Assembly (NCBI GenBank): GCA_965263075.1
Contig: CBDHGI010000006.1
Coordinates: forward strand, 402,929 to 466,928
Direction: 5' to 3'
DNA length: 64,000 nt
Origin: Chloroflexota bacterium
Lineage (GTDB): Bacteria; Chloroflexota; UBA11872
Shown here: positions 1-64,000 of the stretch, one piece after another
Numbering within the stretch: position 1 is the stretch's first letter
How the letters are laid out: every line of letters begins with the position of its first letter
Translations under genes and position numbers: made by a program
Notes under the pieces: generated by a model
Database searches by the model: none
What the model saw: only the letters and a program-made list of their open reading frames with translations
What the model was told of the DNA's origin: nothing

Positions 1-1332
1 CGCCATGACGTCGCCGTGCCAGAACATGGCCAACCCGGCGGCCTCCTCGGCCACGCCGCGCGTTTCCGCGGCGCGATTCACAACGATGTTGTTGGTCTCG
101 TTGTGGTAACCGCGGAGCCCCGAGTAGGGCGACTTGTAGGGCCAGAACACGTGGAAGTCGAAGCGGCCACCGATGTTGTTCTTGGTGCCCCCGCCCGAGT
201 TGTACCCGAAGCCGGACATCCCGATCAGACCGGAGGCGAACAGGTTGCTCGAGCCTGAGGTATTGGCCGGCGACTCCAGCGTGGCCTGCACCTGGTCGGT
301 GTTTGGCGCCACGCCGTCTTCCCAGGCCAGGCTCCACCAGTCGGCGAAGGCCTCAACCGAGTTTCCGCCGGGCTGCGTGGCGATCGAGGCCGTGGAAGTC
401 TCGCTCGCGCTGTCGTACCAGGCGGCGCCTTCGCTCGAGAAGCGTTCGGCCCAACCCTGGTTCCAGGCGCCAGTCTGGCGCTCCAAGCCCCAGATCCCGG
501 CTTCCGGGTCACTCATCTGCGCTGCCAACTCGCGAAATTCGTCGAACTCGTAGTCCTTGCCGGGAATCGTGACGCCAAACTGTTCGACGAGGCTCAGGTT
601 GGCCATCATGGCGCCGACGTAGACGCCGTACGGCACCCCTCGGATGACCCCATCCTTGTCGACCAGATAGCCGTCATGCCACCAGAAGTCATCCTTCGTC
701 AACCCGGCCCGCTGCATGTGCGGCTCCAGGTCCAGGTTGTAGAGGTCAGCGTTCCACCACAGCTCGGACATCAATTCCGGCCCCGAACCGGCCACCAGCA
801 GGTTCGTGAGGATGCCCGCGTAACCAACCGCGGTGCTGCCGCCGGAACCCGAGATGATCAGGATGTCCACCGTGACGTGCGGGTTGACCTTGTTGTATTC
901 CGCGGCCATGTACTTGTGAGTGGCCGCGCGGACGCCCGAGCCCCAGTCGGTCGAGAACTCCAGCCGCACCGGCGGGCGCATCGGTTCGGCCTCCACCATT
1001 ACTTCCTTGACGACGGTCTTCTCGACGACCTTCTCGACCTCGACGACCTGGGTCACGATCTTCTGGACCTCGACCGGAACCTGGACTTCCTTGGTTACGA
1101 TCTTTTCCTGCGTGACGATGCGATCAACCGGGACTTCCTTGACCTCGGTTCTTGTCACAATCGTCTCGACGGGAACTTCCTTGATGACGGTGGTCTCGAC
1201 CGCGACTTCCTTGGTGATGACCGTTGGCTCCGTCTCGCCGCAGGCGGCCAACGCCGCGACGCCCGCCGCGCCGACACTCAGTCCGCCGGCGATGCGCAGC
1301 ATCCGACGTCGGGTCATGTTCGAACTGATTCC
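1..1332 (-). CDS. ABC transporter substrate-binding protein (extracellular solute-binding family 1, sugar-type); N-terminal Tat-like RRR motif plus lipobox Cys and a (T/K)EV-rich repeat linker; the 3' end runs off the left edge of the window
   Basis: Minus-strand frame open from 1332 to position 1; not in the ORF track because there is no in-window stop. The ATG at 1330-1332 has GGGGAGG 8 nt upstream, and a second in-frame ATG lies at 1312-1314 (MTRRRMLRIAGGLSVGAAGVAALAACG). The body has SBP_bac_1-like content (WWNADLYNLD, GIWGLERQTGAWNQGW). Confidence 0.75.
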
Positions 1333-1421
1333 CATACCGTGAGCCTCCCCTAGAGCGCGCCTCGTCCGCTCGGCGCCGCAGGCCAAAGTACCATGCAGGC
1401 CGAAAACGGTCATACCCCGAA

Positions 1422-2579
1422 GTGACGAAGCCCGTGTCGTTTGACCTGCTGATCACTGCCGGACAAGTTGTGGATCCAGCCCGTGGTCTCGCTGGGCCCG
1501 GCTTTGTCGCCACCAGCGGCGACCGAATTGCGGAGACTTCCGTTGGGTCCGCCGTAGACGGCAACCCGATCGCAGGGATTCGTCTCGACTATCCCGGTGG
1601 CGTGCTGCTGCCCGGCCTGGTTGATATGCACGCGCATCCGGCGGTCGAAGAGTCGAAGTACGGCATCGATCCTGACGAGCACTTCCTGCCGCGCGGCGTT
1701 ACGACCGTCATGTCTCAGGGCGACGCCGGCGCGCGAAACTGGGCGCGCTACCGGGAGCGGCTGATCGAAACCGCCCGCACACGCGTGCGGATGGCAATCA
1801 ATCTGTCGGCCTCCGGAGAATCCAGTCCCGGTCCCAGTCTTGGCGATCTGGCCGAGGCGGACGTGGACGCCTGCGTGAAGGCCATCCGCGACGGAGGCGA
1901 TTTGATCTGGGGCATTGCCATCAACGTGGCCGAAGCCGTCTGTGGCGACTGCGACCCACGCGAGATGTTGCGGCGGGCAATTCAGGTGGGCGAGGCGACG
2001 GACCGCCCGCTGCTCGTTGGCACGCGACACGCGGATGATTTTCCACTCGACGCGTTACTCGACGCGTTGCGACCCGGCGATGTCGTGACCTATTGCCTGC
2101 ACGGGCTCATCGACCGAATCGCGCGGGACGGCCATGTGCTCGACTGCGTGTGGAGGGCTCGGGAACGCGGCGTGCTATTCGACACGGGTCATGGGATGGG
2201 CTCGTTCGACTTCGAGGTCGCGAAGACCGTCGTCAAGGAGGGCTTTCTGCCGGACACCATTTCGACGGACCAATACCGGCGACACGTCGGCTCAAGCCCG
2301 CAGCACGACCTCCCGCTTACGGTGTCCAAGTTGCTGGCCGTTGGAATGCGCGCAGAGGATGCCTGGCCGCGCGTGACCTCGCGTCCGGCCGAGCTGCTTC
2401 ACCTGGCCGGCGAGGTTGGCACGCTGACGCCGGGCGCCTGCGCCGATCTGGTGGTGCTGACCGAATCAGAGAACGAAACCGCCTTGCGTGACGTCGGTGG
2501 CAATGAACGGCCGGGCAAGATCTGGAGCGCGAAGGCTGTGGTGCGCAACGGCGAGCTGGTAATCCCCGTCAGCGCTTAG
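1422..2579 (+). CDS. Metal-dependent amidohydrolase family protein
   Basis: 385-aa ORF with the DMHAHP metal-binding motif near the N-terminus and an ACADLVVL-type C-terminal motif typical of the amidohydrolase superfamily. Confidence 0.7.
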   Translation: MTKPVSFDLLITAGQVVDPARGLAGPGFVATSGDRIAETSVGSAVDGNPIAGIRLDYPGGVLLPGLVDMHAHPAVEESKYGIDPDEHFLPRGVTTVMSQGDAGARNWARYRERLIETARTRVRMAINLSASGESSPGPSLGDLAEADVDACVKAIRDGGDLIWGIAINVAEAVCGDCDPREMLRRAIQVGEATDRPLLVGTRHADDFPLDALLDALRPGDVVTYCLHGLIDRIARDGHVLDCVWRARERGVLFDTGHGMGSFDFEVAKTVVKEGFLPDTISTDQYRRHVGSSPQHDLPLTVSKLLAVGMRAEDAWPRVTSRPAELLHLAGEVGTLTPGACADLVVLTESENETALRDVGGNERPGKIWSAKAVVRNGELVIPVSA

Positions 2580-2668
2580 CACGGTTCTCGGCCCATTGGG
2601 GGCAGGCCTGGCGTCTTGCACTTGTCGCTGGATGCGCCGCCGTCTAGATTCTGAGCCAGTTCGCAGGC

Positions 2669-4267
2669 GTGAGTTCAGGTCGCACCGAGACCGGAGGCAA
2701 CGTGATCGCTCCTAAGTCGCGTGTTCCCGCATACACGTACCCGACGACGCTGGCCGAGCAGGAAGCCGCGCTAGCCTCGAATCCGCTGATGCAGCGCCTG
2801 CTGGCGTCGCGTGCGTCGTACGCCGGGCTGCGCCACCGGCCTGCCTATCACTACGTCAACCCGGAGTCGACGCTCAACGATCCGAACGGGCTTTGCTTCT
2901 GGCAAGGGCGCTGGCATCTGTTCTACCAGGCCTACCCGCCGGAGGATGATCGGCAGCACTGGGGCCACGCGGTGTCCGATGATCTGGTGCATTGGCGCGA
3001 TCTGCCCTATGCCATCTATCCCAGCCCCGAGGACAAGTGCTTTTCGGGCTCGACCCTGGTTGAGGACGACCGCGTGATTGCCATCTACCACGGCGTCGGC
3101 GCCGGCAACATGGTCGCGACCTCCAGCGATCCGCTGCTGCTGAACTGGGAGAAGGTCGCAAACAAGGCCGTGATCCCGAAGCCGGGCCCCAACGATCCTC
3201 CGGCACCCTACAACGTCTTCGATCCGTGCATATGGACAAAGGACGGCGTTTACTACTCGCTCTCCGCGGGAACTAAGCCCGAAGGCCCCGCCGGCATGCC
3301 GGTCCGGGCAAACTACCTTTTCCGGTCAGAGGACCTGGAGCACTGGGATTACCTGCATCCCTTCATTGAAGACGACCACTTCACAATGGTCGGCGACGAT
3401 GGCGCCTGTCCTTACTTCTGGCCCATTGGCGACCGCCACATGCTGCTCTTCTACAGCCACACGAGTGGTGGCCAATACCTGCTGGGCGACTACGACACCG
3501 AGCGAGACAAGTTTGTGGTGACCCACGGCGCGAAGTTCAACTTTGGGCCGTCAGGGCCATCCGGTCTTCACGCTCCGTCGGCGACGCCGGATGGCAAGGG
3601 CGGCCTGATCGTGATCTTCAACATGAACCCGGGCAAGCCCACGCCGCGCTGGAACCAGATCATGACCCTCCCCCGACGAGTCACGGTCGACGGAGACGCG
3701 GTGTTCATCGAACCGGTCGAGACGCTCACCTCGCTGCGGCAGGTCGAGCAAGACCTGGGTTCGCTACGCCTGCCGGCCAACGAGGAGGTTGTGCTGGACG
3801 GGACATCCGGCGACGCGCTGGAGCTCGAGCTGGAGGTCGAGCCATCCTCGGCGCCGATGGTTGAACTGAACGTCTTGCGCTCGTCAAACCGAGAAGAATT
3901 CACGCGCATCGCCTTCTACCGCGACCGTGGCTATCGCAGCAACCACTTCAACATGCGACTGATCGGACCGCTCGGGACCCACCTGAGCCAGATCTCGATC
4001 GACACCTCGTACTCGTCCATCGCCCCTGATGCGTTGTCGCGTGCGCCGGAGAATGCACAATTTCGAATTGCGCCCGACGAACCACTGCGGCTGCGCGTAT
4101 TCGTTGACCGAAGCGCAGTGGAGGTATTTGCGAACGGGCGGCAGGCCCTGGCCGTGCGCGTCTATCCGGAGCGTGAGGACAGCGTGGGCGTCTCGTTGCG
4201 ATCGCAGGGGGCCCCCAGCACCGTTCGGTCGTTGAAGGCCTGGCCGCTGGAGTCGCTCTGGGACTGA
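2669..4267 (+). CDS. Glycoside hydrolase family 32-like protein (beta-fructofuranosidase/levanase fold), cytoplasmic; the catalytic motifs look non-canonical
   Basis: YHYVNPESTLNDPNGLCFWQGRWHLFYQ (GH32 NDPNG nucleophile block), WGHAVSDDLVHW and FSGS blocks. No signal peptide. The RDP-equivalent reads VFDPC and the EC-equivalent reads GACPYFW in my alignment by eye. Confidence 0.7.
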   Translation: MSSGRTETGGNVIAPKSRVPAYTYPTTLAEQEAALASNPLMQRLLASRASYAGLRHRPAYHYVNPESTLNDPNGLCFWQGRWHLFYQAYPPEDDRQHWGHAVSDDLVHWRDLPYAIYPSPEDKCFSGSTLVEDDRVIAIYHGVGAGNMVATSSDPLLLNWEKVANKAVIPKPGPNDPPAPYNVFDPCIWTKDGVYYSLSAGTKPEGPAGMPVRANYLFRSEDLEHWDYLHPFIEDDHFTMVGDDGACPYFWPIGDRHMLLFYSHTSGGQYLLGDYDTERDKFVVTHGAKFNFGPSGPSGLHAPSATPDGKGGLIVIFNMNPGKPTPRWNQIMTLPRRVTVDGDAVFIEPVETLTSLRQVEQDLGSLRLPANEEVVLDGTSGDALELELEVEPSSAPMVELNVLRSSNREEFTRIAFYRDRGYRSNHFNMRLIGPLGTHLSQISIDTSYSSIAPDALSRAPENAQFRIAPDEPLRLRVFVDRSAVEVFANGRQALAVRVYPEREDSVGVSLRSQGAPSTVRSLKAWPLESLWD

Positions 4268-4286
4268 GTCGCAGAAGCCAGCGCGG

Positions 4287-5015
4287 TTAGCGGCCTTTCC
4301 AGTCCAGGTCGATGTCGGGCAGCATGGGCAGTTCCTCCATGAAGCGGTAGAAGCGCCCGGTCGGACCGCCATCCGGCAGCGACGCCAGCCAGACGGCCGT
4401 GGGCACGGCCTCGGACGGCGGCACGGTAGAGGTTGGGTTCATGTCGGTCCGAACCGATCCCGGGCTCATGGCGTTGACCAGCACGTTGGCGGCCTGAACC
4501 TCCTTGGACATCGCAATGGTGAGCGCGTTAACCGCGGCCTTGGACGCGGCGTAAGCCGATTCACCGGGGTTGCACATGATGGCGGAGCCGGAGGACACGT
4601 TGACGATGCGCCCGTAACCCGCCTCGATCATGTGCGGCAGAGCGGCGTGGCAGCAGGCGAAAAGGCCGATCAGGTTGACTGCCTGCACGCCGGCGAACGC
4701 TTCGGGCGAAACCTCGGCCACCGGCCCGCGAGCAGTGCTCACCCCGGCGTTGTTGCAGAGCACGTCCAACCGGCCATGACGGGCGACTACCCCGTCGATC
4801 ACCTGGCGCACCGCGTTCGCGTCGCTCACGTCCAGCGTCACGACTTCGGACGTGCCGGGCAGTTGCTCAATCTCGGCGGCAACCGCGGCCAGTCGTTCTT
4901 TGTCGCGCGCCGCCAGGACCACGTGCGCTCCGGCGCGCGCGAATCCCAGCGCGATCTCGCGCCCGATCCCCCGGCTGGCACCGGTGACCAGAGTCGTTCG
5001 ATTCGTGAGGTCCAT
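4287..5015 (-). CDS. SDR family oxidoreductase (short-chain dehydrogenase/reductase)
   Basis: TGASRGIGREIA Rossmann motif, NNAG, and the S...YxxxK catalytic motif (SAYAASKAA). 242 aa. Confidence 0.85.
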   Translation of the reverse strand: MDLTNRTTLVTGASRGIGREIALGFARAGAHVVLAARDKERLAAVAAEIEQLPGTSEVVTLDVSDANAVRQVIDGVVARHGRLDVLCNNAGVSTARGPVAEVSPEAFAGVQAVNLIGLFACCHAALPHMIEAGYGRIVNVSSGSAIMCNPGESAYAASKAAVNALTIAMSKEVQAANVLVNAMSPGSVRTDMNPTSTVPPSEAVPTAVWLASLPDGGPTGRFYRFMEELPMLPDIDLDWKGR

Positions 5016-5105
5016 CGGGGGCAGGCTCCAATCCGTACATGTCGCAACCGCCGGTCAGGCAAACCGTCAGTCCGCACCCCGGCCTCAACGACCTTGGCTA
5101 CCGAC

Positions 5106-5333
5106 TCAGCTGCCCTGACTAGCTTGCTTGGCTTGATCCAGACCCGAGCGACGGGCCTCGGCGTCTTTCTCATGATCGGTCGCGCCCACGCAGCCGCGGC
5201 CACAGCGTGCTGACGGCCGGAACTCAAACGAGTCGCTGTCAGCGCAGGCGCCCAACCCGAACACAACCGGCGTAACGATCAGCGCGCCGATCACCGCGCG
5301 CCTCCCCAGAACACGAGGAGCATGATTTGGCAT
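5106..5333 (-). CDS. Small putative lipoprotein (75 aa), hypothetical
   Basis: ORF with a hydrophobic N-terminus ending in LGAC (lipobox-like), followed by a Cys-containing hydrophilic tail. No homology recognised. Confidence 0.3.
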   Translation of the reverse strand: MPNHAPRVLGRRAVIGALIVTPVVFGLGACADSDSFEFRPSARCGRGCVGATDHEKDAEARRSGLDQAKQASQGS

Positions 5334-5429
5334 GGCCCTGGCTCACGGATGCCCATCAGGCCCAAGCATAACTCAGGCTGCCAGATCGGCTGTACCCGAG
5401 CGTTGCAAGCCCGGGTGGAGTCAGTGCGC

Positions 5430-7046
5430 CTATTGCACCTGCAACGGCCGTTGCAGCTTGACGGGAACGTCGATCAGCGACGGGCGATCCAGTTCCAACG
5501 CTTCGCGAAGCGTGGTTTCCAGCGTTTCCGGCGTTGCCCGCATGCCGACGGCTCCAAACGACTCGGCAAACTTCACAAAGTCGGGATTCCGCAAGTTCAC
5601 TTCGTAGTCGTCGTCGTAATCGCGCAAGAAGTCCTCTTTGATCGCGCCGTAGGCGTCGTCGTTGAAGATCACGACCGGAACGTTCAGTCCCTGCTGCACG
5701 GCGGTCGCCATTTCCTGCGCCGTAAAGAGGAAGCCGCCATCGCCGGTCAGCGAGACGACGGGTTGGTCGGGCGCCACCAGCTTGGCCCCCAGCGCCACGG
5801 GATACGAGTAGCCCAGCGTTCCGAACGCGAGACCGTAGAGCCAGGTCCGAGGTTCGTAGAACGGCAGATGCTCGCGGCTCCAGTAGCCGAGCAGATGCGG
5901 ATCGCTGGCCACTATGGTGTTGCGCGGGAGGGCGTTCCGAATGGCCCGCATGAGGCCCCACTCCAGCGGAGCGCGTTGCGCCAGTTCGGCGCGGACCTCG
6001 TCGCGCGCCGCGCGTCCGGCGTCAACCCACTCGTCGCGGTCGACTTCCGGTGCATCGGCGGTCGCTTCCACGAGGGCCGCAAGCGCCGGTTTCGCGTCCG
6101 CGTGCACACCGATCTCGGCTGGGAAGTTCTTCCCGGGCTGAGTTGGGTCGATGTCAATGTGTAGCAGGCGGTCCGGCACGGGCAGCGTCCAGCGTCCGCT
6201 CGAGAGGTATGAGAAGCGGGCGCCCACCGCCAGCATGACGTCCGCCCGCTCCATGAACCGTCGAATTGGGCCGTGTTGGTTCAGATTGCCGACCACGAGC
6301 GGGTGGTCCTCAGGCATCGCTCCTTTGCTGGTCGTGGTGAGCATGACCGGGATGTCCAGCGACTCGGCCAGCGTCCGAAGTTCCGCCGAAGCGCCGGACA
6401 TCATCACTCCACCGCCAGCCCAAATGAGGGGGCGCTCAGCCGTGGCCAGGATCGAGGCGATGCGTTCCAGGTCGGTCGAATCGCCCTGTGGCGGCTGATG
6501 TGACTCCGCTTGAAGCAACTTCACCTCGCCTTCGCCTTGAAAAACGTCGACTGGGATCTCGACGACGACCGGCCGAGGACGGTTGACCTGCATCCGGCGC
6601 AGACCCTCGTGGATCGCCGCGGGAATCTCACCGGGCGACATCGCCTGCCGGCTCCACTGGCTCAGCCGGCTGAAGACCCCGAACTGATCCTTGCTTTCGT
6701 GAACGATCCCGCGGTCCTGATACAGGTAGGCCGACATGTCCTCGGCCATGATGTTCAGCAGAGGGATGCCATCCCCATAGGCTTCGCCCATGGGTGTGGC
6801 CACGTTCAGAGCTCCCGGACCGGCCGTGCTAAGGATCGTGGCCGGCTTGCCAGTGACCCGCGCCGCGCCGATGGCCATGTACCCGGCGCCCTGCTCATGT
6901 CGCACCAGCACATGGCGGATCTTGTCCTGCCGCATCAGACGACCGTACAGGTGTTCGCTGTGATATCCGGGAATCCCGAACACCAGGTCAATGCCTTCGG
7001 CGATCAAACTCTGGACCACGGCGTCCGACCCGGTCATCACTGCCAT
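5430..7046 (-). CDS. Thiamine pyrophosphate-dependent enzyme, acetolactate synthase large subunit-like
   Basis: 538 aa. N-terminal GSDAVVQSLIAEGIDLVFGIPG and HEQGAGYMA blocks typical of the TPP_enzyme_N domain, plus central and C-terminal TPP-binding regions. Confidence 0.75.
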   Translation of the reverse strand: MAVMTGSDAVVQSLIAEGIDLVFGIPGYHSEHLYGRLMRQDKIRHVLVRHEQGAGYMAIGAARVTGKPATILSTAGPGALNVATPMGEAYGDGIPLLNIMAEDMSAYLYQDRGIVHESKDQFGVFSRLSQWSRQAMSPGEIPAAIHEGLRRMQVNRPRPVVVEIPVDVFQGEGEVKLLQAESHQPPQGDSTDLERIASILATAERPLIWAGGGVMMSGASAELRTLAESLDIPVMLTTTSKGAMPEDHPLVVGNLNQHGPIRRFMERADVMLAVGARFSYLSSGRWTLPVPDRLLHIDIDPTQPGKNFPAEIGVHADAKPALAALVEATADAPEVDRDEWVDAGRAARDEVRAELAQRAPLEWGLMRAIRNALPRNTIVASDPHLLGYWSREHLPFYEPRTWLYGLAFGTLGYSYPVALGAKLVAPDQPVVSLTGDGGFLFTAQEMATAVQQGLNVPVVIFNDDAYGAIKEDFLRDYDDDYEVNLRNPDFVKFAESFGAVGMRATPETLETTLREALELDRPSLIDVPVKLQRPLQVQ

Positions 7047-7090
7047 ACGGGATCTCCTGCGCGGCTCATGCGAGCGCTGATCGTAGCCGA

Positions 7091-8689
7091 CTATCCGTTC
7101 CTTCTACGGTCTGGCGACTTGCCGGTAGCGAGTCTTGCCTGAACCAAGTGCACCAGTTGCCGCACCTCAGGAACGCGCAGCAGTGCCAGCATTGCTATAT
7201 AGACAGCCGCGATTCCCGTGCCGCTCGCCAGAAGCACACGCCAGCCAGCCGCACCGTCAGGGGCCAACGTCGCTGAGGCCCATTCGCGCAGGACCAGACC
7301 GGTGACGACCGCAAGGCCACCGGCCGCGATAACGCGGGCCCCAAAGGACCAGAGTCCGGGATCACCAAAACCGCCCAGCCGTCGCCACAGCAACCAGCCC
7401 AGGACCGCGCCATGCAGGCTGTTCTGGACCGTATTGGCGGCAACCAGCCCAAACACGCCGAACGGTTCGACCAGGGCAAGCGCCACGACCAGGTACGCCA
7501 CCCCTCCGCCTACGCCCACCAGCACCGGCGTCAACGTATTGCGCGTCGCATAAAACGCCGCAATGAAGACCTGATCCAGCACGGTCAGGGGCAATTGAAT
7601 CGCATAGATCAGCAGCGCCAGACCGGTCAGGCCGGTAGCCGTCGCGTCGAATGCGCCGCGCTCGTAGACCACTCGAACTACCGGAACGCTCAATATGGTG
7701 AGGATGGCGGTGATCGGAACCATCAGGACGAAGGCGCTGCGCGCGGCGGTAACCAGTGCGGACTTGAACTCCGCCGCGTTCCTCAGCTCGCGCGGCTGCT
7801 CGGGCGCGCTTCGGGCCAGCACGGGCAGAAAGGCCAGCGCAATCGCCGTCCCGATTAGCCCCAGCGGGAACTGCTGCAAGCGGGTGGCAAAGCGCATGAT
7901 CGCCAGGCTGCCCTCACCGGTACGGGACGCGAGGTTGGTGTCCACAATCACCAGGGCCTGCGCCACGACCAGGCCGCCAGCGATCGGGAGATAGAGCCGC
8001 AGCGCGCGCGCCGTATCCGGGTTGTTCCGCCAGGCCGGCGCGGTCAGCCGCACCCGATCCCGAACCAGCGCGGGAATCTGAACCAGCAGATGCGCCCCCG
8101 CCCCCGCCAGATAGCCGATAGCCACGCCAGCCGGTCCGACGATGGGCGTGAGTGCGAGCGCCAGCACGATGAGGGTTCCGTTGAGCGTTGCCGGCCCGAA
8201 TGAGGGCGCGGCGAACCGATCACGGGCGTACAGACGCGCCGCCGTAACCGCGGATAGCCCCAGAAAGAGGACGGTGGGCAGGGTAATGCGCGTCATCACA
8301 ACCGCCATGGCGCGCGTCGCCGCGGGCAAGCCCGGTGCGGCCGCCGCCACCAACGGCTCCGCAAGCACCACCAGTACGACCGTCACGCCAACTAGCGCCA
8401 GGCCGACGGACGCGATCAAGGACGAGAAGGTTCGCGCCAGGCGGCGCTCGTCCGAGGCCATCTCGCTGAAGAGTGGAATCAGCACGCCGGAAACTGCGCC
8501 GCCAATTACCAGTTCATGCACGAGCTGCGGCAGGCGGGTGGCGACCTCGAATGCGTCGGTCGCGCCGGATACACCGAACAGGGCGGCGATAACCGGCTCG
8601 CGCACGAAGCCCAGTAGCCGGCTAATGATGTTGCCGGCCGCGACCAGCGCGACGGCCCTCGCCACCTGCCGGGTTGTCGCGGTGTTCAC
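7091..8689 (-). CDS. murJ: Lipid II flippase MurJ (MviN)
   Basis: 532-aa polytopic membrane protein. N-terminal GNIISRLLGFVRE and ALFG blocks are characteristic of MurJ/MviN. Confidence 0.85.
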   Translation of the reverse strand: MNTATTRQVARAVALVAAGNIISRLLGFVREPVIAALFGVSGATDAFEVATRLPQLVHELVIGGAVSGVLIPLFSEMASDERRLARTFSSLIASVGLALVGVTVVLVVLAEPLVAAAAPGLPAATRAMAVVMTRITLPTVLFLGLSAVTAARLYARDRFAAPSFGPATLNGTLIVLALALTPIVGPAGVAIGYLAGAGAHLLVQIPALVRDRVRLTAPAWRNNPDTARALRLYLPIAGGLVVAQALVIVDTNLASRTGEGSLAIMRFATRLQQFPLGLIGTAIALAFLPVLARSAPEQPRELRNAAEFKSALVTAARSAFVLMVPITAILTILSVPVVRVVYERGAFDATATGLTGLALLIYAIQLPLTVLDQVFIAAFYATRNTLTPVLVGVGGGVAYLVVALALVEPFGVFGLVAANTVQNSLHGAVLGWLLWRRLGGFGDPGLWSFGARVIAAGGLAVVTGLVLREWASATLAPDGAAGWRVLLASGTGIAAVYIAMLALLRVPEVRQLVHLVQARLATGKSPDRRRNG

Positions 8690-9231
8690 GTCGTGCGGCG
8701 GCTTCTCGCGATCAGGTCCCTGGAGGCCTGGCCCGGCGCCAACGGCACAAAGACGGCAGGAATCCCCAGGCGCCGGAGTGTGTCGGTCTCAGGAAGTGTG
8801 CGGCCACCCGCGGTCGGATCGTAGTCCGCGCCCTTGACATAATAATCCGGGCGCAGCTGCTCGATGAGCCGATCGGCAGTCTCCTCGCCGAACGGCGTTA
8901 CGACACTCACCCAGCGGATGGCCACCAACACAGTCAGTCGATCCACCAGCCGCATCAGGGGACGGTCCGCGCCCTTTAGCTTGCGGACACCAGCGTCGCT
9001 GTTGACGCCCACCACGAGGGTGTCACCGCGCGAGGCGGCGCCGCGCAGCAGCGCCACATGGCCCGGATGAATCAGGTCAAAGCAGCCGTTGGTCAGCACT
9101 AGCCGGCGGCCGGCGGCACGCTCTCGCGTGCCAAGATCCGCCAAGTCGTCCGGCTGGACGACCTCGGCCTCAGGCGTAGTGGTCACGGGCCTCGCACACG
9201 ATTTCGTCAGCCGACACCACCGCAACGCCAA
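8686..9231 (-). CDS. D-glycero-beta-D-manno-heptose 1-phosphate adenylyltransferase (stand-alone HldE domain II / RfaE2-like cytidylyltransferase)
   Basis: LTNGCFDLIHPGHV (HxGH nucleotidyltransferase motif). Stop overlaps the murJ start. The true start may be the GTG at 9184-9186 (166 aa) rather than the ATG at 9231, which would overlap the upstream kinase gene by 62 nt. Confidence 0.75.
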   Translation of the reverse strand: MALRWCRLTKSCARPVTTTPEAEVVQPDDLADLGTRERAAGRRLVLTNGCFDLIHPGHVALLRGAASRGDTLVVGVNSDAGVRKLKGADRPLMRLVDRLTVLVAIRWVSVVTPFGEETADRLIEQLRPDYYVKGADYDPTAGGRTLPETDTLRRLGIPAVFVPLAPGQASRDLIARSRRTT

Positions 9232-10195
9232 GTTGGCGCACCACGACGCGTGCCGCCAACGACGACAGCACCGCCGCCTCGCGCGGCGTGGCGCCGCCCA
9301 GCATGGCCGCGGTCATGGTTGCAGCCACGGTGTCCCCTGCGCCCGTCGGGTCAGCGAATCTGCCCACTTCGGCCGCCGGAATGAAGGCTTGTCCGTCAAT
9401 CTCAGCGTCCAATGCCATTCCCGACGCGCCAAGGGTGACCAATACGGCCTCGACTCCGACCGCCCGCCGAAGTTCACCGGCCGCGGCAAGCGCGTCGGCG
9501 GTTGAGGCGAACTCGCGTCCGAGCTCGGCTTCGGCCTCAGGCTGATTCGGCGTGAGGAGCGTTGTATTTCGGAATCTTGCCAGGTCGCCGTGCGCGTCGG
9601 CGGTGACCACGATTCCGGCGTCGCGCGCGGCGGGCAGTGCCACGTCCAACACTGACGAACTCACCACACCGGCTTCGTAATCAGAGATCACCAGAGCATC
9701 GGCCGTGGTCAGCGCAGTCTCCAGGTAGGAGGCCATTGCGTCGGTGGTCTCCGGCTTGACCGGAGACCGGTCCAACGTATCCACTCGTGCGATCATGCTC
9801 TGCGGACGCTGCCGGTCGCCGCCTGCCCAGATCCGCAGCTTTACCGCCGTTACCCGATCCGGGTCGCGAAACAAGCCTGCGGTGTGGATTCCACGTTGCG
9901 TCAGCTGCTCGTCCAGGCTGTCGGCCATTGCATCGGCGCCAACGACGCCGGTCACGGTCACGTCGCAGCCCAAACCTCGCAGGTTGGTTGCCACGTTCGT
10001 GGCCGCACCGGGTACCAGAAGGCGCTCTCGCTGCTCAATCACAGGAAGCGGCGCTTCGCGCGACAGGCGCCGGGCGGCCCCTATGACGTGCTCGTCGACC
10101 ACCATGTCGCCGAGCACAACGACGCGCTTGCCGGCCGCACGAGCGAAGACTTCGACCGCGCGCTGGTAATTGATCGTCGGGCCGGAGGCCCCCAT
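9170..10195 (-). CDS. D-glycero-beta-D-manno-heptose 7-phosphate kinase (stand-alone HldE domain I, PfkB/ribokinase family)
   Basis: 341 aa, PfkB-like (VVLGDMVVDEHV; C-terminal TGAGDT anion-hole motif). Sits immediately upstream of the adenylyltransferase gene. Confidence 0.75.
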   Translation of the reverse strand: MGASGPTINYQRAVEVFARAAGKRVVVLGDMVVDEHVIGAARRLSREAPLPVIEQRERLLVPGAATNVATNLRGLGCDVTVTGVVGADAMADSLDEQLTQRGIHTAGLFRDPDRVTAVKLRIWAGGDRQRPQSMIARVDTLDRSPVKPETTDAMASYLETALTTADALVISDYEAGVVSSSVLDVALPAARDAGIVVTADAHGDLARFRNTTLLTPNQPEAEAELGREFASTADALAAAGELRRAVGVEAVLVTLGASGMALDAEIDGQAFIPAAEVGRFADPTGAGDTVAATMTAAMLGGATPREAAVLSSLAARVVVRQLGVAVVSADEIVCEARDHYA

Positions 10196-10966
10196 CTATC
10201 CGCCGCGCGCCGCGCGAAGGTGCACGGCGCACTGGCGCAGGGCCTCGGCCGGATCGCCGCGCATGCTGCACTCCAGGGCCGTCGATCCGGTGTAGCCGAT
10301 GTCGCGAAGCGCGTCGTAGACCGCGGCGAAGTCAATTGAGCCCGTGCCGGGATGTGCCCGCTGGTTGTCCGCAAAGTGCACATGGCCGATCCAGTCGCCC
10401 GCCGCTCGGATGCTCGCGACCAGGTCGTCTTCCTCGATACTCATGTGGAAGACGTCGGCGAGAACTCTCACGCGTGGGCTTCCCACCCGCTTGGCGATAG
10501 CGATGCCGTCCGCGAGTGTGTTTATCAGGTGCATCTCATAACGATTCAGCGGCTCGACCGTTATCGTCACCCCCGCGGCCTCGGCATGCGGCGCCAGTTG
10601 GTCTAAGGCCCGCACGTAGCTGTCGGCCTCATCCTCTGCGAAAGTGTCGGAGGGCAGCGGGCCGCGCACCGGCACGGAAATCAGCGCGGTCACGCCCAGT
10701 TCGTGGCAGGCGTCGAGCGCACGTCGGGTCTGATCGATGCGTCGGCGCTGCGAATACTCGTCCGCCACCAGGTCCAGGCTCCGTCCAGCCGGACACATGC
10801 TCATGGCCGGAATCCCAGCCGCTTCGAGTGCGCTGCGGTATTCCGCCGCGCGATCAACCGCATCGCTGTGGAGTTCTACAGCCTCGTATCCCGCCGCGGC
10901 GAGGCAGGCGATCCGCTCCGCGACCGAGTCGCCGGGGGCCAGTCGAACCTGCGCGGATAGTTTCAT
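10196..10966 (-). CDS. Sugar phosphate isomerase/epimerase (xylose isomerase-like TIM barrel)
   Basis: 256 aa. AP-endonuclease-2/xylose-isomerase-like TIM-barrel pattern (VELHSD, HVHFAD). Its stop abuts the start of the kinase gene, consistent with an operon. Confidence 0.65.
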   Translation of the reverse strand: MKLSAQVRLAPGDSVAERIACLAAAGYEAVELHSDAVDRAAEYRSALEAAGIPAMSMCPAGRSLDLVADEYSQRRRIDQTRRALDACHELGVTALISVPVRGPLPSDTFAEDEADSYVRALDQLAPHAEAAGVTITVEPLNRYEMHLINTLADGIAIAKRVGSPRVRVLADVFHMSIEEDDLVASIRAAGDWIGHVHFADNQRAHPGTGSIDFAAVYDALRDIGYTGSTALECSMRGDPAEALRQCAVHLRAARGG

Positions 10967-11072
10967 CGTCGGGTCTCGCTTCTCCGGAGCGGCAGGGTAG
11001 CAGAGCTTGAATGCGTCCCTGCTATTATTTTCCTAGACCTTCAGTCAGCCAGAATCGGACGTACATCTCCTT

Positions 11073-11201
11073 ATGAATAAGCGTAAACGCGTGGCTTGGC
11101 GCAAGCACCGCCGTACCAAGAAACTCGTTCGGCTACGTCGCAAAGCTGAACGCGAAGCTAGCAGCCCGCCTGCCCGCCGACGGTCGCGTCAAAGCCCCTA
11201 G
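11073..11201 (+). CDS. Hypothetical 42-aa hyper-basic small protein (MNKRKRVAWRKHRRTKKLVRLRRKAEREASSPPARRRSRQSP)
   Basis: Not in the ORF track (<60 aa). ATG at 11073, stop at 11199-11201, 17 of 42 residues K/R. An unusually AT-rich segment (ctgctattattttcctagacc) precedes it in an otherwise GC-rich genome. No obvious Shine-Dalgarno. Confidence 0.25.
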   Translation: MNKRKRVAWRKHRRTKKLVRLRRKAEREASSPPARRRSRQSP

Positions 11202-11253
11202 CGGCCCGGCCGTCGAGCCGCCCGCCGTCCTGACGGCTCCCGCGTCCGCGGGC

Positions 11254-12522
11254 GTGCAGCGCACACTGTCGAACGGCATCAAGTTGTTCGCCACCCCTAT
11301 GCCGCACACGGCGGCTGTCAGCTTGCACGTTGCGTCCCGGGCCGGTTCGGGTAGCGAATCCGCCGAATGCGGCGGTGTTACTCACTTCGTTGAGCACATG
11401 TTGTTCCGGCAGCGCGCCCACGAGCCGGGCGCGTTTGCCAGCGCCATCGAGCGTCTCGGCGGCCAGATCAACGCCGCCACTGAACCGGAACTGACAGCCG
11501 TAGGCGCCAAGGTGCCCGCCGAAGCCTGGCCCGCGGCGCTCCAAGTGGTGGCGCGAATGGTGCGCGAGCCGGCCATGGATCCGGACGAGATCGAGAAGGA
11601 GCGCGCTGTCATCCTGGATGAGCTGGCGTTGCTGGAAGATCTGCCCGAAGAGTCCGCCCGTCGAGCGGTGCTGGCGAGCCTCTGGCCCGATCATCCCTTT
11701 GGGCGTGAGATCGCGGGCACCACGACGACCGTTCGTTCGCTGACCCGCGACGCGCTGCTTGCACGAGCTGAAGCAATGTTTGCCGGTCGTAACACCATCG
11801 TTAGCGTGGCGGGCGCGATCCGTCCTGTCGAGGCGCTGGACACGTTGACGCAAGCCTTCCAATCGTCCCCCACCGGCATCCGCGAGGCCTACCCGGACGT
11901 CCACCCCAACGGCCGCCAGCCGTCGAATGTTCAGATTGTCCGGCGTGAAGCCGAGCAAGCTTACTTTTCCATTGCGGGCTTCACGCCTGGCCGGACCAGT
12001 TCCGACCGCTACGCAATGGACCTGCTGGGTGCGGTGCTAGGCGCCGGGTTCGGCGCTCGGCTCGTTCTGGAGTTGCGCGAACGGCACGGACTGGCCTATG
12101 ACATCGGCGCCGATGTCGGGCACTGCGGCGACCAGGGCGTCCTCTCGATCGATGGAGCGACCGATCCGGACCTGCTGACGCAGGCGGTTGCCATCGTGCT
12201 GGGCGAGCTCTCGAATGTTGCCTCCCGTGGCGTGACGGCGGACGAGTTTGAGCGCGCTCGCGCCTATGCCGTTGGCGGCCTTGTGCGCTCGCTCGAGGAC
12301 TCCGCGGTTGTAGCGGCGTGGTATGCCCGCGAGCAGGCGCTGGAACCCTGCCCGCTCGCGCCGGACGAGTTGATCAGGCGTTTGCGCGCCTTGACTCACG
12401 ACGACGTCAACGCCGCTGCCCGCGCCTGCCTGACTCGGGACTGGCCGCTGATAGCTGTGGCCGGACCGTTAGACGGCAACGTCGATATCCCCAGCGAGTT
12501 GGCGCTGCATGGAGTTGGTTGA
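11254..12522 (+). CDS. M16 family zinc metallopeptidase (insulinase/pitrilysin-like)
   Basis: HFVEHMLF (HxxEH inverted zincin motif). 422 aa, GTG start. Its 3' end overlaps the downstream TPR gene by 14 nt. Confidence 0.8.
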   Translation: MQRTLSNGIKLFATPMPHTAAVSLHVASRAGSGSESAECGGVTHFVEHMLFRQRAHEPGAFASAIERLGGQINAATEPELTAVGAKVPAEAWPAALQVVARMVREPAMDPDEIEKERAVILDELALLEDLPEESARRAVLASLWPDHPFGREIAGTTTTVRSLTRDALLARAEAMFAGRNTIVSVAGAIRPVEALDTLTQAFQSSPTGIREAYPDVHPNGRQPSNVQIVRREAEQAYFSIAGFTPGRTSSDRYAMDLLGAVLGAGFGARLVLELRERHGLAYDIGADVGHCGDQGVLSIDGATDPDLLTQAVAIVLGELSNVASRGVTADEFERARAYAVGGLVRSLEDSAVVAAWYAREQALEPCPLAPDELIRRLRALTHDDVNAAARACLTRDWPLIAVAGPLDGNVDIPSELALHGVG

Positions 12523-13867
12523 CGTGCGTCCCAGCGAGGCCGCCGATTTGGCGCGTCAGGCGCTGGCTCAGGGCGACTCGACGCGCGCCCTGACAATCAC
12601 CGAGCGGCTGCTTGGCGAGTTCACTCGGTATCCGCCCGCACGGCTCGTGCGCGCGCTGCTAGCGGAACAAGCGAACAATACCGACGCCGCCCTGGACGAC
12701 TTGCGGGCGGTCACCTCCGCGGAACCCGCCAACGCCGAGGCCCGCGCCGCGCAGGCCCGTCTTTTCCAGCGCCGCGGCGACACGGACCGAGCTCGCATGG
12801 CCGCCCGACAGGCGCTGGAACTTATACCCACCGATCCGGATGTCCTGGAATCCGCGCTCGAAGTGCTAGATGTCAATGCCGTTGCACTTGACACCAGCAC
12901 CGCCGTGCTTGCGCGCGTCCATCTCAACTGCGGTTGGCCGGACCTGGCCGAGCGTCACGCGCGCGTGGCCGTGAGCGAAAGCCCGGAACGTGTGGACGTG
13001 CGCCTGACCTTGGCCGAAGCGCTTTGGCGGCTGGGTCGTCTCCCCGCTTGCGAGGCGGAATGCCGCGTGGTGGCCGATCAAGCCGAGGAATGCGTGCGCG
13101 CGGCCGTCATGCGCGCGCACATCCTCTCCGAACGGGGCCGCACGGCCGAGGGGCAGGAGTTGCTGGACCGGATTGGCCGCATCGATCCAGAGTTCCGAGA
13201 AGCTCGTGAACTCTTGGGCACCCTGGAAGTCCATCGCCTCGTGCTTCCGGCTGCGGCCGAAATCAGCCTGCCGCCGGATCTGCTTGGCCAGATTCACGGC
13301 GTCACGCCGTCTCCGGCCCAGCAATCCCGGCCGGATGAGACCCAGCCGACGCCTTTTATCTCGGATATCGCTACGGCGCCACGGGAAGCTCAACCAGACG
13401 ATGGCCTGGACGAGCCGGATGAATCGCCAGTCAGACAAGCCGAATCCGCCGCTTCGCCCCAGCAACTATCGCGCGACGAAGTTTCCGCGGAACCAGTTTC
13501 GCAAGAAGCTCCCGCACCGCCCGCCGACCAGGACGCGTCTATGCCAGCCGGCGCTGCGGCGCCTCCCATTGCGGAGTCAGACGAACCCGCAACGGCTGCA
13601 TCGTTTTCGACGTTTGACTGGGCGCGCCACCTGATCGAGCGGTCCGAGTGGACCGAAGCTGAGCGTGTATTAACCGACATCGTCACTGCCAACGACCCTG
13701 ACACCTCGCGCGTTGACGGCCTGCTGCTGCAAGCCGTGGCCCACCGGGAACTCCGCGGCTCGGCCTGGAAGTTACTGGGCGATCACTACATGCAGACGGG
13801 CCGTCCCCAGGCCGCCGCCGACGCCTATCTGCGGGCCGCAAACGTCGCAGGTCGATCGACTCAGTGA
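12509..13867 (+). CDS. TPR repeat-containing protein with an acidic Pro/Ala/Glu-rich central low-complexity region
   Basis: 452 aa. TPR-like helical repeats at the N- and C-termini (RLFQRRGDTDRARMAARQALEL; LLGDHYMQTGRPQAAADAYLRA). A disordered PDD/ESP-rich segment lies at residues ~260-360. Confidence 0.6.
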   Translation: MELVDVRPSEAADLARQALAQGDSTRALTITERLLGEFTRYPPARLVRALLAEQANNTDAALDDLRAVTSAEPANAEARAAQARLFQRRGDTDRARMAARQALELIPTDPDVLESALEVLDVNAVALDTSTAVLARVHLNCGWPDLAERHARVAVSESPERVDVRLTLAEALWRLGRLPACEAECRVVADQAEECVRAAVMRAHILSERGRTAEGQELLDRIGRIDPEFREARELLGTLEVHRLVLPAAAEISLPPDLLGQIHGVTPSPAQQSRPDETQPTPFISDIATAPREAQPDDGLDEPDESPVRQAESAASPQQLSRDEVSAEPVSQEAPAPPADQDASMPAGAAAPPIAESDEPATAASFSTFDWARHLIERSEWTEAERVLTDIVTANDPDTSRVDGLLLQAVAHRELRGSAWKLLGDHYMQTGRPQAAADAYLRAANVAGRSTQ

Positions 13868-14211
13868 CGCTGGCAGCCGGCCTGAACGCCGGAATCCGAC
13901 GCTTGCCGGGTGTCACAGGCACCGCGGTATGGAGGGCTGGCGACATTCCGTCCGGCGATCTGGGTGGACGCGGTGGACCGGTTGGTCCCGGCTTGCTCTC
14001 CGCCAGCATCGGCACGATGGAACAAGCCGTTGAGACGATGGGCCTGGGGGAGATTTCGGAGATTTGGTTCGTGACCGAGGACACCCAATGCCTGGCGGTT
14101 CGCTCGGGACAATGGCAGACCGTCGTGGTCGGCGGTCTTGACATGGACGTGGACAGCGTTCGCGACGGGCTGACCAGCCTGCTTGCGAAGAATGCCGAGA
14201 CCGACGCCTGA
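13864..14211 (+). CDS. Roadblock/LC7 domain protein (MglB-like)
   Basis: 115 aa, GTG start overlapping the TPR gene's TGA. Roadblock/LC7 pattern (GTAVWRAGDIPSGDL ... QCLAVRSGQWQTVVVGG). Confidence 0.6.
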   Translation: MTLAAGLNAGIRRLPGVTGTAVWRAGDIPSGDLGGRGGPVGPGLLSASIGTMEQAVETMGLGEISEIWFVTEDTQCLAVRSGQWQTVVVGGLDMDVDSVRDGLTSLLAKNAETDA

Positions 14212-14239
14212 CGACAGGCGTCCACAGAGAGGAAGCCGA

Positions 14240-14695
14240 ATGGAACGGACCCTAGTTCTGCTGAAGCCCGACGCCTTGCAGCGCTCGATCGCCATGCAGA
14301 TTCTGCAGCGCTTCGAACAGCGAGGCCTCAGGCTCGTCGGGCTAAAACTCGCGGCTGCCAGCGAAGAGCAGGCGAGCCAGCACTATGCGGAGCACGAGGG
14401 GAAGTTCTTCTTTGACGGCCTGGTTGCTCACCTGCAAAGCGGTCCGGTCGTGGCCGTCGTTCTTGAGGGCCCGGAGGCGATCTCCGTTGTGCGCGCGATG
14501 GTGGGCGCGACCCGCCCGCACGAGGCCGAGGCCGGCACGATCCGTGGCGACCTGGCGCTAGCCGGGTTGCGTAACCTGGTGCATGCCTCGGATTCGCCGG
14601 AGACTGCGACGCGCGAAATCGCGCATTGGTTTTCTCCGGACGAAGTGCTGAATTACGACCGTCCACTTGATCGCTGGATTCATGAATCCGACTGA
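14240..14695 (+). CDS. ndk: Nucleoside diphosphate kinase
   Basis: MERTLVLLKPDALQR ... the NLVHASDS active-site His region. The ATG at 14240 has GAGGAAG upstream. The ORF track starts earlier (14183) but the N-terminal extension is non-homologous. Confidence 0.9.
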   Translation: MERTLVLLKPDALQRSIAMQILQRFEQRGLRLVGLKLAAASEEQASQHYAEHEGKFFFDGLVAHLQSGPVVAVVLEGPEAISVVRAMVGATRPHEAEAGTIRGDLALAGLRNLVHASDSPETATREIAHWFSPDEVLNYDRPLDRWIHESD

Positions 14696-14740
14696 GCGCG
14701 CGCGCCTGTCCCGACCCACGGCCTTGACGGTGGCCGCCGA

Positions 14741-15871
14741 GTGAAGGTCCACGAACACGACGCCCGCGCGATCTTTCAACGCTATGGCTTGCCCGTCCCG
14801 GAGTCGCGTTTGGCCTCGTCCGCCGATGAAGCGGCCCAGGCAGCCGCCGCCTTCGCGGAGACAGTGGTCGTCAAGGCCCAAGTGCTGGCCGGCGGACGCG
14901 GCAAGGCCGGCGGCGTGAAGCTGGCGAATTCACCCAAGGAGGCCGGCGCGGTAGCCGGGCACATCCTGGGGCTGGAAATCGGCGGTGAGCAGGTGCGACG
15001 GGTGCTCGTCGCGCCCGCCGTCGAGATCGCCCGCGAGTTGTACCTGGGCGTTGTGATTGACCGCGCAGGGCAGTCGCTTGTGCTGATGGCCAGCGCCGAG
15101 GGTGGCGTCGAGATTGAGGAAGTTGCAGTCACGAACCCGTCGGCGATCATGCGGGTTAGCGTGGATCCATTAGCCGGCCTGCCCGACTGGGAGGCCCGGC
15201 AGCTCGGCTTCGAGCTTGGGCTGACCAGTAGCCAGGTCCGACAGTTCGTGGGCGTGGCGCAGGGGTTGATCGAGGCGTTCCTGGCTGTGGACGCGTCCTT
15301 GGCGGAAGTCAACCCGCTTGTCGTGGACGAGGCCGGCAATCTGCAAGCGATCGACGCCAAATTGAATATCGACGACAACGCGCTGGCCCGTCAGGCCGAG
15401 ATTGCGCAACTGCGCGACCCGCACGAGGAGAGCGAGGCTGAGCGGCGCGCGCGCGCCGCCGGGCTGAGCTACATCAAGCTGGACGGCACGATCGGCTGCA
15501 TGGTCAACGGCGCAGGACTCGCCATGGCCACCATGGACGTGATCAAGCACTACGGCGGGGAACCGGCCAACTTCCTCGATGTCGGCGGTGGAGCCGGCGT
15601 GGAGAAAATCACGACAGCATTCGAGATCATCCTGGAAGACCCGAACGTGCGTGCGGTCCTGGTCAACATCTTTGCCGGCATCACCCTCGCCGACGATGTG
15701 GCCGCCGGGGTGATTGCCGCGCGCGCGCGCCTTACGCAGGACATTCCGCTGGTCGTTCGAGTCGCGGGCACCCGCGAGGCCGAAGCGTTAGAACTCCTGG
15801 AACAGGCCGGCATCGGCGCGCAGCGTTCGATGGACACGGCCGCCGCACACGTCGTCGAGGCGGCCCGATGA
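14741..15871 (+). CDS. sucC: Succinate--CoA ligase [ADP-forming] beta subunit
   Basis: GTG start. [20 protein letters not shown] ... [17 protein letters not shown] (ATP-grasp), followed by the CoA-ligase domain. Confidence 0.9.
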
Positions 15872-16749
15872 GCATCCTGCTCGACGGGTCGACCCGCCTG
15901 CTGGTGCAGGGAATGACCGGCAGCCAGGGATCGTTCCACACCCGGCTCATGCGCGAGGCGGGTACTAACGTCGTAGCCGGCGTCACTCCTGGCCGTGTCG
16001 GGGCGCGGGTTGCGGGCCTGGAGAACGTGCCCGTATTCAACACGGTGGCCGAGGCCGTCAGCGAAACCCGTGCCAACGCCGCCTGCATCTTTGTGCCAGC
16101 GGCCTTTGCCGCCGACGCCATCCTGGAAGACGCCGCTGCCGGTCTGGACGTGATCGTCTGCCTGACCGAAGGCATCCCCGTCCTGGACATGCTGCGGGTG
16201 ATGCCGCGTGTGCGCGCGGCCGGCTCGCACCTCATCGGACCGAACTGTCCCGGCGTGACCACGCCCGGTGACGGTGTGAAGGTCGGCGTGATGCCGTGGA
16301 GCGTGCACTCGCCAGGGTCGGTCGGCGTCGTGAGTCGCAGCGGCACCCTGACCTATGAAGTCGTACAGCACCTGACCGATCTGGGCGCTGGGCAGAGCAC
16401 GACTGTCGGAATCGGCGGCGACCCCATCATCGGTACGCGCTTCACTGACGTTCTGGAAATGTTTGAGGCGGACCCCGAGACCAATGGAGTAGTCTTGTTG
16501 GGCGAGATTGGCGGTGACGACGAAGAACGAGCGGCCACGTATATTCGCGAACGAATGACGAAGCCCGTCACGTCGTTCATTGCTGGTAAGACCGCGCCCC
16601 CCGAACGACGGATGGGGCATGCGGGGGCCATAGTGTCCGGGTCGTCCGGCGCTGCGTCCGCCAAGGAAGCTGCGCTACGGGCCGCAGGTGTGCTGGTTGG
16701 AGAAACTCCGGGGCACGCCGCCCGCCTGTTGGTGGAACGGTTGCAATAG
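15868..16749 (+). CDS. sucD: Succinate--CoA ligase alpha subunit
   Basis: SRSGTLTYE and the phospho-His region ([13 protein letters not shown]). Overlaps the sucC stop by 4 nt. Confidence 0.9.
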
Positions 16750-16857
16750 GTAGGAGGACGCTGAGCTGGTGATAATGGAAGCGATGACAAAAGCTCTGGG
16801 GATGATGCACACACGCGCCCCTGCGACCTGCCGTGACCGGCGCCTGGTGCCCACGCG

Positions 16858-18717
16858 ATGAAGCAGAACGCCCTCTCGTGGATGATTGGCGGCCCCGCCC
16901 TTACCGGCGGCGTTAACAGATCAGCCGAAATCTTCGCTAAGGCCTGCGCCCGGGCTGGTCTCTACGTGTTCTCGAACATCGAGTACCACTCGAACATCAT
17001 GGGCCGCCACATTTCCTACCGGGTCCGGACCAGCGACACGCCTGTCCATTCCCACGTGGAGCAGGTTGATCTGCTGCTGGCGCTTGATGCCGAGACCTTG
17101 TTCGGTACCCCTGCTTACCAGGACTACCAGCGTCACGGCGGCCACCTGCACCGTCTGGCGCCGGACGGAGTCGTGATCCTGGACGCCAACGCCAAGATCG
17201 ACCGTGACGCCATCGAGCGTGACGACATTCACGTCGTCGCGCTTGCCTACGACGAGGTTGTCAGGGAGTCGGTTGAGGAGCTCGGCGTCGCCTACAACGC
17301 CCGTCGCCACAGCGTGATGCGCAACATGGTCCCGATTGGCGCCAGCTGCGCCCTGCTGGACTTTGACGTCAGCCACGTACTCAACCTGGTGGCAGAAGTT
17401 CTTCCTGCGCACCGCCAGGACATGGTGGAGATGAACCGCCACGTTCTGCAGCACGCCGCGGATCAGGCACGGCAGACTTACGCCAAGGAAGAGTTCCACG
17501 TCACACTGCGCCCGCGTCAGGAGCGGAACGGCAAGATGCTGATTAAGGGCGTCGACGCCGTGGGGATCGCGAAAATCCACGCCGGCTGCGGCTTCCAGAC
17601 CTACTACCCCATTGCCCCGGCCTCCGACGAAAGCGTGATGCTGGAGCGGCGCCAGAGCGAATACCCCATCGTCGTGCTGCAGGCCGAAGATGAGATCGCC
17701 TCCATGAACATGGCGGTCGGCGCGGCCCATGCGGGTTTGCGTGCGTCCACGTCAACTGCGGGCCCCGGTTTCATCCTCATGGCCGAGGGCATTGGATTCG
17801 CCTCCATTACCGAGGCCCCCGGCCCCGTCGTGGTGCTCTGGCAGCGCGGCGGGCCCAGCACCGGCTTGCCGACCCGACAGTCCCAGCAAGATCTGCGCTT
17901 CGCTTTGCAGCCGGCGCATGGCGAGTTTCCCCATATCGTCGTCGCGCCGGGCGACGCCCGCGAAGCCGCGCGCATCACGCACATGGCCTTCAACTGGGGA
18001 GACCGCTATCAGATGCCGGTGGTCGTGCTGGCGGACAAATTCATCGCCAACTCCCTCCTCACGTTGGACGACTTGGGCCTTGACGACCTGCCGGTTGACC
18101 GCGGTGAGTTCTGGACGTTAGAGATGAACGGCTCGGAACCCTATCGCCGCCACCGCCTCACCGAGTCCGGCATCAGTCCCCGCGCAACCTTTGGAACCCC
18201 GGGTGGGCAGTTCGTGACGACCAGCGACGAGCACACCGAGCGCGGCCGCATCGACGAGCAGATCGAAAACCGCATGGCGCAAATGGACAAGCGCATGCAG
18301 AAGCTGGACCTGGCCGCCAGCGAAATCCCCGCCGAATGGCAATACGAACTCGCCGGTCCGGACGACGCCGATGTAACGATTGTCGGCTGGGGATCGACCC
18401 GCGGGCCGATTCTGGACGCGCTCCCGGTGCTGGAGTCTGAGCACGGCATCACCGCCAACTTCCTGCAGATCCGGCTCTTGCGGCCATTCCCGGCCACGGT
18501 GGTGCGGGAGACGCTGAGTCGCGCCAAGCGCGCCGTATTGGTGGAAGAAAATTACATGGGCCAGTTGGGAATGCTGATCGCGGAGCAGACCGGAATAAAG
18601 CTTGAACGCATGGCGCTGAAGTACGACGGGCGCCCGTTCTCGCAGGATGAAGTCGTTGAAGCGGTATGCGAGCACAGCGCGGCCGATATTGGCCGGCTGG
18701 TGCTCTCGCATCCTTAG
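16858..18717 (+). CDS. korA: 2-oxoacid:ferredoxin oxidoreductase alpha subunit (2-oxoglutarate type, KorA; fused gamma-alpha domains)
   Basis: 619 aa. The N-terminal gamma-like domain followed by an alpha domain matches the architecture of actinobacterial/Chloroflexi KorA. Immediately upstream of the TPP-binding beta subunit. Confidence 0.8.
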   Translation: MKQNALSWMIGGPALTGGVNRSAEIFAKACARAGLYVFSNIEYHSNIMGRHISYRVRTSDTPVHSHVEQVDLLLALDAETLFGTPAYQDYQRHGGHLHRLAPDGVVILDANAKIDRDAIERDDIHVVALAYDEVVRESVEELGVAYNARRHSVMRNMVPIGASCALLDFDVSHVLNLVAEVLPAHRQDMVEMNRHVLQHAADQARQTYAKEEFHVTLRPRQERNGKMLIKGVDAVGIAKIHAGCGFQTYYPIAPASDESVMLERRQSEYPIVVLQAEDEIASMNMAVGAAHAGLRASTSTAGPGFILMAEGIGFASITEAPGPVVVLWQRGGPSTGLPTRQSQQDLRFALQPAHGEFPHIVVAPGDAREAARITHMAFNWGDRYQMPVVVLADKFIANSLLTLDDLGLDDLPVDRGEFWTLEMNGSEPYRRHRLTESGISPRATFGTPGGQFVTTSDEHTERGRIDEQIENRMAQMDKRMQKLDLAASEIPAEWQYELAGPDDADVTIVGWGSTRGPILDALPVLESEHGITANFLQIRLLRPFPATVVRETLSRAKRAVLVEENYMGQLGMLIAEQTGIKLERMALKYDGRPFSQDEVVEAVCEHSAADIGRLVLSHP

Positions 18718-18734
18718 GAAGGGCACGGACTGAC

Positions 18735-19682
18735 GTGGCAATTGCCGAAGCCGAACGACTGACGGCCAAGACCTTCGGGGTTGACGACTCGCATCCGGAC
18801 TGGTGCGGCGGCTGCGGTGATTTCGGGATCCTCAGCGCCGTCAAGCAGGCGCTGGCCCAGTTGGGCCGCCCGCCGCATGAAGTCGCCGTCATCTCCGGCA
18901 TCGGCTGCGCCGGCAAGCTCCCCCACTACATCAACGCCTACGGCCTGCACAGCCTGCACGGGCGCGCGCTCAACGTCGCCACCGGCGTCAAGCTTGCCAA
19001 CCAGAACCTTGAAGTCCTCGTAGCCGGCGGCGACGGCGATGGCTATGGCATCGGCGCGGGCTACTTCGTCAACTCGGGCCGCCGCAACCTCAACATCGCC
19101 TATCTCGTCCACAACAACGGCGTCTACGGTCTCACCAAAGGCCAGGCCGCTCCCACGATGCGCCGCGGCCAGAAGACCAAGGGCATGGCCGAAGCGGCTA
19201 TCCAGGAGAGCGTCAATCCCATCGGCCTGGCTATCGCATCTGGCTACACCTTCATCGCCCGCGGCTACGCCATGGCCCAGCCGGACCTCGTGAGCCTGAT
19301 CGTGCAAGCGATGCAGCACCGCGGAACCGCCCTGATCGACATCCTGCAACCCTGCCCGATCTACAACGACCTGATGACCATTGACTTCTTCCGCGGTCGG
19401 GACGTTGGCCACAACCGCATCTACCGGCTTGCCGACGAGGGTTTCGAAGGGCGTGTGCAGGACCCGAGCAATCCGGACGAGATCATTGCCAAGCAGCAGG
19501 CCGCGATCGCCAAGTCCTTCGAATGGGGGGACCGCATTCCCACCGGCGTGCTCTACCAGGTGGACACCCCGACCTATGAGGACGAACTGGCCGGCCGCCT
19601 ACCCGAACTGGCAACCACCAGCCTGGTGGACCTGGCAACCCCCGGCCGGGACGTCAGCCGCCTTCAGGACGCCTACCGCTAG
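18735..19682 (+). CDS. korB: 2-oxoacid:ferredoxin oxidoreductase beta subunit (TPP-binding, KorB)
   Basis: GVDDSHPDWCGGCGDFGIL ... GGDGDGYGIGAGYF TPP-binding motif. Likely GTG start at 18735 preceded by AGGAAGG. The ORF track shows a longer form overlapping korA. Confidence 0.85.
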   Translation: MAIAEAERLTAKTFGVDDSHPDWCGGCGDFGILSAVKQALAQLGRPPHEVAVISGIGCAGKLPHYINAYGLHSLHGRALNVATGVKLANQNLEVLVAGGDGDGYGIGAGYFVNSGRRNLNIAYLVHNNGVYGLTKGQAAPTMRRGQKTKGMAEAAIQESVNPIGLAIASGYTFIARGYAMAQPDLVSLIVQAMQHRGTALIDILQPCPIYNDLMTIDFFRGRDVGHNRIYRLADEGFEGRVQDPSNPDEIIAKQQAAIAKSFEWGDRIPTGVLYQVDTPTYEDELAGRLPELATTSLVDLATPGRDVSRLQDAYR

Positions 19683-19700
19683 GAGCTTTCCGCCAGCGGC

Positions 19701-21317
19701 TTAGCTGACTCGAAAATAGTCCGTTCGGACGTACCTGCCGTCCACGCTCAGGGTCACGGCCAGGGTTCCCGACGACTGCGAGCGGCCATCGGTGTTGTTC
19801 AACCTGACTTTCATGAAGCCGCCGAAGCACCAGGCGGCTAGAGACCTGCATTCCACCCTTGGTTCGGTCCGATCAACAGCACCGCCGGGCCAGTTCCACT
19901 GGGTCTCGACAGCCCAACCCGCCGGCCACCATCTGACGATATAGACGACACATGACAGCTCAGGCAGTGGGTCGCCCGGCAGCGACCCCAGCCACATTCC
20001 GGCCTCACGGCTGTCTGACGTGCAGTCGGAGTCCCGCAAGATTCCGGCTCCTTCAATCAAGGTTCCCGGAGGTGGCGGGGGATCGAGCGCCGGCGGCGGC
20101 GGGGGAGGCCGGGGTGGAATTGGCTCTCCGACCGGGGGAGGCGGCAGATTTCCGGCGCGGTGGCGCGTGATCCAGTCATCCACCTTTCGACGAACCGTGT
20201 CGCCGTCGAACAGGAAATTCGCGTTTTCAACTCCGCGTACTGCACCGCCGCCGAGCTTGGCGAATGCGACGCCAATCACTCCACCGCGGCTGTCCATGGC
20301 CGGTCCGCCACTGTTGCCCGGGTTCGCGGTGGCATCGGTCTGTAGCAGGTCGTCGTGACGAGCCGAGAAGATTCCGCGAGTGACGGTGAGCGTTTCCAGA
20401 CAAAGCGGGTAGCCGAGTACTACCAGGTCCGTCCCCAGCACCAGGTCCGACGAGTACCCAAAGGCGAGGAACGGGTGTGGCCCCTCACTTGGCAGCTTGA
20501 GCAGGGCGATATCGAGGTCGGAATCATCCGCCACGACCGTGGCCCGTTCCTCCGCACCTTCGTGGGTGCCTACATCTACTTGCCGCTCGCCGTTGAGAAC
20601 GTGGCTGTTGGTGACGAGGTAGCCGTCCGCCGTTACAACGAAGCCGCTGCCGCAGCCGTCCGGGGTGCGGAGGTAGCGAACCGCAGCCTGGGTTTGCTGT
20701 ACCAGTTGGTCGACTGGAAGCGGCGGGCCGCTGACGCTGACCGTTTGGATATCGAAGGCCCAGGCGAATACCTCGCGCACGTCAGTGCGGTGATCATCTC
20801 GGCACGTGGCTTCCGCGTCTTCGCCCAAGACGCGCTGGTAGATGCCGACGTTGTGCCCGTTTCCCACGTGACGCTCCACCAGGTTGTTGAGTTCCAGGCA
20901 CGTCGTCGGCCAGGCCATAGCCGGTGGTTTCTGGTCCATGATCGACGGGACTTCGTCGGTAGCCGGCGGGTCTACGTCGGCTGAGGGCTGCTCTTCGTCC
21001 GAGCGCGGTTGGTCGCCGTCTGCGGGCAGGCCGTCCGAGTCGGAGGCCGGGGATTCGGCGTCCATAGGCGGCATGGGATCGTGGAGCGCCCAGGCGAAGG
21101 TCTGACGAATGTCGTTGCGGTGGTCGCGTTGGCAGGCCGATTCGGCCTCGTCGCCAAAGACCCGCTGGTAAACGCCGACGTTCCAGACAAAGTCCAGTTG
21201 GCCTTCAACGATGTCGTTGAGTTCCACACAGACCGTTGGCCACTGGGCCAGCGCCGGCGGAACTAGCACCAGCGACGCAACCAAGGCGACGACCGCCGCC
21301 CGAAAGTTTCGGATCAA
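19701..21317 (-). CDS. Secreted trypsin-like serine protease (S1 family) with two tandem ~50-aa Cys-containing N-terminal modules, a poly-Pro linker and a Cys-rich C-terminal domain of unknown type
   Basis: Signal peptide (LVLVPPALAQ). Duplicated WPT(V/T)C(V/L)ELN...V(Y/I)QRV(F/L)G(D/E)(E/D)AE(S/A)(A/T)C(Q/R)(R/D)DHR(N/T)D(I/V)R(Q/E)(T/V)FAWA modules. Catalytic triad blocks TNSHVL / DLDIALLKL / GNSGGP. P-rich PPPPVGEPIPPRPPPPPPALDPPPPP linker. Confidence 0.8.
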   Translation of the reverse strand: MIRNFRAAVVALVASLVLVPPALAQWPTVCVELNDIVEGQLDFVWNVGVYQRVFGDEAESACQRDHRNDIRQTFAWALHDPMPPMDAESPASDSDGLPADGDQPRSDEEQPSADVDPPATDEVPSIMDQKPPAMAWPTTCLELNNLVERHVGNGHNVGIYQRVLGEDAEATCRDDHRTDVREVFAWAFDIQTVSVSGPPLPVDQLVQQTQAAVRYLRTPDGCGSGFVVTADGYLVTNSHVLNGERQVDVGTHEGAEERATVVADDSDLDIALLKLPSEGPHPFLAFGYSSDLVLGTDLVVLGYPLCLETLTVTRGIFSARHDDLLQTDATANPGNSGGPAMDSRGGVIGVAFAKLGGGAVRGVENANFLFDGDTVRRKVDDWITRHRAGNLPPPPVGEPIPPRPPPPPPALDPPPPPGTLIEGAGILRDSDCTSDSREAGMWLGSLPGDPLPELSCVVYIVRWWPAGWAVETQWNWPGGAVDRTEPRVECRSLAAWCFGGFMKVRLNNTDGRSQSSGTLAVTLSVDGRYVRTDYFRVS

Positions 21318-21432
21318 GGCCCAAGTTCTCTAGGGTCGCCGCAGTGGAGACCAACAGGCGTTAGCGGCAGCGTAGCAACCGCAGTTTGGCGACCGGATCA
21401 GCTCGGGCCAGCCTTGTGCCAGACTCGCGAAG

Positions 21433-21506
21433 GCCCCCGTAGCTCAGAGGATCAGAGCGACGGCCTTCTAAGCCGTGGGTCGCAGGTTCGAGTCCTGCCG
21501 GGGGCG
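21433..21506 (+). tRNA. tRNA-Arg (anticodon TCT)
   Basis: Cloverleaf folded by hand: acceptor GCCCCCG/CGGGGGC, D-arm GCTC..GAGC, anticodon stem ACGGC/GCCGT with loop CTTCTAA (U33, anticodon TCT), T-arm GCAGG TTCGAGT CCTGC, discriminator G. CCA is not encoded. Confidence 0.85.
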
Positions 21507-21759
21507 CCGCCAAACAGGTGCGCCGGGCGTCCTGAACCTGGAAACCAGCACCCGGACGGAAGCCGCAGACCGTGCCATTGCTCCTGGAAGGGGACACCGG
21601 CCAGCAAACTGGCCCAAACGCGGTTAGGCCGAGTCGCAGTCGTAGAGGGTGTCCAAGAGGCAACGGACAAAGTGCGGGTGGACACTCTCGCCGCCGACGA
21701 CGTCAAGGTCAGCGTCGGTCAGCCCTGGCTCCGCCATCTTCGTCACGTTGCCAGCCGCA

Positions 21760-22866
21760 TTACGCGATGACTTGGGGGGAGCGTCCGCTCTCGTAGTCGG
21801 TCAAAACCTCCCGGCCATCGTCGGTTACCAGAACCAGGTCCTCGATGTGGTATCCGGCGACGCCTGGGTCGAGGTAGGCCGGCTCAATGCACAGCACCAT
21901 GCCTGGCTGCAGCAGTTCATCCGTGGTGGGTTTGAGCATGGGGTGTTCGTGGAGGCCAAGGCCAAGCCCATGGCCGAGATGGGCCATTTGGAACGGGAGG
22001 CCGACCTTTTGATAGGCCGCCTCACAGATGGCATACAGATCGCCCGCCCGCAGGCCCGGCCGGACCGCCTCGAGCGTCTCGACGTGTGCCTGGAACAGCC
22101 GGTCGTAGATGTCGCGCTGGCGCGGGCTTGGACTGCCGACGAAGGCCGTTCTTGCCAAGTCTGACCAGTAGCCTGTGAAGTTGCCTGCGACGTCGGTGTG
22201 CAGCACGTGGCCCGCTTCCAGGCGCGTCGCACCGGGACGGGCGTGCCATTCAAATGACCGCGTCCCCGTGCCCAGGAACATGAAGTTGAGGACGTCGGCC
22301 CCGGCCGAGGTCACGCCGGCGGTGATTTCATCGGCAACCTTCTTTTCCGAGTCACCAATCGTTGCCCGCTCGAAGGCACCGCGAATCGCCAGGTCGGTCG
22401 CCCGGCCAGCTTGCGCGAGAGCATCTATCTCATCCGCAGTCTTGATCATCCTGGCCCGATCCATCAGATCGCCGCAGTCGACCAACGTGGCGCCCGGCAG
22501 CCGTTTCCGCAGCCGGTCTACGTATGCGGACGGCAGCGAGTGTTTCTCTAGGCCGAGTCGGCCTCTGGCGAGGCCCTTTTCAGCCACGATGTCGGCCAGG
22601 AGATCGACCGGGGAGGTGACGAACTCCGTGTAGGAGCGCATGTCCTCGATCCAACAGTCCGGCCGGCAAGCGACATCCTCGCCCCTACAGAGGACGATTG
22701 CCGGATCTCCCTGTCCCGGCCACAGGAGCAGGGCCAACCGGTCGGGGATGAGGCGCTGCATGACCATCCGAGCGCCCGAGAGATAGGAGACATTCTCCAG
22801 TGAGCTGGCGACTAAGGCGTCCAGTCCAGACTCCGCGAGAAGGTCTTCGAAGCGTTCGACGTTCAT
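21760..22866 (-). CDS. M24 family metallopeptidase (Xaa-Pro aminopeptidase/creatinase-like)
   Basis: 368 aa. HLGHGLGLGLHE metal-ligand block and a creatinase-like N-terminal domain. Confidence 0.8.
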   Translation of the reverse strand: MNVERFEDLLAESGLDALVASSLENVSYLSGARMVMQRLIPDRLALLLWPGQGDPAIVLCRGEDVACRPDCWIEDMRSYTEFVTSPVDLLADIVAEKGLARGRLGLEKHSLPSAYVDRLRKRLPGATLVDCGDLMDRARMIKTADEIDALAQAGRATDLAIRGAFERATIGDSEKKVADEITAGVTSAGADVLNFMFLGTGTRSFEWHARPGATRLEAGHVLHTDVAGNFTGYWSDLARTAFVGSPSPRQRDIYDRLFQAHVETLEAVRPGLRAGDLYAICEAAYQKVGLPFQMAHLGHGLGLGLHEHPMLKPTTDELLQPGMVLCIEPAYLDPGVAGYHIEDLVLVTDDGREVLTDYESGRSPQVIA

Positions 22867-22921
22867 GGCACGTCGCTCCTTAAAAGAGTTTGGTCAGCCT
22901 AGCCCGGCGGCGATTGCCACC

Positions 22922-23527
22922 TTAGCGCTGGACTTGGCCAGCGCTGGGTTGCGCGTCGCGTTGACCTACGAAGCTGTCGGCGCACGGCGTCCAATCGCGG
23001 CGAAAGATGCCGTAGTAGACCAGATCCACATGGTCTTGTCTCATCTTCCAATGGCCTCGCAGGACGCCCTCGCGAGTCATTCCCAGCTTCTCCATGACGC
23101 GCCACGACCGTCTGTTGCACACATGCGCTCGGGCGTAGACCTTGTGCAGGTTGAACCGTCCGAAACCCCAATCGACAACCGCGCGAGCTGCCTCGGTAGC
23201 GATTCCCTGTCCCCACCAGCGTATGCCCAGGAGATAGCCCAACTCTGCAGTCTCGTGCTCTGGATTTACGTGCAGGCTGATGCCGCCGATTACCCGCTGT
23301 CCAAGGGCAATGGCGAATGACGGATTCGTGGTCCAATCGGTGCGTATCTGGCTGTTTACGAATTCCAGCGCGTCGTTGCGGGTGTAGGGGTCGGGCAAAG
23401 GCCGAAACCGTGCGACCTCCGGATCCGCCGCGTAAGCCCACGCATCGTCGACATCCGAGATGTCGAACGGTCGCAGCAGCAGGCGCTTGGTTCGCAACAC
23501 GGCTCGCTCGTTCGGACTTTGGCGCAT
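22922..23527 (-). CDS. GNAT family N-acetyltransferase (RimJ/RimL-like)
   Basis: LLLRPFDISDVDDAWAYAADPEVARF ... RWWGQGIATEAARAV acetyl-CoA-binding block. The likely ATG start at 23527 (MRQSPNER) gives 201 aa. The ORF track extends to 23875 with a non-homologous Arg-rich extension. Confidence 0.7.
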   Translation of the reverse strand: MRQSPNERAVLRTKRLLLRPFDISDVDDAWAYAADPEVARFRPLPDPYTRNDALEFVNSQIRTDWTTNPSFAIALGQRVIGGISLHVNPEHETAELGYLLGIRWWGQGIATEAARAVVDWGFGRFNLHKVYARAHVCNRRSWRVMEKLGMTREGVLRGHWKMRQDHVDLVYYGIFRRDWTPCADSFVGQRDAQPSAGQVQR

Positions 23528-23959
23528 CTGTTCGCTTTCGTGTACAGGGCCAGCCTCGGGAGGAATCGAACTCGCAGCTAGCGAGGGCTTTGTGCCCGAT
23601 ATGATCCCAGACTGATTCTGCACTCTGCCCAGGGCACGTCGAGGTCGACGTGCCCTGGCCCAGCACGGTGGCCAGCCGCCACGGTCGGACACCGTATCGC
23701 ATCGAAAGAATCTACGCGTCGCCGGTGTTGACAGATCCCGCTGCGTGGATCTTGTTGATCCGTGGGGCGATTCCCGAAGTCCGCGGGAGCGGCGTTGAGC
23801 AGCGCGGATGGCCTGGGTCGCAGGGTCCAGATGGCCTAGTCGTGGTTCGACGGGTTCACCCGAACGGGAGCGCACGGTTCACCGCATGCGGGGGCGGGTA
23901 CCCGTGCGGCGGGGCGGCGTGCGAGACTCCCGCCAGTTAGCGCGGGTAGGACGGCTGCC

Positions 23960-25210
23960 ATGAAGATCGTTTCGGTTGAGCGGATTCCGGTCGATGCCGG
24001 GCACACCGAGCGCCCCGGTCGGCATATGCGCCGCAAGTGCGCGGACTGGTCGATCATTGAGGTGTGCAAGGTCACGACCGACACGGGTCTGGTTGGCTGG
24101 GGTGAGACCGTCCCGCACTACACCTGGGGTCGGGTCTCGGACGAGGCCGCCGAGCGGGCAATTGGACGCAATCCAGCGGAGTTGATGTGGGACGACAGCC
24201 TGGGCGCGGGGTTGCAGCAGGCGCTGTTCGACCTGACCGGAAAGGCGCTGGGCGTGCCGGCATACCGTCTGATCGGCCACAAGGTACGCGACTGGTGCCC
24301 GATTGCCTGGTGGTGCTGGGATATGCCGCCGGACGAGTGGGTTGGTGAGACGCAGGACGCGGTCGCGGACGGCTATGTCAGCTTCAAGCTGAAAGCACGG
24401 CCCTGGCATGACGTGCGGGCGGCGACGCAGGCGATCAGCGACGCGACGCCGGACCATTGTGTGTTCGACCTGGACTTCAACAGCTTGCTGGTGTCGGCGG
24501 GTCAGGCTCAGCACGTCTTGGCGGACCTGGAGGCGTTTCCGAAGGTGCATTTCTTCGAGACGCCGATTCCGCAGCACGACGTGGCAGGGAACCGCTCGCT
24601 GCGCGCGAAGCTGCGCCGGCCGGTGGCCATGCACTTTGATAATCCGCCGTTTCTGACGGCGGTGCAGGAAGACGTGTGCGACGGCTGGGTACTGAACCAA
24701 GGCGCGGCGCGCAATGTGCATCAGGCGGCGCTGGCGGACGAGGCGAACATGCCGCTGTGGCTGCAGTTGGTGGGCACGGGCATCACGACGGCATTTACCG
24801 CGCACCTTGGCGCCGTGCTGCGCGCGGCTCAGTGGCCTGCGATTACGTGTCTGAACACGTACCGCGACGACCTGATTTGCGAGCCGATGGAGATTCGCCG
24901 TGGCCACATGCAGGTTCCGGAAGCGCCGGGCCTGGGGATTGAGGTGGATGAGGACGCGCTGGAACGGCTGCGGCGACCGGACGTCTCACAGCCTGAACTT
25001 CCGCGCATGATTCACACGGTCAGATGGCCGGATGGCTCCTCGGTTTCGTATGCGGAACACGACGACATGGAAGCCGACTTTCTTGCAGGCAGCCGGCCGG
25101 CATTCGAACGGGGCGTGTCCCTGAACACCGATGAGGACGACGGAAGCGCAGCGTTCGACCAGGGGTGGCGGGACGTTAGTAATGCTGGGGTGCAGACGGC
25201 GTATGCCTAG
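23960..25210 (+). CDS. Enolase superfamily protein (mandelate racemase/muconate lactonizing enzyme family)
   Basis: N-terminal capping-domain GLVGWGET, the KxK motif (SFKLKARPW), and metal-ligand blocks FDLDFN / FFETPIP / MHFDN in canonical order. Confidence 0.7.
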   Translation: MKIVSVERIPVDAGHTERPGRHMRRKCADWSIIEVCKVTTDTGLVGWGETVPHYTWGRVSDEAAERAIGRNPAELMWDDSLGAGLQQALFDLTGKALGVPAYRLIGHKVRDWCPIAWWCWDMPPDEWVGETQDAVADGYVSFKLKARPWHDVRAATQAISDATPDHCVFDLDFNSLLVSAGQAQHVLADLEAFPKVHFFETPIPQHDVAGNRSLRAKLRRPVAMHFDNPPFLTAVQEDVCDGWVLNQGAARNVHQAALADEANMPLWLQLVGTGITTAFTAHLGAVLRAAQWPAITCLNTYRDDLICEPMEIRRGHMQVPEAPGLGIEVDEDALERLRRPDVSQPELPRMIHTVRWPDGSSVSYAEHDDMEADFLAGSRPAFERGVSLNTDEDDGSAAFDQGWRDVSNAGVQTAYA

Positions 25211-25673
25211 GCCAAGGATTACATAACGACTACAAGGGACGAAAACCCTCGGCGAGAGTCGACCAAGGGGGGACGACGAGGCCCCACGCCCCCTAGCAGC
25301 AGCCCAGCCCAACTGCCGTTGCCCATGAGCGAACTTTACATAACGTATTACTTGGACAGACTGTCGGACGGTACCACCCGCGCTACGTAGCCGAACACTC
25401 CTTCAACTCACCGGCGAGGCGGTAGCGCTGCAATCAGGTGGTTGACTCCGTCGACGACCCCAGGGGCAACCCAGAACCAGGCTTTGGATTCCCGCGCGAG
25501 AATTACAGTCTCAGAGACAAGAGTTGGGGTAACACGACGAATACGCCCGATTGGCCGGGTGCGCAGGCCTCAGCCCTGCCGGTCATTCGCCGACACGCCC
25601 AGCGTCGCGAACACTCGTTCCCGCGACGGGACATTGCTACGGGGGACATTGGCCCACGGCACTTGGCGAAACA

Positions 25674-25705
25674 TTAGTAGAACTAATACACATTAGTTCT
25701 ACTAA
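25674..25705. promoter_or_regulatory. Perfect AT-rich inverted repeat TTAGTAGAACTAAT-acac-ATTAGTTCTACTAA (14-bp arms, 4-bp spacer). Candidate protein-binding site, recombination site or operator, in a 1-kb non-coding tract upstream of a tyrosine recombinase gene.
   Basis: Read directly at 25674-25687 and 25692-25705. The surrounding region is GC-rich, so a 32-bp AT-rich perfect palindrome stands out. Confidence 0.5.
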
Positions 25706-26209
25706 TACGATTTGGCTGTGCCGACGGGAGGCGGTGGACAGGATTGAACGCGGGGCGACTTGGCGGGCAGCCTGGAACCGGGCGCTGTTCGAGGGGGGTG
25801 GCCGATGTCCTGGCGATGGCGGACGGTTGGGCAGGTTGCCCGCCACCCGCACCGTTGAGCTGGTGCAGGCGTTGGGCCGATTGGCGGACACGCAGGTGAC
25901 GGCTGTCTGTCGGGAGGTCCGTCAGTTGCCGTAACCGACGCTGGCTGTCGGGCAGGTTGGCTGGCGCGCTCGGACGACTGACGAGGACATCCACCAGCGC
26001 ATTTGGCTGGCTCGACGAGTGGCCTTGGACAATAAGGACTGTGGCGGATGGAGGCGGTCGAGCCGGCGGCTGGACAACGTCGCGATGTGTCGGGGGATGG
26101 TACGGGCTCGAAAAAACTGGTGACAACTGTGGCTCTGGGCGCTAGATTCAGAGTTCCCACAGTGCCGTGGGAGTGTCAACGGTGTACTTGTGATGCCAAG
26201 CTGCGATTT

Positions 26210-27217
26210 ATGAGCCTAACCCTACAGGCCGCGACCGCGGACTTTCTGGCGGCCATGCGCGCCAAATCGCCGAGCACTCGCGCGACGTACGGTACGGGGC
26301 TGCGGCGTTTCGTGGCTTGGCGCGGGCCCGAGACGACACTGGCCGAGCTGGACGACGGACTCCTGGAGCGCTTTTACCTGGACTTGGTCGACGAGTTCGG
26401 ACGTGAGCGTCAGGCCACGATTTCGACCTACCTGGCGGCGGTTCGGGCCTTTCTGCGGCACTGCCTGCGTTCCGGCTCGCTGGGTGGGCTGGAGCTAGAG
26501 CGGGCCGTGGAGCGCCTGCGCGCCGTACGCGACAAGCCGGGCTACCGCACGCCGCGCGTCGAGAACGGCTTGGCGCTGATAGTTGATTATGTCAAGAACG
26601 AGTTGCCGAGTCTTGTCGCGGATTCGGCTTCGGCGGATGTCCGCCTGCGCGTGTACAGGGATCGGGCCTTGTTGCTGCTGCTGTTCACAACCGGCATGCG
26701 ACGGCGCGAGGTGGCACGGCTCGATCGGCGAGACGTTGACGACGGTCGAGCCCGACAGGCGCTGATTACCGGCAAAGGCGACCGGGAGCGGGTGGTGTTC
26801 TTTGACGACGACGCGCGCGAGGCAATTCGCGGTTACCTGGACGCGCGGCACGACGCGTACGCGCCGCTGTTCATCCGCCACCACGGCAAGCCGAAGAACC
26901 CGGGGCGGGCGGGCGAGCGCTTGCGTCTGTCGCCGCAGTCGATATGGAAGATCGTAAAGACATACGGGGCGGCCGTGGGCGTGCCGGCGACGACGCATGA
27001 CTTTCGGCATCTGAAGGCCACGTCCCTATTGAATCGCGGGGCGAACCTGTCGGAGGTTCAGGACATCCTGGGACACGCCTCGCCGGATACGACCAAGCGC
27101 ATCTACGCGCATTACGAGACCGCCAGATTGCGCGAGGCGTTTGACCGCTACAGCCCGACAGTGGAAGAGGCCGCGGCGGCGGCGCGGCAGACGCGGACGC
27201 CGGCGGGGTCACGGTAG
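26210..27217 (+). CDS. Tyrosine-type site-specific recombinase/integrase (XerC/XerD-phage integrase family)
   Basis: C-terminal catalytic blocks HDFRHLKAT ... LGHASPDTTKRIYAHY (R-H-R-Y signature) and an N-terminal SAM-like core-binding domain. The likely start is the ATG at 26210 (MSLTLQAATADFLAAMR). The ORF track extends to 26048. Confidence 0.85.
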   Translation: MSLTLQAATADFLAAMRAKSPSTRATYGTGLRRFVAWRGPETTLAELDDGLLERFYLDLVDEFGRERQATISTYLAAVRAFLRHCLRSGSLGGLELERAVERLRAVRDKPGYRTPRVENGLALIVDYVKNELPSLVADSASADVRLRVYRDRALLLLLFTTGMRRREVARLDRRDVDDGRARQALITGKGDRERVVFFDDDAREAIRGYLDARHDAYAPLFIRHHGKPKNPGRAGERLRLSPQSIWKIVKTYGAAVGVPATTHDFRHLKATSLLNRGANLSEVQDILGHASPDTTKRIYAHYETARLREAFDRYSPTVEEAAAAARQTRTPAGSR

Positions 27218-27221
27218 TGCG

Positions 27222-27566
27222 ATGACCGCCGACCACCACCGTCACGTCAGAAGCCTGACAACGAAGGCCTCGGTCCCGCGCAGCACTGTCTGGATGTGCC
27301 GGGTGTGTCACCGGACCAATGGGCGGGGCTGGCAGGTGTGCCGGGCGTGCGGGGCGGCGCCGCCGGGACGGCGCGCGTGGATGCAGGCGCGGCCGGTTCG
27401 TTCGCTGGGGTTACTGCTGACGGCTATCGGCAGCGCGGCGATTGGGGTTGTAGTGCTGAACGGGTGGGGCGAAGTGATCAGCGGACCCTGGGTGCTGCCG
27501 GCAATTGGGGTGTGGGTGCTGGGTTCTATCACCGTTCCATTGGTTGCCTGGATCCGGAGGTCATAG
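27222..27566 (+). CDS. Small zinc-ribbon membrane protein (CxxC...CxxC followed by two TM helices), hypothetical
   Basis: MCRVCHRTNGRGWQVCRACG zinc-ribbon, then hydrophobic segments LGLLLTAIGSAAIGVVVL and VLPAIGVWVLGSITVPLVAWI. Starts 5 nt after the integrase stop. Confidence 0.45.
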   Translation: MTADHHRHVRSLTTKASVPRSTVWMCRVCHRTNGRGWQVCRACGAAPPGRRAWMQARPVRSLGLLLTAIGSAAIGVVVLNGWGEVISGPWVLPAIGVWVLGSITVPLVAWIRRS

Positions 27567-27575
27567 AGAAGCGGC

Positions 27576-28892
27576 TCAGTCGGCGGGGAAGAGTTGGCCG
27601 ATTGAGTTCAGCGCGGCGGCGCGGAGGTTGTCGCCGCTAACCGGATCCCAGGCGGCGGGGTGGCCATACCAGCGGTAGGCGTCGTCGACCTCGTAACCGC
27701 CGGTGGCCATAGCGCGGCGGGTTGGCGTGTAGCCGACGAGACCGTTGCTCCAGCCCGCGACCACAAGCTCAGGCGATGGGGTCTTGGCACGCAGGGTGCG
27801 GCCGTCGGCCGAGAAGAACTCGGACGGGATGGCTACCAGCGCGAGGTCCCCGATCCGCAGCGCCTGGATGTCGACCGTGAGGTGGGGGCCGCTGGGCGGT
27901 TGCCAATTCAGCACCCGATGGGCGAAGTCGACCTGGTGCCACTGGATGCGCAGGCGCTGCGCGGTTCCGCTCGTGGACGCCAAGGCGCGCTGGCCCTCGG
28001 TGAGGATTCGGCGAGCGGCGGACTCGGTGATTGGCGGGGCGTAGTGGAGGTCGGCGGGCGCTGAGGCAGCAGCCGCACGGGCGGTTGCGGAGGGGCGCAT
28101 TTCGGACCGCAAGCCAAGGACGGTCCGACCCAGGGCTACCCCGTGCCGGTGGGCGCTGGCCACGCTGCGATGACCGCTGCTGTCGAAACGTTGATTGACG
28201 TCGCCGCCGGCGCCGTTGACATACATGCAGGGCGCGCCGGTCGCGCCACTGACGGTGCGCCGCATATGGCCAGGGTAGTCGGAGGTGCTGACGCTTTCGC
28301 GGGATCCGGTTGGGTGGCAGCTGTAATTCACCAGGGTGACGATCGGATCCCCGTCGGGGTTTCGAAACTCGGCCGCCACGACAGTGGGGTCCATGTCATC
28401 GATGTGGCCGTCCTCGGGTCCGCCTGGACGGAAGACAGCGGACCGGCGGTTGGCGCCGATGTAGGACTCGCCGCGGGCCAGCCAAAGGTCCGCCGGCGTC
28501 AGAAGTTCCAGCGCCTCGCGGGCCGCGGCGAGTGCCGATTGCTCCACCGAGGCCAGATAGTCAGGGTCAATTTCGCCCATGCCTGGGAGCACGCCTGTTT
28601 CAGGCCCCCCGTGGGTGTGGGTGCAGGTCCACATCTGGCTTGAACCGAGCACGTTGGTGGCTTCGGCTGTTCGCGAGCGGAGACCGGCCAGATGCTCGAG
28701 GGTAAGGCCGATCAGATCGAAGCTGAACAGCAAGACTGTTTGGTCTCCGTCGCTGACGGCGAGCGCGCCGACTTCCAGGGGTTCGAGAGACCCGAGGCTG
28801 GCGCCAAAGCGAAATCCGAAGCCGCTAAGGTCGATGCCGGGAACCGGGGTGATGTCGCGGCATGCGAAGCCGACCCGTAAGCGTCCGCTCAT
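27576..28892 (-). CDS. Neutral/alkaline ceramidase-like hydrolase family protein
   Basis: N-terminal VGFACRDITPVPG ... ALAVSDGDQTVLLFSFDLIGL resembles the neutral ceramidase N-domain. 438 aa. Its start overlaps the hflX stop by 4 nt. Confidence 0.5.
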   Translation of the reverse strand: MSGRLRVGFACRDITPVPGIDLSGFGFRFGASLGSLEPLEVGALAVSDGDQTVLLFSFDLIGLTLEHLAGLRSRTAEATNVLGSSQMWTCTHTHGGPETGVLPGMGEIDPDYLASVEQSALAAAREALELLTPADLWLARGESYIGANRRSAVFRPGGPEDGHIDDMDPTVVAAEFRNPDGDPIVTLVNYSCHPTGSRESVSTSDYPGHMRRTVSGATGAPCMYVNGAGGDVNQRFDSSGHRSVASAHRHGVALGRTVLGLRSEMRPSATARAAAASAPADLHYAPPITESAARRILTEGQRALASTSGTAQRLRIQWHQVDFAHRVLNWQPPSGPHLTVDIQALRIGDLALVAIPSEFFSADGRTLRAKTPSPELVVAGWSNGLVGYTPTRRAMATGGYEVDDAYRWYGHPAAWDPVSGDNLRAAALNSIGQLFPAD

Positions 28893-30298
28893 TGGGAAGC
28901 CGCCGGTTCGACGCGGTAGGAATCGAAGCGGCCGGCCAGGGCGGCCGGCACGGCGCCGCGCAGGCGGGTTCCGAACTGCCCAAACGACTCGGTTTCCACG
29001 CTGCCGTGTTCGTGAAAGAGCGCGACCAGGCGGCTGGCGTCGTAGGGAATCTCAACCTCGATGTCGATCGTGCGGATTCGATGAATCTCGGCCAGCCGCT
29101 GCAGCAGATCCTGGAGACCTTCGCCCGTGGCGGCCGAGACGGCCACAGCGTTGGGGTACTCGGCCAGGTCCGGCGCGGACGCAATATCCACCTTGTTTAG
29201 CGCCGTGACGACCGGCCGCCGCGCGGCTCCGATGTCGCGCAGGGTGTCGTGCACGACCTGTACCTGACGCTCGAAAGCGGGATTCGCCAGGTCGACGACG
29301 TGAATCATCACGTCGGCTTCCAAAGCCTCTTCCAGCGTTCCGCGGAAGGCCTGGACCAGGCGGGTGGGCAGGCGCTGGATGAAGCCGACCGTGTCGGTAA
29401 TCAGTATCGCGCCACCTTCTGGCAGGGCGACGCTGCGTGTCGTGGGGTCCAGCGTGGCGAAAAGGCGATCTTCCGTGTGGACGTCGGCGCCGCTGAGGGC
29501 GTTGAGCAGACTGCTCTTGCCGGCGTTCGTGTAGCCGACCAGGGCCGCGGTCATGAATCCCGCCTCGCGCCTCCGGGCGCGGCCCCTGGCCCGGCGCGCT
29601 CGCACCGAGGCCAACCGCTGGTCCAGCATTGCCATCCGTCCCCGGTAGAGGCGACGGTCGGTTTCGATCTGGGTTTCGCCCGGACCTCGGAAGGGTCCGA
29701 TGCCGCCGCGCTGTCGCGAGTATTGGGCCCATAGCTCTGACAGTCGGGGCAACAGGTACTCCAGCTGGGCACGCTCGACCTGCAGGTGACCTTCCACCGT
29801 GCGGGCACGGGCGGCAAAGATGTCGAGGATCACGCCGGTACGGTCAAGGACCTTGCCCTTGAACGTATTCTCCAAGTTGCGCTGCTGGCGGGGCTTCAGG
29901 TCGGCGTCGATCATCAGGACGTCGGCGTCGTGAGCGCGGGCAAGGGCGATCACTTCGTCCAGCTGACCCGTGCCCATCAGCGTTGCGGCCTGCGGTCGGC
30001 GAATGCGCAGAAGGGTGCGGCCCACGACCTCGGCGCCCGCGGTCTCGACCAGTTGCACCAGTTCGTCAAGGGAAGTGTCCGCGGGCCAATCGCCAAGTTC
30101 GGGCAGACCGTCCAGGCCGACCAGAAACGCGCGTTCGGGACGCGCGTCCAACAGCCGTCCGCTGACATTCGTTTCCGACGGCCCGGTTTGCGGGCGGCCG
30201 TTAGAAGCGGACGGTGGCAATGCGCTCCAGCGCTTCGTCAAGCCGGTCGTCGGGGGTGGTGAGCGAGATGCGGAAGTGGCCCTCGCCCGCCGGGCCAA
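28889..30298 (-). CDS. hflX: GTPase HflX
   Basis: HflX N-domain (ERAFLVGL...) and G-domain GYTNAGKSSLLNAL, DTVGF, NKVD. The ORF-track start (30298) would overlap the upstream aminotransferase gene by 98 nt. The real start is probably an internal TTG/CTG near 30160. Confidence 0.8.
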   Translation of the reverse strand: MARRARATSASRSPPPTTGLTKRWSALPPSASNGRPQTGPSETNVSGRLLDARPERAFLVGLDGLPELGDWPADTSLDELVQLVETAGAEVVGRTLLRIRRPQAATLMGTGQLDEVIALARAHDADVLMIDADLKPRQQRNLENTFKGKVLDRTGVILDIFAARARTVEGHLQVERAQLEYLLPRLSELWAQYSRQRGGIGPFRGPGETQIETDRRLYRGRMAMLDQRLASVRARRARGRARRREAGFMTAALVGYTNAGKSSLLNALSGADVHTEDRLFATLDPTTRSVALPEGGAILITDTVGFIQRLPTRLVQAFRGTLEEALEADVMIHVVDLANPAFERQVQVVHDTLRDIGAARRPVVTALNKVDIASAPDLAEYPNAVAVSAATGEGLQDLLQRLAEIHRIRTIDIEVEIPYDASRLVALFHEHGSVETESFGQFGTRLRGAVPAALAGRFDSYRVEPAASQ

Positions 30299-31379
30299 AG
30301 CCCACGCCCGGCGTCACGATGACTCCAACCTCGTCGATCAGGCGTGTCGCAAACTCAACCGAGGACATACCGCCGGGAGTCGGGCTCCAGACGTAGAGGC
30401 TGGCCTTGGAGATCTCTGCCGCGACCCCGACGTTCCGCAAGGCGCTCACGACGCGGTCGCGACGGTCCTGCAGGTGGGCGTTGCGAGCGTCGATCCAGTC
30501 CTGATCGATGTCGAGGGCCGTGATCGCGGCGTGCTGTACGGCCTGGAAGATGCCCGAGTCGACGTTGGTTTTCACCCGTCCCAAGGCTTCGACCACCTCG
30601 GGGTTGCCGGCCATCCAGCCAACGCGCCAGCCGGTCATGTTGTAGGTCTTGGACAGCGAGTGGAACTCAACGGCGACGTCTCGGGCTTCTGGGATCTCGA
30701 GGATGCTGCGGCAGCGGTAGCCGTCGAACGCAACCTCCGAGTAGGCCGCGTCCTGCGCCAGGACCAGGTTGTTGGCACGGGCGAACTCGACCGCCTCCTC
30801 GAAGAACTCGAACGGAGCGACGGCCGCCGTGGGGTTGCCGGGATAGCAAAGCCAAAGCAGACGGGCATTGGCCAGCGCGTCGGCAGGAACGGCGTCGAGG
30901 TCGGGAACCCAGCCGCGTTCCGCCGTGAGGGGCAGGGAGTGGGACACTCCGCCGGCCAGCATGGCGCCGATGGCGTACACCGGATAGCCCGGGTCGGTCA
31001 TCAGCACGGTGTCGCCGGGATTGACGAGCGCCAGCGGCAGGTGGGCAATGCCCTCCTTGGATCCGATGAGCGGGACGATCTCGGTGGCGGGATCGAGGCT
31101 GACCTCGAACCGGCGCGCGTACCAGGCGGCGATGGCCTCGCGCAGTTCGTCCAAGCCGTAGTACTCGGGATAGCGGTGATTGACCGGATCGCGCGCGGCC
31201 CGTTCCAGAGCCTCGATGATTGGTTCGGGCGTGGGGAGGTCCGGGTCGCCGATGCCGAGGCTGATGACGTCCACGCCCTTGGCCCGCTTGGCGTCGCGCA
31301 GCTTGTCGAGCTCCGCGAAGAGGTAGGGCGGGAGGTTGGAAATGCGGTCGGCGAATTTGATCGTGGACTGGCTTGTCAC
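30201..31379 (-). CDS. dapL: Class I/II pyridoxal-phosphate aminotransferase, LL-diaminopimelate aminotransferase (DapL)-like
   Basis: KFADRISNLPPYLFAELDK N-terminal block and the PLP lysine region SLSKTYNMTGWRVG. Likely GTG start at 31377-31379, 1 nt from the dapF stop. The ORF track extends to 31445. Confidence 0.6.
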   Translation of the reverse strand: MTSQSTIKFADRISNLPPYLFAELDKLRDAKRAKGVDVISLGIGDPDLPTPEPIIEALERAARDPVNHRYPEYYGLDELREAIAAWYARRFEVSLDPATEIVPLIGSKEGIAHLPLALVNPGDTVLMTDPGYPVYAIGAMLAGGVSHSLPLTAERGWVPDLDAVPADALANARLLWLCYPGNPTAAVAPFEFFEEAVEFARANNLVLAQDAAYSEVAFDGYRCRSILEIPEARDVAVEFHSLSKTYNMTGWRVGWMAGNPEVVEALGRVKTNVDSGIFQAVQHAAITALDIDQDWIDARNAHLQDRRDRVVSALRNVGVAAEISKASLYVWSPTPGGMSSVEFATRLIDEVGVIVTPGVGFGPAGEGHFRISLTTPDDRLDEALERIATVRF

Positions 31380-31380
31380 T

Positions 31381-32241
31381 TCAGCGGACCTCCGCCGTGT
31401 TGTTGCTCGGCCATGCGCCTTCGAAAACCGTGGCCGCTGGTCCACGCAGAATCAGTTCGTGGCCCGGACCGTCCCAAACGACCCGCAGCCTGCCGCCCGG
31501 CATGTCGAGCTCAATCGCGCCAGGATCGATTCGGCCCTCAAGCACGGCCGCAGCCACGCAGGCGGACGCGCCGGTTCCGCAGGCCAGGGTGATGCCGGCG
31601 CCGCGTTCCCAGACGCGCGCTCTGAGATGGTTGGGGCCAACGACTTGCACGATCTCAAAGTTCACGCGTTCAGGAAAGGTTGGGTCGTGCTCGACGAGAG
31701 GTCCGATGTGCTCGAGCGGGAAGTCGTCCACAGATTCCTGGAACGTTACGGCGTGCGGGTTGCCCATGGAGACACCGGTAACCGTGAGCGTCAGACCGTC
31801 GGGTTGCAGGGTGGCGCGGCTGCCGGGACCGTCGGTCCGCATGGGGATGTTGGCGGGCTCGAAGTCGGGTACGCCCATGCCAACGGCGGCCTCGAACAAG
31901 CCGTTGACGTAGCCGCCGATCTCGAGGCGACGCGGTCCGCCGGCCGTTTCCACGATGACCGGGCCACTGGACAGCTCGCCCTGGTCGAAGAGCCACTTGG
32001 CAAAGCAGCGAATGCCGTTGCCGCACATCTCGGCGAGGGAGCCATCGGAATTCCAGATTTCCATGTGGTACGGGTGGGACGCGCCGGGACGGACGACCAG
32101 CAACTGGTCGAATCCGACGCCCATGTGCCGGTCGCCGATGGCACAAGCGATTTCGTCCAACTCCGCCGGCACGCCGTCGCGTCCGTCGAGGAGCACGAAG
32201 TCGTTGCCCGCGCCGTGCATTTTGGTGAAGGAGAGGCTCAT
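31381..32241 (-). CDS. dapF: Diaminopimelate epimerase
   Basis: FTKMHGAGNDFVLLD and the catalytic Cys blocks (MCGNGIRC ... ACGTGASA). The ATG at 32241 (MSLSFTK) gives 287 aa. The ORF track has a non-homologous N-terminal extension. Confidence 0.85.
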   Translation of the reverse strand: MSLSFTKMHGAGNDFVLLDGRDGVPAELDEIACAIGDRHMGVGFDQLLVVRPGASHPYHMEIWNSDGSLAEMCGNGIRCFAKWLFDQGELSSGPVIVETAGGPRRLEIGGYVNGLFEAAVGMGVPDFEPANIPMRTDGPGSRATLQPDGLTLTVTGVSMGNPHAVTFQESVDDFPLEHIGPLVEHDPTFPERVNFEIVQVVGPNHLRARVWERGAGITLACGTGASACVAAAVLEGRIDPGAIELDMPGGRLRVVWDGPGHELILRGPAATVFEGAWPSNNTAEVR

Positions 32242-32392
32242 GAACCGCCGTGACTTCCGCGAGTGCCGGTGCCGCTCGAAGCGAGAACCGGGATGCTCCA
32301 GCATGCGGGACTCAGCTTTTGCATGGCCAGCCTACTTGGTGACCGGACGACTGCGCGGGCAAGGGCCATAAATCCGGCGTCCTTGCGCGTAT

Positions 32393-32416
32393 AAGAGTTT
32401 TTTCCAAAAAACTCTT
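32393..32416. promoter_or_regulatory. Perfect AT-rich palindrome AAGAGTTTTTT-cc-AAAAAACTCTT in the divergent intergenic region between dapF and the VanZ-like genes. Candidate operator or binding site.
   Basis: Read directly from the sequence. Preceded by TATAAG. It is the only strongly AT-rich element in a ~470-bp GC-rich intergenic region. Confidence 0.45.
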
Positions 32417-32713
32417 GAGGTAATTCGGGGCGCTTTGGGCCGATGAATCGCGACGCTGGGCGAGGGTTGATGGGTCCTGGCACGGCACGGCGTCGCCGGG
32501 CGAGGGTTTCGGCGACGCCCTTCGACAGGCTCAGGGCGAACGGGGGGTGGGCGGGAGGCATCCGGAATTGAGGTTGCGGGGACATCGAGGTTATTGTACA
32601 CTAGTAGTGGACACAACGCAATCACCGTGTCCGCGGGCAGTCGGCGAGGGCTGCCGGAAGGGCAGGGCCCGTCATGTCGCGGCTGCTGACGGCAGCCGGC
32701 GTGGAGTGACGCC

Positions 32714-33286
32714 ATGAGGTTGTTCGCATCCCGGCGGGAGCGGCGGTTGTGGTTGTGGACGCTGGCAGTGGTCGTGGCGATCTACTCGACGCTGGGGCTG
32801 ACGGGCACGCTTGCCGAGTGGCTGCGGGAGCACGGTTTTTTGGACGCCGCCGTGTTCTTTCTGCTTGGCATGTTCCTGGTGGGCGCCACGATCATCACGC
32901 AAGGGGTCAGGGTACGGATCGGCAAAGCCGAGATCGCCGTGGCGATGGGAGTTGTGGCCGCGTATCTGATGGTGTTCACAAGAATGGCGATCCTGGAAGA
33001 GCGCTCGCACCTGATCGAATACGGAGTGCTAGGCGTGTTCATCCACGAGGCGCTGGCCGAGCGGGTGAGGCAGGGTCGGCGAGTGCCTCTGCCGCCGCTG
33101 CTGGCCGTCCTGGCGACAGCAACTCTGGGGGTAATCGACGAGGGCATTCAGTGGTTTCTGCCCACCCGTGTGTTCGATCCGCAGGACATCCTGTTCAACC
33201 TGCTGGCGGGCACGATGGCGATTGGCGCCGTCATGGTCCTGGCATGGGCGCGGCGGCGAACGAGTCGCGCCAGACGCGGCACGTAG
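32714..33286 (+). CDS. VanZ-like family membrane protein (paralog 1)
   Basis: 190 aa, 4 TM. VanZ-type block VIDEGIQWFLPTRVFDPQDILFNLLAG. Confidence 0.65.
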   Translation: MRLFASRRERRLWLWTLAVVVAIYSTLGLTGTLAEWLREHGFLDAAVFFLLGMFLVGATIITQGVRVRIGKAEIAVAMGVVAAYLMVFTRMAILEERSHLIEYGVLGVFIHEALAERVRQGRRVPLPPLLAVLATATLGVIDEGIQWFLPTRVFDPQDILFNLLAGTMAIGAVMVLAWARRRTSRARRGT

Positions 33287-33289
33287 ACC

Positions 33290-33907
33290 ATGAACTGGTT
33301 TTCCTCGCCTCGGGAACGGCGCCTGTGGCTGTGGAGTGCTGCTGTCGTGGCGGCGATCTACTCCACGCTCGGACTGGCGGGGACGCTAGCCGAGACCCTC
33401 CGCGAATACGAGCTGCTGGACGCCTCGGCCCTGGTCCTGTTTGCCATGTTCCTGCTGGGGGCAACGATCTTCACGCTGGGCATCAGGATGCGGCCCCGCG
33501 GGGCGGAGATCGCAGTGCTCCTCGGCCTCACATTCGTTTACCTGCTGCTGTTCCTGCGCACTACGGTGAGTCCGGCGGAGCGCACGCACCTGATGGAGTA
33601 CGGCGTGCTGGGCGTGTTCATTCACGAAGCGCTGGTCGAGCGGGCAAGCCAGGGGCGGCGCGTTCCCGTTCCCGCGGTGGTGGCTGTGGTCTCGGCCGCG
33701 GCAATTGGTGTGGTGGACGAGGGGATCCAATGGTTCTTGCCGAATCGAGTGTTCGACCCAGTGGACATGCTGTTCAACTTTTTGGCGGCTACGACGTCGG
33801 TAGCGGCGGTTGTCGCGCTGGCGTGGGCTCGGAGGTGGACCTTGCGACGACTCCGACGCCCAGGGGCCAGCGGTGGTCGGCGGCGAGGTGGTGGAGGGCG
33901 GCGTTGA
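33290..33907 (+). CDS. VanZ-like family membrane protein (paralog 2; the C-terminal Arg/Gly tail is encoded antisense to a miaA remnant)
   Basis: 205 aa and collinear with paralog 1 (VVDEGIQWFLPNRVFDPVDMLFNFLAA). Separated from it by 3 nt. Confidence 0.65.
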   Translation: MNWFSSPRERRLWLWSAAVVAAIYSTLGLAGTLAETLREYELLDASALVLFAMFLLGATIFTLGIRMRPRGAEIAVLLGLTFVYLLLFLRTTVSPAERTHLMEYGVLGVFIHEALVERASQGRRVPVPAVVAVVSAAAIGVVDEGIQWFLPNRVFDPVDMLFNFLAATTSVAAVVALAWARRWTLRRLRRPGASGGRRRGGGGRR

Positions 33908-34210
33908 AGTCGATGGCGGCGGCGCGGTCGGGGGCGAGTGGCGGGGCGCCGAGCGGGGGGCTCGTCAGCAGGGACTGGATGTAGACGCCGGTGCCGCCGA
34001 CGCCGACCGGAACCTTTCGGCGGGGCTTGATAGCAGCGCGGGCGATGCCTGCCGACCGGGGCGTGCTGAAGACTTAGAGTGGGCCATTTATGTCAACCAG
34101 ATGGTGGGGTACGCGTCTTCGTTCGGCGACTGGTGGCGTGGCGGTGCCGATGTCGAGGCCGCGGTAGAGCTTGCGGGCGGTGGGATGACGCGGTGGGTGG
34201 AATTGCCAAG
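33880..34210 (-). pseudogene. miaA (tRNA dimethylallyltransferase) remnant, copy 1. Internally deleted, with the N-terminal third joined to the last ~20 codons.
   Basis: DNA-level similarity to the intact miaA. 33880-33960 matches 35200-35280, 33960-34030 matches 35770-35850, and 34040-34200 matches 35890-36010 (e.g. tatgtcaaccagatggtggggtacgcg vs tatgtcaactaggtgatggggtagacg). No intact frame. Confidence 0.6.
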
Positions 34211-34652
34211 GCGGCGTGGATGGGCTCGTCGGACTCCGCACCGGCAATCCGAGGAACCCGGCTCCGCGCAGACAAGGCCAGCGGCCACAAGTGACAGGGA
34301 ATGGCCGGGTTAACGTGGTGATGCAGTCAACGTGAGCTTTAGTTCACGCTGAGGTCTGGCGGAAAGGACCCTGTGAAGGGACGGACGCGGTCGGCGTGGC
34401 GCGCGACATCGACGGCACTCAGGTTCTAGCCGATCGCCGTTGCGGTATTTTTGGCGGCGGCACTGGGGGCGGCGGCCTGCGGACCGGGTGAACGAGATGA
34501 TGTCGAATCGCCTAATCGCGGAAAGCCTGACGGACGAGGAACTTCAGTGCTCTCAATCGAAGCTGTGGAAGTACGCGGAGGTCGTGCACTAGCGTCGAAG
34601 AGCCGCGTAAGGTCAGGCGAACAGACGGCGTTCGTTACCCACGGAGGAAGCG

Positions 34653-34895
34653 ATGCGAAAGTCGATTGGCGCGGCTACGGCTGCGTTGGTGGTGGCCGGG
34701 ACGGCCTTCATGGCGTGCGGGGGCACGTCGGAAGACGAGTGGGCACGCGAACAGGTTTACCGGCACTCGCATACCCATGCCGTGATCAATTGCGTTCAGA
34801 CAGAGATGCATCTGCGCGGTCGGCAGGGTCTTGAGGTGACCGACGAAGACCGCTGGACGATCGAGGTGGAGTGCAGAGGCAGGCTCAAACGATAA
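34653..34895 (+). CDS. Small secreted/lipoprotein-like hypothetical protein (80 aa), possibly the 5' part of a disrupted larger gene
   Basis: Strong Shine-Dalgarno GGAGGAAG 4 nt upstream of the ATG. Signal peptide MRKSIGAATAALVVAGTAFMACGG. Stops 4 nt before a cadherin-like ORF fragment in another frame. Confidence 0.4.
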   Translation: MRKSIGAATAALVVAGTAFMACGGTSEDEWAREQVYRHSHTHAVINCVQTEMHLRGRQGLEVTDEDRWTIEVECRGRLKR

Positions 34896-34899
34896 GCCA

Positions 34900-35193
34900 G
34901 TGAGCCGCGAGATCAACCGCGACTACGCACCCGTGGGATCCGCGGCACCCGACGCCACCGTGGCGGCGGGCGCGCTGGATCATGACTCCACGTCGACCTA
35001 TGCCCTGACGCTGACGGCGACCGACGCCCACCGCGGCACGGCCACCACCACAGTGAGCGTGGCGGTGACGGACGTGCCGCCCGCGCCGGAACTCGGGGCG
35101 GCCAGCTACGCCTTCACGGTGGCCGAGGACACGGCCGTCGCCACCCAGGTCGGGACGATCCGGGCCACGGTCGCCGTGACCAGCGGGGGCTGA
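34900..35193 (+). pseudogene. Fragment of a cadherin-repeat surface protein gene (no start codon; truncated)
   Basis: YALTLTATDAHRGTATTTVSVAVTDVPPAPE ... ASYAFTVAEDTAVATQVGTIRATV matches the cadherin repeat consensus (Y.L.V.A.D..G...T..V.I.V.DVND..P.F....Y...V.E....G..V..V.A.D). The frame opens without an initiator. Confidence 0.5.
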
Positions 35194-35199
35194 TTGGGG

Positions 35200-36138
35200 C
35201 TACCGGAGGTCGGCGGCGAGGTGGTGGAGGGCGGTCTTGAGTGCGGTGTCGGGTGGGTGCCAGTGGGTGGGGAGTTGGTGGCGGAACCAGGTGCGTTGGC
35301 GGCGGGCGTATTGGCGGGTGCGGATGGTGGTGCGTTCGATGGCCTCGGACAATGTGAGCTGGCCGTCGAGGTGGGCCAGCGTTTCGGCGTAGCCGACGCC
35401 GGTCAGGGCCGGGAGGGTGCGGTCGTAGCCCTGATCGCGGAGCCGGCGGGCTTCGTCGAGGAGGCCGTTCTGGAACATGTGCGCGGTGCGCTGGGCGATG
35501 CGGTCGGCCAGCGTTGCGGGTTCGACTTCCAAGCCGAGGACATAAGCCGGGATGGGACGAGTGGCCGAGGGCTGGCTTTCGGGCGCGGTCTCGTGGCGCC
35601 GGGACTCTGCGATTTCCAGGGCACGGATCAGGCGGCGGGGGTTGTTGAGGTCGATGGAGGCGGCACGGTCGGGGGCAATTTCGCGCAGGCGGTCGATCAG
35701 GAGTTCAGGTCCCTCGGCTTGGAGTTGGCACGTCAGGCGTTGGCGTAGCTCGGGATCGGGCGGTGTCGCGCCGAGCGGGGAGCCGGTGAGCAGGGCCTGG
35801 ATGTAGAAGCCGGTGCCGCCGACGAGGACCGGAATGGCTCGCCGTGACCTGATTGCATTGATTGCCGTGCGTGCGATGCGGGCAAAGCGGTGAGCGCTGA
35901 ATGATTGGTCAGGGTCGATTATGTCAACTAGGTGATGGGGTAGACGCCGCCGCTCGGCCCGCGTGGGTTTGGCCGTGCCCACGTCCAGGCCTCGGTAGAC
36001 CTGCCGGGAGTCGGCGGAGATGACTTCGATGGACGCGTGTTCGGTCAGCTCCAGGGTAAGGCTGGTTTTGCCGGTGGCGGTGGGTCCGGCGATGACGAGG
36101 AGCGGCGGACGTTGGACGTCCTGAGTTACGTGCAGCAA
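35200..36138 (-). CDS. miaA: tRNA dimethylallyltransferase (tRNA delta(2)-isopentenylpyrophosphate transferase)
   Basis: LLVIAGPTATGKTSLTLELTEHASIEVISADSRQVYRGLDVGTAKPT (P-loop and MiaA signature). 312 aa, intact. Confidence 0.9.
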   Translation of the reverse strand: MLHVTQDVQRPPLLVIAGPTATGKTSLTLELTEHASIEVISADSRQVYRGLDVGTAKPTRAERRRLPHHLVDIIDPDQSFSAHRFARIARTAINAIRSRRAIPVLVGGTGFYIQALLTGSPLGATPPDPELRQRLTCQLQAEGPELLIDRLREIAPDRAASIDLNNPRRLIRALEIAESRRHETAPESQPSATRPIPAYVLGLEVEPATLADRIAQRTAHMFQNGLLDEARRLRDQGYDRTLPALTGVGYAETLAHLDGQLTLSEAIERTTIRTRQYARRQRTWFRHQLPTHWHPPDTALKTALHHLAADLR

Positions 36139-36309
36139 GGCACCTCCACCTTGTATCGAGTCATGGGCAGGAGTCAGATTCCGGATGTTCCCACGGCTTT
36201 GAGCTATCCGACGAGGCCTCAGACGTCGGGTCGTGAGTGCTCGTTGGCGACGGGTGCTTCAAATGGACTGTAACGTCGGATTGGGCCCTTCGGCTGGAGC
36301 CATTGACGT

Positions 36310-39300
36310 CTAGCGTTGGCTCTGGCCGTTATTCCTGATCTGGGTGCCGAATTCCTCCCAACTCGCCTGTCCATCTCCATCAAAGTCCACAGTGAGAGAC
36401 GGGTACTGACTGGCCGAGCCAAAGTCCCAAACATCCGTCAGTTCAGCGGCCATTGGATACGCAAAGATCGGAATCCCAGGTCCGACTGAGTGGCGCCACG
36501 GCGCATATATCCCTGCGTAATCCGTGGGCTCCTGCAACTCCGAGCCGGTCTTGCCGACGATTTGCACATTTCCGTCCCACCACCGCCTGGGAAAATGGGC
36601 AGCATTGGTTGGTTCATTCCTGCCGAACCCAACTGACTGACCCGTTGCCTGCGTGTCCCATAAACTGTTTATCACAGCGCTCAGATTCACTCCAACCAGG
36701 CCTCCCACCAGGTCGTCTCCTACGACATAGGCCGTGGTATAGCTGTCGATGATCACAGCGGGCCTCTGGCTCCCCCCGTTCCAACCCACGAGTCCGCCAA
36801 CATGCCGCTGGCCGGAGACGCTACCCATGGAATAGCTGACAAGGACGTCGTACCCATTGTTTCCGACCAGTCCACCCACGGTTTCGCCACCAGACACTTC
36901 GGTGTTCGCGTAGCTTGAATCTATCGTGTCGAAGTTGTATCCAACCAGTCCGCCAACTGACTCCCTACCCGTCACCTGTCCGGTCGCGTAGCTGGCGCGC
37001 ACCTTGCCTCCATTCCCGCCGACTAGGCCGCCAACAACCTCGTCTCCAGCGACGATTCCGGAAGCGTATGTTGCATGGAGCGTTCCATACAGCAGTCCGA
37101 TGAGGCCTCCCACATAGTCTGTGCCTTTGACATCCACCTCTGCGTAACTTGATTCTATTTGCCATCCCTGAATAGCATTCTCCGAGTCCTGGTTGTACCC
37201 CACAAGTCCGCCAACGTGGGTAGTTCCTGATACCAGGCCGGTGGCATAGCTATGACTGATGATGCCCCGATTCTCTCCGACCAAAGAGCCTACCGACGCC
37301 AGGCCAGTGACGAGCACATCATTGAGGCCAATACCGCGAATGACCGCGGAAGAACCTGTGAACCCGAAGAGTCCGGCTGCCCCGGCATCTTCCAGAAACG
37401 TCGTTCTGTTGACGAAGAGACTCCGAATGGTATGTCCATTGCCTTCAAACGTGGCAGAAAACGAAGTCTCGCTTGATCCAACCCCTATGGGTAACCAACC
37501 ACTGCCCCTTGTCCACAGAGGGTTTACCACGCCGTACGAATAGCTTTCGAGATCTTGAAAATCAAGCGGCCGGGTCAATTCGTAACCATTGCACCCGCTG
37601 CAAGGATTGGTTTCCGCAGCGGGAAAAGCCGACGCGTAAGCCTTGTCCCCGGCGCCATCGGGGATCCCATTGCCATCTAAATCGAAGCGGACGGCATTCA
37701 GCTGCTCTAGATTCGAGACTTCGATCAGTCCGTCCGAGTCAGTATCGAGACTCTGGCTAGCTGGCACGGTCGCTACCGGGGTCGTGACGGGCGCAGGTGT
37801 ATCCGGGGGCGCGGCGGACGGGGCCGTTGACGACGGTTCCCGCCCTTGCTCACCGAATTCCTGCCAGGTTGCAACGCCGTCGCCATCGAATTCGGCTTTG
37901 AGCACCGGGTACTGTTGGCTGGTACCAAAGTCCCAAAAGTCACCGGCTCCCGTTTCCAAGGTATAGTCACCATCAGCATTGTCCAGATCGATGTTCCAGG
38001 CACTGAAGACTCCAGTGAATCCGGCGGGCGATTGAAGCTCGGCCGTGGTCTTGCCAGAATTCGTCGGGACATTGCCATCGCCAGTGCCGTTGGACTGACC
38101 GGATACGTCGATGTCCCAAAAACTGAGGATTAGCCGCCCAGGATTTCGTCCGGTGAGTCCGCCGACGGAAGTCTCGCCGCTCACGAACGCGGCGGCGTAG
38201 CTCGCAATTACCGTTCCCGGGCCGCCTTCGTCCCATCGGTCAACCCACGGCATCGAATTGTCACCGACGAGACCTCCAACGACCACTGATCCCGACACGC
38301 TTCCGGTGGCAAAGCTGGCGATGATAGACCCTGAATTGGCTCCGGCGATACCTCCAGCAGCTTCGTGTCCCGACACATCCCCGGTGGCGTAACTGGCCGT
38401 GACGTTGCTCGGATCGTTACCCGCGGCGTTGACTCCGACGAGACCGCCTACCCTGGAGCGTCCAGCCACGGGCCCCTTTGCATACGTGAAGGCGACATGA
38501 CCTTCTTCGTTACGGCCGACCAGGCCACCAACCTCAGAGCCGCCGGTCACGTTCGCGGTGGCAAAGCTGGCGGTAACTGACGCCTTCTGGCCACGCCAAC
38601 CCTCGGTGTTCCATCCGACCAGTCCTCCTATCCGTGACTCGCCGGACGTTTCGGTTGCGGAGTGGCTAAACCTGATGAGGCGACGGTTGGTCCCAACCAA
38701 TCCACCCACATTGTTCTTGCCGCTTACCCTGCCGGTGGTGTATGAATTGAAAACGTCACCCTCGTTCGTAGCGGCCAAACCACCCACATTGTTCCCGCCA
38801 GTGATGTCTACGTTTATGACGCCAATATTTCGAATCACGCTGTCCTCTTGCACATGCGCGAAGAGTCCCGATGCCTCATTGGTACGATCGTCGAGATCCG
38901 TGACCTTGACGTAGAGGTTACTAATGACATGCTCGTTGCCATCGAATGTGGCTGGAGAGCGAAAATAGCCAAGGTCTTCAGGCTGCCAGCCTATGCCGCT
39001 CCGCCAATCCGCGTTCACGACTCCGGTCGCGTAGCTACTCGGATCTGCAAAGTCCAGCGAGCGCGTGAGCTCATATCCAAAGCAAAAGTCGCAGACCTCT
39101 TCATTGTCCTTGATGGGAAACGCTGCGTAAAACGGCTTTCGCACCGCAGGATAGTCGGGGCGTCCGTTGCCGGCCCTATCCATACCCATTGCAGCTAACT
39201 GCTCCAAATTGGAGACTTCAATCAGCCCATCGGCATCCTTGTCGTAGTTACCGTTGTCGCGTTGGATCCCAGCGATTCGACCCTGAGGGCCAAACTCCTC

Positions 39301-40908
39301 CCACGTAGCAGTCCCATCTCGGTTGGCGTCGACTTTCAGTGCCGGATACTGATTTAGTCGACCAAAGTCCCAGACATCGTCAACGCCGGTGTCGCGATTG
39401 TCATCCGCGTCTGCGTTGTCGACGTCCAGCTGCCAGTTCTCGAATGGGCCGCTGTAGTCGGTGGTACCCTGAAGCACAGAGGTTGGAACGCTGCGACTGC
39501 TGGACGGATTACCCTCACCAACATCGTTCAATTGACCCGAGACGTGAGTATCCCAGACGCTATCCAGGACAACCACTGTCTCCCAATCACTATACGGTAC
39601 GTTTCTTCCTATCAGAGCACCGACAATGCCGTTGCTTTCGACGTGACCGACACCGAAGGTGGCTCGCACGGTACCAGCCTCGTTTGATCCGATAATACCG
39701 CCGACAATCGTACCGCCCGAGACGTTGCCAAGGGCGTACGCTGCGATTATGTCACCAATGTTCATCCCGACCAGACCGCCGGCAGAGTCAATCCTATCCC
39801 GCACCGATCCCGCGGCGTAGCTTACCGTTACGACGCCGCTGTTGGAACCGATCAGGCCACCGATGTCCTCTGCTCCGACGATCCGTCCGGTCGCGTAGCT
39901 CTTAGAAATGTTCCCATCATTCGCACCAACCAAGCCGCCAGCCTGCCAGATTCCCAGCACATTTCCGCTAGCGTAGCTCTCGACAATGTCCCCGTGATTG
40001 CCCCCTATCAGTCCCCCACAGCGACTATCGGCGCAGGCTACACTGCCTGTAGCGTAGCTGCTTGCGACGCTACCCCGGCTGAAGCCGACCAGAGCTCCAA
40101 TTTCGTACTCTCCGGAAGCGCCGCCGTTCGCATGACTGCCCAGGATCGAACCATAGTTGGTTCCGACAAGACTGCCAATCTGGGACCAGCCGAGTACCCG
40201 TGCCGACGACCGACTATCTTGAATGACACCGTGGTTCTCTCCGACGAGACCTCCAATCTGGTCGATTCCGTCGACATTTCCGGAGGCGTGGCTGCGCTCA
40301 ATCATCCCCCGGCTGTAGCCGGCCAGGGCTCCGACCAATCTGAAGCCTGTGACGTCCGCCTTCAGGTCATCTACTCGCGCGACAACTGCCGTGCTATCCA
40401 AATAGCCAAAGAGTCCTACTGGTCGCGGATCAACGCTCTCTTCAAGCCGAAGAATGTAGAGGTTGGAGACGACGTGCTCGTTGCCCTCGAACGTTGCCGC
40501 AAAGGGACTGACTTCCGTGCCGATAGGCGTCCATCCCTCACCGGTTCTCCACGCTCTGTTCGTCGCGCTTGACGCGTAGCTATCCGGGTCGGAGAAATCC
40601 AAATCTCTGGCCAGTTCATATCCCTGGCACGTGGGTGTGCATGCAACCCGTAACGAGGTCTGCGAAAAGGCCCTGTAAAAAGCTTCCTCGGCACGAGACC
40701 CGTCGGGCTTTCCGTCGCCATTGAGATCATTTCGAATGGCGTCGAACTGTTCGAGATTATTGATCTCAATGAGACCGTCGTCATCCAGATCGTGATCGCC
40801 GCTGACCGCTCGGACAGTGGTGGCAGCGCTGCAAGCCAGAACAGCGAAGAGCATGACGAGCCATAGCAAGTTTGACACCAGCGGAGTGCTGGCCCGGCTC
40901 GGAATCAT
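36310..40908 (-). CDS. Giant secreted repeat protein (about 1532 aa mature-length ORF). It has a signal peptide and three tandem ~470-aa units, each with a DxDxDGLIE(V/I)xNLEQ calcium-loop-like motif, a GYELTR/ATFEGNxH block, 8-10 GLUG-like (GGLVGxNxGxI..SYATGxVSG) beta-helix repeats and a DFWDFG..QYP.LK.DFDGDG..W.EFG terminal block. Function unknown; candidate adhesin or surface-layer component.
   Basis: ORF track 36310..41139. The first 77 codons are Arg-rich without homology, and the ATG at 40906-40908 gives the classic signal peptide MIPSRASTPLVSNLLWLVMLFAVLACSA. The internal triplication is visible in the protein (DHDLDDDGLIEINNLEQ / DKDADGLIEVSNLEQ / DTDSDGLIEVSNLEQ). Confidence 0.85.
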   Translation of the reverse strand: MIPSRASTPLVSNLLWLVMLFAVLACSAATTVRAVSGDHDLDDDGLIEINNLEQFDAIRNDLNGDGKPDGSRAEEAFYRAFSQTSLRVACTPTCQGYELARDLDFSDPDSYASSATNRAWRTGEGWTPIGTEVSPFAATFEGNEHVVSNLYILRLEESVDPRPVGLFGYLDSTAVVARVDDLKADVTGFRLVGALAGYSRGMIERSHASGNVDGIDQIGGLVGENHGVIQDSRSSARVLGWSQIGSLVGTNYGSILGSHANGGASGEYEIGALVGFSRGSVASSYATGSVACADSRCGGLIGGNHGDIVESYASGNVLGIWQAGGLVGANDGNISKSYATGRIVGAEDIGGLIGSNSGVVTVSYAAGSVRDRIDSAGGLVGMNIGDIIAAYALGNVSGGTIVGGIIGSNEAGTVRATFGVGHVESNGIVGALIGRNVPYSDWETVVVLDSVWDTHVSGQLNDVGEGNPSSSRSVPTSVLQGTTDYSGPFENWQLDVDNADADDNRDTGVDDVWDFGRLNQYPALKVDANRDGTATWEEFGPQGRIAGIQRDNGNYDKDADGLIEVSNLEQLAAMGMDRAGNGRPDYPAVRKPFYAAFPIKDNEEVCDFCFGYELTRSLDFADPSSYATGVVNADWRSGIGWQPEDLGYFRSPATFDGNEHVISNLYVKVTDLDDRTNEASGLFAHVQEDSVIRNIGVINVDITGGNNVGGLAATNEGDVFNSYTTGRVSGKNNVGGLVGTNRRLIRFSHSATETSGESRIGGLVGWNTEGWRGQKASVTASFATANVTGGSEVGGLVGRNEEGHVAFTYAKGPVAGRSRVGGLVGVNAAGNDPSNVTASYATGDVSGHEAAGGIAGANSGSIIASFATGSVSGSVVVGGLVGDNSMPWVDRWDEGGPGTVIASYAAAFVSGETSVGGLTGRNPGRLILSFWDIDVSGQSNGTGDGNVPTNSGKTTAELQSPAGFTGVFSAWNIDLDNADGDYTLETGAGDFWDFGTSQQYPVLKAEFDGDGVATWQEFGEQGREPSSTAPSAAPPDTPAPVTTPVATVPASQSLDTDSDGLIEVSNLEQLNAVRFDLDGNGIPDGAGDKAYASAFPAAETNPCSGCNGYELTRPLDFQDLESYSYGVVNPLWTRGSGWLPIGVGSSETSFSATFEGNGHTIRSLFVNRTTFLEDAGAAGLFGFTGSSAVIRGIGLNDVLVTGLASVGSLVGENRGIISHSYATGLVSGTTHVGGLVGYNQDSENAIQGWQIESSYAEVDVKGTDYVGGLIGLLYGTLHATYASGIVAGDEVVGGLVGGNGGKVRASYATGQVTGRESVGGLVGYNFDTIDSSYANTEVSGGETVGGLVGNNGYDVLVSYSMGSVSGQRHVGGLVGWNGGSQRPAVIIDSYTTAYVVGDDLVGGLVGVNLSAVINSLWDTQATGQSVGFGRNEPTNAAHFPRRWWDGNVQIVGKTGSELQEPTDYAGIYAPWRHSVGPGIPIFAYPMAAELTDVWDFGSASQYPSLTVDFDGDGQASWEEFGTQIRNNGQSQR

Positions 40909-41610
40909 GGCCGCCCAACTGTCAGGGTTCAAATTGGGGTATCCCGGGTGACCACGCAAGGGCCGATTCCCTGGTCCAAGAACTGTGGCGGCGTCCCGCC
41001 AGGCGCGTGGGCCCGCCGTGGCCAGTTGTGACTTTCGAGCCGTGGCGCCGGCAGCTCGCCGGCCGGGGAAATTCGTCCAGGCAGCCGCACGCGTAGAGGT
41101 ACGCATGGGGTGGCTCTGCCGGTTGCCACGGCTCGACACGCCTGAAATCTGCGTCGAGGCTCAACACGCCAGCGGCCTCGCTTCGCCCGGGCTAGCATGA
41201 GCCCAATGTGCCAAGTGTGCGTGGCTTGATGCAGCACCTGCGTCACGTTTCCCTCTGGCGCGCCAGAGACTACGAAGAGACGTACATGGTATTCGGCGAG
41301 AACGTAGAGTTTTGCATACAGCCATTCCGATATGGAGTGCTGGGCGACACAGCTAGCTGCTCGTGCCCGGGCAACTGTTGGTCCCAGTAGACGGCGGCGG
41401 CGCGCGCCAGGCTTTGTTTGAACGATTAGATATCTACTCGGCGGTCCGTCTCTCGGTATCGAGCGCGCCCGGAGTCGTATTGGTCGGGAAGGCTGTCTGG
41501 CAAGAATTGCCACTACTGTTCTCGCCATCCAAGCTGTGTCCCCTCTCACCGCGACGGCACGCGCAGGCTTGGAGACCAACGGCGATTACGGCCGAGGGTC
41601 GAATGGGGCA

Positions 41611-42396
41611 TCAGCGAGAGGCGGCTAAGCCCAAGATCTCGAGTTGCCCTTGCGAAGCCGACTCTCGGCTGCGGCGAGGCTTGGGCACGGACCCGACCGA
41701 CCTCGGCTGCCCCGTCCAACCGTGGATCAAGTGAGATTTCGGTTTACCTGTAGGTATCACGACCGTGGGGATGCGCTTCCAACGGGTGTGCAGGCTTGAT
41801 CGCCAACTGTCCCCCTTCGCCGCGGAGGGTAATGCGAACCATGCGCTCGGTGCGTTGGGCGATGCGCTTGGCCAATGTCGCGGGTTCGACCTGCAGGCCG
41901 AGGATGTAGGCCGGGATGGACCGGTTGGTTGCGGGCTGGTGGCGTTGGGATTCGGCGATTTCGAGGGCGCGGATGAGGCGGCTGCGTGTTCGGGGTCGGG
42001 CGGCGTGGCGCCGAGCGGGGAGGCTGTGAGCAGCGCCTTGATGTAGAAGCCGGTGCCGCCGACGACAAGCGGGATGGCCCGCCGCGCCCGGATCTCGTCG
42101 ATCGCGGCGTGCGCTATGCGTACAAAGCGGTGTGCGTTGAAGACCTGGTCGGGGTTGATTATGTCAATGAGGTGGTGTGGCGCACGTCGCCGCTCGGCCG
42201 GCGTGGGCTTGGCCGTGCCGATGTCCAGTCCGCGATAGACCTGCCGGGAGTCGGCGGAGATGACTTCGATCGGCAGATGCTCCGCGAGCTCGAGCGCCAG
42301 GCTGGTCCTGCCGCTGGCGGTGGGTCCGCCGATAACGAGCAGTGGCCGCTCAGGCATTGCCGCGGGCTCCTCGCGATACCATGGGCGACGCCCCAA
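41611..42396 (-). pseudogene. miaA remnant, copy 3. The N-terminal ~125 codons are intact, then a ~100-nt internal deletion/frameshift, and the C-terminus is missing.
   Basis: MPERPLLVIGGPTASGRTSLALELAEHLPIEVISADSRQVYRGLDIGTAKPT ... GATPPDPE, then the frame changes. DNA 41760-42010 aligns to 35480-35830 of the intact miaA with a deletion. The antisense peptide GGVAPSGE is shared. Confidence 0.65.
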
Positions 42397-42421
42397 CCTT
42401 CACGCAGGGTCCCTTGCGCGC

Positions 42422-43426
42422 ATGACCCAGGCCGAACCCGACGACGCGCCCGTCGCGACATCCGCGGGTCCGTACAGCAACCTGCAGGCGGTGTTGGAGG
42501 CCGGTGAGTTTGCGGTTACCTGCGAGCTGGGTCCGCCGCGGGCGCCGGACGCGGCCGACGTGCTGAAGAAGGTCGGGATCATCCGTGGATACGTGGATGC
42601 GGCCAGTTGCACCGATAACCAAGGCGCGGCGCTGAAGATGGCCAACTGGGGCGCGGCGCTGCTGTGCCTCCAGGGCGGGGTGGAGCCGATCATGCAGCTT
42701 TCCTGCCGCGACCGGAACCGGCTGGCCATCCAATCCGACGTGATTGCGGCGCAAGCGTTCGGCGTGCGTAATTTTATGTCAATCAGCGGCGATTCCCTGG
42801 TGCTTGGCGATCATCCCATGGCCAAGCCGGTATTCGATCTACAGGGTGTGCAACTTGTGCGTCTGCTGCGCCGGCTGCGTGACGAAGGCCGAACGGCCGC
42901 CGGCGATCCGATAGCAGGCGAGTTTGGCTATTTGATTGGCGGCGCGGCCAATCCCTTCGCGCCGCCCTACGGCTGGCGTCCGCTGCGTCTGCTGAAGAAG
43001 GCCGAGGCGGGCCAGGAGTTCGCCCTGACGCAGATGATCTTCAACGTGGACCGCTTTGCCGACTGGATGTCATACGTGCGCGACGAAGGTCTGGATAAAC
43101 GTGTGCACATCTTCGCGGGCGTGGGACCGCTGAAGTCCGCCCGCATGGCCGAATTCATGAAGTTCAAGATCGCGGGCATGGAAGTGCCGGACGCCGTGGT
43201 GGAACGGATGCGGGCGGCCAAGAAGCCGCGCACCGAGGGCGTGAAGATTTGCCTGGAGATTATCGAGCAGGTGCGTGAGATTCCGGGCGTGCACGGGATT
43301 CACATCATGGCCATCGACTGGGAACGGGCCGTCCCGCGCATCGTGAAAGCGGCCGGCTTGAAGCTGCCCAGGCCCGTTCCCGAACCGTCGCTGGCGCCTG
43401 GGCTGCCCGCGGCGGCTATTGCCTGA
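42422..43426 (+). CDS. metF: 5,10-methylenetetrahydrofolate reductase (MetF family)
   Basis: FAVTCELGPP ... SCTDNQGA ... MQLSCRDRNRLA ... FNVDRF blocks. The likely ATG at 42422 (MTQAEPDD) gives 334 aa. The ORF track starts at 42260. Confidence 0.8.
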   Translation: MTQAEPDDAPVATSAGPYSNLQAVLEAGEFAVTCELGPPRAPDAADVLKKVGIIRGYVDAASCTDNQGAALKMANWGAALLCLQGGVEPIMQLSCRDRNRLAIQSDVIAAQAFGVRNFMSISGDSLVLGDHPMAKPVFDLQGVQLVRLLRRLRDEGRTAAGDPIAGEFGYLIGGAANPFAPPYGWRPLRLLKKAEAGQEFALTQMIFNVDRFADWMSYVRDEGLDKRVHIFAGVGPLKSARMAEFMKFKIAGMEVPDAVVERMRAAKKPRTEGVKICLEIIEQVREIPGVHGIHIMAIDWERAVPRIVKAAGLKLPRPVPEPSLAPGLPAAAIA

Positions 43427-44060
43427 CGTGGAGGCGTCCACCGGCGACTCGCTGGCCGAGTTTCTGGACGCCCTGGGCTCCTCACAACCCACGCCGGGCG
43501 GCGGAGCGGGCGCGGCGGTGGCGCTGGGGATGGGAGCGGCGCTGGTTGGCATGACGGCGCGGCTGACGACAGGACGCCGCCGGTTTCGGGCGGTGCAGGC
43601 GGACATGGAACGGGTGATCGAGCGCTGCGACACGATTCGGGCGTCGGCGCTGGAACTGGCCGCGGCGGACGCCGCGGCCTATGGGGACGTGATGGCGGCG
43701 TACGCGCTGTCGCGTGGAACCGAGGCCGAGCGGCGCGCGCGTCGCACGACGATTGCCCGCGCCGCCGAGCACGCAAGCCGGGTTCCACTACAGGTTGCAG
43801 GCACCGCCGCCAAGGTGATCGAGCTAGCCGCGGAGACCGCCACGAAGGGCAACCCCAGCGTGATCAGCGACGCCGGGGCCGGGGCAGCGCTGGCGCGCAC
43901 GGCGATCCGAATCAGCGAGATGAATGTGCAGGCGAATCTGGGGTCGATCGACGACGCAGCGATTCGCGCCGAACTGGCGGCGGAACTGGACGAAGCCCGA
44001 GCGGCGCGCGACGCGGCGGACAACGTGGTTGATGCCGTGCTGAGTCAGAGTTCGGCATGA
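43419..44060 (+). CDS. fchA: Methenyltetrahydrofolate cyclohydrolase / formiminotransferase-cyclodeaminase C-domain family protein (FchA-like)
   Basis: LGSSQPTPGGGAGAAVALGMGAALVGM signature of the FTCD_C/cyclodeaminase family. 213 aa. Confidence 0.7.
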   Translation: MPDVEASTGDSLAEFLDALGSSQPTPGGGAGAAVALGMGAALVGMTARLTTGRRRFRAVQADMERVIERCDTIRASALELAAADAAAYGDVMAAYALSRGTEAERRARRTTIARAAEHASRVPLQVAGTAAKVIELAAETATKGNPSVISDAGAGAALARTAIRISEMNVQANLGSIDDAAIRAELAAELDEARAARDAADNVVDAVLSQSSA

Positions 44061-44920
44061 GTCGAGCGGAAGTCTGGTCGGGCCGCGGGCCGGCGCGGGC
44101 GCTACGGGCAGCCGTACAGGCACGTGTCGAGGCACTCGCCGATGCCGGTCCACTCGCGCTGCACATGATTCGGGTCGGGGACGACCCGTCGGCAAGGGGA
44201 TACGCCCGGGCCGTACAGCGCGCGTGCAATCGCGTGGGCGTGCGGGCGGCGATGGGCAACTTGCCTGCCGACTCCTCAACCGGCTCTGTGGTGGACCACG
44301 TGAAGGCGTTGAACGCGGACGGCGGCGTGCACGGCATCCTGTTGGGGTTTCCGCTGGCGGCACATCTGGACGTGGCTGCGATCGCCGACGCCATCGACCC
44401 GGCGAAGGACGTGGACCGGGTAACCACGGCTGCGATCGGCGAATTGTTTGCCGGTCGTACGCAGCTTGGACCGGCCACGGCGGCAGCGGTTATCGCGCTA
44501 CTGGACTTCTACGAGGAGCCAATTGCCGGCCGCGAGGTCGTGGTGGTTGGACGCAGCAACGTGGTGGGCAAACCACTGTGGGCCATGCTGCTGGCTCGTA
44601 ACGCAACAACGACGGTGTGTCATTCACGCACCGTCGATCTTCCGGCGGTGACTTCGCAGGCTGAGATCCTGGTGGTGGCCACGGGTAGCCCCGGCCTGAT
44701 TGGGGCGGAACACGTCGGCCCGGACGCTGTGGTCGTTGACGTCGGCACGACGTACCAAAACGGCAAGGTGGTGGGCGATGTGGACTTTGAAGCCGTCGCC
44801 GCGCGCGCCCGCGCGGTTACGCCCGTGCCGGGCGGGATCGGCCCGATTACGAACTACTGCCTAATGCGCAACCTCGTGGAGCTTGTCGAATGCCGCCACC
44901 AGTCACCGGAGACCGCATGA
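44057..44920 (+). CDS. folD: Bifunctional 5,10-methylene-THF dehydrogenase / 5,10-methenyl-THF cyclohydrolase
   Basis: VVVVGRSNVVGKPLWAMLL ... PVPGGIGPIT blocks. Overlaps neighbours by 4 nt on both sides. Confidence 0.85.
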   Translation: MSRAEVWSGRGPARALRAAVQARVEALADAGPLALHMIRVGDDPSARGYARAVQRACNRVGVRAAMGNLPADSSTGSVVDHVKALNADGGVHGILLGFPLAAHLDVAAIADAIDPAKDVDRVTTAAIGELFAGRTQLGPATAAAVIALLDFYEEPIAGREVVVVGRSNVVGKPLWAMLLARNATTTVCHSRTVDLPAVTSQAEILVVATGSPGLIGAEHVGPDAVVVDVGTTYQNGKVVGDVDFEAVAARARAVTPVPGGIGPITNYCLMRNLVELVECRHQSPETA

Positions 44921-46599
44921 GCCCCTCGCAACCGCCGGACATCGAAATCGCGCAAAGCGCCGCTCTGAAGCCGATCGAGGAGGTCGCGGCCAGCCTTGAG
45001 CTTGCCGCCGACGAGATCGATCCGTATGGGCGGACCAAGGCCAAGATCACGAGGGCCGCCATCGATGCGCGGCGCGCCGTGCCGGACGGCGATCTGATCC
45101 TGGTTACAGCCATCACCCCGACGCCGGCCGGGGAAGGCAAGACCACGACCACGATCGGGCTGACGCAGGCGTTGCAGCGGCTGGGTCACCGAGCGATCAG
45201 CGCCACGCGGGAACCGTCGCTGGGTCCAGTGTTTGGCGTGAAGGGCGGGGCGGCGGGCGGCGGCTACGCGCAGGTGCTGCCGATGGAGGACATCAACCTG
45301 CATTTCACCGGCGACTTCGCGGCGATCAGCGCGGCGCACAACCTGCTGGCGGCGATGCTGGACAACCATCTGCACCAGGGGAACGCGCTGGGGATCGACG
45401 CGCGTCGGGTGCTGTGGCGGCGCGTCATCGACATGAACGATCGCGCGCTGCACAGCATGGTCATCGGCCTGGGCGGACGCACGCGCGGGGTGCCTCGGGA
45501 GTCGGGGTTCGACATCACGCCGGCCTCGGAAGTGATGGCGGTGCTGTGCCTGGCGCACGATCTAGCTGATCTGAAAGCCCGCTTTGCGCGGATTGCGGTA
45601 GCCGAGCGCAAGCCCGGTGACTACGTGACCGCAGCCGATCTGACCGCGCATCCGGCGATGGCGATCCTGATGCGCGAGGCGGTGCTTCCCAACCTGGTGC
45701 AGAATCTGGAGGGCGGCCCGGCGCTAATCCATGGCGGCCCGTTCGGCAACATTGCGCACGGCTGCAATTCCCTGATTGCCACGCAACTGGCGTTGAAGCT
45801 GGCCGACCTGGTGGTGACGGAAGCCGGCTTTGGGGCCGACCTGGGCGCCGAGAAGTTCTTCAATATCAAGTGTCCGGCGGGGGGGCTGCGCCCGCGGGTG
45901 GCGGTGCTGGTGGCGACGGTTCGGGCACTGAAGCTGCACGGCGGTGCGAACAGGCGCGACCTGGCCAGCGAGGATCTCGACGCGTTGCGTGCGGGCAGGC
46001 CCAACCTGGCAGCGCACTCGGAAAACCTGCGGAAGTTCGGCGTGCCCGTGGTGATTGCCGTGAATCGTTTTCCGACAGACACCGATGCCGAGGTTGATGC
46101 GGTGATGGCGGCGGCAGAGCAGCTCGGCGCGCCGGCGGCGGTGTCGACCGTCTTCAGCGACGGCGGCGCGGGCGGCGAAGACCTGGCGCGGAAGGTCGTG
46201 GCGACGCTGGAGGCGGGCGAGGACGACTTCAAGCCGTTGTACGAGCCGGCGGCGTCGTTGACCGAGAAGATCGAGACGGTCGCGCGCGAGATCTATGGCG
46301 CCGACGGGGTGGATTACGCGGCGGGCGTGGCGCGACGGTTGCGTCGGCTGGACCGCGGCGCGGCGCGGGGATTCCCGATCTGCATGGCCAAGACGCAGTA
46401 CTCGCTGTCGGACAATCCGGCGTTGCTGGGTCGCCCGAGCGGCTTCCGCGTTACCGTCCGCGACGTACGCCTGTCGGCCGGCGCGGGCTTCGTAGTGCCG
46501 CTGACGGGCGACATATTGACCATGCCGGGGCTGCCGCGGCGGCCGTTTGCCGAGGACATGGACGTGGCTCAAGACGGGACGATTTCGGGCCTGGCGTAG
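44917..46599 (+). CDS. fhs: Formate--tetrahydrofolate ligase
   Basis: TPTPAGEGKTTTTIGL P-loop and FDITPASEVMA / GGPFGNIAHG blocks. The ATG at 44917 overlaps the folD stop (ATGA). Confidence 0.9.
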   Translation: MSPSQPPDIEIAQSAALKPIEEVAASLELAADEIDPYGRTKAKITRAAIDARRAVPDGDLILVTAITPTPAGEGKTTTTIGLTQALQRLGHRAISATREPSLGPVFGVKGGAAGGGYAQVLPMEDINLHFTGDFAAISAAHNLLAAMLDNHLHQGNALGIDARRVLWRRVIDMNDRALHSMVIGLGGRTRGVPRESGFDITPASEVMAVLCLAHDLADLKARFARIAVAERKPGDYVTAADLTAHPAMAILMREAVLPNLVQNLEGGPALIHGGPFGNIAHGCNSLIATQLALKLADLVVTEAGFGADLGAEKFFNIKCPAGGLRPRVAVLVATVRALKLHGGANRRDLASEDLDALRAGRPNLAAHSENLRKFGVPVVIAVNRFPTDTDAEVDAVMAAAEQLGAPAAVSTVFSDGGAGGEDLARKVVATLEAGEDDFKPLYEPAASLTEKIETVAREIYGADGVDYAAGVARRLRRLDRGAARGFPICMAKTQYSLSDNPALLGRPSGFRVTVRDVRLSAGAGFVVPLTGDILTMPGLPRRPFAEDMDVAQDGTISGLA

Positions 46600-46668
46600 G
46601 GTGGCCGGTGCCACCTGGCAGCTCGCCAGCGGATAGGCGAGATTAGACGCTTGCCATATGCCCGGCTT

Positions 46669-47901
46669 TCAAGCGGACGCCGCGGCTGTCCTGCGGGGCC
46701 GTCCAAGGATCGCGAAAGCGATCACGACTGGCAGCAGGACGATCGCGGAGGCAATGAATCCAGCGCGCAGCGACAGTCCGAACGCGAGTGCGCCTAAGAG
46801 TGGTCCGCCGATCATCTGGCCAACGGCATCCAGCTGCCCTCCGAGGGATAGGACCGTGGCCCGAACGCGCGAGGGCACGTAGCGGTTCCGCCAAGCGTCC
46901 AGAAGCGGGCCGCTGGCGTGTCGCAAGGGCATTCGAGCCCAGAACATCGCCATGGCGAATGCAAACCCCGTCGCCATGCCAAAGGCCACCAGGCTGCCGA
47001 GGTGGAGGGCCTGCAGCGCCAAAAGCGAGCGAGCCACGCTGCGGTCGCTGGACGTATGCACGGTCCGCCTGACGACTTCCAGTAAGACGAACCCTAGTCC
47101 CAGCCCTATGTAGTTGCTGAGCCCAAACCACGCCACGGGGTCCAAAGGTCCGAGCCGCGGCAGGGTGATGGTCTGCAGGAGAAACGGCGTGGTCAGTCGA
47201 TCCGGAACTTCGCTCGCCGCGCCAAACAGGAACGGCACCATCACGATCAGTAACAAGACCCGTCGCTGGCGGATCACCCGCAGGGCCTGCTGCAGTGTGC
47301 GCCCCATGGTCCTGAAGGTCTCGCGCTCGTGCGCCGGCAGGCGCTGGAATCCACGCTCGGGCATGGTGAGCGCCGAGAATGCGGCCAGTCCGAGATACAT
47401 GGATCCCCCAACGAGGAGGGGCAGGCTGCGATCCAGGCTGGCCAGCGCGACGGACAAGGCGGCGCCCACCAGACCTCCCACAAGACTGGCTTGCGAACCT
47501 CGCACCAGCGCGTGTGGCAGCCGCTGCGTCCCGATTTCGTCGGCCAGCCAGGCGGTTCTGGCCCCGCTGCGGAACGTTATCCCGAGCCCCCAGACGACTT
47601 GGGCGGCAAGCACCGTGGCAAACATGGGGATGGCCCCCTCGAGGATGAATCCGGCGCCGGTAAGAGCCAGCCCGATCACAACCGAGAGGCGGCGGCTGAA
47701 GACGTCGGCGACGACACCGGTGGGGATCTCAAAGGTGAATTCGGTTACTTCGACGGCGGTGCCAACCAAGATCAGCTGGAGGGCGTTGAGACCGACGGCC
47801 TCGACCTGATAGACGAGGTTGGTGGTGACGACGGTCAGGAAGGCAAGCCCCTCGACGGCCGACATGCCAACGGACAGTGGGTAGGCGGGGAGCCGCTCCA
47901 T
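46669..47901 (-). CDS. MFS transporter
   Basis: 410 aa, ~12 predicted TM segments, with MFS-type loop motifs. Confidence 0.65.
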   Translation of the reverse strand: MERLPAYPLSVGMSAVEGLAFLTVVTTNLVYQVEAVGLNALQLILVGTAVEVTEFTFEIPTGVVADVFSRRLSVVIGLALTGAGFILEGAIPMFATVLAAQVVWGLGITFRSGARTAWLADEIGTQRLPHALVRGSQASLVGGLVGAALSVALASLDRSLPLLVGGSMYLGLAAFSALTMPERGFQRLPAHERETFRTMGRTLQQALRVIRQRRVLLLIVMVPFLFGAASEVPDRLTTPFLLQTITLPRLGPLDPVAWFGLSNYIGLGLGFVLLEVVRRTVHTSSDRSVARSLLALQALHLGSLVAFGMATGFAFAMAMFWARMPLRHASGPLLDAWRNRYVPSRVRATVLSLGGQLDAVGQMIGGPLLGALAFGLSLRAGFIASAIVLLPVVIAFAILGRPRRTAAASA

Positions 47902-48554
47902 TGAAGAGTTGTCCCCGTGCGGCGCTTACTGGCTGACGGGGGGCGAATGGCAGACAAGTACACGGAGTGGGCCTCCTGTTTTCACGATTCAAAGGGTTAC
48001 TGGGGAGGCCGGCACGAATCACAGCCACAACCAGACGCAGTCAAACTGCAGTCGCCGTGGACGGTTGGCGGTTAGCCGGGGCGCAACACCACTACGTTCG
48101 CGCGCCTAAAGGCGCGGCGTGTGGGGTATGTCTAGCTGACGGCGCTTTGCGGCGCCAAACTCCCCAGGGGAATCAGCGGCGTGGCTGTGTGACGTTTCAA
48201 TTGGGCGCCCCGCAGAAGAAAGGAGACGTGGCCGGAGACGCGGGAATCTTACCAGACGCTTGAAGAGGAATCACGACCACCACGACAGGCGCCGCCTCTT
48301 TGAGTTGATTGACTGCGGCGGCGCGAACCGCCCTCTCTCACGATTTCAGGTTAGGCGCAAGCAGCTGGACTGACGTGAGTCCATTCATCACCTGTCGCGG
48401 CAACCGTCACGTTGAGCGACCTGACGGCCCAGCGCAGCGCCGCCACGACTGACTATGCCACTCGACCGGACTTTCCGCTGGAATTGGCGGCACGCATAAC
48501 CGTTGGCGCGGCTATCCCGAGGAGCCACGCCTCCCAACGTGTCCGGCCAGCAGG

Positions 48555-49142
48555 CTACGCGTCCCCGGCTGGCGAAGGCCCCGGCCGGACTTCATCGACC
48601 GCCCAATACAGCGCGGCCAGGATCATCAGCGGGTCGAGGATCTGCCAGATGGTTCCGCTCTGGAGAAAATTGGCGTTGACCAAGTCGATGGCGCCAAACG
48701 CGATCGCCAGCACCGAGCCGACGCGATATGCCGTCCCACCACGCTGCCAAAGGGTGAGCGCCCCAGCAACGCTGAAGCCCACGACCAAGGCGTGAATGCT
48801 CTCCCAGACGGTTTGGGTGTTGTCGCCGAACGGCGAGGCCGAGAAGTCGGAGGAGTGGTCGCCGTAGGTGTTGACGAACACGACGACGGCAAAGCCCGTA
48901 AGGATGAGTGCCCACGCGGATGGGACATTGCGCGTGTTGCGCCATATCCACCAGACGCCGGGTACGGCGATCAACAGCGCGGCGAATTGCCAGATCTTCC
49001 AACCCCAGCTGTCGACGTTGAGCCGGGTTTCGGAAACCACGGTGCCGGCATCGATCCAGGCATAGAGCATGGCCGCCACAACGGCCGCCGCGGCCAGGGA
49101 ACCGGCAACACCAAGATTCTGTCGTTCAAGCCAGCACTTCAT
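48555..49142 (-). CDS. 4-TM membrane protein of unknown family (paralog A of three)
   Basis: Shares conserved blocks with the two neighbouring genes: WxWxxWQxxALLxAxPGxWWxW, VFVNTYGD, FINAxFxxxGTIWxxLDPL. Likely start MKCWLE at 49142, 4 nt after the paralog B stop. Confidence 0.6.
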   Translation of the reverse strand: MKCWLERQNLGVAGSLAAAAVVAAMLYAWIDAGTVVSETRLNVDSWGWKIWQFAALLIAVPGVWWIWRNTRNVPSAWALILTGFAVVVFVNTYGDHSSDFSASPFGDNTQTVWESIHALVVGFSVAGALTLWQRGGTAYRVGSVLAIAFGAIDLVNANFLQSGTIWQILDPLMILAALYWAVDEVRPGPSPAGDA

Positions 49143-49146
49143 CGAC

Positions 49147-49725
49147 CTACCCTCCCATCTCCTCGCGGCGCTGCGCGCGTCTCGCGAGCGCCGCACCGGA
49201 CCACACCAACAAGGTCAGAATCCGCAAGGGATCCAGGGCGTCCCAGATCGTGCCGTTGTTGACGAAATAGGCGTTGATGAACAGGACGACACCCTGTGCG
49301 CCCACGAAGAAGGCCAGGATCCGTGCGTTCAGGTCTCCCCGTGCCCAAAGCACCGGAACGGCAATGAGCGTGCAGCCAAGAAAGATTGGATTGGTTGCTT
49401 TCCAAACGTCGCCGACGTGGCCGTCGAAGAATCCGTTGCCGTAAACGTTGAGAAAGACGGCAAGAGCGAGCACCCCCAACGCCGCGCCACGCGTCCAGAC
49501 CACTCGCCGGGTCCCGAGCCACAGCCACCAGACGCCCGGAATGCCCATGAGCAACGCGCCGACCTGCCAGAGCCGCCAGGCCCAGTTGTCGGTGGACGCC
49601 AGGCCCTCTCGGCTGAACATGTCGGTTGAGGCGCCCCAGGCGAAGAGCGCGACGAAGAGGATGGCGGCGCTGAGCAGGGCTTCGGCGGCGCCCAAGTCAC
49701 GAGGGCGAATCGGATTACGCATCAC
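49147..49725 (-). CDS. 4-TM membrane protein of unknown family (paralog B)
   Basis: Same conserved blocks (WAWRLWQVGALLMGIPGVWWLW; VFLNVYGNGF; FINAYFVNNGTIWDALDPL). Confidence 0.6.
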   Translation of the reverse strand: MMRNPIRPRDLGAAEALLSAAILFVALFAWGASTDMFSREGLASTDNWAWRLWQVGALLMGIPGVWWLWLGTRRVVWTRGAALGVLALAVFLNVYGNGFFDGHVGDVWKATNPIFLGCTLIAVPVLWARGDLNARILAFFVGAQGVVLFINAYFVNNGTIWDALDPLRILTLLVWSGAALARRAQRREEMGG

Positions 49726-49801
49726 TCTCCCTCCTCATTGGGCCGTTCACGCTATCGCCGGCAGCAGATCTGAATCAGCGGACTGCTGACAAAGTTTGCT
49801 G

Positions 49802-50371
49802 TCAATCACTTCCCGCCGGCGCGCCGACCGTGGGGCTGAGCGCGGCGGCGGCCCAGATGAGTGTGAGCAGCATCATCACCGGGTCAAGGGCGCTCCAGAG
49901 GGTCTCGTTGTTGACGAACAGATTGTTGATGAACACCAGAATGCCGGTGACTGCGGAGATGACGGTTACGACCCGGCCGCTGGCACAACCGCAACGCCAT
50001 AGCGAGTAGCCCGCGACGGCGGAGAGGGCAATGACCAGGCCGTTGATGACTTCCCAGACGGTGCCCAGGTGGTCGCCGAAGATCTCCTCGGTGTAGGTGT
50101 TGAGAAAGATGACCAGGGCGAGAACAACCATCGCCAGGGTTCGGACACGGGGTTGGCTTTGGCCGTTGGTCCAGAACCAGCAGGCGCCGGCGGCGGCGAT
50201 GACGAGGGTGCCGATCTGCCACAGCTGCCAGCGCCAGTTTTCGCTGCCGACGCGATCGGGATCGACGACGATCGATTGCTGGTTCCAGGCGAAGAGCGCG
50301 ACGACGATGAATGCGGCCCCTATGAGGAGCTCGATGGCGCTCAGGTTTCGGCGTTGGAACAAGTACTGCAT
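49802..50371 (-). CDS. 4-TM membrane protein of unknown family (paralog C)
   Basis: Same blocks (WRWQLWQIGTLVIAAAGACWFW; IFLNTYTEEIFGDH; FINNLFVNNETLWSALDPV). Confidence 0.6.
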   Translation of the reverse strand: MQYLFQRRNLSAIELLIGAAFIVVALFAWNQQSIVVDPDRVGSENWRWQLWQIGTLVIAAAGACWFWTNGQSQPRVRTLAMVVLALVIFLNTYTEEIFGDHLGTVWEVINGLVIALSAVAGYSLWRCGCASGRVVTVISAVTGILVFINNLFVNNETLWSALDPVMMLLTLIWAAAALSPTVGAPAGSD

Positions 50372-50496
50372 GGGTGAGCCTCCTTACCGAAGCCTCAACA
50401 CCCACGCCGCCCTTGCGTGGGCGAGCCGACTCAACTGCTGGGAGTCTAGCCCGAGGTAGTCTGGGTGTCGCCTCGCGCCGCTCGCACGAGTCTGGG

Positions 50497-52215
50497 CTAG
50501 GTCCGGCCGAACTCGCGGTCGAGCAGCTCGCGGCTGAGGAGGATGACGGTTGGGCGGCCGTGGGGGCAGGTCTTGCCGAGGTCGCAGGCTTCGAGGTCGC
50601 GGATCAGGGCCGACATTTCGTCGAAGGCCAGGTCGGCGCCGGACTTGACAGCGGCCCGGCAGGCGAGGGTCCAGCGGAGGCGTTCGGTGGCGGCCAGGCG
50701 CTGGAAGTCGGGTGTTTGGGCCTCCGCGACGACTTCGCGCAGGTAGCTGGCGCCGTCGATCTGGCCAAGCGCGGCTGGAACCGCGCGCAGCAGCCAGGCG
50801 TCGGGGCCGAAGGGGGATACATCGAAGCCCAGGCGCTGGAGGTCGTCCGCGTGCGAACCGACCCAGTCGCTCTCCTCGGCGCTGAGTTCGACGCTGGCCG
50901 GATCAAGGAGGCTTTGCGTTGGGGCGTCGCCATCCGCGGTCAGGCGCTCGAACAGGACGCGCTCGTGGGCGGCGTGCTGGTCGATGAGATAGAGGCCGCG
51001 GGGTCCGGCGGCGACGATGTAGGTGTGCTCGACCTGGCCGAGCGGGCGCATGACGGGGGAGCGCAGGCCGGGGGCGCCTTCGGACGGCTCGTCGTCGGCC
51101 CTGGTGGTTGGCGATCCGCCGGCGCCCAGGTTACGGCTGGGCGGCGGCGGGCCGGTTTCCCAGCGGGCGCCGCCGCTGGGGAAGAAGAACTGATCGACGA
51201 CGGGGCGGTCGAGGCGGGCGGGCGCGATCTCGGTGGAGGACGCCAGGGCGCGGCGCACGGTGGCGGAAAGGCGGCGGAAGACCTCGCCCGAGCGCCGGAA
51301 GCGGACCTCGGCCTTGGAGGGATGCACGTTAACGTCGACTTCCTGTGGCGGAATCGTCAAGTTCAGCACCACCACTGGATACCGACCGGTGGGCATGACG
51401 CTGCGGTAGGCCTCGCTGATGGCGGCCGAGAGGAGCCGGTCGCTGACCCAGCGGCCGTTGACGTAGAGCGCGATGTCGGCCCGCGAGGATCGCTGCAGGT
51501 GGGGCTGGGAGATGAAGCCGTCGATTCCGAGCGTCGCGCCGGGCGGGAGTTCGATCAGGTCGTCGACAAAGGCGGGGCCGTAGATGGCGCGCAGGGCGTG
51601 GCGCAACTCGCCGTCGCCAGGTGTGCGCAGGCGCTCGCGGGCGCCATCGTGCAGCGTGAAGGCGACGTGGGGATGGCCGAGGGCGGCGCGGGTGACGGCG
51701 GCGATGATGTGGCCGAGTTCGGTGCGCTCGGCTTTGAGGAACTCGAGGCGCGCGGGGATCGATTGGAAGAGTCCGCGGACAGTGGCGCGGGTGCCGCGTG
51801 CGCCGCCGACGGGGCGTTCCTCGATCAGGCGCTCGTCGCTCGCCAGGACCTCACGGCCGGGCCGGCCCTCGCCGGTGACGGAGCGCAGCCGAAGTTCCGC
51901 CACCGCGGCGATGCTGGCCAGCGCCTCCCCGCGGAACCCTAGAGTTTGGATGCGGGCGAGGTCGTCGACGGTGGTCAACTTGCTGGTGCTGTGGCGTTCG
52001 ACGGCCACGGCCACTTCGTCGGCGGGGATGCCGCAGCCGTCGTCGGTGACGTCGATCAGTGCCTTGCCGCCCCGCTCCACCGCAACGTCGACGCGACGGG
52101 CGCCGGCGTCCAGCGCGTTGTCCAGCAGTTCGCGCACCACCGAGGCCGGGCGCTCGATCACCTCGCCCGCAGCGATCTTGCCGCTGATCTCCGGCGGCAG
52201 GCGCCGGATGCTCAC
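50497..52215 (-). CDS. mutL: DNA mismatch repair protein MutL
   Basis: GHKL ATPase blocks ELLDNALDAGA, DDGCGI, and the C-terminal dimerisation domain. Overlaps the mutS stop. Confidence 0.9.
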   Translation of the reverse strand: MSIRRLPPEISGKIAAGEVIERPASVVRELLDNALDAGARRVDVAVERGGKALIDVTDDGCGIPADEVAVAVERHSTSKLTTVDDLARIQTLGFRGEALASIAAVAELRLRSVTGEGRPGREVLASDERLIEERPVGGARGTRATVRGLFQSIPARLEFLKAERTELGHIIAAVTRAALGHPHVAFTLHDGARERLRTPGDGELRHALRAIYGPAFVDDLIELPPGATLGIDGFISQPHLQRSSRADIALYVNGRWVSDRLLSAAISEAYRSVMPTGRYPVVVLNLTIPPQEVDVNVHPSKAEVRFRRSGEVFRRLSATVRRALASSTEIAPARLDRPVVDQFFFPSGGARWETGPPPPSRNLGAGGSPTTRADDEPSEGAPGLRSPVMRPLGQVEHTYIVAAGPRGLYLIDQHAAHERVLFERLTADGDAPTQSLLDPASVELSAEESDWVGSHADDLQRLGFDVSPFGPDAWLLRAVPAALGQIDGASYLREVVAEAQTPDFQRLAATERLRWTLACRAAVKSGADLAFDEMSALIRDLEACDLGKTCPHGRPTVILLSRELLDREFGRT

Positions 52216-54755
52216 CTTCGGAGCGCCCGCTGCAGCTCGTACAGCGCCGTCAGCGCGTCAAGCGGCGCGAGCTGCTCGAGGTCCAGCGCCCGCAGGTCGT
52301 CCAGCACCGGGTGTTCGGGCGGAGGGAGCAGGCTGAGTTGGGTAAGAGCTGCCCGGCCGTTGGTCTGGCTCTCCAAGTCGCTGAGAATCGCGGCGGCACG
52401 CCGGATGATGGTGGATGGCAAGCCGGCCATTTCGGCCACGTGTACGCCAAAGCTGCGGTCGGCTGAGCCCGGCGTAACGCGCCGCAGGAATACCACCTGG
52501 CCGTCCTGCTCGATGGCCGCCGCGTTGAGGTTATGGACACGCGGCAGCAGATCGGCCACTGCCGTCAGCTCGTGGTAGTGGGTGGCAAAGATCGTGCGTG
52601 CGCGCAGGCGCGGATGGTTGTGCAGGTGCTCGATCACGGCGCGGGCCACCGAGATGCCGTCGTAGGTGCTGGTACCGCGGCCGATTTCGTCCAGCACGAT
52701 GAGGCTGCGGGGCGTGGCCTGGGAGAGGATGGCGGCTAGTTCCAGCATTTCGACCATGAATGTGCTGGCGCCGGCGCTGAGGTCGTCGTGCGCGCCAACG
52801 CGCGTGAAGATACGGTCGACAATCCCGATCGAAGCGCGGGCGGCCGGCACGAAGCTGCCGATCTGGGCCATGAGGACGATGAGGGCTACCTGTCGCAGAT
52901 AGGTGGATTTGCCGGCCATGTTGGGGCCGGTGAGCACGGCGATCTGGCGCTCGGCGGTATCAAGGAACGAGTCGTTCGGTACGAAGCGCTCGTGCTGACC
53001 GAGTTCGACGACGGGATGACGTCCGGCCTCTATTTCCAGGCAGTCACCGTCGTTCAACTCGGGTCGCACGTAGCCCTGGCGTTCGGCCACCTCGGCCAGG
53101 CAGGCGGCCACGTCCAGTGCGGCCAGCGCCTGTGCGGTGCGTTGGAGGGAGGGGCCGTCGGCACTTAGCCGCTCGACCACTTCGTCGAACAGGGCGCGCT
53201 CCAGTTCGGCGATGCGTTCCTCGGCCCCGAGCACGCGGGACTCGTATTCCTTGAGCTCCGGCGTGACGTAGCGCTCGGCGTTGGCCAGGGTCTGACGGCG
53301 CTGGTAGGACTCCGGCACCTGCTCGCTGTAGGCGCGGCCTATTTCCAGGTAGTAGCCGAAGACGCGGTTGTAGCCGACCTTGAGCCCGCGCAGGCCGGTG
53401 GTTTCGCGCTCACGGCGTTCGAGGCCGGCGATCCAGCCCTTGGCTTCGGTCGCCGAGGCCACGACCCGGTCGAGTTCGGCGCTGTAGCCAGTGCGGATTA
53501 CCCTCTCGCCACGCTCGGTGATGGCGCGCTCGATAAGGGCGCGAGCCTCCGAGCAGGGGTCCAGCACGTCGCGCATGGCGTGTAGGGCCGGCTGACCGTC
53601 ATTCAGTGACTGGCGCAGGTCGCCCACGGCGTCCAGAGCGGCGGCCAGGTGACGCACGTCCGACGCCGAGACCGCGCGGCGCACGATGCGGTTGGCCAGC
53701 CGTTCCAGATCACCCACGCGGTCGAGGGCGGCCTGCGTGCGGGCGCGCAGGCTTGGGTCGTCGAGCAGGGCCTGCACGCGGTCCAGCCGCGTCTCCAGGC
53801 GGTCGCGGTCAAGAAGCGGACGGCTGATCTGTTCGCGCAGGCGGCGGGCACCCATGGGGGTGTGGGTGCGGTCGAGGACCGCCAGCAGGCTGCCCTCGCG
53901 GCGGGCGTCGCGCCCGGCGGTCTCGAGTTCCAGGTTGCGGCGGGTGAAGGCGTCCAACTCCATGAAATCGGCCGTGCCGTAGACGTGGACGCCGGTAAGG
54001 ACGTGCAGGGCGGCGGGGTCGGTGTCCTCGACGTAGCGCAGAAGGACGCCGACCGCGTGGGTGGCCAACGGGCGACCTTGCAGGCCCAGGCCTTCGAGGT
54101 CGTGAACCTGGAAGTGGCGGGTGACCATCTCGCGGGCAGCGGCGGGATCGCGTAGCCAGGCCTGGTCGTCCTGGGCAACGCCATCCGCGACTTCGCCGTC
54201 CGGAAGTCCCAGGGTGAGGGTTTCGCGGGCGCCGATGCGGGCAAGTTCGCGGGTCATCGCTTCTCGAGTGACTTCGCAGGCGGCCAGGTCGCCAGTGGTG
54301 ATGTCCGCGTGGGCCAGACCGCGGGCGTCGCCGTCGCCTACGGCGACCGCGAGGTAGTTGTTGGCTTCGGGTTGCAGCCAGTCCTCGTCGACCACGGTGC
54401 CGGGAGTGATGACGCGCGTGACCCTGCGCTCCACGAGGCCGCGGCCGACCTCACCGACCTGGTCGCAGACGGCGACCCGCAGACCGGCTTCAATCAGACG
54501 TCCGATATAGGTGGGGGCAGCGTGGTAGGGCACGCCGCACATGGGGATGCGCTGGCCTTTGCCGAACTCGCGGGAGGTTAGGACGATCTGGAGGACGGCG
54601 GCGGCGCGTTCGGCGTCTTCGCCGAACATCTCGTAGAAGTCGCCAAGGCGAAACAGCAGGATTGCGTCGGGCTGCTGTTGTTTTATGTCAAGAAACTGAC
54701 GCCGCAGGGGCGTCAGTTTCGGCTCGGTTGCCGTCGGGCGCCTCCCCTCACGCAC
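52212..54755 (-). CDS. mutS: DNA mismatch repair protein MutS
   Basis: GDFYEMF mismatch-recognition motif, GPNMAGKSTYLRQ Walker A, and DEIGRGTSTYDG. Confidence 0.9.
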   Translation of the reverse strand: MREGRRPTATEPKLTPLRRQFLDIKQQQPDAILLFRLGDFYEMFGEDAERAAAVLQIVLTSREFGKGQRIPMCGVPYHAAPTYIGRLIEAGLRVAVCDQVGEVGRGLVERRVTRVITPGTVVDEDWLQPEANNYLAVAVGDGDARGLAHADITTGDLAACEVTREAMTRELARIGARETLTLGLPDGEVADGVAQDDQAWLRDPAAAREMVTRHFQVHDLEGLGLQGRPLATHAVGVLLRYVEDTDPAALHVLTGVHVYGTADFMELDAFTRRNLELETAGRDARREGSLLAVLDRTHTPMGARRLREQISRPLLDRDRLETRLDRVQALLDDPSLRARTQAALDRVGDLERLANRIVRRAVSASDVRHLAAALDAVGDLRQSLNDGQPALHAMRDVLDPCSEARALIERAITERGERVIRTGYSAELDRVVASATEAKGWIAGLERRERETTGLRGLKVGYNRVFGYYLEIGRAYSEQVPESYQRRQTLANAERYVTPELKEYESRVLGAEERIAELERALFDEVVERLSADGPSLQRTAQALAALDVAACLAEVAERQGYVRPELNDGDCLEIEAGRHPVVELGQHERFVPNDSFLDTAERQIAVLTGPNMAGKSTYLRQVALIVLMAQIGSFVPAARASIGIVDRIFTRVGAHDDLSAGASTFMVEMLELAAILSQATPRSLIVLDEIGRGTSTYDGISVARAVIEHLHNHPRLRARTIFATHYHELTAVADLLPRVHNLNAAAIEQDGQVVFLRRVTPGSADRSFGVHVAEMAGLPSTIIRRAAAILSDLESQTNGRAALTQLSLLPPPEHPVLDDLRALDLEQLAPLDALTALYELQRALRR

Positions 54756-54827
54756 TGCCGGACAAAAACCGAACTTCGGATCAGCCTAGCACCGACCGAA
54801 TTGTCGCCATTTCCGCCCGGATACGTC

Positions 54828-55637
54828 TCAGCTGTCTATCAGCCCGCGCAGGTAGTCGTGCGCCTGGGCGGCGTAGGTGAGCGGGTCCAGACCGTCGAAG
54901 TTGGGGCTGTGCATCACCAGCCAGCCGTCGTAGCCGATGGCTTTCAGGCTGGCCACGACGCCCGGAATGTCCACGCCGCGCGGGTCGTCCACGCGCAGGT
55001 TCTGGTATTGGACGTATCCGCCCTGCGCGCTAATGGGGATGCCCTCGTCCTTCCCGACCAGGAGCATGTTCTGCACTTCGGCGTGCTTGATGTGCGGGGC
55101 CAGCGCCCGCACCGCCGCCAGCCCGTAGTCCCGGCCTTCGATGTAGAGGTTGGCAGCCTCAAAGACCAGCCCCACGTTGCTCCGGTTCACGCGTCGCAGC
55201 ATGTCCAAAGAGCCGGCCACGGAGTTAAACGGGGTGCCGTGGTGGGTGAACTGCACCAGGTCAACACCGAAGGCCGCGGCCCTGTCGGCGGCCTCTCGAA
55301 CCAGCGAGATCTGCGCGATGGAGCCGATGCTTGGCCGAATGCGTTGCGCGCCGATTCGAAGGGCGAGATCCAGGTACTCGTCGAACCGCGGCGAGAAACG
55401 TCCCTCGGTGGCGGAATCGGCAACCAAGCAACAGGCCGCCAGGCCATTTTCGTCCAGGGCTTGCCGCACTTCGAAGACGCGGGCCGCAGAGGCGCCGGCA
55501 TCGAGCTGCGAGTTTCGGACTTCGAGGGCTTCGTAACCGATGCGCGCGGCGGCCTCGGCAAGTTCCGGCAGATCGATCAGCGCCTGAGTCTTTTCATGCG
55601 GGGCCTCGGCGATCCGACCGGACAACGCCAGCTTCAT
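54828..55637 (-). CDS. Sugar phosphate isomerase/epimerase (xylose isomerase-like TIM barrel)
   Basis: 269 aa. TIM-barrel AP-endonuclease-2-like pattern. Confidence 0.6.
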   Translation of the reverse strand: MKLALSGRIAEAPHEKTQALIDLPELAEAAARIGYEALEVRNSQLDAGASAARVFEVRQALDENGLAACCLVADSATEGRFSPRFDEYLDLALRIGAQRIRPSIGSIAQISLVREAADRAAAFGVDLVQFTHHGTPFNSVAGSLDMLRRVNRSNVGLVFEAANLYIEGRDYGLAAVRALAPHIKHAEVQNMLLVGKDEGIPISAQGGYVQYQNLRVDDPRGVDIPGVVASLKAIGYDGWLVMHSPNFDGLDPLTYAAQAHDYLRGLIDS

Positions 55638-55715
55638 CTCCGACTCCTGACACTGTGAGGCCGCGAACTCGGCGGCTGGCCAGTGGTAGCGACCTGGGGC
55701 ACTGCCCTGCGGGAG

Positions 55716-56756
55716 CTACGCATCCGTGTCCAGCAGAACTTTTCCGCACTGGCCGCTTTGGACGGTAGTCATTGCGTTCTCAAACTGCGCCAGTGGAAAC
55801 GTGTGGGTGAGCATGGGATCCAGCGCATCGCCGTGGCGGATCAGAAACGCTTCCGTCCGGTACCAAGTGTCCCAGATCAGGCGGCCGGTCACGCCATAGA
55901 CCTCCAGCCCCTTGAAGAGCACGTCGTCCGCCAGATCAATTGTCACCGGCTCCGGCGGAATGCCCAGCAACACCACCTTACCGGCGTTGGCCGACAGGCG
56001 CAGCGCTTGCCTGAAAGCATCCGGATGGCCGGACATTTCCAAGCTGACTGTTGGGTGCGATCCCAAAGCGTCGACGAGGTCGTCCCCGAACGTTGGCGAG
56101 GTTGCTTCAAGCGTGGCGTGGGCGCCCATCGCCTCGGCGAGCCCGCGCCGATAGGCGGAGACGTCGCTGGCCACGATCGGGTAGGCGCCCACGGAGTGCG
56201 CAACGGCAATTGCCATCAGTCCCATCGGACCGCAGCCGTAGACGGCGATCGGTTGTCCCGAGACGTCGTACCGCATGGCGGCGTGCACGGCGTTCCCCAG
56301 CGGCTCGAAGAGGACGGCGCGCTCAATGGGGATTTCGGGGCGCACTCTCCAGGCGACGCGCGAGGGCACGCGGACGTGCTCGGCAAACCCGCCATCGACG
56401 TCGATGCCAAGAATGCGCAGGTTCTCGCAGACGTGGGCGTTGCCTGTCCGGCACGCACGACAAACCCCGTCGAAGATGTGACTCTCGACGGCCACGATTT
56501 CACCCTCGGCGAAGCCAGTAACGGCTGTACCCATCGCCGCGACCTCGCCCACGATTTCGTGTCCAAGCGTGAAGGGCGTCGGGAAGTTCAGCTCCGCCCA
56601 GGAGTCCCAGGCATAGAGGTGCCGATCCGAACCGCAGATACCGGCTCGGCGCACGCGCAGCAGGAGCTCGTCGGGCCCGGGTTCCGGTCGCGCGACGTGG
56701 GCCACTTCCACTCCGCGTTCGGGGCGGGCCTTACGAATGGCAAGCATGGTTCGCAT
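55716..56756 (-). CDS. Zinc-dependent medium-chain alcohol/polyol dehydrogenase (threonine/sorbitol dehydrogenase-like)
   Basis: GICGSDRHLY ... GHEIVGEV zinc-ligand blocks and GCGPMGLMAIAVA Rossmann motif. Confidence 0.8.
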   Translation of the reverse strand: MRTMLAIRKARPERGVEVAHVARPEPGPDELLLRVRRAGICGSDRHLYAWDSWAELNFPTPFTLGHEIVGEVAAMGTAVTGFAEGEIVAVESHIFDGVCRACRTGNAHVCENLRILGIDVDGGFAEHVRVPSRVAWRVRPEIPIERAVLFEPLGNAVHAAMRYDVSGQPIAVYGCGPMGLMAIAVAHSVGAYPIVASDVSAYRRGLAEAMGAHATLEATSPTFGDDLVDALGSHPTVSLEMSGHPDAFRQALRLSANAGKVVLLGIPPEPVTIDLADDVLFKGLEVYGVTGRLIWDTWYRTEAFLIRHGDALDPMLTHTFPLAQFENAMTTVQSGQCGKVLLDTDA

Positions 56757-56819
56757 CGTGGTCTGACACCGGTATGCCGTTCGGCGCCCTCATTCGCCGC
56801 GCCGTCGGGACCGGAGCGT

Positions 56820-57920
56820 CTACGAGACCTCCGCGGTCTCGGCCATTTCCACTTCCAGCTTGGCGATCTCGTCGGTCAGCACGGGCAGCATGTCGGCTTC
56901 GTCCACGGTCTGCAGAATCTTGCCGTGGCGAAAGATCACCGCGCGGCCCTTGCCGCCGGCGATGCCCAGGTCGGCGTCCATTGCTTCGCCCGGTCCATTA
57001 ACCACACAGCCCATTACGGCGACCTTCATGGGCTGCTTGATGCCCTTCATCACGTCTTCGACGGCGTCGGCGAGACCGTAGAGATCAATCTCGCAGCGAC
57101 CGCAGGACGGACACGAAACCATCGTGGGACCGACAGTCTTGAGACCCAGGACCTTGAGAATCTCGTTCGCGACCCTGACTTCCTCGACTGGATCCGTCGT
57201 GAGCGAGACGCGCATCGTGTCGCCGTAGCCGTCCCAAAGCAGGCTGCCCAGCCCCACCGAGGAGCGAATGATCCCGGTGCTTGGCGGTCCGGCCTCGGTG
57301 ATGCCGATGTGGAACGGATACATCACCAACTGCGCCAGTTCCTTGTAGGCGTTGATGGTGACGTCCACCTCGAAGGACTTCATGGAGATCTTGATCTGGT
57401 CGAAGTTCATGTCCTCCAGGATCTTCACGTGCTCGACGGCGTCCTCGACCATGAGTTCGACGAGCGCGTCGCCTTCGGGTCGACCGTCGAACTTCTTGGA
57501 CCAGGCTTCCTGGATCGATCCAGAGTTCACGCCGATGCGGATCGGGATGTCGCGTTCCTTGCAGGCGCGGACGACCGCTTCCACATTCTCGCGTCCACCG
57601 ATGTTGCCGGGGTTGATGCGGAGGCAGTCGAATTCGGCTTCAGCCGCCATGAGGGCAAGTCGGTAATCGAAGTGGATGTCGGCAACCAGCGGCGCGTCGG
57701 TGCGAGCGCGGATGTCCTTCAGGGCCGCCCCGGCGTACTTGTCGGGCACCGCCAGGCGGACGATGTCGCAGCCGTGTTCCATCAGCCGCTCGATCTGCGC
57801 CACGGTGGCATCGACATCGCGCGTATCGGTGATGGTCATCGACTGGACCGCGACCGGTGCGCCCCCGCCAATCGGTACGTCCCGCACCTTGATTTGGTAG
57901 GACCCGCGTCGCTTGATCAT
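56820..57920 (-). CDS. ispG: 4-hydroxy-3-methylbut-2-en-1-yl diphosphate synthase (flavodoxin)
   Basis: IGGGAPVAVQSMT ... and the CPSCGRC [4Fe-4S] ligand block. The ATG at 57920 (MIKRRGSYQIKVR) gives 366 aa. The ORF track has a 93-codon non-homologous extension. Confidence 0.9.
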   Translation of the reverse strand: MIKRRGSYQIKVRDVPIGGGAPVAVQSMTITDTRDVDATVAQIERLMEHGCDIVRLAVPDKYAGAALKDIRARTDAPLVADIHFDYRLALMAAEAEFDCLRINPGNIGGRENVEAVVRACKERDIPIRIGVNSGSIQEAWSKKFDGRPEGDALVELMVEDAVEHVKILEDMNFDQIKISMKSFEVDVTINAYKELAQLVMYPFHIGITEAGPPSTGIIRSSVGLGSLLWDGYGDTMRVSLTTDPVEEVRVANEILKVLGLKTVGPTMVSCPSCGRCEIDLYGLADAVEDVMKGIKQPMKVAVMGCVVNGPGEAMDADLGIAGGKGRAVIFRHGKILQTVDEADMLPVLTDEIAKLEVEMAETAEVS

Positions 57921-58328
57921 GGGCTCACGCTCCGCGTCGTGGCGTGGGGTCGTTCTTCGAAGCGTACCCCGGAATCCGCGCCCAGACCAGAACGCGCCGG
58001 GCGGCCTGCGAAAGGCGTCGGCGCGGATCCAGGCCCTGCAGCCGACCGGAAGAGTATTGGAAGCTAGCGAGGGGTACGAGCGCACGGCTTCCTGGCCAAG
58101 ACCGATGCGCTGGACGCCCAGCTCCTGGACCGCTTCGTAAGCGATGTGCCATCCCGAAAGCCATCTGTCCAGCCCGGCGGTGGATCGCCTGCAGGGCATA
58201 AGCCTGCGGCGTCAACTGGTGGGGCTGCGGGTGGCCGATCCGAACCGGCCCCACCACCACACGCGCCCGACGCCAGCCGCGTCTACCGCGGCTGGCGTCG
58301 GAACTGGACGGGGCGCGCTTGGCCAGCG

Positions 58329-58988
58329 CTACATCATCATGTCCATCATCGACATCTTGTTGATCTCGTCTTCCGAGATCCCGATGCCGTAGAGCACGCC
58401 GGCGTCGGTTCCCGCCAGGAACTCCTTCTCGGTACCTCGACCGATCACGTCAGCCGCGATGCGGTACGGCAGGCCCATAGTCATGTCCATGTCCTGGTCC
58501 ATGTCCATGTCCTGATCCATGTCCATGTCCTGATCCATGTCCATGTCCTGATCCATGTCCATGTCCTGATCCATGTCCATGTCCTGGTCCATGTCCGAAT
58601 CCGTGTCCATGTCCGAGTCCATGTCCATGTCCATGTCCGAATCCATGCCCATGCCCATGCCCATGTCCATGTCCATCGAGGCAGCTATACGCGCTTTGGC
58701 CACGGCGACGATGCGGTGGTAGTAGTGGAGATCCTTGTTGTGTTCTTCGATCCACTTAGCCTCGGCATCGGCGCCATAAACGGCGCGATAGGCGGACTGC
58801 ACATCAGCCGACTGGTCTTCAAGCCGCTGGCCGTCTGTGGCGGCCGGATGCATATCCGCCAGTGCCGGAGCCAGTGTTGTGAGGGCCAATGCACTCACGA
58901 GGATCAGAAGCATCAGCACACGCAATGGTGCGGGCAGAGAGATTGAACGAAGCACGGGAACGTGCCTTTCGTTAGAGTGACCCGCCAT
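58329..58988 (-). CDS. Exported Met/Asp-rich repeat protein. It has a signal peptide, an ~80-aa N-domain, an (Asp-Met)-rich tract MDMDMGMGMGMDSDMDMDMDSDMDTDSDMDQDMDMDQDMDMDQDMDMDQDMDMDQDMDM, and a C-terminal MSMMDMMM. Candidate Cu(I)/Ag(I) ligand or methionine oxidant sink.
   Basis: Minus-strand reading uses GC-preferred codons (GAC, CAG, ATG) across the repeat. The plus-strand reading is (HVHVLI)n, encoded only by CAT-His. Signal peptide MAGHSNERHVPVLRSISLPAPLRVLMLLILVSALALTTLAPALA. The start is uncertain: ATG at 58988, or the internal ATG of MLLILV. Confidence 0.65.
   Translation of the reverse strand: MAGHSNERHVPVLRSISLPAPLRVLMLLILVSALALTTLAPALADMHPAATDGQRLEDQSADVQSAYRAVYGADAEAKWIEEHNKDLHYYHRIVAVAKARIAASMDMDMGMGMGMDSDMDMDMDSDMDTDSDMDQDMDMDQDMDMDQDMDMDQDMDMDQDMDMDQDMDMTMGLPYRIAADVIGRGTEKEFLAGTDAGVLYGIGISEDEINKMSMMDMMM
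58478..58678. repeat. 18-nt tandem DNA repeat (catgtccatgtcctgatc, about 5 perfect plus degenerate flanking copies) encoding the DQDMDM repeats
   Basis: Read directly from lines 58441-58680. Confidence 0.9.
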
Positions 58989-59341
58989 CGTGACGGGCGA
59001 AGTCTGCCGACAGTCTTCTACGGATCCGTATGATCCGTCAAATTCGCATGGTGGACGGTAGACAACTCCGGTGTCCGTGCCGCCCGGCCTTTCGACAGCC
59101 TGAGGGATGACAACTGGCCTTGTGCGGCACCGGTGCCTGACACGACTCCACCCGGTTGCCGAGGACCGCGAAACCATGTTGACCGGCCTCATGACCAGGG
59201 AGCCTTACGGGATTGTTAGGCGCTGGGGCGGGGGCGGGAGCTACCCGGTTCCGTTTACCTCGGGCATGGGGGTGGGGCGGACAATGGATTGCCGCTCGCC
59301 GATTGCGCGGGGACAAGCTTCGCAGGAAGGACGGAGGGATT

Positions 59342-59473
59342 ATGCGAAAGTCCAATTTGGACGAGCGCGGGCACGATCACGGCGGCATGGTCGATCTCAG
59401 CCGTCCATCCAGTAGTCCCGAATCTCGATCTGGACGCGGGCTGTGGGGGCGCCGCATGCGCTTGCCGGTGTAA
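59342..59473 (+). CDS. Hypothetical 44-aa peptide (MRKSNLDERGHDHGGMVDLSRPSSSPESRSGRGLWGRRMRLPV) with a strong ribosome-binding site
   Basis: GGAGGG 3 nt upstream of the ATG at 59342. Lies in the divergent region between the Met/Asp-rich gene and the molybdoenzyme gene. Not in the ORF track as such (it is embedded in the 59213..59473 ORF). Confidence 0.35.
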   Translation: MRKSNLDERGHDHGGMVDLSRPSSSPESRSGRGLWGRRMRLPV

Positions 59474-59801
59474 ACGCAGGCTTGCGGTCCGTCCATTTGC
59501 TGGCGGCCACCAGTCACGCTGCGCTCCGCGAGCGCTGGGATGGCGCGCCGCGCCGACCGTGGGATCGCTTCCACAAATTGGCCCGAGCTGATCGAACACG
59601 CCATAGAATGGCGTGCGGATGTTGAGAGGTCGGTTGCCTGTGTTTTCGCAGGCTGATGCCGTGCATTGACCGGGCGTTGGGATACGGAGAGGATCCTGCC
59701 CGCAACAAGCTGAGCATCGACGACATGCGGCGGACTTGGCACCCGGTCCGGCCACATGCGCCTCTGAATATATGCGAGCACTGTGCGCCTAGGAGGAACG
59801 G

Positions 59802-61892
59802 ATGGCTGACGAAAGCGACGGGCGGCTGGTCCCAAATTTGAACTCCCTGGCACGAGGCGGTCTGGCAGGGCTCTTGTCCGGGCTGCTGACTGTGGGTGTG
59901 AGCGAACTGTACGCGGGAATCTTCGGTGGTTTGCCGTCGCTCCTCGTCTCCATGAGCGGCCGGATCGTCGACCTGAGTCCGCGGGCCATGGAAGAGTTCG
60001 CTATTAGCGTATTCGGCACCAGCGACAAGCTTGCCCTCGTCATCTTTCTTGTGGTGCTCAGCGGAATATTCGGCGCCACCCTCGGCGTCGTGGCACTGCG
60101 GTCTCGACCGGCGGCGGTGGCGGGATTTGCGGCATTCGGAATCCTGGCAGGTCTGGCGAACGCAGTCGACGCCCAATCAACGCCGGCCCATGCGGCGGCC
60201 GCGGCTGCAGTTTCGGTGGCGGCGGCGGTGGCGGCGCTCTTGTGGCTCATCCGCATGACCCGGGAGCCGACGCGTGCCACTGAGGCGGCGTCGGCCATCC
60301 AGATGCAGCGACAGCGACGGCTCTTTCTTGGCACAGCCACGCTAGTTGCCGCGACCTCAGTCGTTACCGGTGTCTTAGGACGCAATTTGATCGAGCGCGC
60401 CAAGGTGGGCGTCGCCAATCGCGAGGATGTGGTGCTGCCTGCCGTACGCAGCCGCGCGGCGGTGACGCTCCCGACGCCGGCGGCCAGCACCGCCGAGACG
60501 CTCGCGCCTCCGGCACCGCCGACGGTCGCGGCGATCCCGACGCCCAGCTCCATAGCGCCCCCCACGCCCGCGGCGACCCCGTCGCCCGTCACGACAGCGT
60601 CTCCCACGCCCGTGACCGTGGCCAGCGCCGCCGAGACGGCCACGCCCACGGCACCTCCGACGGTCGTGGCGACCCACTCTCCCACGCCCGAGTCGACGCC
60701 GGAGCCCACGCCCGAGCCCACGCCGGAATCGACGCCGGAATCGACGCCGGAGCCCACACCCCAGCCAACGCCCGTGACCGTGGCCAGCGCCGCCGAGACG
60801 GCCGCGCCTACGGCACCTCCGACGGTCGCGGCGACACCGCCACCCACGCCCGAGCCGACGCCGGAGCCCACGCCCGAGCCCACGCCTGAGCCCACGCCCG
60901 AGCCGACGCCCGAGCCCACGCCTGAGCTGACGCCCGAGCCGACGCCGGAGCCGACGCCGGAGCCAGCCCGGCCGCTGACGACGACGACAGTTGGCGTGGA
61001 CGGGATGCCGCCGCTCGTCACGCCCAACAACGACTTCTACCGCATTGACACCGCGTTCTCGATTCCACGCGTGGACGTCAATGACTGGCGGCTCAACATC
61101 ACGGGCCTGGTGGAGCGTCCCTACAGCATTTCCTTCGCCGAGCTGCTCGGGCTCTCGGTCTTTGAGGAATTCATAACGCTGTGCTGCGTCTCCAACGAAG
61201 TGGGCGGAGAACTGATCGGCAATGCCACGTGGCAGGGGGTGCCGATATGGCACCTGGTTAATCATGCCGGGGTGAAGAGTGAAGCCACCCAAATCGTTGG
61301 ACGGTCCGTTGACGGCTTTACGGTCGGGTTTCCGCGCGATGTGGCGTTCGATGGACGTCCGGCGCTGGTCGCCGTGGGCATGAACGGCGAGCCGCTACCG
61401 TTCGAGCACGGCTTTCCGGCGCGCATGATTGTGTCAGGCCTCTATGGCTATGTGTCCGCCACGAAGTGGCTGCAGGAAATTGAACTCACAACCTGGGAAG
61501 GGTTCAACGGCTACTGGATCCCGCGAGGGTGGTCCAAGCAAGGTCCCGTCAAGACGCAATCCCGGATCGACGTTCCCAGGCCCTCATCGACGGGTATCAA
61601 GCCTGGCTTGCAGGCCATTGCCGGTGTGGCGTGGGCGCAGAACCGCGGCATCAGCAATGTGGAGGTGCAGATCGACGGCGGCGACTGGAATGAAGCAAGG
61701 CTCGCCTTGCCGATCAGCCAGCACACCTGGGTGCAGTGGCTGTCGGAGTGGGAGGCCACCCCGGGCCCGCACGTTGCCAGGGTGCGCGCGACCGACGCCA
61801 ACGGCGAGCTGCAAGCCGAGGGTCCCAGGCCACCAGCGCCGAACGGCGCCGAGGGCTGGCATCAAATCAACTTCCAGGTCGCTGACCAGTGA
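59802..61892 (+). CDS. Sulfite-oxidase-family molybdopterin oxidoreductase with an N-terminal ~150-aa 4-TM domain, an internal Tat-like motif (QRRLFLGTATLVAATSVV), a Pro/Thr/Glu-rich (PTPE)n linker, a Mo-binding domain and a C-terminal Ig-like dimerisation-type domain
   Basis: AGGAGG 6 nt upstream of the ATG at 59802. Mo-domain blocks PLVTPNNDFYRID, W.L.I.GLVERP.SISFAEL and CVSNEVGG. An internal in-frame ATG at 60255 gives MTREPTRATEAASAIQMQRQRRLFLG, which looks like a stand-alone Tat signal. Confidence 0.75.
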   Translation: MADESDGRLVPNLNSLARGGLAGLLSGLLTVGVSELYAGIFGGLPSLLVSMSGRIVDLSPRAMEEFAISVFGTSDKLALVIFLVVLSGIFGATLGVVALRSRPAAVAGFAAFGILAGLANAVDAQSTPAHAAAAAAVSVAAAVAALLWLIRMTREPTRATEAASAIQMQRQRRLFLGTATLVAATSVVTGVLGRNLIERAKVGVANREDVVLPAVRSRAAVTLPTPAASTAETLAPPAPPTVAAIPTPSSIAPPTPAATPSPVTTASPTPVTVASAAETATPTAPPTVVATHSPTPESTPEPTPEPTPESTPESTPEPTPQPTPVTVASAAETAAPTAPPTVAATPPPTPEPTPEPTPEPTPEPTPEPTPEPTPELTPEPTPEPTPEPARPLTTTTVGVDGMPPLVTPNNDFYRIDTAFSIPRVDVNDWRLNITGLVERPYSISFAELLGLSVFEEFITLCCVSNEVGGELIGNATWQGVPIWHLVNHAGVKSEATQIVGRSVDGFTVGFPRDVAFDGRPALVAVGMNGEPLPFEHGFPARMIVSGLYGYVSATKWLQEIELTTWEGFNGYWIPRGWSKQGPVKTQSRIDVPRPSSTGIKPGLQAIAGVAWAQNRGISNVEVQIDGGDWNEARLALPISQHTWVQWLSEWEATPGPHVARVRATDANGELQAEGPRPPAPNGAEGWHQINFQVADQ
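60590..60962. repeat. Nested coding tandem repeats: 2 x ~190-nt unit (PVTVASAAETA.PTAPPTV.AT) each followed by a 12-nt (ccc acg ccc gag = PTPE) array, about 20 copies in total
   Basis: Read directly, for example 60841-60960 acgcccgagccgacgccggagcccacgcccgagcccacgcctgagcccacgcccgagccgacg... Confidence 0.85.
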
Positions 61893-62252
61893 GCGCCGCC
61901 GTGCGAAACCACGTTGGCGGCGGCGCTCCGCACGGCTCTGACGTAAATGGACGGCGCCTCCTCGGCACGTAAGACCACGCGGCGCCCTCGAGCGCGAGGG
62001 TGAGCCTTGGTCAACGCGCGCGAAGCGTCGGAACGCCGGCGGAAACCAGGGCGCGGCGCACTTGGTTGGGCAGGCGATGGGGCGGCAGTGAGTCGTGGAC
62101 AGTTGAGCGTGGGATCCGGGTGTTGGGCGGAGGGATGGGGATCGGAGGTGGCCGGTTCGGGCATGGGGGCGGTGGAGGGCAGCAGATGGATTCCCGCTTC
62201 CCGCCTGCGCGGGGACAGGCTTGGCGGAAAGACGGGATCGGGGCGGAGGTGC

Positions 62253-63671
62253 TTAGGTACCGGCAATCCGCTGAACATCGCCTACGGTGATGAAGAGAAC
62301 GAGCGTCAACAGCACCACGATCCCCACGAAATGGAAGGCGGCTTCGCGGCGGGGCGGCACGCGGCGTCTCGTCAGCAGTTCGACCACGACGAAGATCAGC
62401 CGTCCGCCGTCCAGTCCCGGCCAGGGCGCCAGGTTAAGCAGTCCGATCTGCGCGGTGAGGAAGGCGGCCAGGATAAATACGATCTCGGGTCCCTGCCGGG
62501 CCGCGACGCCCACGGTTTGAACAATGCCGACCGGGCCGGCCAGCTCCAGCGGCTGGACACCGGCCACCGCCTCTCCGATTACTCGCGGCAGAAGGAGCAG
62601 GGCGTCCCACGTGCGCTGCAGAGCGCGCGGAATGGCCACGTGAATGGGAGCGGGACCTACGGTCGCTCGTAGCTGGATGCCCAGCGCACCCTGCCCCGGC
62701 GGCGGATTCAGACGAGGGGTGGCGACGAGGGAAAGCTCGGCCTCCTGACGGCTGACGACGATGGTCACTTCCCGACCGGCGGCGGTCCGAACGGCGTCTC
62801 GAACGTCGGTCGGCGAGACGATGTCTCGCTCGCCGATGCGCAACAACTGGTCGCCCGCCTGCAATCCCGAATGGGCGGCCGGCGAGTCCGGAACGATGCC
62901 AGTTACCAGGCTGCCGGTGACGTCCGCAATCATGGCCGCGACCAGGAAGAGGAGCGGCGTCAGCAAGACGTTCATCAGCGGTCCGGCCAACAGAATGAGG
63001 CCGCGCTGCCAGGCCGGACGGGTCATGAAGCTGCCTGGCGCGTCGAACTCCTCGCTTTCGCCGGTCATGCGCACGTAGCCGCCCAGCGGCACCAGGTTCA
63101 GGGCAAACCGCGTGGCGCCAATGCGCACGCGCGTCTCGTGCTGGCCGTCCGCATTGCGACACGTCTCGATGGCGGCTTCGCGGCCGGCGGCGTCGGTGAG
63201 AATATTCACCGCGTCAGAACGGCTGACGCCGACCACCGGGATAGGCATTGCCGCAAGGTCGGTCGCATCTTCGATGGACAGGGGTTCAGCGACGACCAGT
63301 CCAGCAGCTGAACTCGCGGCCGCGTGGGCGGCGTCAGCCCGCAAGTAGGCGCCTTCGCCGTCGAGGACGACGATTGCTTTTGCGAGGTTTGAAGCCGGAT
63401 CGCCGCTCCAGAGGCGAACCAGGCGACCGTCCAGATCGATCGGATCCTGCGTAAGCGGAACCGCGTCGTAGGCGTTCCCGCCGCGCAGAACGGACCTAAG
63501 TCGCGGTGGGAATCCGATGGCGAACTCTTTGACGTGGACGCCGAAGCGCCTCGCAGCCAAGAAATGGCCGAGTTCGTGAACGAAGACGATGACGCTTAGG
63601 AGACCGAGCGCCAGCGGGAGCGTGACCAGCAGGCCCGCCTCGCTATTGAGGAGGGCCGCGATCGGATTCAT
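62253..63671 (-). CDS. rseP: RIP metalloprotease RseP (site-2 protease, M50 family) with PDZ domain
   Basis: HELGHFLAARRFG (HExxH) at the N-terminus, central PDZ, and the C-terminal LDGG motif (NLAPWPGLDGGRL). Confidence 0.85.
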   Translation of the reverse strand: MNPIAALLNSEAGLLVTLPLALGLLSVIVFVHELGHFLAARRFGVHVKEFAIGFPPRLRSVLRGGNAYDAVPLTQDPIDLDGRLVRLWSGDPASNLAKAIVVLDGEGAYLRADAAHAAASSAAGLVVAEPLSIEDATDLAAMPIPVVGVSRSDAVNILTDAAGREAAIETCRNADGQHETRVRIGATRFALNLVPLGGYVRMTGESEEFDAPGSFMTRPAWQRGLILLAGPLMNVLLTPLLFLVAAMIADVTGSLVTGIVPDSPAAHSGLQAGDQLLRIGERDIVSPTDVRDAVRTAAGREVTIVVSRQEAELSLVATPRLNPPPGQGALGIQLRATVGPAPIHVAIPRALQRTWDALLLLPRVIGEAVAGVQPLELAGPVGIVQTVGVAARQGPEIVFILAAFLTAQIGLLNLAPWPGLDGGRLIFVVVELLTRRRVPPRREAAFHFVGIVVLLTLVLFITVGDVQRIAGT

Positions 63672-64000
63672 GCCTCCGCCAGGCGCGCCTGAACGAATTC
63701 GAACCCACGCCGGTGCGCGGCCAACGCTGCACCCAAGTCGTCAAGCGGGTCCGGTGGAATCGCGTCCATGGCGGCTTGGATGGCGTCGGTCATCTCGCCA
63801 AACGGGCCGCCCCCATCGATGAACCAGGCCGTCGCGGCATCGTCCGCGCCGCAGAGTGTGGCGGGCGCTGTGCCGCCCGCCGCGCCAGCAGCGCGCGCGA
63901 GCGCCAACAGGGGAAACCGTCGCTCGTCCGGCTGCTCGAAGGTCAGGCGCGAAAGCGTTCGCAGGTCCAGGGGCGCGTGCGCCTCCGGCAGGCGCTCGGG
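63668..64000 (-). CDS. dxr: 1-deoxy-D-xylulose 5-phosphate reductoisomerase, C-terminal part (5' end beyond the window edge)
   Basis: Minus frame open from 64000 down to the stop at 63668. LTFEQPDERRFPLLALARAAG ... LCGADDAATAWFIDGGGPFGEM matches the Dxr C-terminal region (LTFE.PD...FP ... LNAANE.AV.AFL). Overlaps the rseP start by 4 nt. Confidence 0.75.
   Translation of the reverse strand, partial: PERLPEAHAPLDLRTLSRLTFEQPDERRFPLLALARAAGAAGGTAPATLCGADDAATAWFIDGGGPFGEMTDAIQAAMDAIPPDPLDDLGAALAAHRRGFEFVQARLAEA

Follow-up and report, generated by a model that had tools for sequence, protein, structure and literature searches.

The closest described counterpart of the locus analysed here is MrpX, a secreted peptide of 20% methionine and 44% charged residues that is encoded in yedYZ-mrpX of Azospira suillum and other Proteobacteria; MrpX is oxidized by hypochlorite, and its regeneration by YedY has been proposed (PMC4436054). 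Methionine-rich segments are also known from copper proteins. The human Ctr1 ectodomain joins an ATCUN motif to an MxMxxM Cu(I) motif (PMC9117721), and in CueO the Cu5 substrate site consists of two methionines and two aspartates, with a Met-rich domain that recruits Cu(I) (PMC11494321). The copper chaperone CusF of E. coli is co-regulated with MsrP, which repairs the oxidized methionine ligands of CusF (PMC9302797). On the enzyme side, polytopic MoCo proteins of the Sco3746 family, reported from actinobacteria and chloroflexi, are inserted by both Sec and Tat and have five transmembrane (TM) segments (PMC5449189). In our literature search, MsrPQ of Gram-negative bacteria was the sole extracytoplasmic methionine-repair system found, with no counterpart in Actinomycetota or Chloroflexota, and no Met-rich partner of sulfite-oxidase-like enzymes was found described for Chloroflexota or Actinobacteria.

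We analysed a Chloroflexota locus in which the gene for a methionine/aspartate-repeat protein lies divergent to that of a membrane-anchored molybdoenzyme. The evidence suggests, but does not prove, that the two form an oxidant- or copper-buffering, methionine-based pair at the cell surface. Coordinates refer to the window, that is, the whole stretch of 64,000 nucleotides that was analysed:

59802..61892, plus strand: membrane-anchored sulfite-oxidase-fold molybdoenzyme of 696 amino acids, divergent to the repeat gene (Pfam PF00174, 5.8e-39)
59015..59041, minus strand: promoter-like boxes TTGACG (59036..59041) and TAGAAG (59015..59020), in conserved leaders
58980..58998, minus strand: conserved 5'-leader hairpin, GCCCGTCA-CGA-TGGCGGGT, enclosing ATG 58988
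58965..58970, minus strand: Shine-Dalgarno-like GAAAGG, 9 nt 5' of the GTG start, the consensus in the leader alignment
58329..58955, minus strand: coding sequence of the Met/Asp-repeat protein, GTG start at 58955, 208 codons plus stop (codon score, substitutions, homologues and start column)
58857..58955, minus strand: predicted Sec signal peptide, residues 1-33, VLRSISLPAPLR / VLMLLILVSALALTTLAP / ALA (A-x-A rule)
58848..58856, minus strand: D-M-H, predicted mature N-terminus with the ATCUN pattern X-X-His, which hinges on the predicted cleavage
58677..58856, minus strand: N-terminal half of the predicted folded domain, residues 34-93, with the 'DGQ' module DGQxLxxQ....Q.......G..A...W...HN and a long helix
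58476..58676, minus strand: Met/Asp-rich tract, residues 94-160 (67 amino acids), in six-residue units that each hold M-x-M; predicted disordered loop
58498..58586, minus strand: perfect 18-nt run within the tract, 89 nt, 4.94 copies of CAG GAC ATG GAC ATG GAT (QDMDMD), the longest perfect period-18 stretch
58356..58475, minus strand: C-terminal half of the predicted folded domain, residues 161-200, GLPYRIAADVIGRGTEKEFLAGTDAGVLYGIGISEDEINK, strongly conserved (AF2 pLDDT 93-96)
58332..58355, minus strand: Met-rich C-terminal tail MSMMDMMM; the tail is Met-rich in all orthologues (for example, MDDMMMDDMM or NDMDMM)
58267..58301, minus strand: terminator-like hairpin with a perfect, G+C-rich 15-bp stem and no U tract, which begins 27 nt past the stop codon (by folding)
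58146..58946, plus strand: 266-aa (HVHVLI)n open reading frame, no gene (an antisense shadow by codon score, with 4 of 57 variable codons silent)

Tandem Repeats Finder placed an 18-nt array at 58482..58674 (unit CATGTCCATGTCCTGATC, 10.7 copies, 86% matches, score 254), which also resolved to a period of 6 across 58482..58676. Its minus-strand translation is ...SMDMDMGMGMGMDSDMDMDMDSDMDTDSDM(DQDMDM)x6 TM..., and the codons of the tract are ATG (24), GAC (23), GAT (6), CAG (6), GGC (3), TCG (3), ACG (1) and ACT (1). A sequence-only reading of this DNA had described five perfect 18-nt copies from a recent tandem expansion, both of which we recovered, the copies as the 89-nt perfect run; its estimate of about 45% methionine was too high, as the 67 residues are 35.8% methionine and 43.3% aspartate. 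That reading had also favoured the minus strand, in agreement with codon scoring, the contrast between silent and replacement changes and homology. With 27 long open reading frames of the window, picked by a GC3>GC1>GC2 pattern, as the codon reference, the log-likelihoods of the two frames preferred minus frame 0 in the N-terminal flank, the repeat and the C-terminal flank alike. Five orthologues were compared in their conserved flanks: the variable columns numbered 17, 14 and 48 at minus codon positions 1, 2 and 3, and 30 of 57 variable codons were silent when read on the minus strand. The minus frame has 25 homologous proteins. The repeat belongs, with hardly any room for doubt, to the minus-strand gene 58329..58955.

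Translation of this gene most likely starts at GTG 58955, a column that holds ATG, GTG or TTG in 26 related loci, rather than at ATG 58988, the start proposed earlier, which probably lies 33 nt upstream of the true one. In a 25-sequence leader alignment, four of the six GAAAGG columns are invariant and the remaining two are at least 90% conserved. The leader hairpin keeps a stem of 7-8 bp in 26 loci, with C-G, U-G and U-A alternating at stem position 6, and its U-G pairs form on the mRNA-sense strand only. The window contains a single copy of the hairpin core (58981..58997), and shuffles of the window gave 0.8 matches to the pattern with both strands counted. TTGAC is invariant in 26 leaders and is followed downstream by TAGAAG or TAGAAT in most; we can only infer a promoter from these boxes, because their spacing of 14-15 nt falls short of the sigma-70 consensus. 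A sigma-70 and terminator scan of the minus strand returned nothing relevant. The terminator-like hairpin stands between the repeat-protein gene and ispG (56820..57920, minus strand), and the repeat gene possesses its own promoter-like boxes, leader hairpin and downstream hairpin. Rfam found a single tRNA over the whole window and no Moco or other riboswitch in it; over 58000..60000 at E<=1 it gave only spurious matches on the terminator-like hairpin.

The product is very probably a secreted protein with a disordered methionine loop. The signal peptide, already proposed from the sequence, holds up as a prediction and is conserved in all full-length homologues, which keep the n-, h- and c-regions together with A-L-A. 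The residues after the predicted A-L-A cleavage are D-M-H-P, with histidine at position 3 and a residue other than proline at position 2. All 18 species-level orthologues have DMH, GMH, DSH or DAH as the corresponding tripeptide. In the wider family, of which 51 members were aligned, the anchoring DGQ motif could be located in 48, and 35 of these have histidine at position 3 past A-x-A. The mature protein of about 175 residues, predicted to contain 17.7% methionine, 22.3% aspartate and 33% charged residues, is modelled as a small all-helical domain formed from its N-terminal 60 and C-terminal 40 residues and interrupted by a strongly acidic, disordered loop. In the AF2 model built from a 51-sequence alignment, pLDDT exceeded 93 for residues 41-95 and 161-200, ranging from 93 to 98 in the N-terminal half, and was about 50 for residues 101-160; a first model from 19 sequences was poor (pLDDT 59), whereas the 51-sequence model was good for the folded halves. 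Across the 51 sequences, G61, A64, W68 and H72 are invariant, and D41, G42, Q43, L45, Q48, Q53 and N73 are nearly so.

For the repeat protein, Pfam and NCBIfam returned only low-complexity noise far below cut-offs (LED_rpt and the SD repeats of Sdr/Clf adhesins), and a PDB sequence search gave only low-complexity matches, such as NELF-E. At E<=1e-3, the family profile matched 201 cluster representative proteins, the majority of the distant ones through the DGQ module; the names of wider-family members in their sources are only 'hypothetical protein' or 'putative Ig domain-containing protein'. DGQ-module paralogues form the N-terminus of He_PIG surface proteins. Since these are encoded away from the molybdoenzyme, the module may serve simply as an anchor. 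One distant paralogue ends in a C-terminal (MMDDD)n tail. The contexts of the distant paralogues P0061, P0042, P0029 and P0040 were set aside, as no molybdoenzyme adjoined them or the contig was too short. We dismissed a role in molybdate binding, given the strong acidity of the tract and the anionic nature of molybdate, and a role as a haem or cytochrome partner, since the protein has no CxxCH and no cysteine at all.

Length variation of the tract between strains, which had been anticipated from the repeat, was observed: in relatives with a flank identity of 93% or more, the tract spans 14-68 residues, and it spans 32-84 residues over 18 species-level genomes. The 18-nt unit is in frame, and replication slippage therefore alters the length of the loop and does not destroy the protein. 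In its 18-nt in-frame unit, near-perfect copies and copy number that varies in close relatives, the gene resembles contingency-type surface genes, but, unlike those, it does not switch on and off, because the unit leaves the reading frame intact. Among the 18 species-level orthologues we found independently expanded units of the types MDMDQD, MDMDSD, MSMGDD, MGMGDD, MKMGDD and MSMDDD, all of which retain M-x-M. In each lineage, 32-40% of the loop residues are methionine, whereas the remaining positions vary between D, G, S, K, Q and T; in the long window open reading frames used as codon reference, methionine makes up 1.9% of codons. Methionine is enriched at three sites of the protein, namely an insert after EHN, the loop and the C-terminal tail, and an extra MMMM insert is present in most relatives. 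The diversity of units that all keep M-x-M suggests that selection acts on methionine rather than on the exact sequence. Frameshifted database entries (P0002, P0011-P0014, P0023 and P0025) were indistinguishable from assembly errors.

The Met-repeat gene is divergent to a molybdoenzyme gene of about 700 codons in 20 of the 22 related Chloroflexota genomes with enough flanking sequence, and the divergent pair is also present in the window and in loci L001-L004. Around the pair we read rpsB-tsf-pyrH-frr-uppS-cdsA-dxr-rseP, ispG and mutSL, and no copper-homeostasis gene in any context; the pair persists in L001 and L033, where ispG and the other flanks differ. Two genomes (L013 and L024) have the enzyme and lack the Met-rich gene. 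The Chloroflexota enzymes in this set are 85-99% identical, and the pairing is partly inheritance, because the examples are fairly close relatives. In Actinomycetota (Acidimicrobiia and others), an unrelated small Met-rich lipoprotein with (TE[HQK]MMTETT)n or (TEMMTDT)n repeats adjoins the orthologous enzyme gene in all eight contigs; its gene is co-directional and lies 22-25 nt from the end of the enzyme gene or overlaps it, and the enzyme at three genome-scan loci is 59-62% identical. An aldehyde dehydrogenase gene downstream of the lipoprotein was uninformative. The two-component system of the actinobacterial operon is of generic OmpR type, and its kinase resembles BaeS/MtrB; no model reached its cut-off, the heavy-metal and HprR models included. 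In the wider enzyme clade, tblastn confirmed 178 stretches, 80 of which were kept. Of 53 loci with distant orthologues, only three have a Met-rich neighbour, so the enzyme clearly works without such a partner, and neighbour clustering revealed no recurrent partner gene and no conserved redox partner. On balance, we consider a functional link between the repeat protein and the molybdoenzyme rather probable.

The enzyme begins with N-terminal TM helices, carries RRLFL before the last of these and continues with a Pro/Thr-rich linker of about 175 residues, an Oxidored_molyb domain and Ig-like domains; RRxFL precedes the last hydrophobic segment in the window enzyme and 12 orthologues (TM domains were counted by eye). 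Like members of the Sco3746 family, it starts with TM helices, the last of which is directly preceded by a twin-arginine motif, and ends in a MoCo domain outside the membrane, and because this topology matches the dual Sec/Tat layout, both proteins of the pair would be extracytoplasmic. Unlike Sco3746, the window enzyme and the orthologues examined lack the TM histidines proposed to bind two b haems: the N-terminal parts of orthologues with a clean N-terminus contain 0-2 non-conserved histidines, none of them shared. Two further features set the enzyme apart from both Sco3746 and MsrP/MsrQ, the inserted tether of about 175 residues and a catalytic domain nearer to SorA/SoxC than to MsrP. The NCBIfam models of SoxC and SorA (both about 1e-31) and of MsrP (7e-9) were all matched far below their cut-offs (SorA, SoxC and SorT: 109, 109 and 77 bits against 420, 600 and 570); at 35 bits against a cut-off of 207, the enzyme shares the PF00174 fold with the MsrP (YedY) family and falls outside that family. 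The best PDB match is SorA (2ca3). SorA R55, H57 and Y236, which we take to be catalytic from the mutant structures 2ca3, 2ca4 and 2c9x, align to I, T and W in the window enzyme; this enzyme is probably not a sulfite dehydrogenase. It is distributed over Actinomycetota (Streptomyces, Arthrobacter, Actinoplanes and Acidimicrobiia) and Chloroflexota, and a literature search found no published function for it.

The explanation that we favour, which we regard as plausible yet somewhat short of probable, is that the repeat protein is a sacrificial methionine redox sink serviced by the enzyme, by analogy with MrpX and MsrP. The protein would work on the outer side of the membrane with the molybdoenzyme, the Tat-exported and membrane-tethered product of the divergent gene. 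Hypohalous acids or peroxide at the surface would oxidize the exposed loop methionines to methionine sulfoxide, sparing other envelope proteins, and the molybdoenzyme would reduce the loop methionine sulfoxide back to methionine. Binding of Cu(I) and Cu(II) by the M-x-M/Asp loop and by the predicted X-X-His terminus is a further possibility, compatible with the first. The divergent pairing and the independent Met-rich lipoprotein of Actinomycetota count in favour of the sink. Against it count the relationship of the enzyme, which scores 109 bits for SorA/SoxC and 35 for MsrP, and the two genomes that keep the enzyme without the Met-rich gene. In addition, how a reductase on a long flexible tether would receive its electrons is unexplained, because there is neither a conserved TM histidine nor a neighbouring redox partner.

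No MrpX family was among the Pfam or NCBIfam matches of the repeat protein, and the comparison with MrpX is one of description. Like MrpX, the repeat protein is small and predicted to be secreted, and its richness in methionine and charged residues is comparable in kind; its gene adjoins that of an extracytoplasmic molybdoenzyme of the sulfite-oxidase fold, and composition, not sequence, is apparently what is conserved. The overall methionine and charge contents of the mature protein are below those of MrpX (17.7% against 20% and 33% against 44%) because of the folded domain. Unlike MrpX, the repeat protein contains a conserved folded helical domain, as predicted, its methionine tract is a tandem-repeat loop, and its hosts are Chloroflexota, not Proteobacteria. 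In contrast to the yedYZ-mrpX operon, the Chloroflexota genes are divergent, whereas the actinobacterial analogue is co-directional, and, unlike MsrP in the MrpX system, the enzyme is SorA-like and membrane-tethered and has no MsrQ-type haem partner.

A second explanation, the strongest rival although we judge it rather unlikely, is that the repeat protein is an extracytoplasmic copper protein that retains copper or passes it on at the cell surface. Thioether motifs (M-x-M and M-x-x-x-M) would bind Cu(I) or Ag(I), aspartates and the predicted NH2-Asp-Met-His (ATCUN) terminus would bind Cu(II), and adjacency to the enzyme would be incidental or serve only the repair of methionine ligands. The earlier description of the tract as metal-ligand-like survives as one of two live hypotheses, a possibility. 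The loop is a regular M-x-M array, and every six-residue unit carries the MxM motif of Mets-type copper proteins (Ctr1, CueO, PcoE/SilE and CopM). As in the Ctr1 N-terminus and the CueO insert, M-x-M is repeated, aspartate accompanies methionine, and an extracytoplasmic, disordered segment and an NH2-X-X-His terminus are predicted (PMC9117721, PMC11494321). A Cu-binding methionine protein beside a methionine sulfoxide reductase would also make sense, because MsrP repairs CusF in E. coli. However, Pfam and NCBIfam gave no copper-protein family, and the contexts read contain no copper-homeostasis gene. The tract shares no homology with Ctr1 or CueO, its array is longer and far more regular than known Mets motifs, and its binding role is hypothetical. 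It has no histidine or cysteine, some units contain lysine (MKMGDD and KDKDMG), and the histidine of the actinobacterial repeat can be swapped for Q or K. The X-X-His pattern occurs in all orthologues and in most DGQ-anchored members of the wider family, but it depends on a predicted cleavage site and is also found in paralogues that are not Met-rich. Copper alone, moreover, leaves the recurrent pairing with the molybdoenzyme unexplained.

Still less probable, in our view, is that the loop is a tolerated spacer driven by slippage and devoid of specific chemistry, its composition inherited from an ancestral GAC-ATG hexamer, and that what matters is the helical module as an envelope anchor or interaction domain, as in the He_PIG proteins. 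A low-confidence loop between two confidently predicted domain halves, a loop length of 14-84 residues, the two genomes that lack the gene and a loop-free paralogue subfamily (P0029-P0034) in which 'ARGADAELANRIA' links both halves would all fit such a spacer, and one ancestral M-x-M-x-D-D unit could yield all unit types. Against this, methionine is enriched at three separate places in the protein and non-homologously in paralogues, as (MMDDD)n, PMGMGMGMG and MPEDMPEDMP; the unrelated lipoprotein beside the orthologous enzyme is again Met-rich; and the methionine content of the loop keeps to 32-40% amid variation at all other positions, far from the 1.9% of the reference codons.

That the plus-strand (His-Val)n frame is the true gene is already refuted, barring peptide evidence for it: the 266-aa HVHVLI frame is present as the sequence-only reading had described it, open throughout and with a product that would be His-rich, but its codon score is that of a gene's antisense strand in all segments, only 4 of its 57 variable codons are silent, against 30 on the minus strand, the leader-hairpin U-G pairs are possible solely on a minus-sense transcript, and the recovered homologues use the minus frame without exception. 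Every histidine codon in it is CAT, and the earlier argument that this codon is disfavoured is valid, because histidine is encoded by CAC in 79% and by CAT in 21% of cases in the reference open reading frames. GHGHG and TWTW frames were dismissed, having been seen solely in frameshifted database entries.

Returning to the methionine sink, it is possible, although we hold it doubtful in this breadth, that Chloroflexota and Actinomycetota own a buffer of the MsrP/MrpX type. The widespread haem-less enzyme, inserted by both Sec and Tat and borne on a long Pro/Thr tether, would reduce methionine sulfoxide outside the cytoplasm or catalyse a related thioether-redox reaction, the DGQ-module protein and the (TEHMMTETT)n lipoprotein would have been independently recruited as its dedicated sacrificial substrates, and slippage would tune the number of methionines between strains. 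The DGQ module, of about 40 residues, defines an unannotated family that has no Pfam, NCBIfam or solved-structure match and yet counts 201 representatives, and the locus is a natural case of an in-frame repeat that alters the dose of one reactive residue between close relatives. Two unrelated secreted Met-rich proteins are encoded directly beside an orphan enzyme in Chloroflexota and Actinomycetota, which gives that enzyme a testable substrate hypothesis, namely protein-bound methionine or methionine sulfoxide. If true, the sink hypothesis would supply Actinomycetota and Chloroflexota with extracytoplasmic methionine repair.

Three independent lines of evidence indicate that the minus strand is the coding strand of the repeat tract, as the sequence-only reading had favoured. 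Codon tables were derived from 27 long window ORFs selected for a GC3>GC1>GC2 pattern. Scored with them, minus frame 0 came out ahead of each of the five models for other frames, both in the repeat and in its N- and C-terminal flanks, and the plus frame with the same codon boundaries scored negatively against an 'antisense of a gene' model. The earlier argument that CAT is disfavoured also held, as His is CAC in 79% and CAT in 21% of cases in these ORFs and the plus reading requires CAT for every His. Among approximately 5.8 billion proteins searched, 25 were true homologues; each is in the minus reading, and their N- and C-terminal parts are strongly conserved. We also compared the window gene with four orthologues (related loci L001–L004) over conserved blocks free of gaps. 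Variable columns at minus codon positions 1, 2 and 3 numbered 17, 14 and 48, and 30 of the 57 variable codons were silent in the minus frame, compared with 4 of the same 57 in the plus frame. The 266-aa plus-strand ORF with HVHVLI repeats (58146..58946) is present as described, but its antisense-like codon scores and few silent changes exclude it as a gene, and the three lines together make this (HV)n ORF an antisense shadow.

In 26 related loci, the same alignment column holds an ATG, GTG or TTG start. After it come [IL]R[ST].S.P..LR and then a hydrophobic core that ends in A-L-A. In the window this column is GTG 58955. The start at ATG 58988 proposed previously falls within a leader hairpin, and other species do not keep an ATG there; we therefore place the gene and its signals as follows:

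58329..58955, minus strand, coding sequence of 208 codons, from the start column common to 26 loci
9 nt before the GTG start, minus strand, GAAAGG, an upstream leader element
58980..58998, minus strand, leader hairpin GCCCGTCA-CGA-TGGCGGGT, between GAAAGG and the next two boxes
upstream of the leader hairpin, minus strand, conserved TAGAAG and TTGACG boxes
58267..58301, perfect 15-bp G+C-rich hairpin beginning 27 nt after the stop, ahead of a spacer of ~400 nt to ispG

The core of the leader hairpin occurs once in the window (its pattern, 0.8 times in window shuffles, both strands counted). It keeps 7–8 pairs in all loci, stem position 6 being C-G, U-G or U-A, and the U-G pairs, possible only on a minus-sense transcript, are a further indication of minus transcription. 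Together with its spacer, the downstream hairpin makes the Met-rich gene look like its own transcription unit. The leader (TTGAC box, hairpin and Shine-Dalgarno-like sequence) also precedes the He_PIG paralogue P0029 at a different locus (L006:377-627 and L007:238-488 versus window 58962-59224), with GAGAGG in the P0029 leader for the GAAAGG of the window, pointing either to shared regulation or to a duplication in which the promoter was copied too.

The tandem repeat is real: Tandem Repeats Finder gave an array at 58482..58674 (period 18, 10.7 copies, 86% matches, score 254), and the longest perfect period-18 run (58498..58586, 89 nt, 4.94 copies) bears out the five perfect copies claimed. 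The minus-strand units read QDMDMD, SDMDMD and MGMGMD. The tract proper (58476..58676, 67 aa; 24 ATG, 23 GAC, 6 GAT, 6 CAG, 3 GGC, 3 TCG, 1 ACG and 1 ACT codons) is 35.8% Met, lower than the ~45% first estimated, and 43.3% Asp; Met and Asp make up 17.7% and 22.3% of the predicted mature protein, which contains four His and lacks Cys. The 208-aa precursor is laid out as follows, and its signal peptide, also claimed earlier, is backed by the hydrophobic core and A-L-A of related loci:

residues 1–33, predicted Sec signal peptide, typical; predicted cleavage after ALA would expose D-M-H
residues 34–93, conserved motif DGQxLxxQ....Q.......G..A...W...HN, then a long helix
residues 94–160, Met/Asp tract
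residues 161–200, GLPYRIAADVIGRGTEKEFLAGTDAGVLYGIGISEDEINK
residues 201–208, tail MSMMDMMM

With a 51-sequence alignment, AlphaFold2 predicted residues 41–95 (pLDDT 93–98) and 161–200 (pLDDT 93–96) as all helical, with a pLDDT of ~50 at residues 101–160; an earlier model from 19 sequences was poor. The prediction therefore favours reading the tract as a disordered loop that interrupts a small helical domain. The protein had no family match in Pfam or NCBIfam and no PDB sequence match; the family is unannotated and its fold is without a solved counterpart.

Consistent with the suggested length variability between strains, comparing copy number gave tracts of 14, 18, 26, 50, 50 and 68 residues among relatives with flanks at least 93% identical, and of 32 to 84 residues across 18 representative species-level Chloroflexota genomes. 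These 18 genomes show lineage-specific expansions of six-residue units (MDMDQD, MDMDSD, MSMGDD, MGMGDD, MKMGDD and MSMDDD), a Met-rich insert after EHN in most lineages (for example, ELEMMMMPSVSDNM), a Met-rich C-terminal tail in all lineages and, in every genome, a predicted mature N terminus of DMH, GMH, DSH or DAH. In the orthologues compared, M-x-M is kept in every unit and Met makes up 32–40% of the tract. Between the window and L011, neighbouring DNA is 92–94% identical and the 3' half of the gene 84%, with indels. Frame shifts inside the repeat, to TWTWIRTW or GHGHG, occur in 7 of the 25 database proteins (P0002, P0011–P0014, P0023 and P0025), and L026 has a run of N there; either the array is hard to assemble or these are frameshifted alleles.

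Searching 1.84 billion cluster representatives with the family profile, we obtained 201 proteins at E<=1e-3; source names in the wider family are uninformative. Chloroflexota He_PIG 'putative Ig' proteins of 450–550 aa have the complete module at their N terminus (both the N-half and the C-half, but no long tract), and the ~40-residue DGQ module alone, singly or in tandem, occurs in many other unannotated proteins. The motif DGQxLxxQ…G..A…W…HN stands in tandem or varied architectures in P0053, P0050, P0040 and P0047, the last with five or six copies. The DGQ module, for which Pfam has no family and annotations say little, appears to be an extracellular repeat domain not yet described. Other Met tracts in relatives are (MMDDD)n at the C terminus of P0061, PMGMGMGMG in P0038 and MPEDMPEDMP in P0045.

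In the window and L002–L004, the Met-rich gene lies between ispG and a divergent gene of ~700 codons, in a wider rpsB-tsf-pyrH-frr-uppS-cdsA-dxr-rseP block. The divergent product (59802..61892, plus strand) matched Pfam Oxidored_molyb (5.8e-39). Its nearest curated models were SoxC and SorA (109 bits each), with MsrP far behind at 35 bits; each of these scores was well under its curated cut-off. Its best solved relative is SorA (PDB 2ca3), in alignment with which I, T and W stand opposite SorA R55, H57 and Y236; we take these residues to be catalytic from SorA mutant structures, and their replacement makes a true sulfite dehydrogenase seem unlikely. Several hydrophobic helices lie in the N-terminal third, RRLFL standing immediately ahead of the last one, and a Pro/Thr-rich linker of ~175 residues comes next. 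This layout is the one described for polytopic MoCo proteins whose insertion uses both Sec and Tat (PMC5449189), although the transmembrane histidines proposed for haem in those proteins are absent. The linker (60400-61000, plus strand) is Pro/Thr/Glu-rich, with (PEPT)n repeats and a duplicated VTVASAAETA.PTAPPTV block, and is likely also length-variable; its repeats and local G+C of 77–78% account for long minus-strand shadow ORFs (59789..61030 and 60375..61292).

A palindrome, ACGCCATAGAATGGCGT, at 59598-59614 contains a TAGAAT box and is almost invariant in 25 loci. It lies ~195 nt upstream of the molybdoenzyme start, in a conserved ~370-nt leader (59435..59801) kept even in genomes without the Met-rich gene, and may be a promoter or operator. 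Neither palindrome nor leader matched Rfam; across the whole window, a single tRNA gene at 21433-21506 (plus strand) was all that reached gathering score. A dispersed repeat of ~75 nt flanks the molybdoenzyme gene (59260-59334 and 62157-62235, 79% identical, same orientation), with copies also in L011 and L033; REP- or MITE-like and regulatory elements are candidates. Intergenic DNA here is ~400 nt longer in the window, L011 and L012 than in L001 and L002. Elsewhere, a 1617-codon ORF (36310-41160, minus strand) has an unusually flat codon-position G+C of 0.61/0.51/0.63, the rest of the window typically showing ~0.70/0.50/0.78.

Using the catalytic domain as query against one genome of each species, we obtained at least 80 loci. 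Among the loci listed, 27 were close Chloroflexota relatives (enzyme identity 85–99%), 22 of them with enough upstream sequence, and the Met-rich gene was divergent to the enzyme gene in 20 of these 22. In the other two (L013 and L024) it is missing and ispG lies directly beside the enzyme gene, a presence/absence polymorphism (positions ~4350-4790) amid neighbour proteins 81–97% identical to those of the window. L001 and L033 have the pair with different ispG and outer flanks; thus, the two genes stay together when their surroundings change. The loci listed also included 53 distant enzyme orthologues (52–64% identity) from Acidimicrobiia, many Actinomycetota and other Chloroflexota. No member of the Met/Asp-repeat family lay near any of them, and their clustered neighbours included no recurrent redox-partner gene. 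Three of the 53 (L044, L046 and L048) carry an unrelated Met-rich ORF of 68–84 codons that starts 22–25 nt past the enzyme gene or overlaps its end. These three and the further members of this second family are:

L044:6894-7148, Met-rich lipoprotein ORF
L046:6922-7128, Met-rich lipoprotein ORF
L048:6926-7162, Met-rich lipoprotein ORF
L091–L095, further Met-rich lipoprotein ORFs (62–84 aa across this set)

The lipoprotein combines a signal (…AACGGDDDD…) with (TEMMTDT)n or (TEHMMTETT)n repeats, and among five database homologues (P0176–P0180) the repeat number differs and Q or K may replace the His. Its gene directly follows the 566-aa enzyme gene on each of five further contigs. A divergent OmpR-type regulator lies upstream on the three contigs reaching far enough, and then a histidine kinase on the two longest, a two-component system that is generic by NCBIfam. 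The hosts are Acidimicrobiia and other Actinomycetota.

We infer function from composition and gene neighbourhood. An explanation is needed for an apparently exported protein with a predicted disordered acidic loop in which only Met is conserved, for Met enrichment that recurs at several positions and in unrelated proteins, and for a recurrent adjacency, evolved independently, to a single clade of extracytoplasmic sulfite-oxidase-fold enzymes. Because MsrP (YedY) with MrpX is, to our knowledge, the one documented relationship between this fold and Met-rich secreted proteins, we tentatively rank first, at somewhat less than even chances, that the Met/Asp-repeat protein would be a methionine redox sink analogous to MrpX/MsrP. 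MrpX, encoded in yedYZ-mrpX, has a signal peptide, 20% Met and 44% charged residues, and is sacrificially oxidised by hypochlorite, with regeneration by the molybdoenzyme proposed (PMC4436054). Against such a sink, the enzyme is SorA-like in sequence, not MsrP-like, a reductase on a long tether would have no evident electron donor, and most orthologous enzymes are without a Met-rich neighbour. The main rival, copper binding, we consider unlikely: M-x-M arrays and the predicted NH2-X-X-His terminus resemble the Ctr1 ectodomain (PMC9117721) and the CueO Cu5 site is formed by Met and Asp (PMC11494321), but no copper genes lie nearby, the tract is without His and copper binding alone would not explain the pairing with the enzyme. 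CusF has Met ligands that E. coli MsrP repairs during copper stress (PMC9302797), and sink and copper roles could therefore coexist. A purely neutral, slippage-driven linker is less probable still, since neutrality would not readily account for Met being enriched at three sites and again in partners that are not homologous.

The literature searched described no Met-rich partner of sulfite-oxidase-like enzymes for Chloroflexota or Actinobacteria. If the methionine sink model is wrong, a hypervariable Met/Asp-repeat surface protein without an assigned role would remain, a less remarkable outcome; if it is true, the pair would represent another version of the MrpX/MsrP principle, assembled from other components and found in other phyla.
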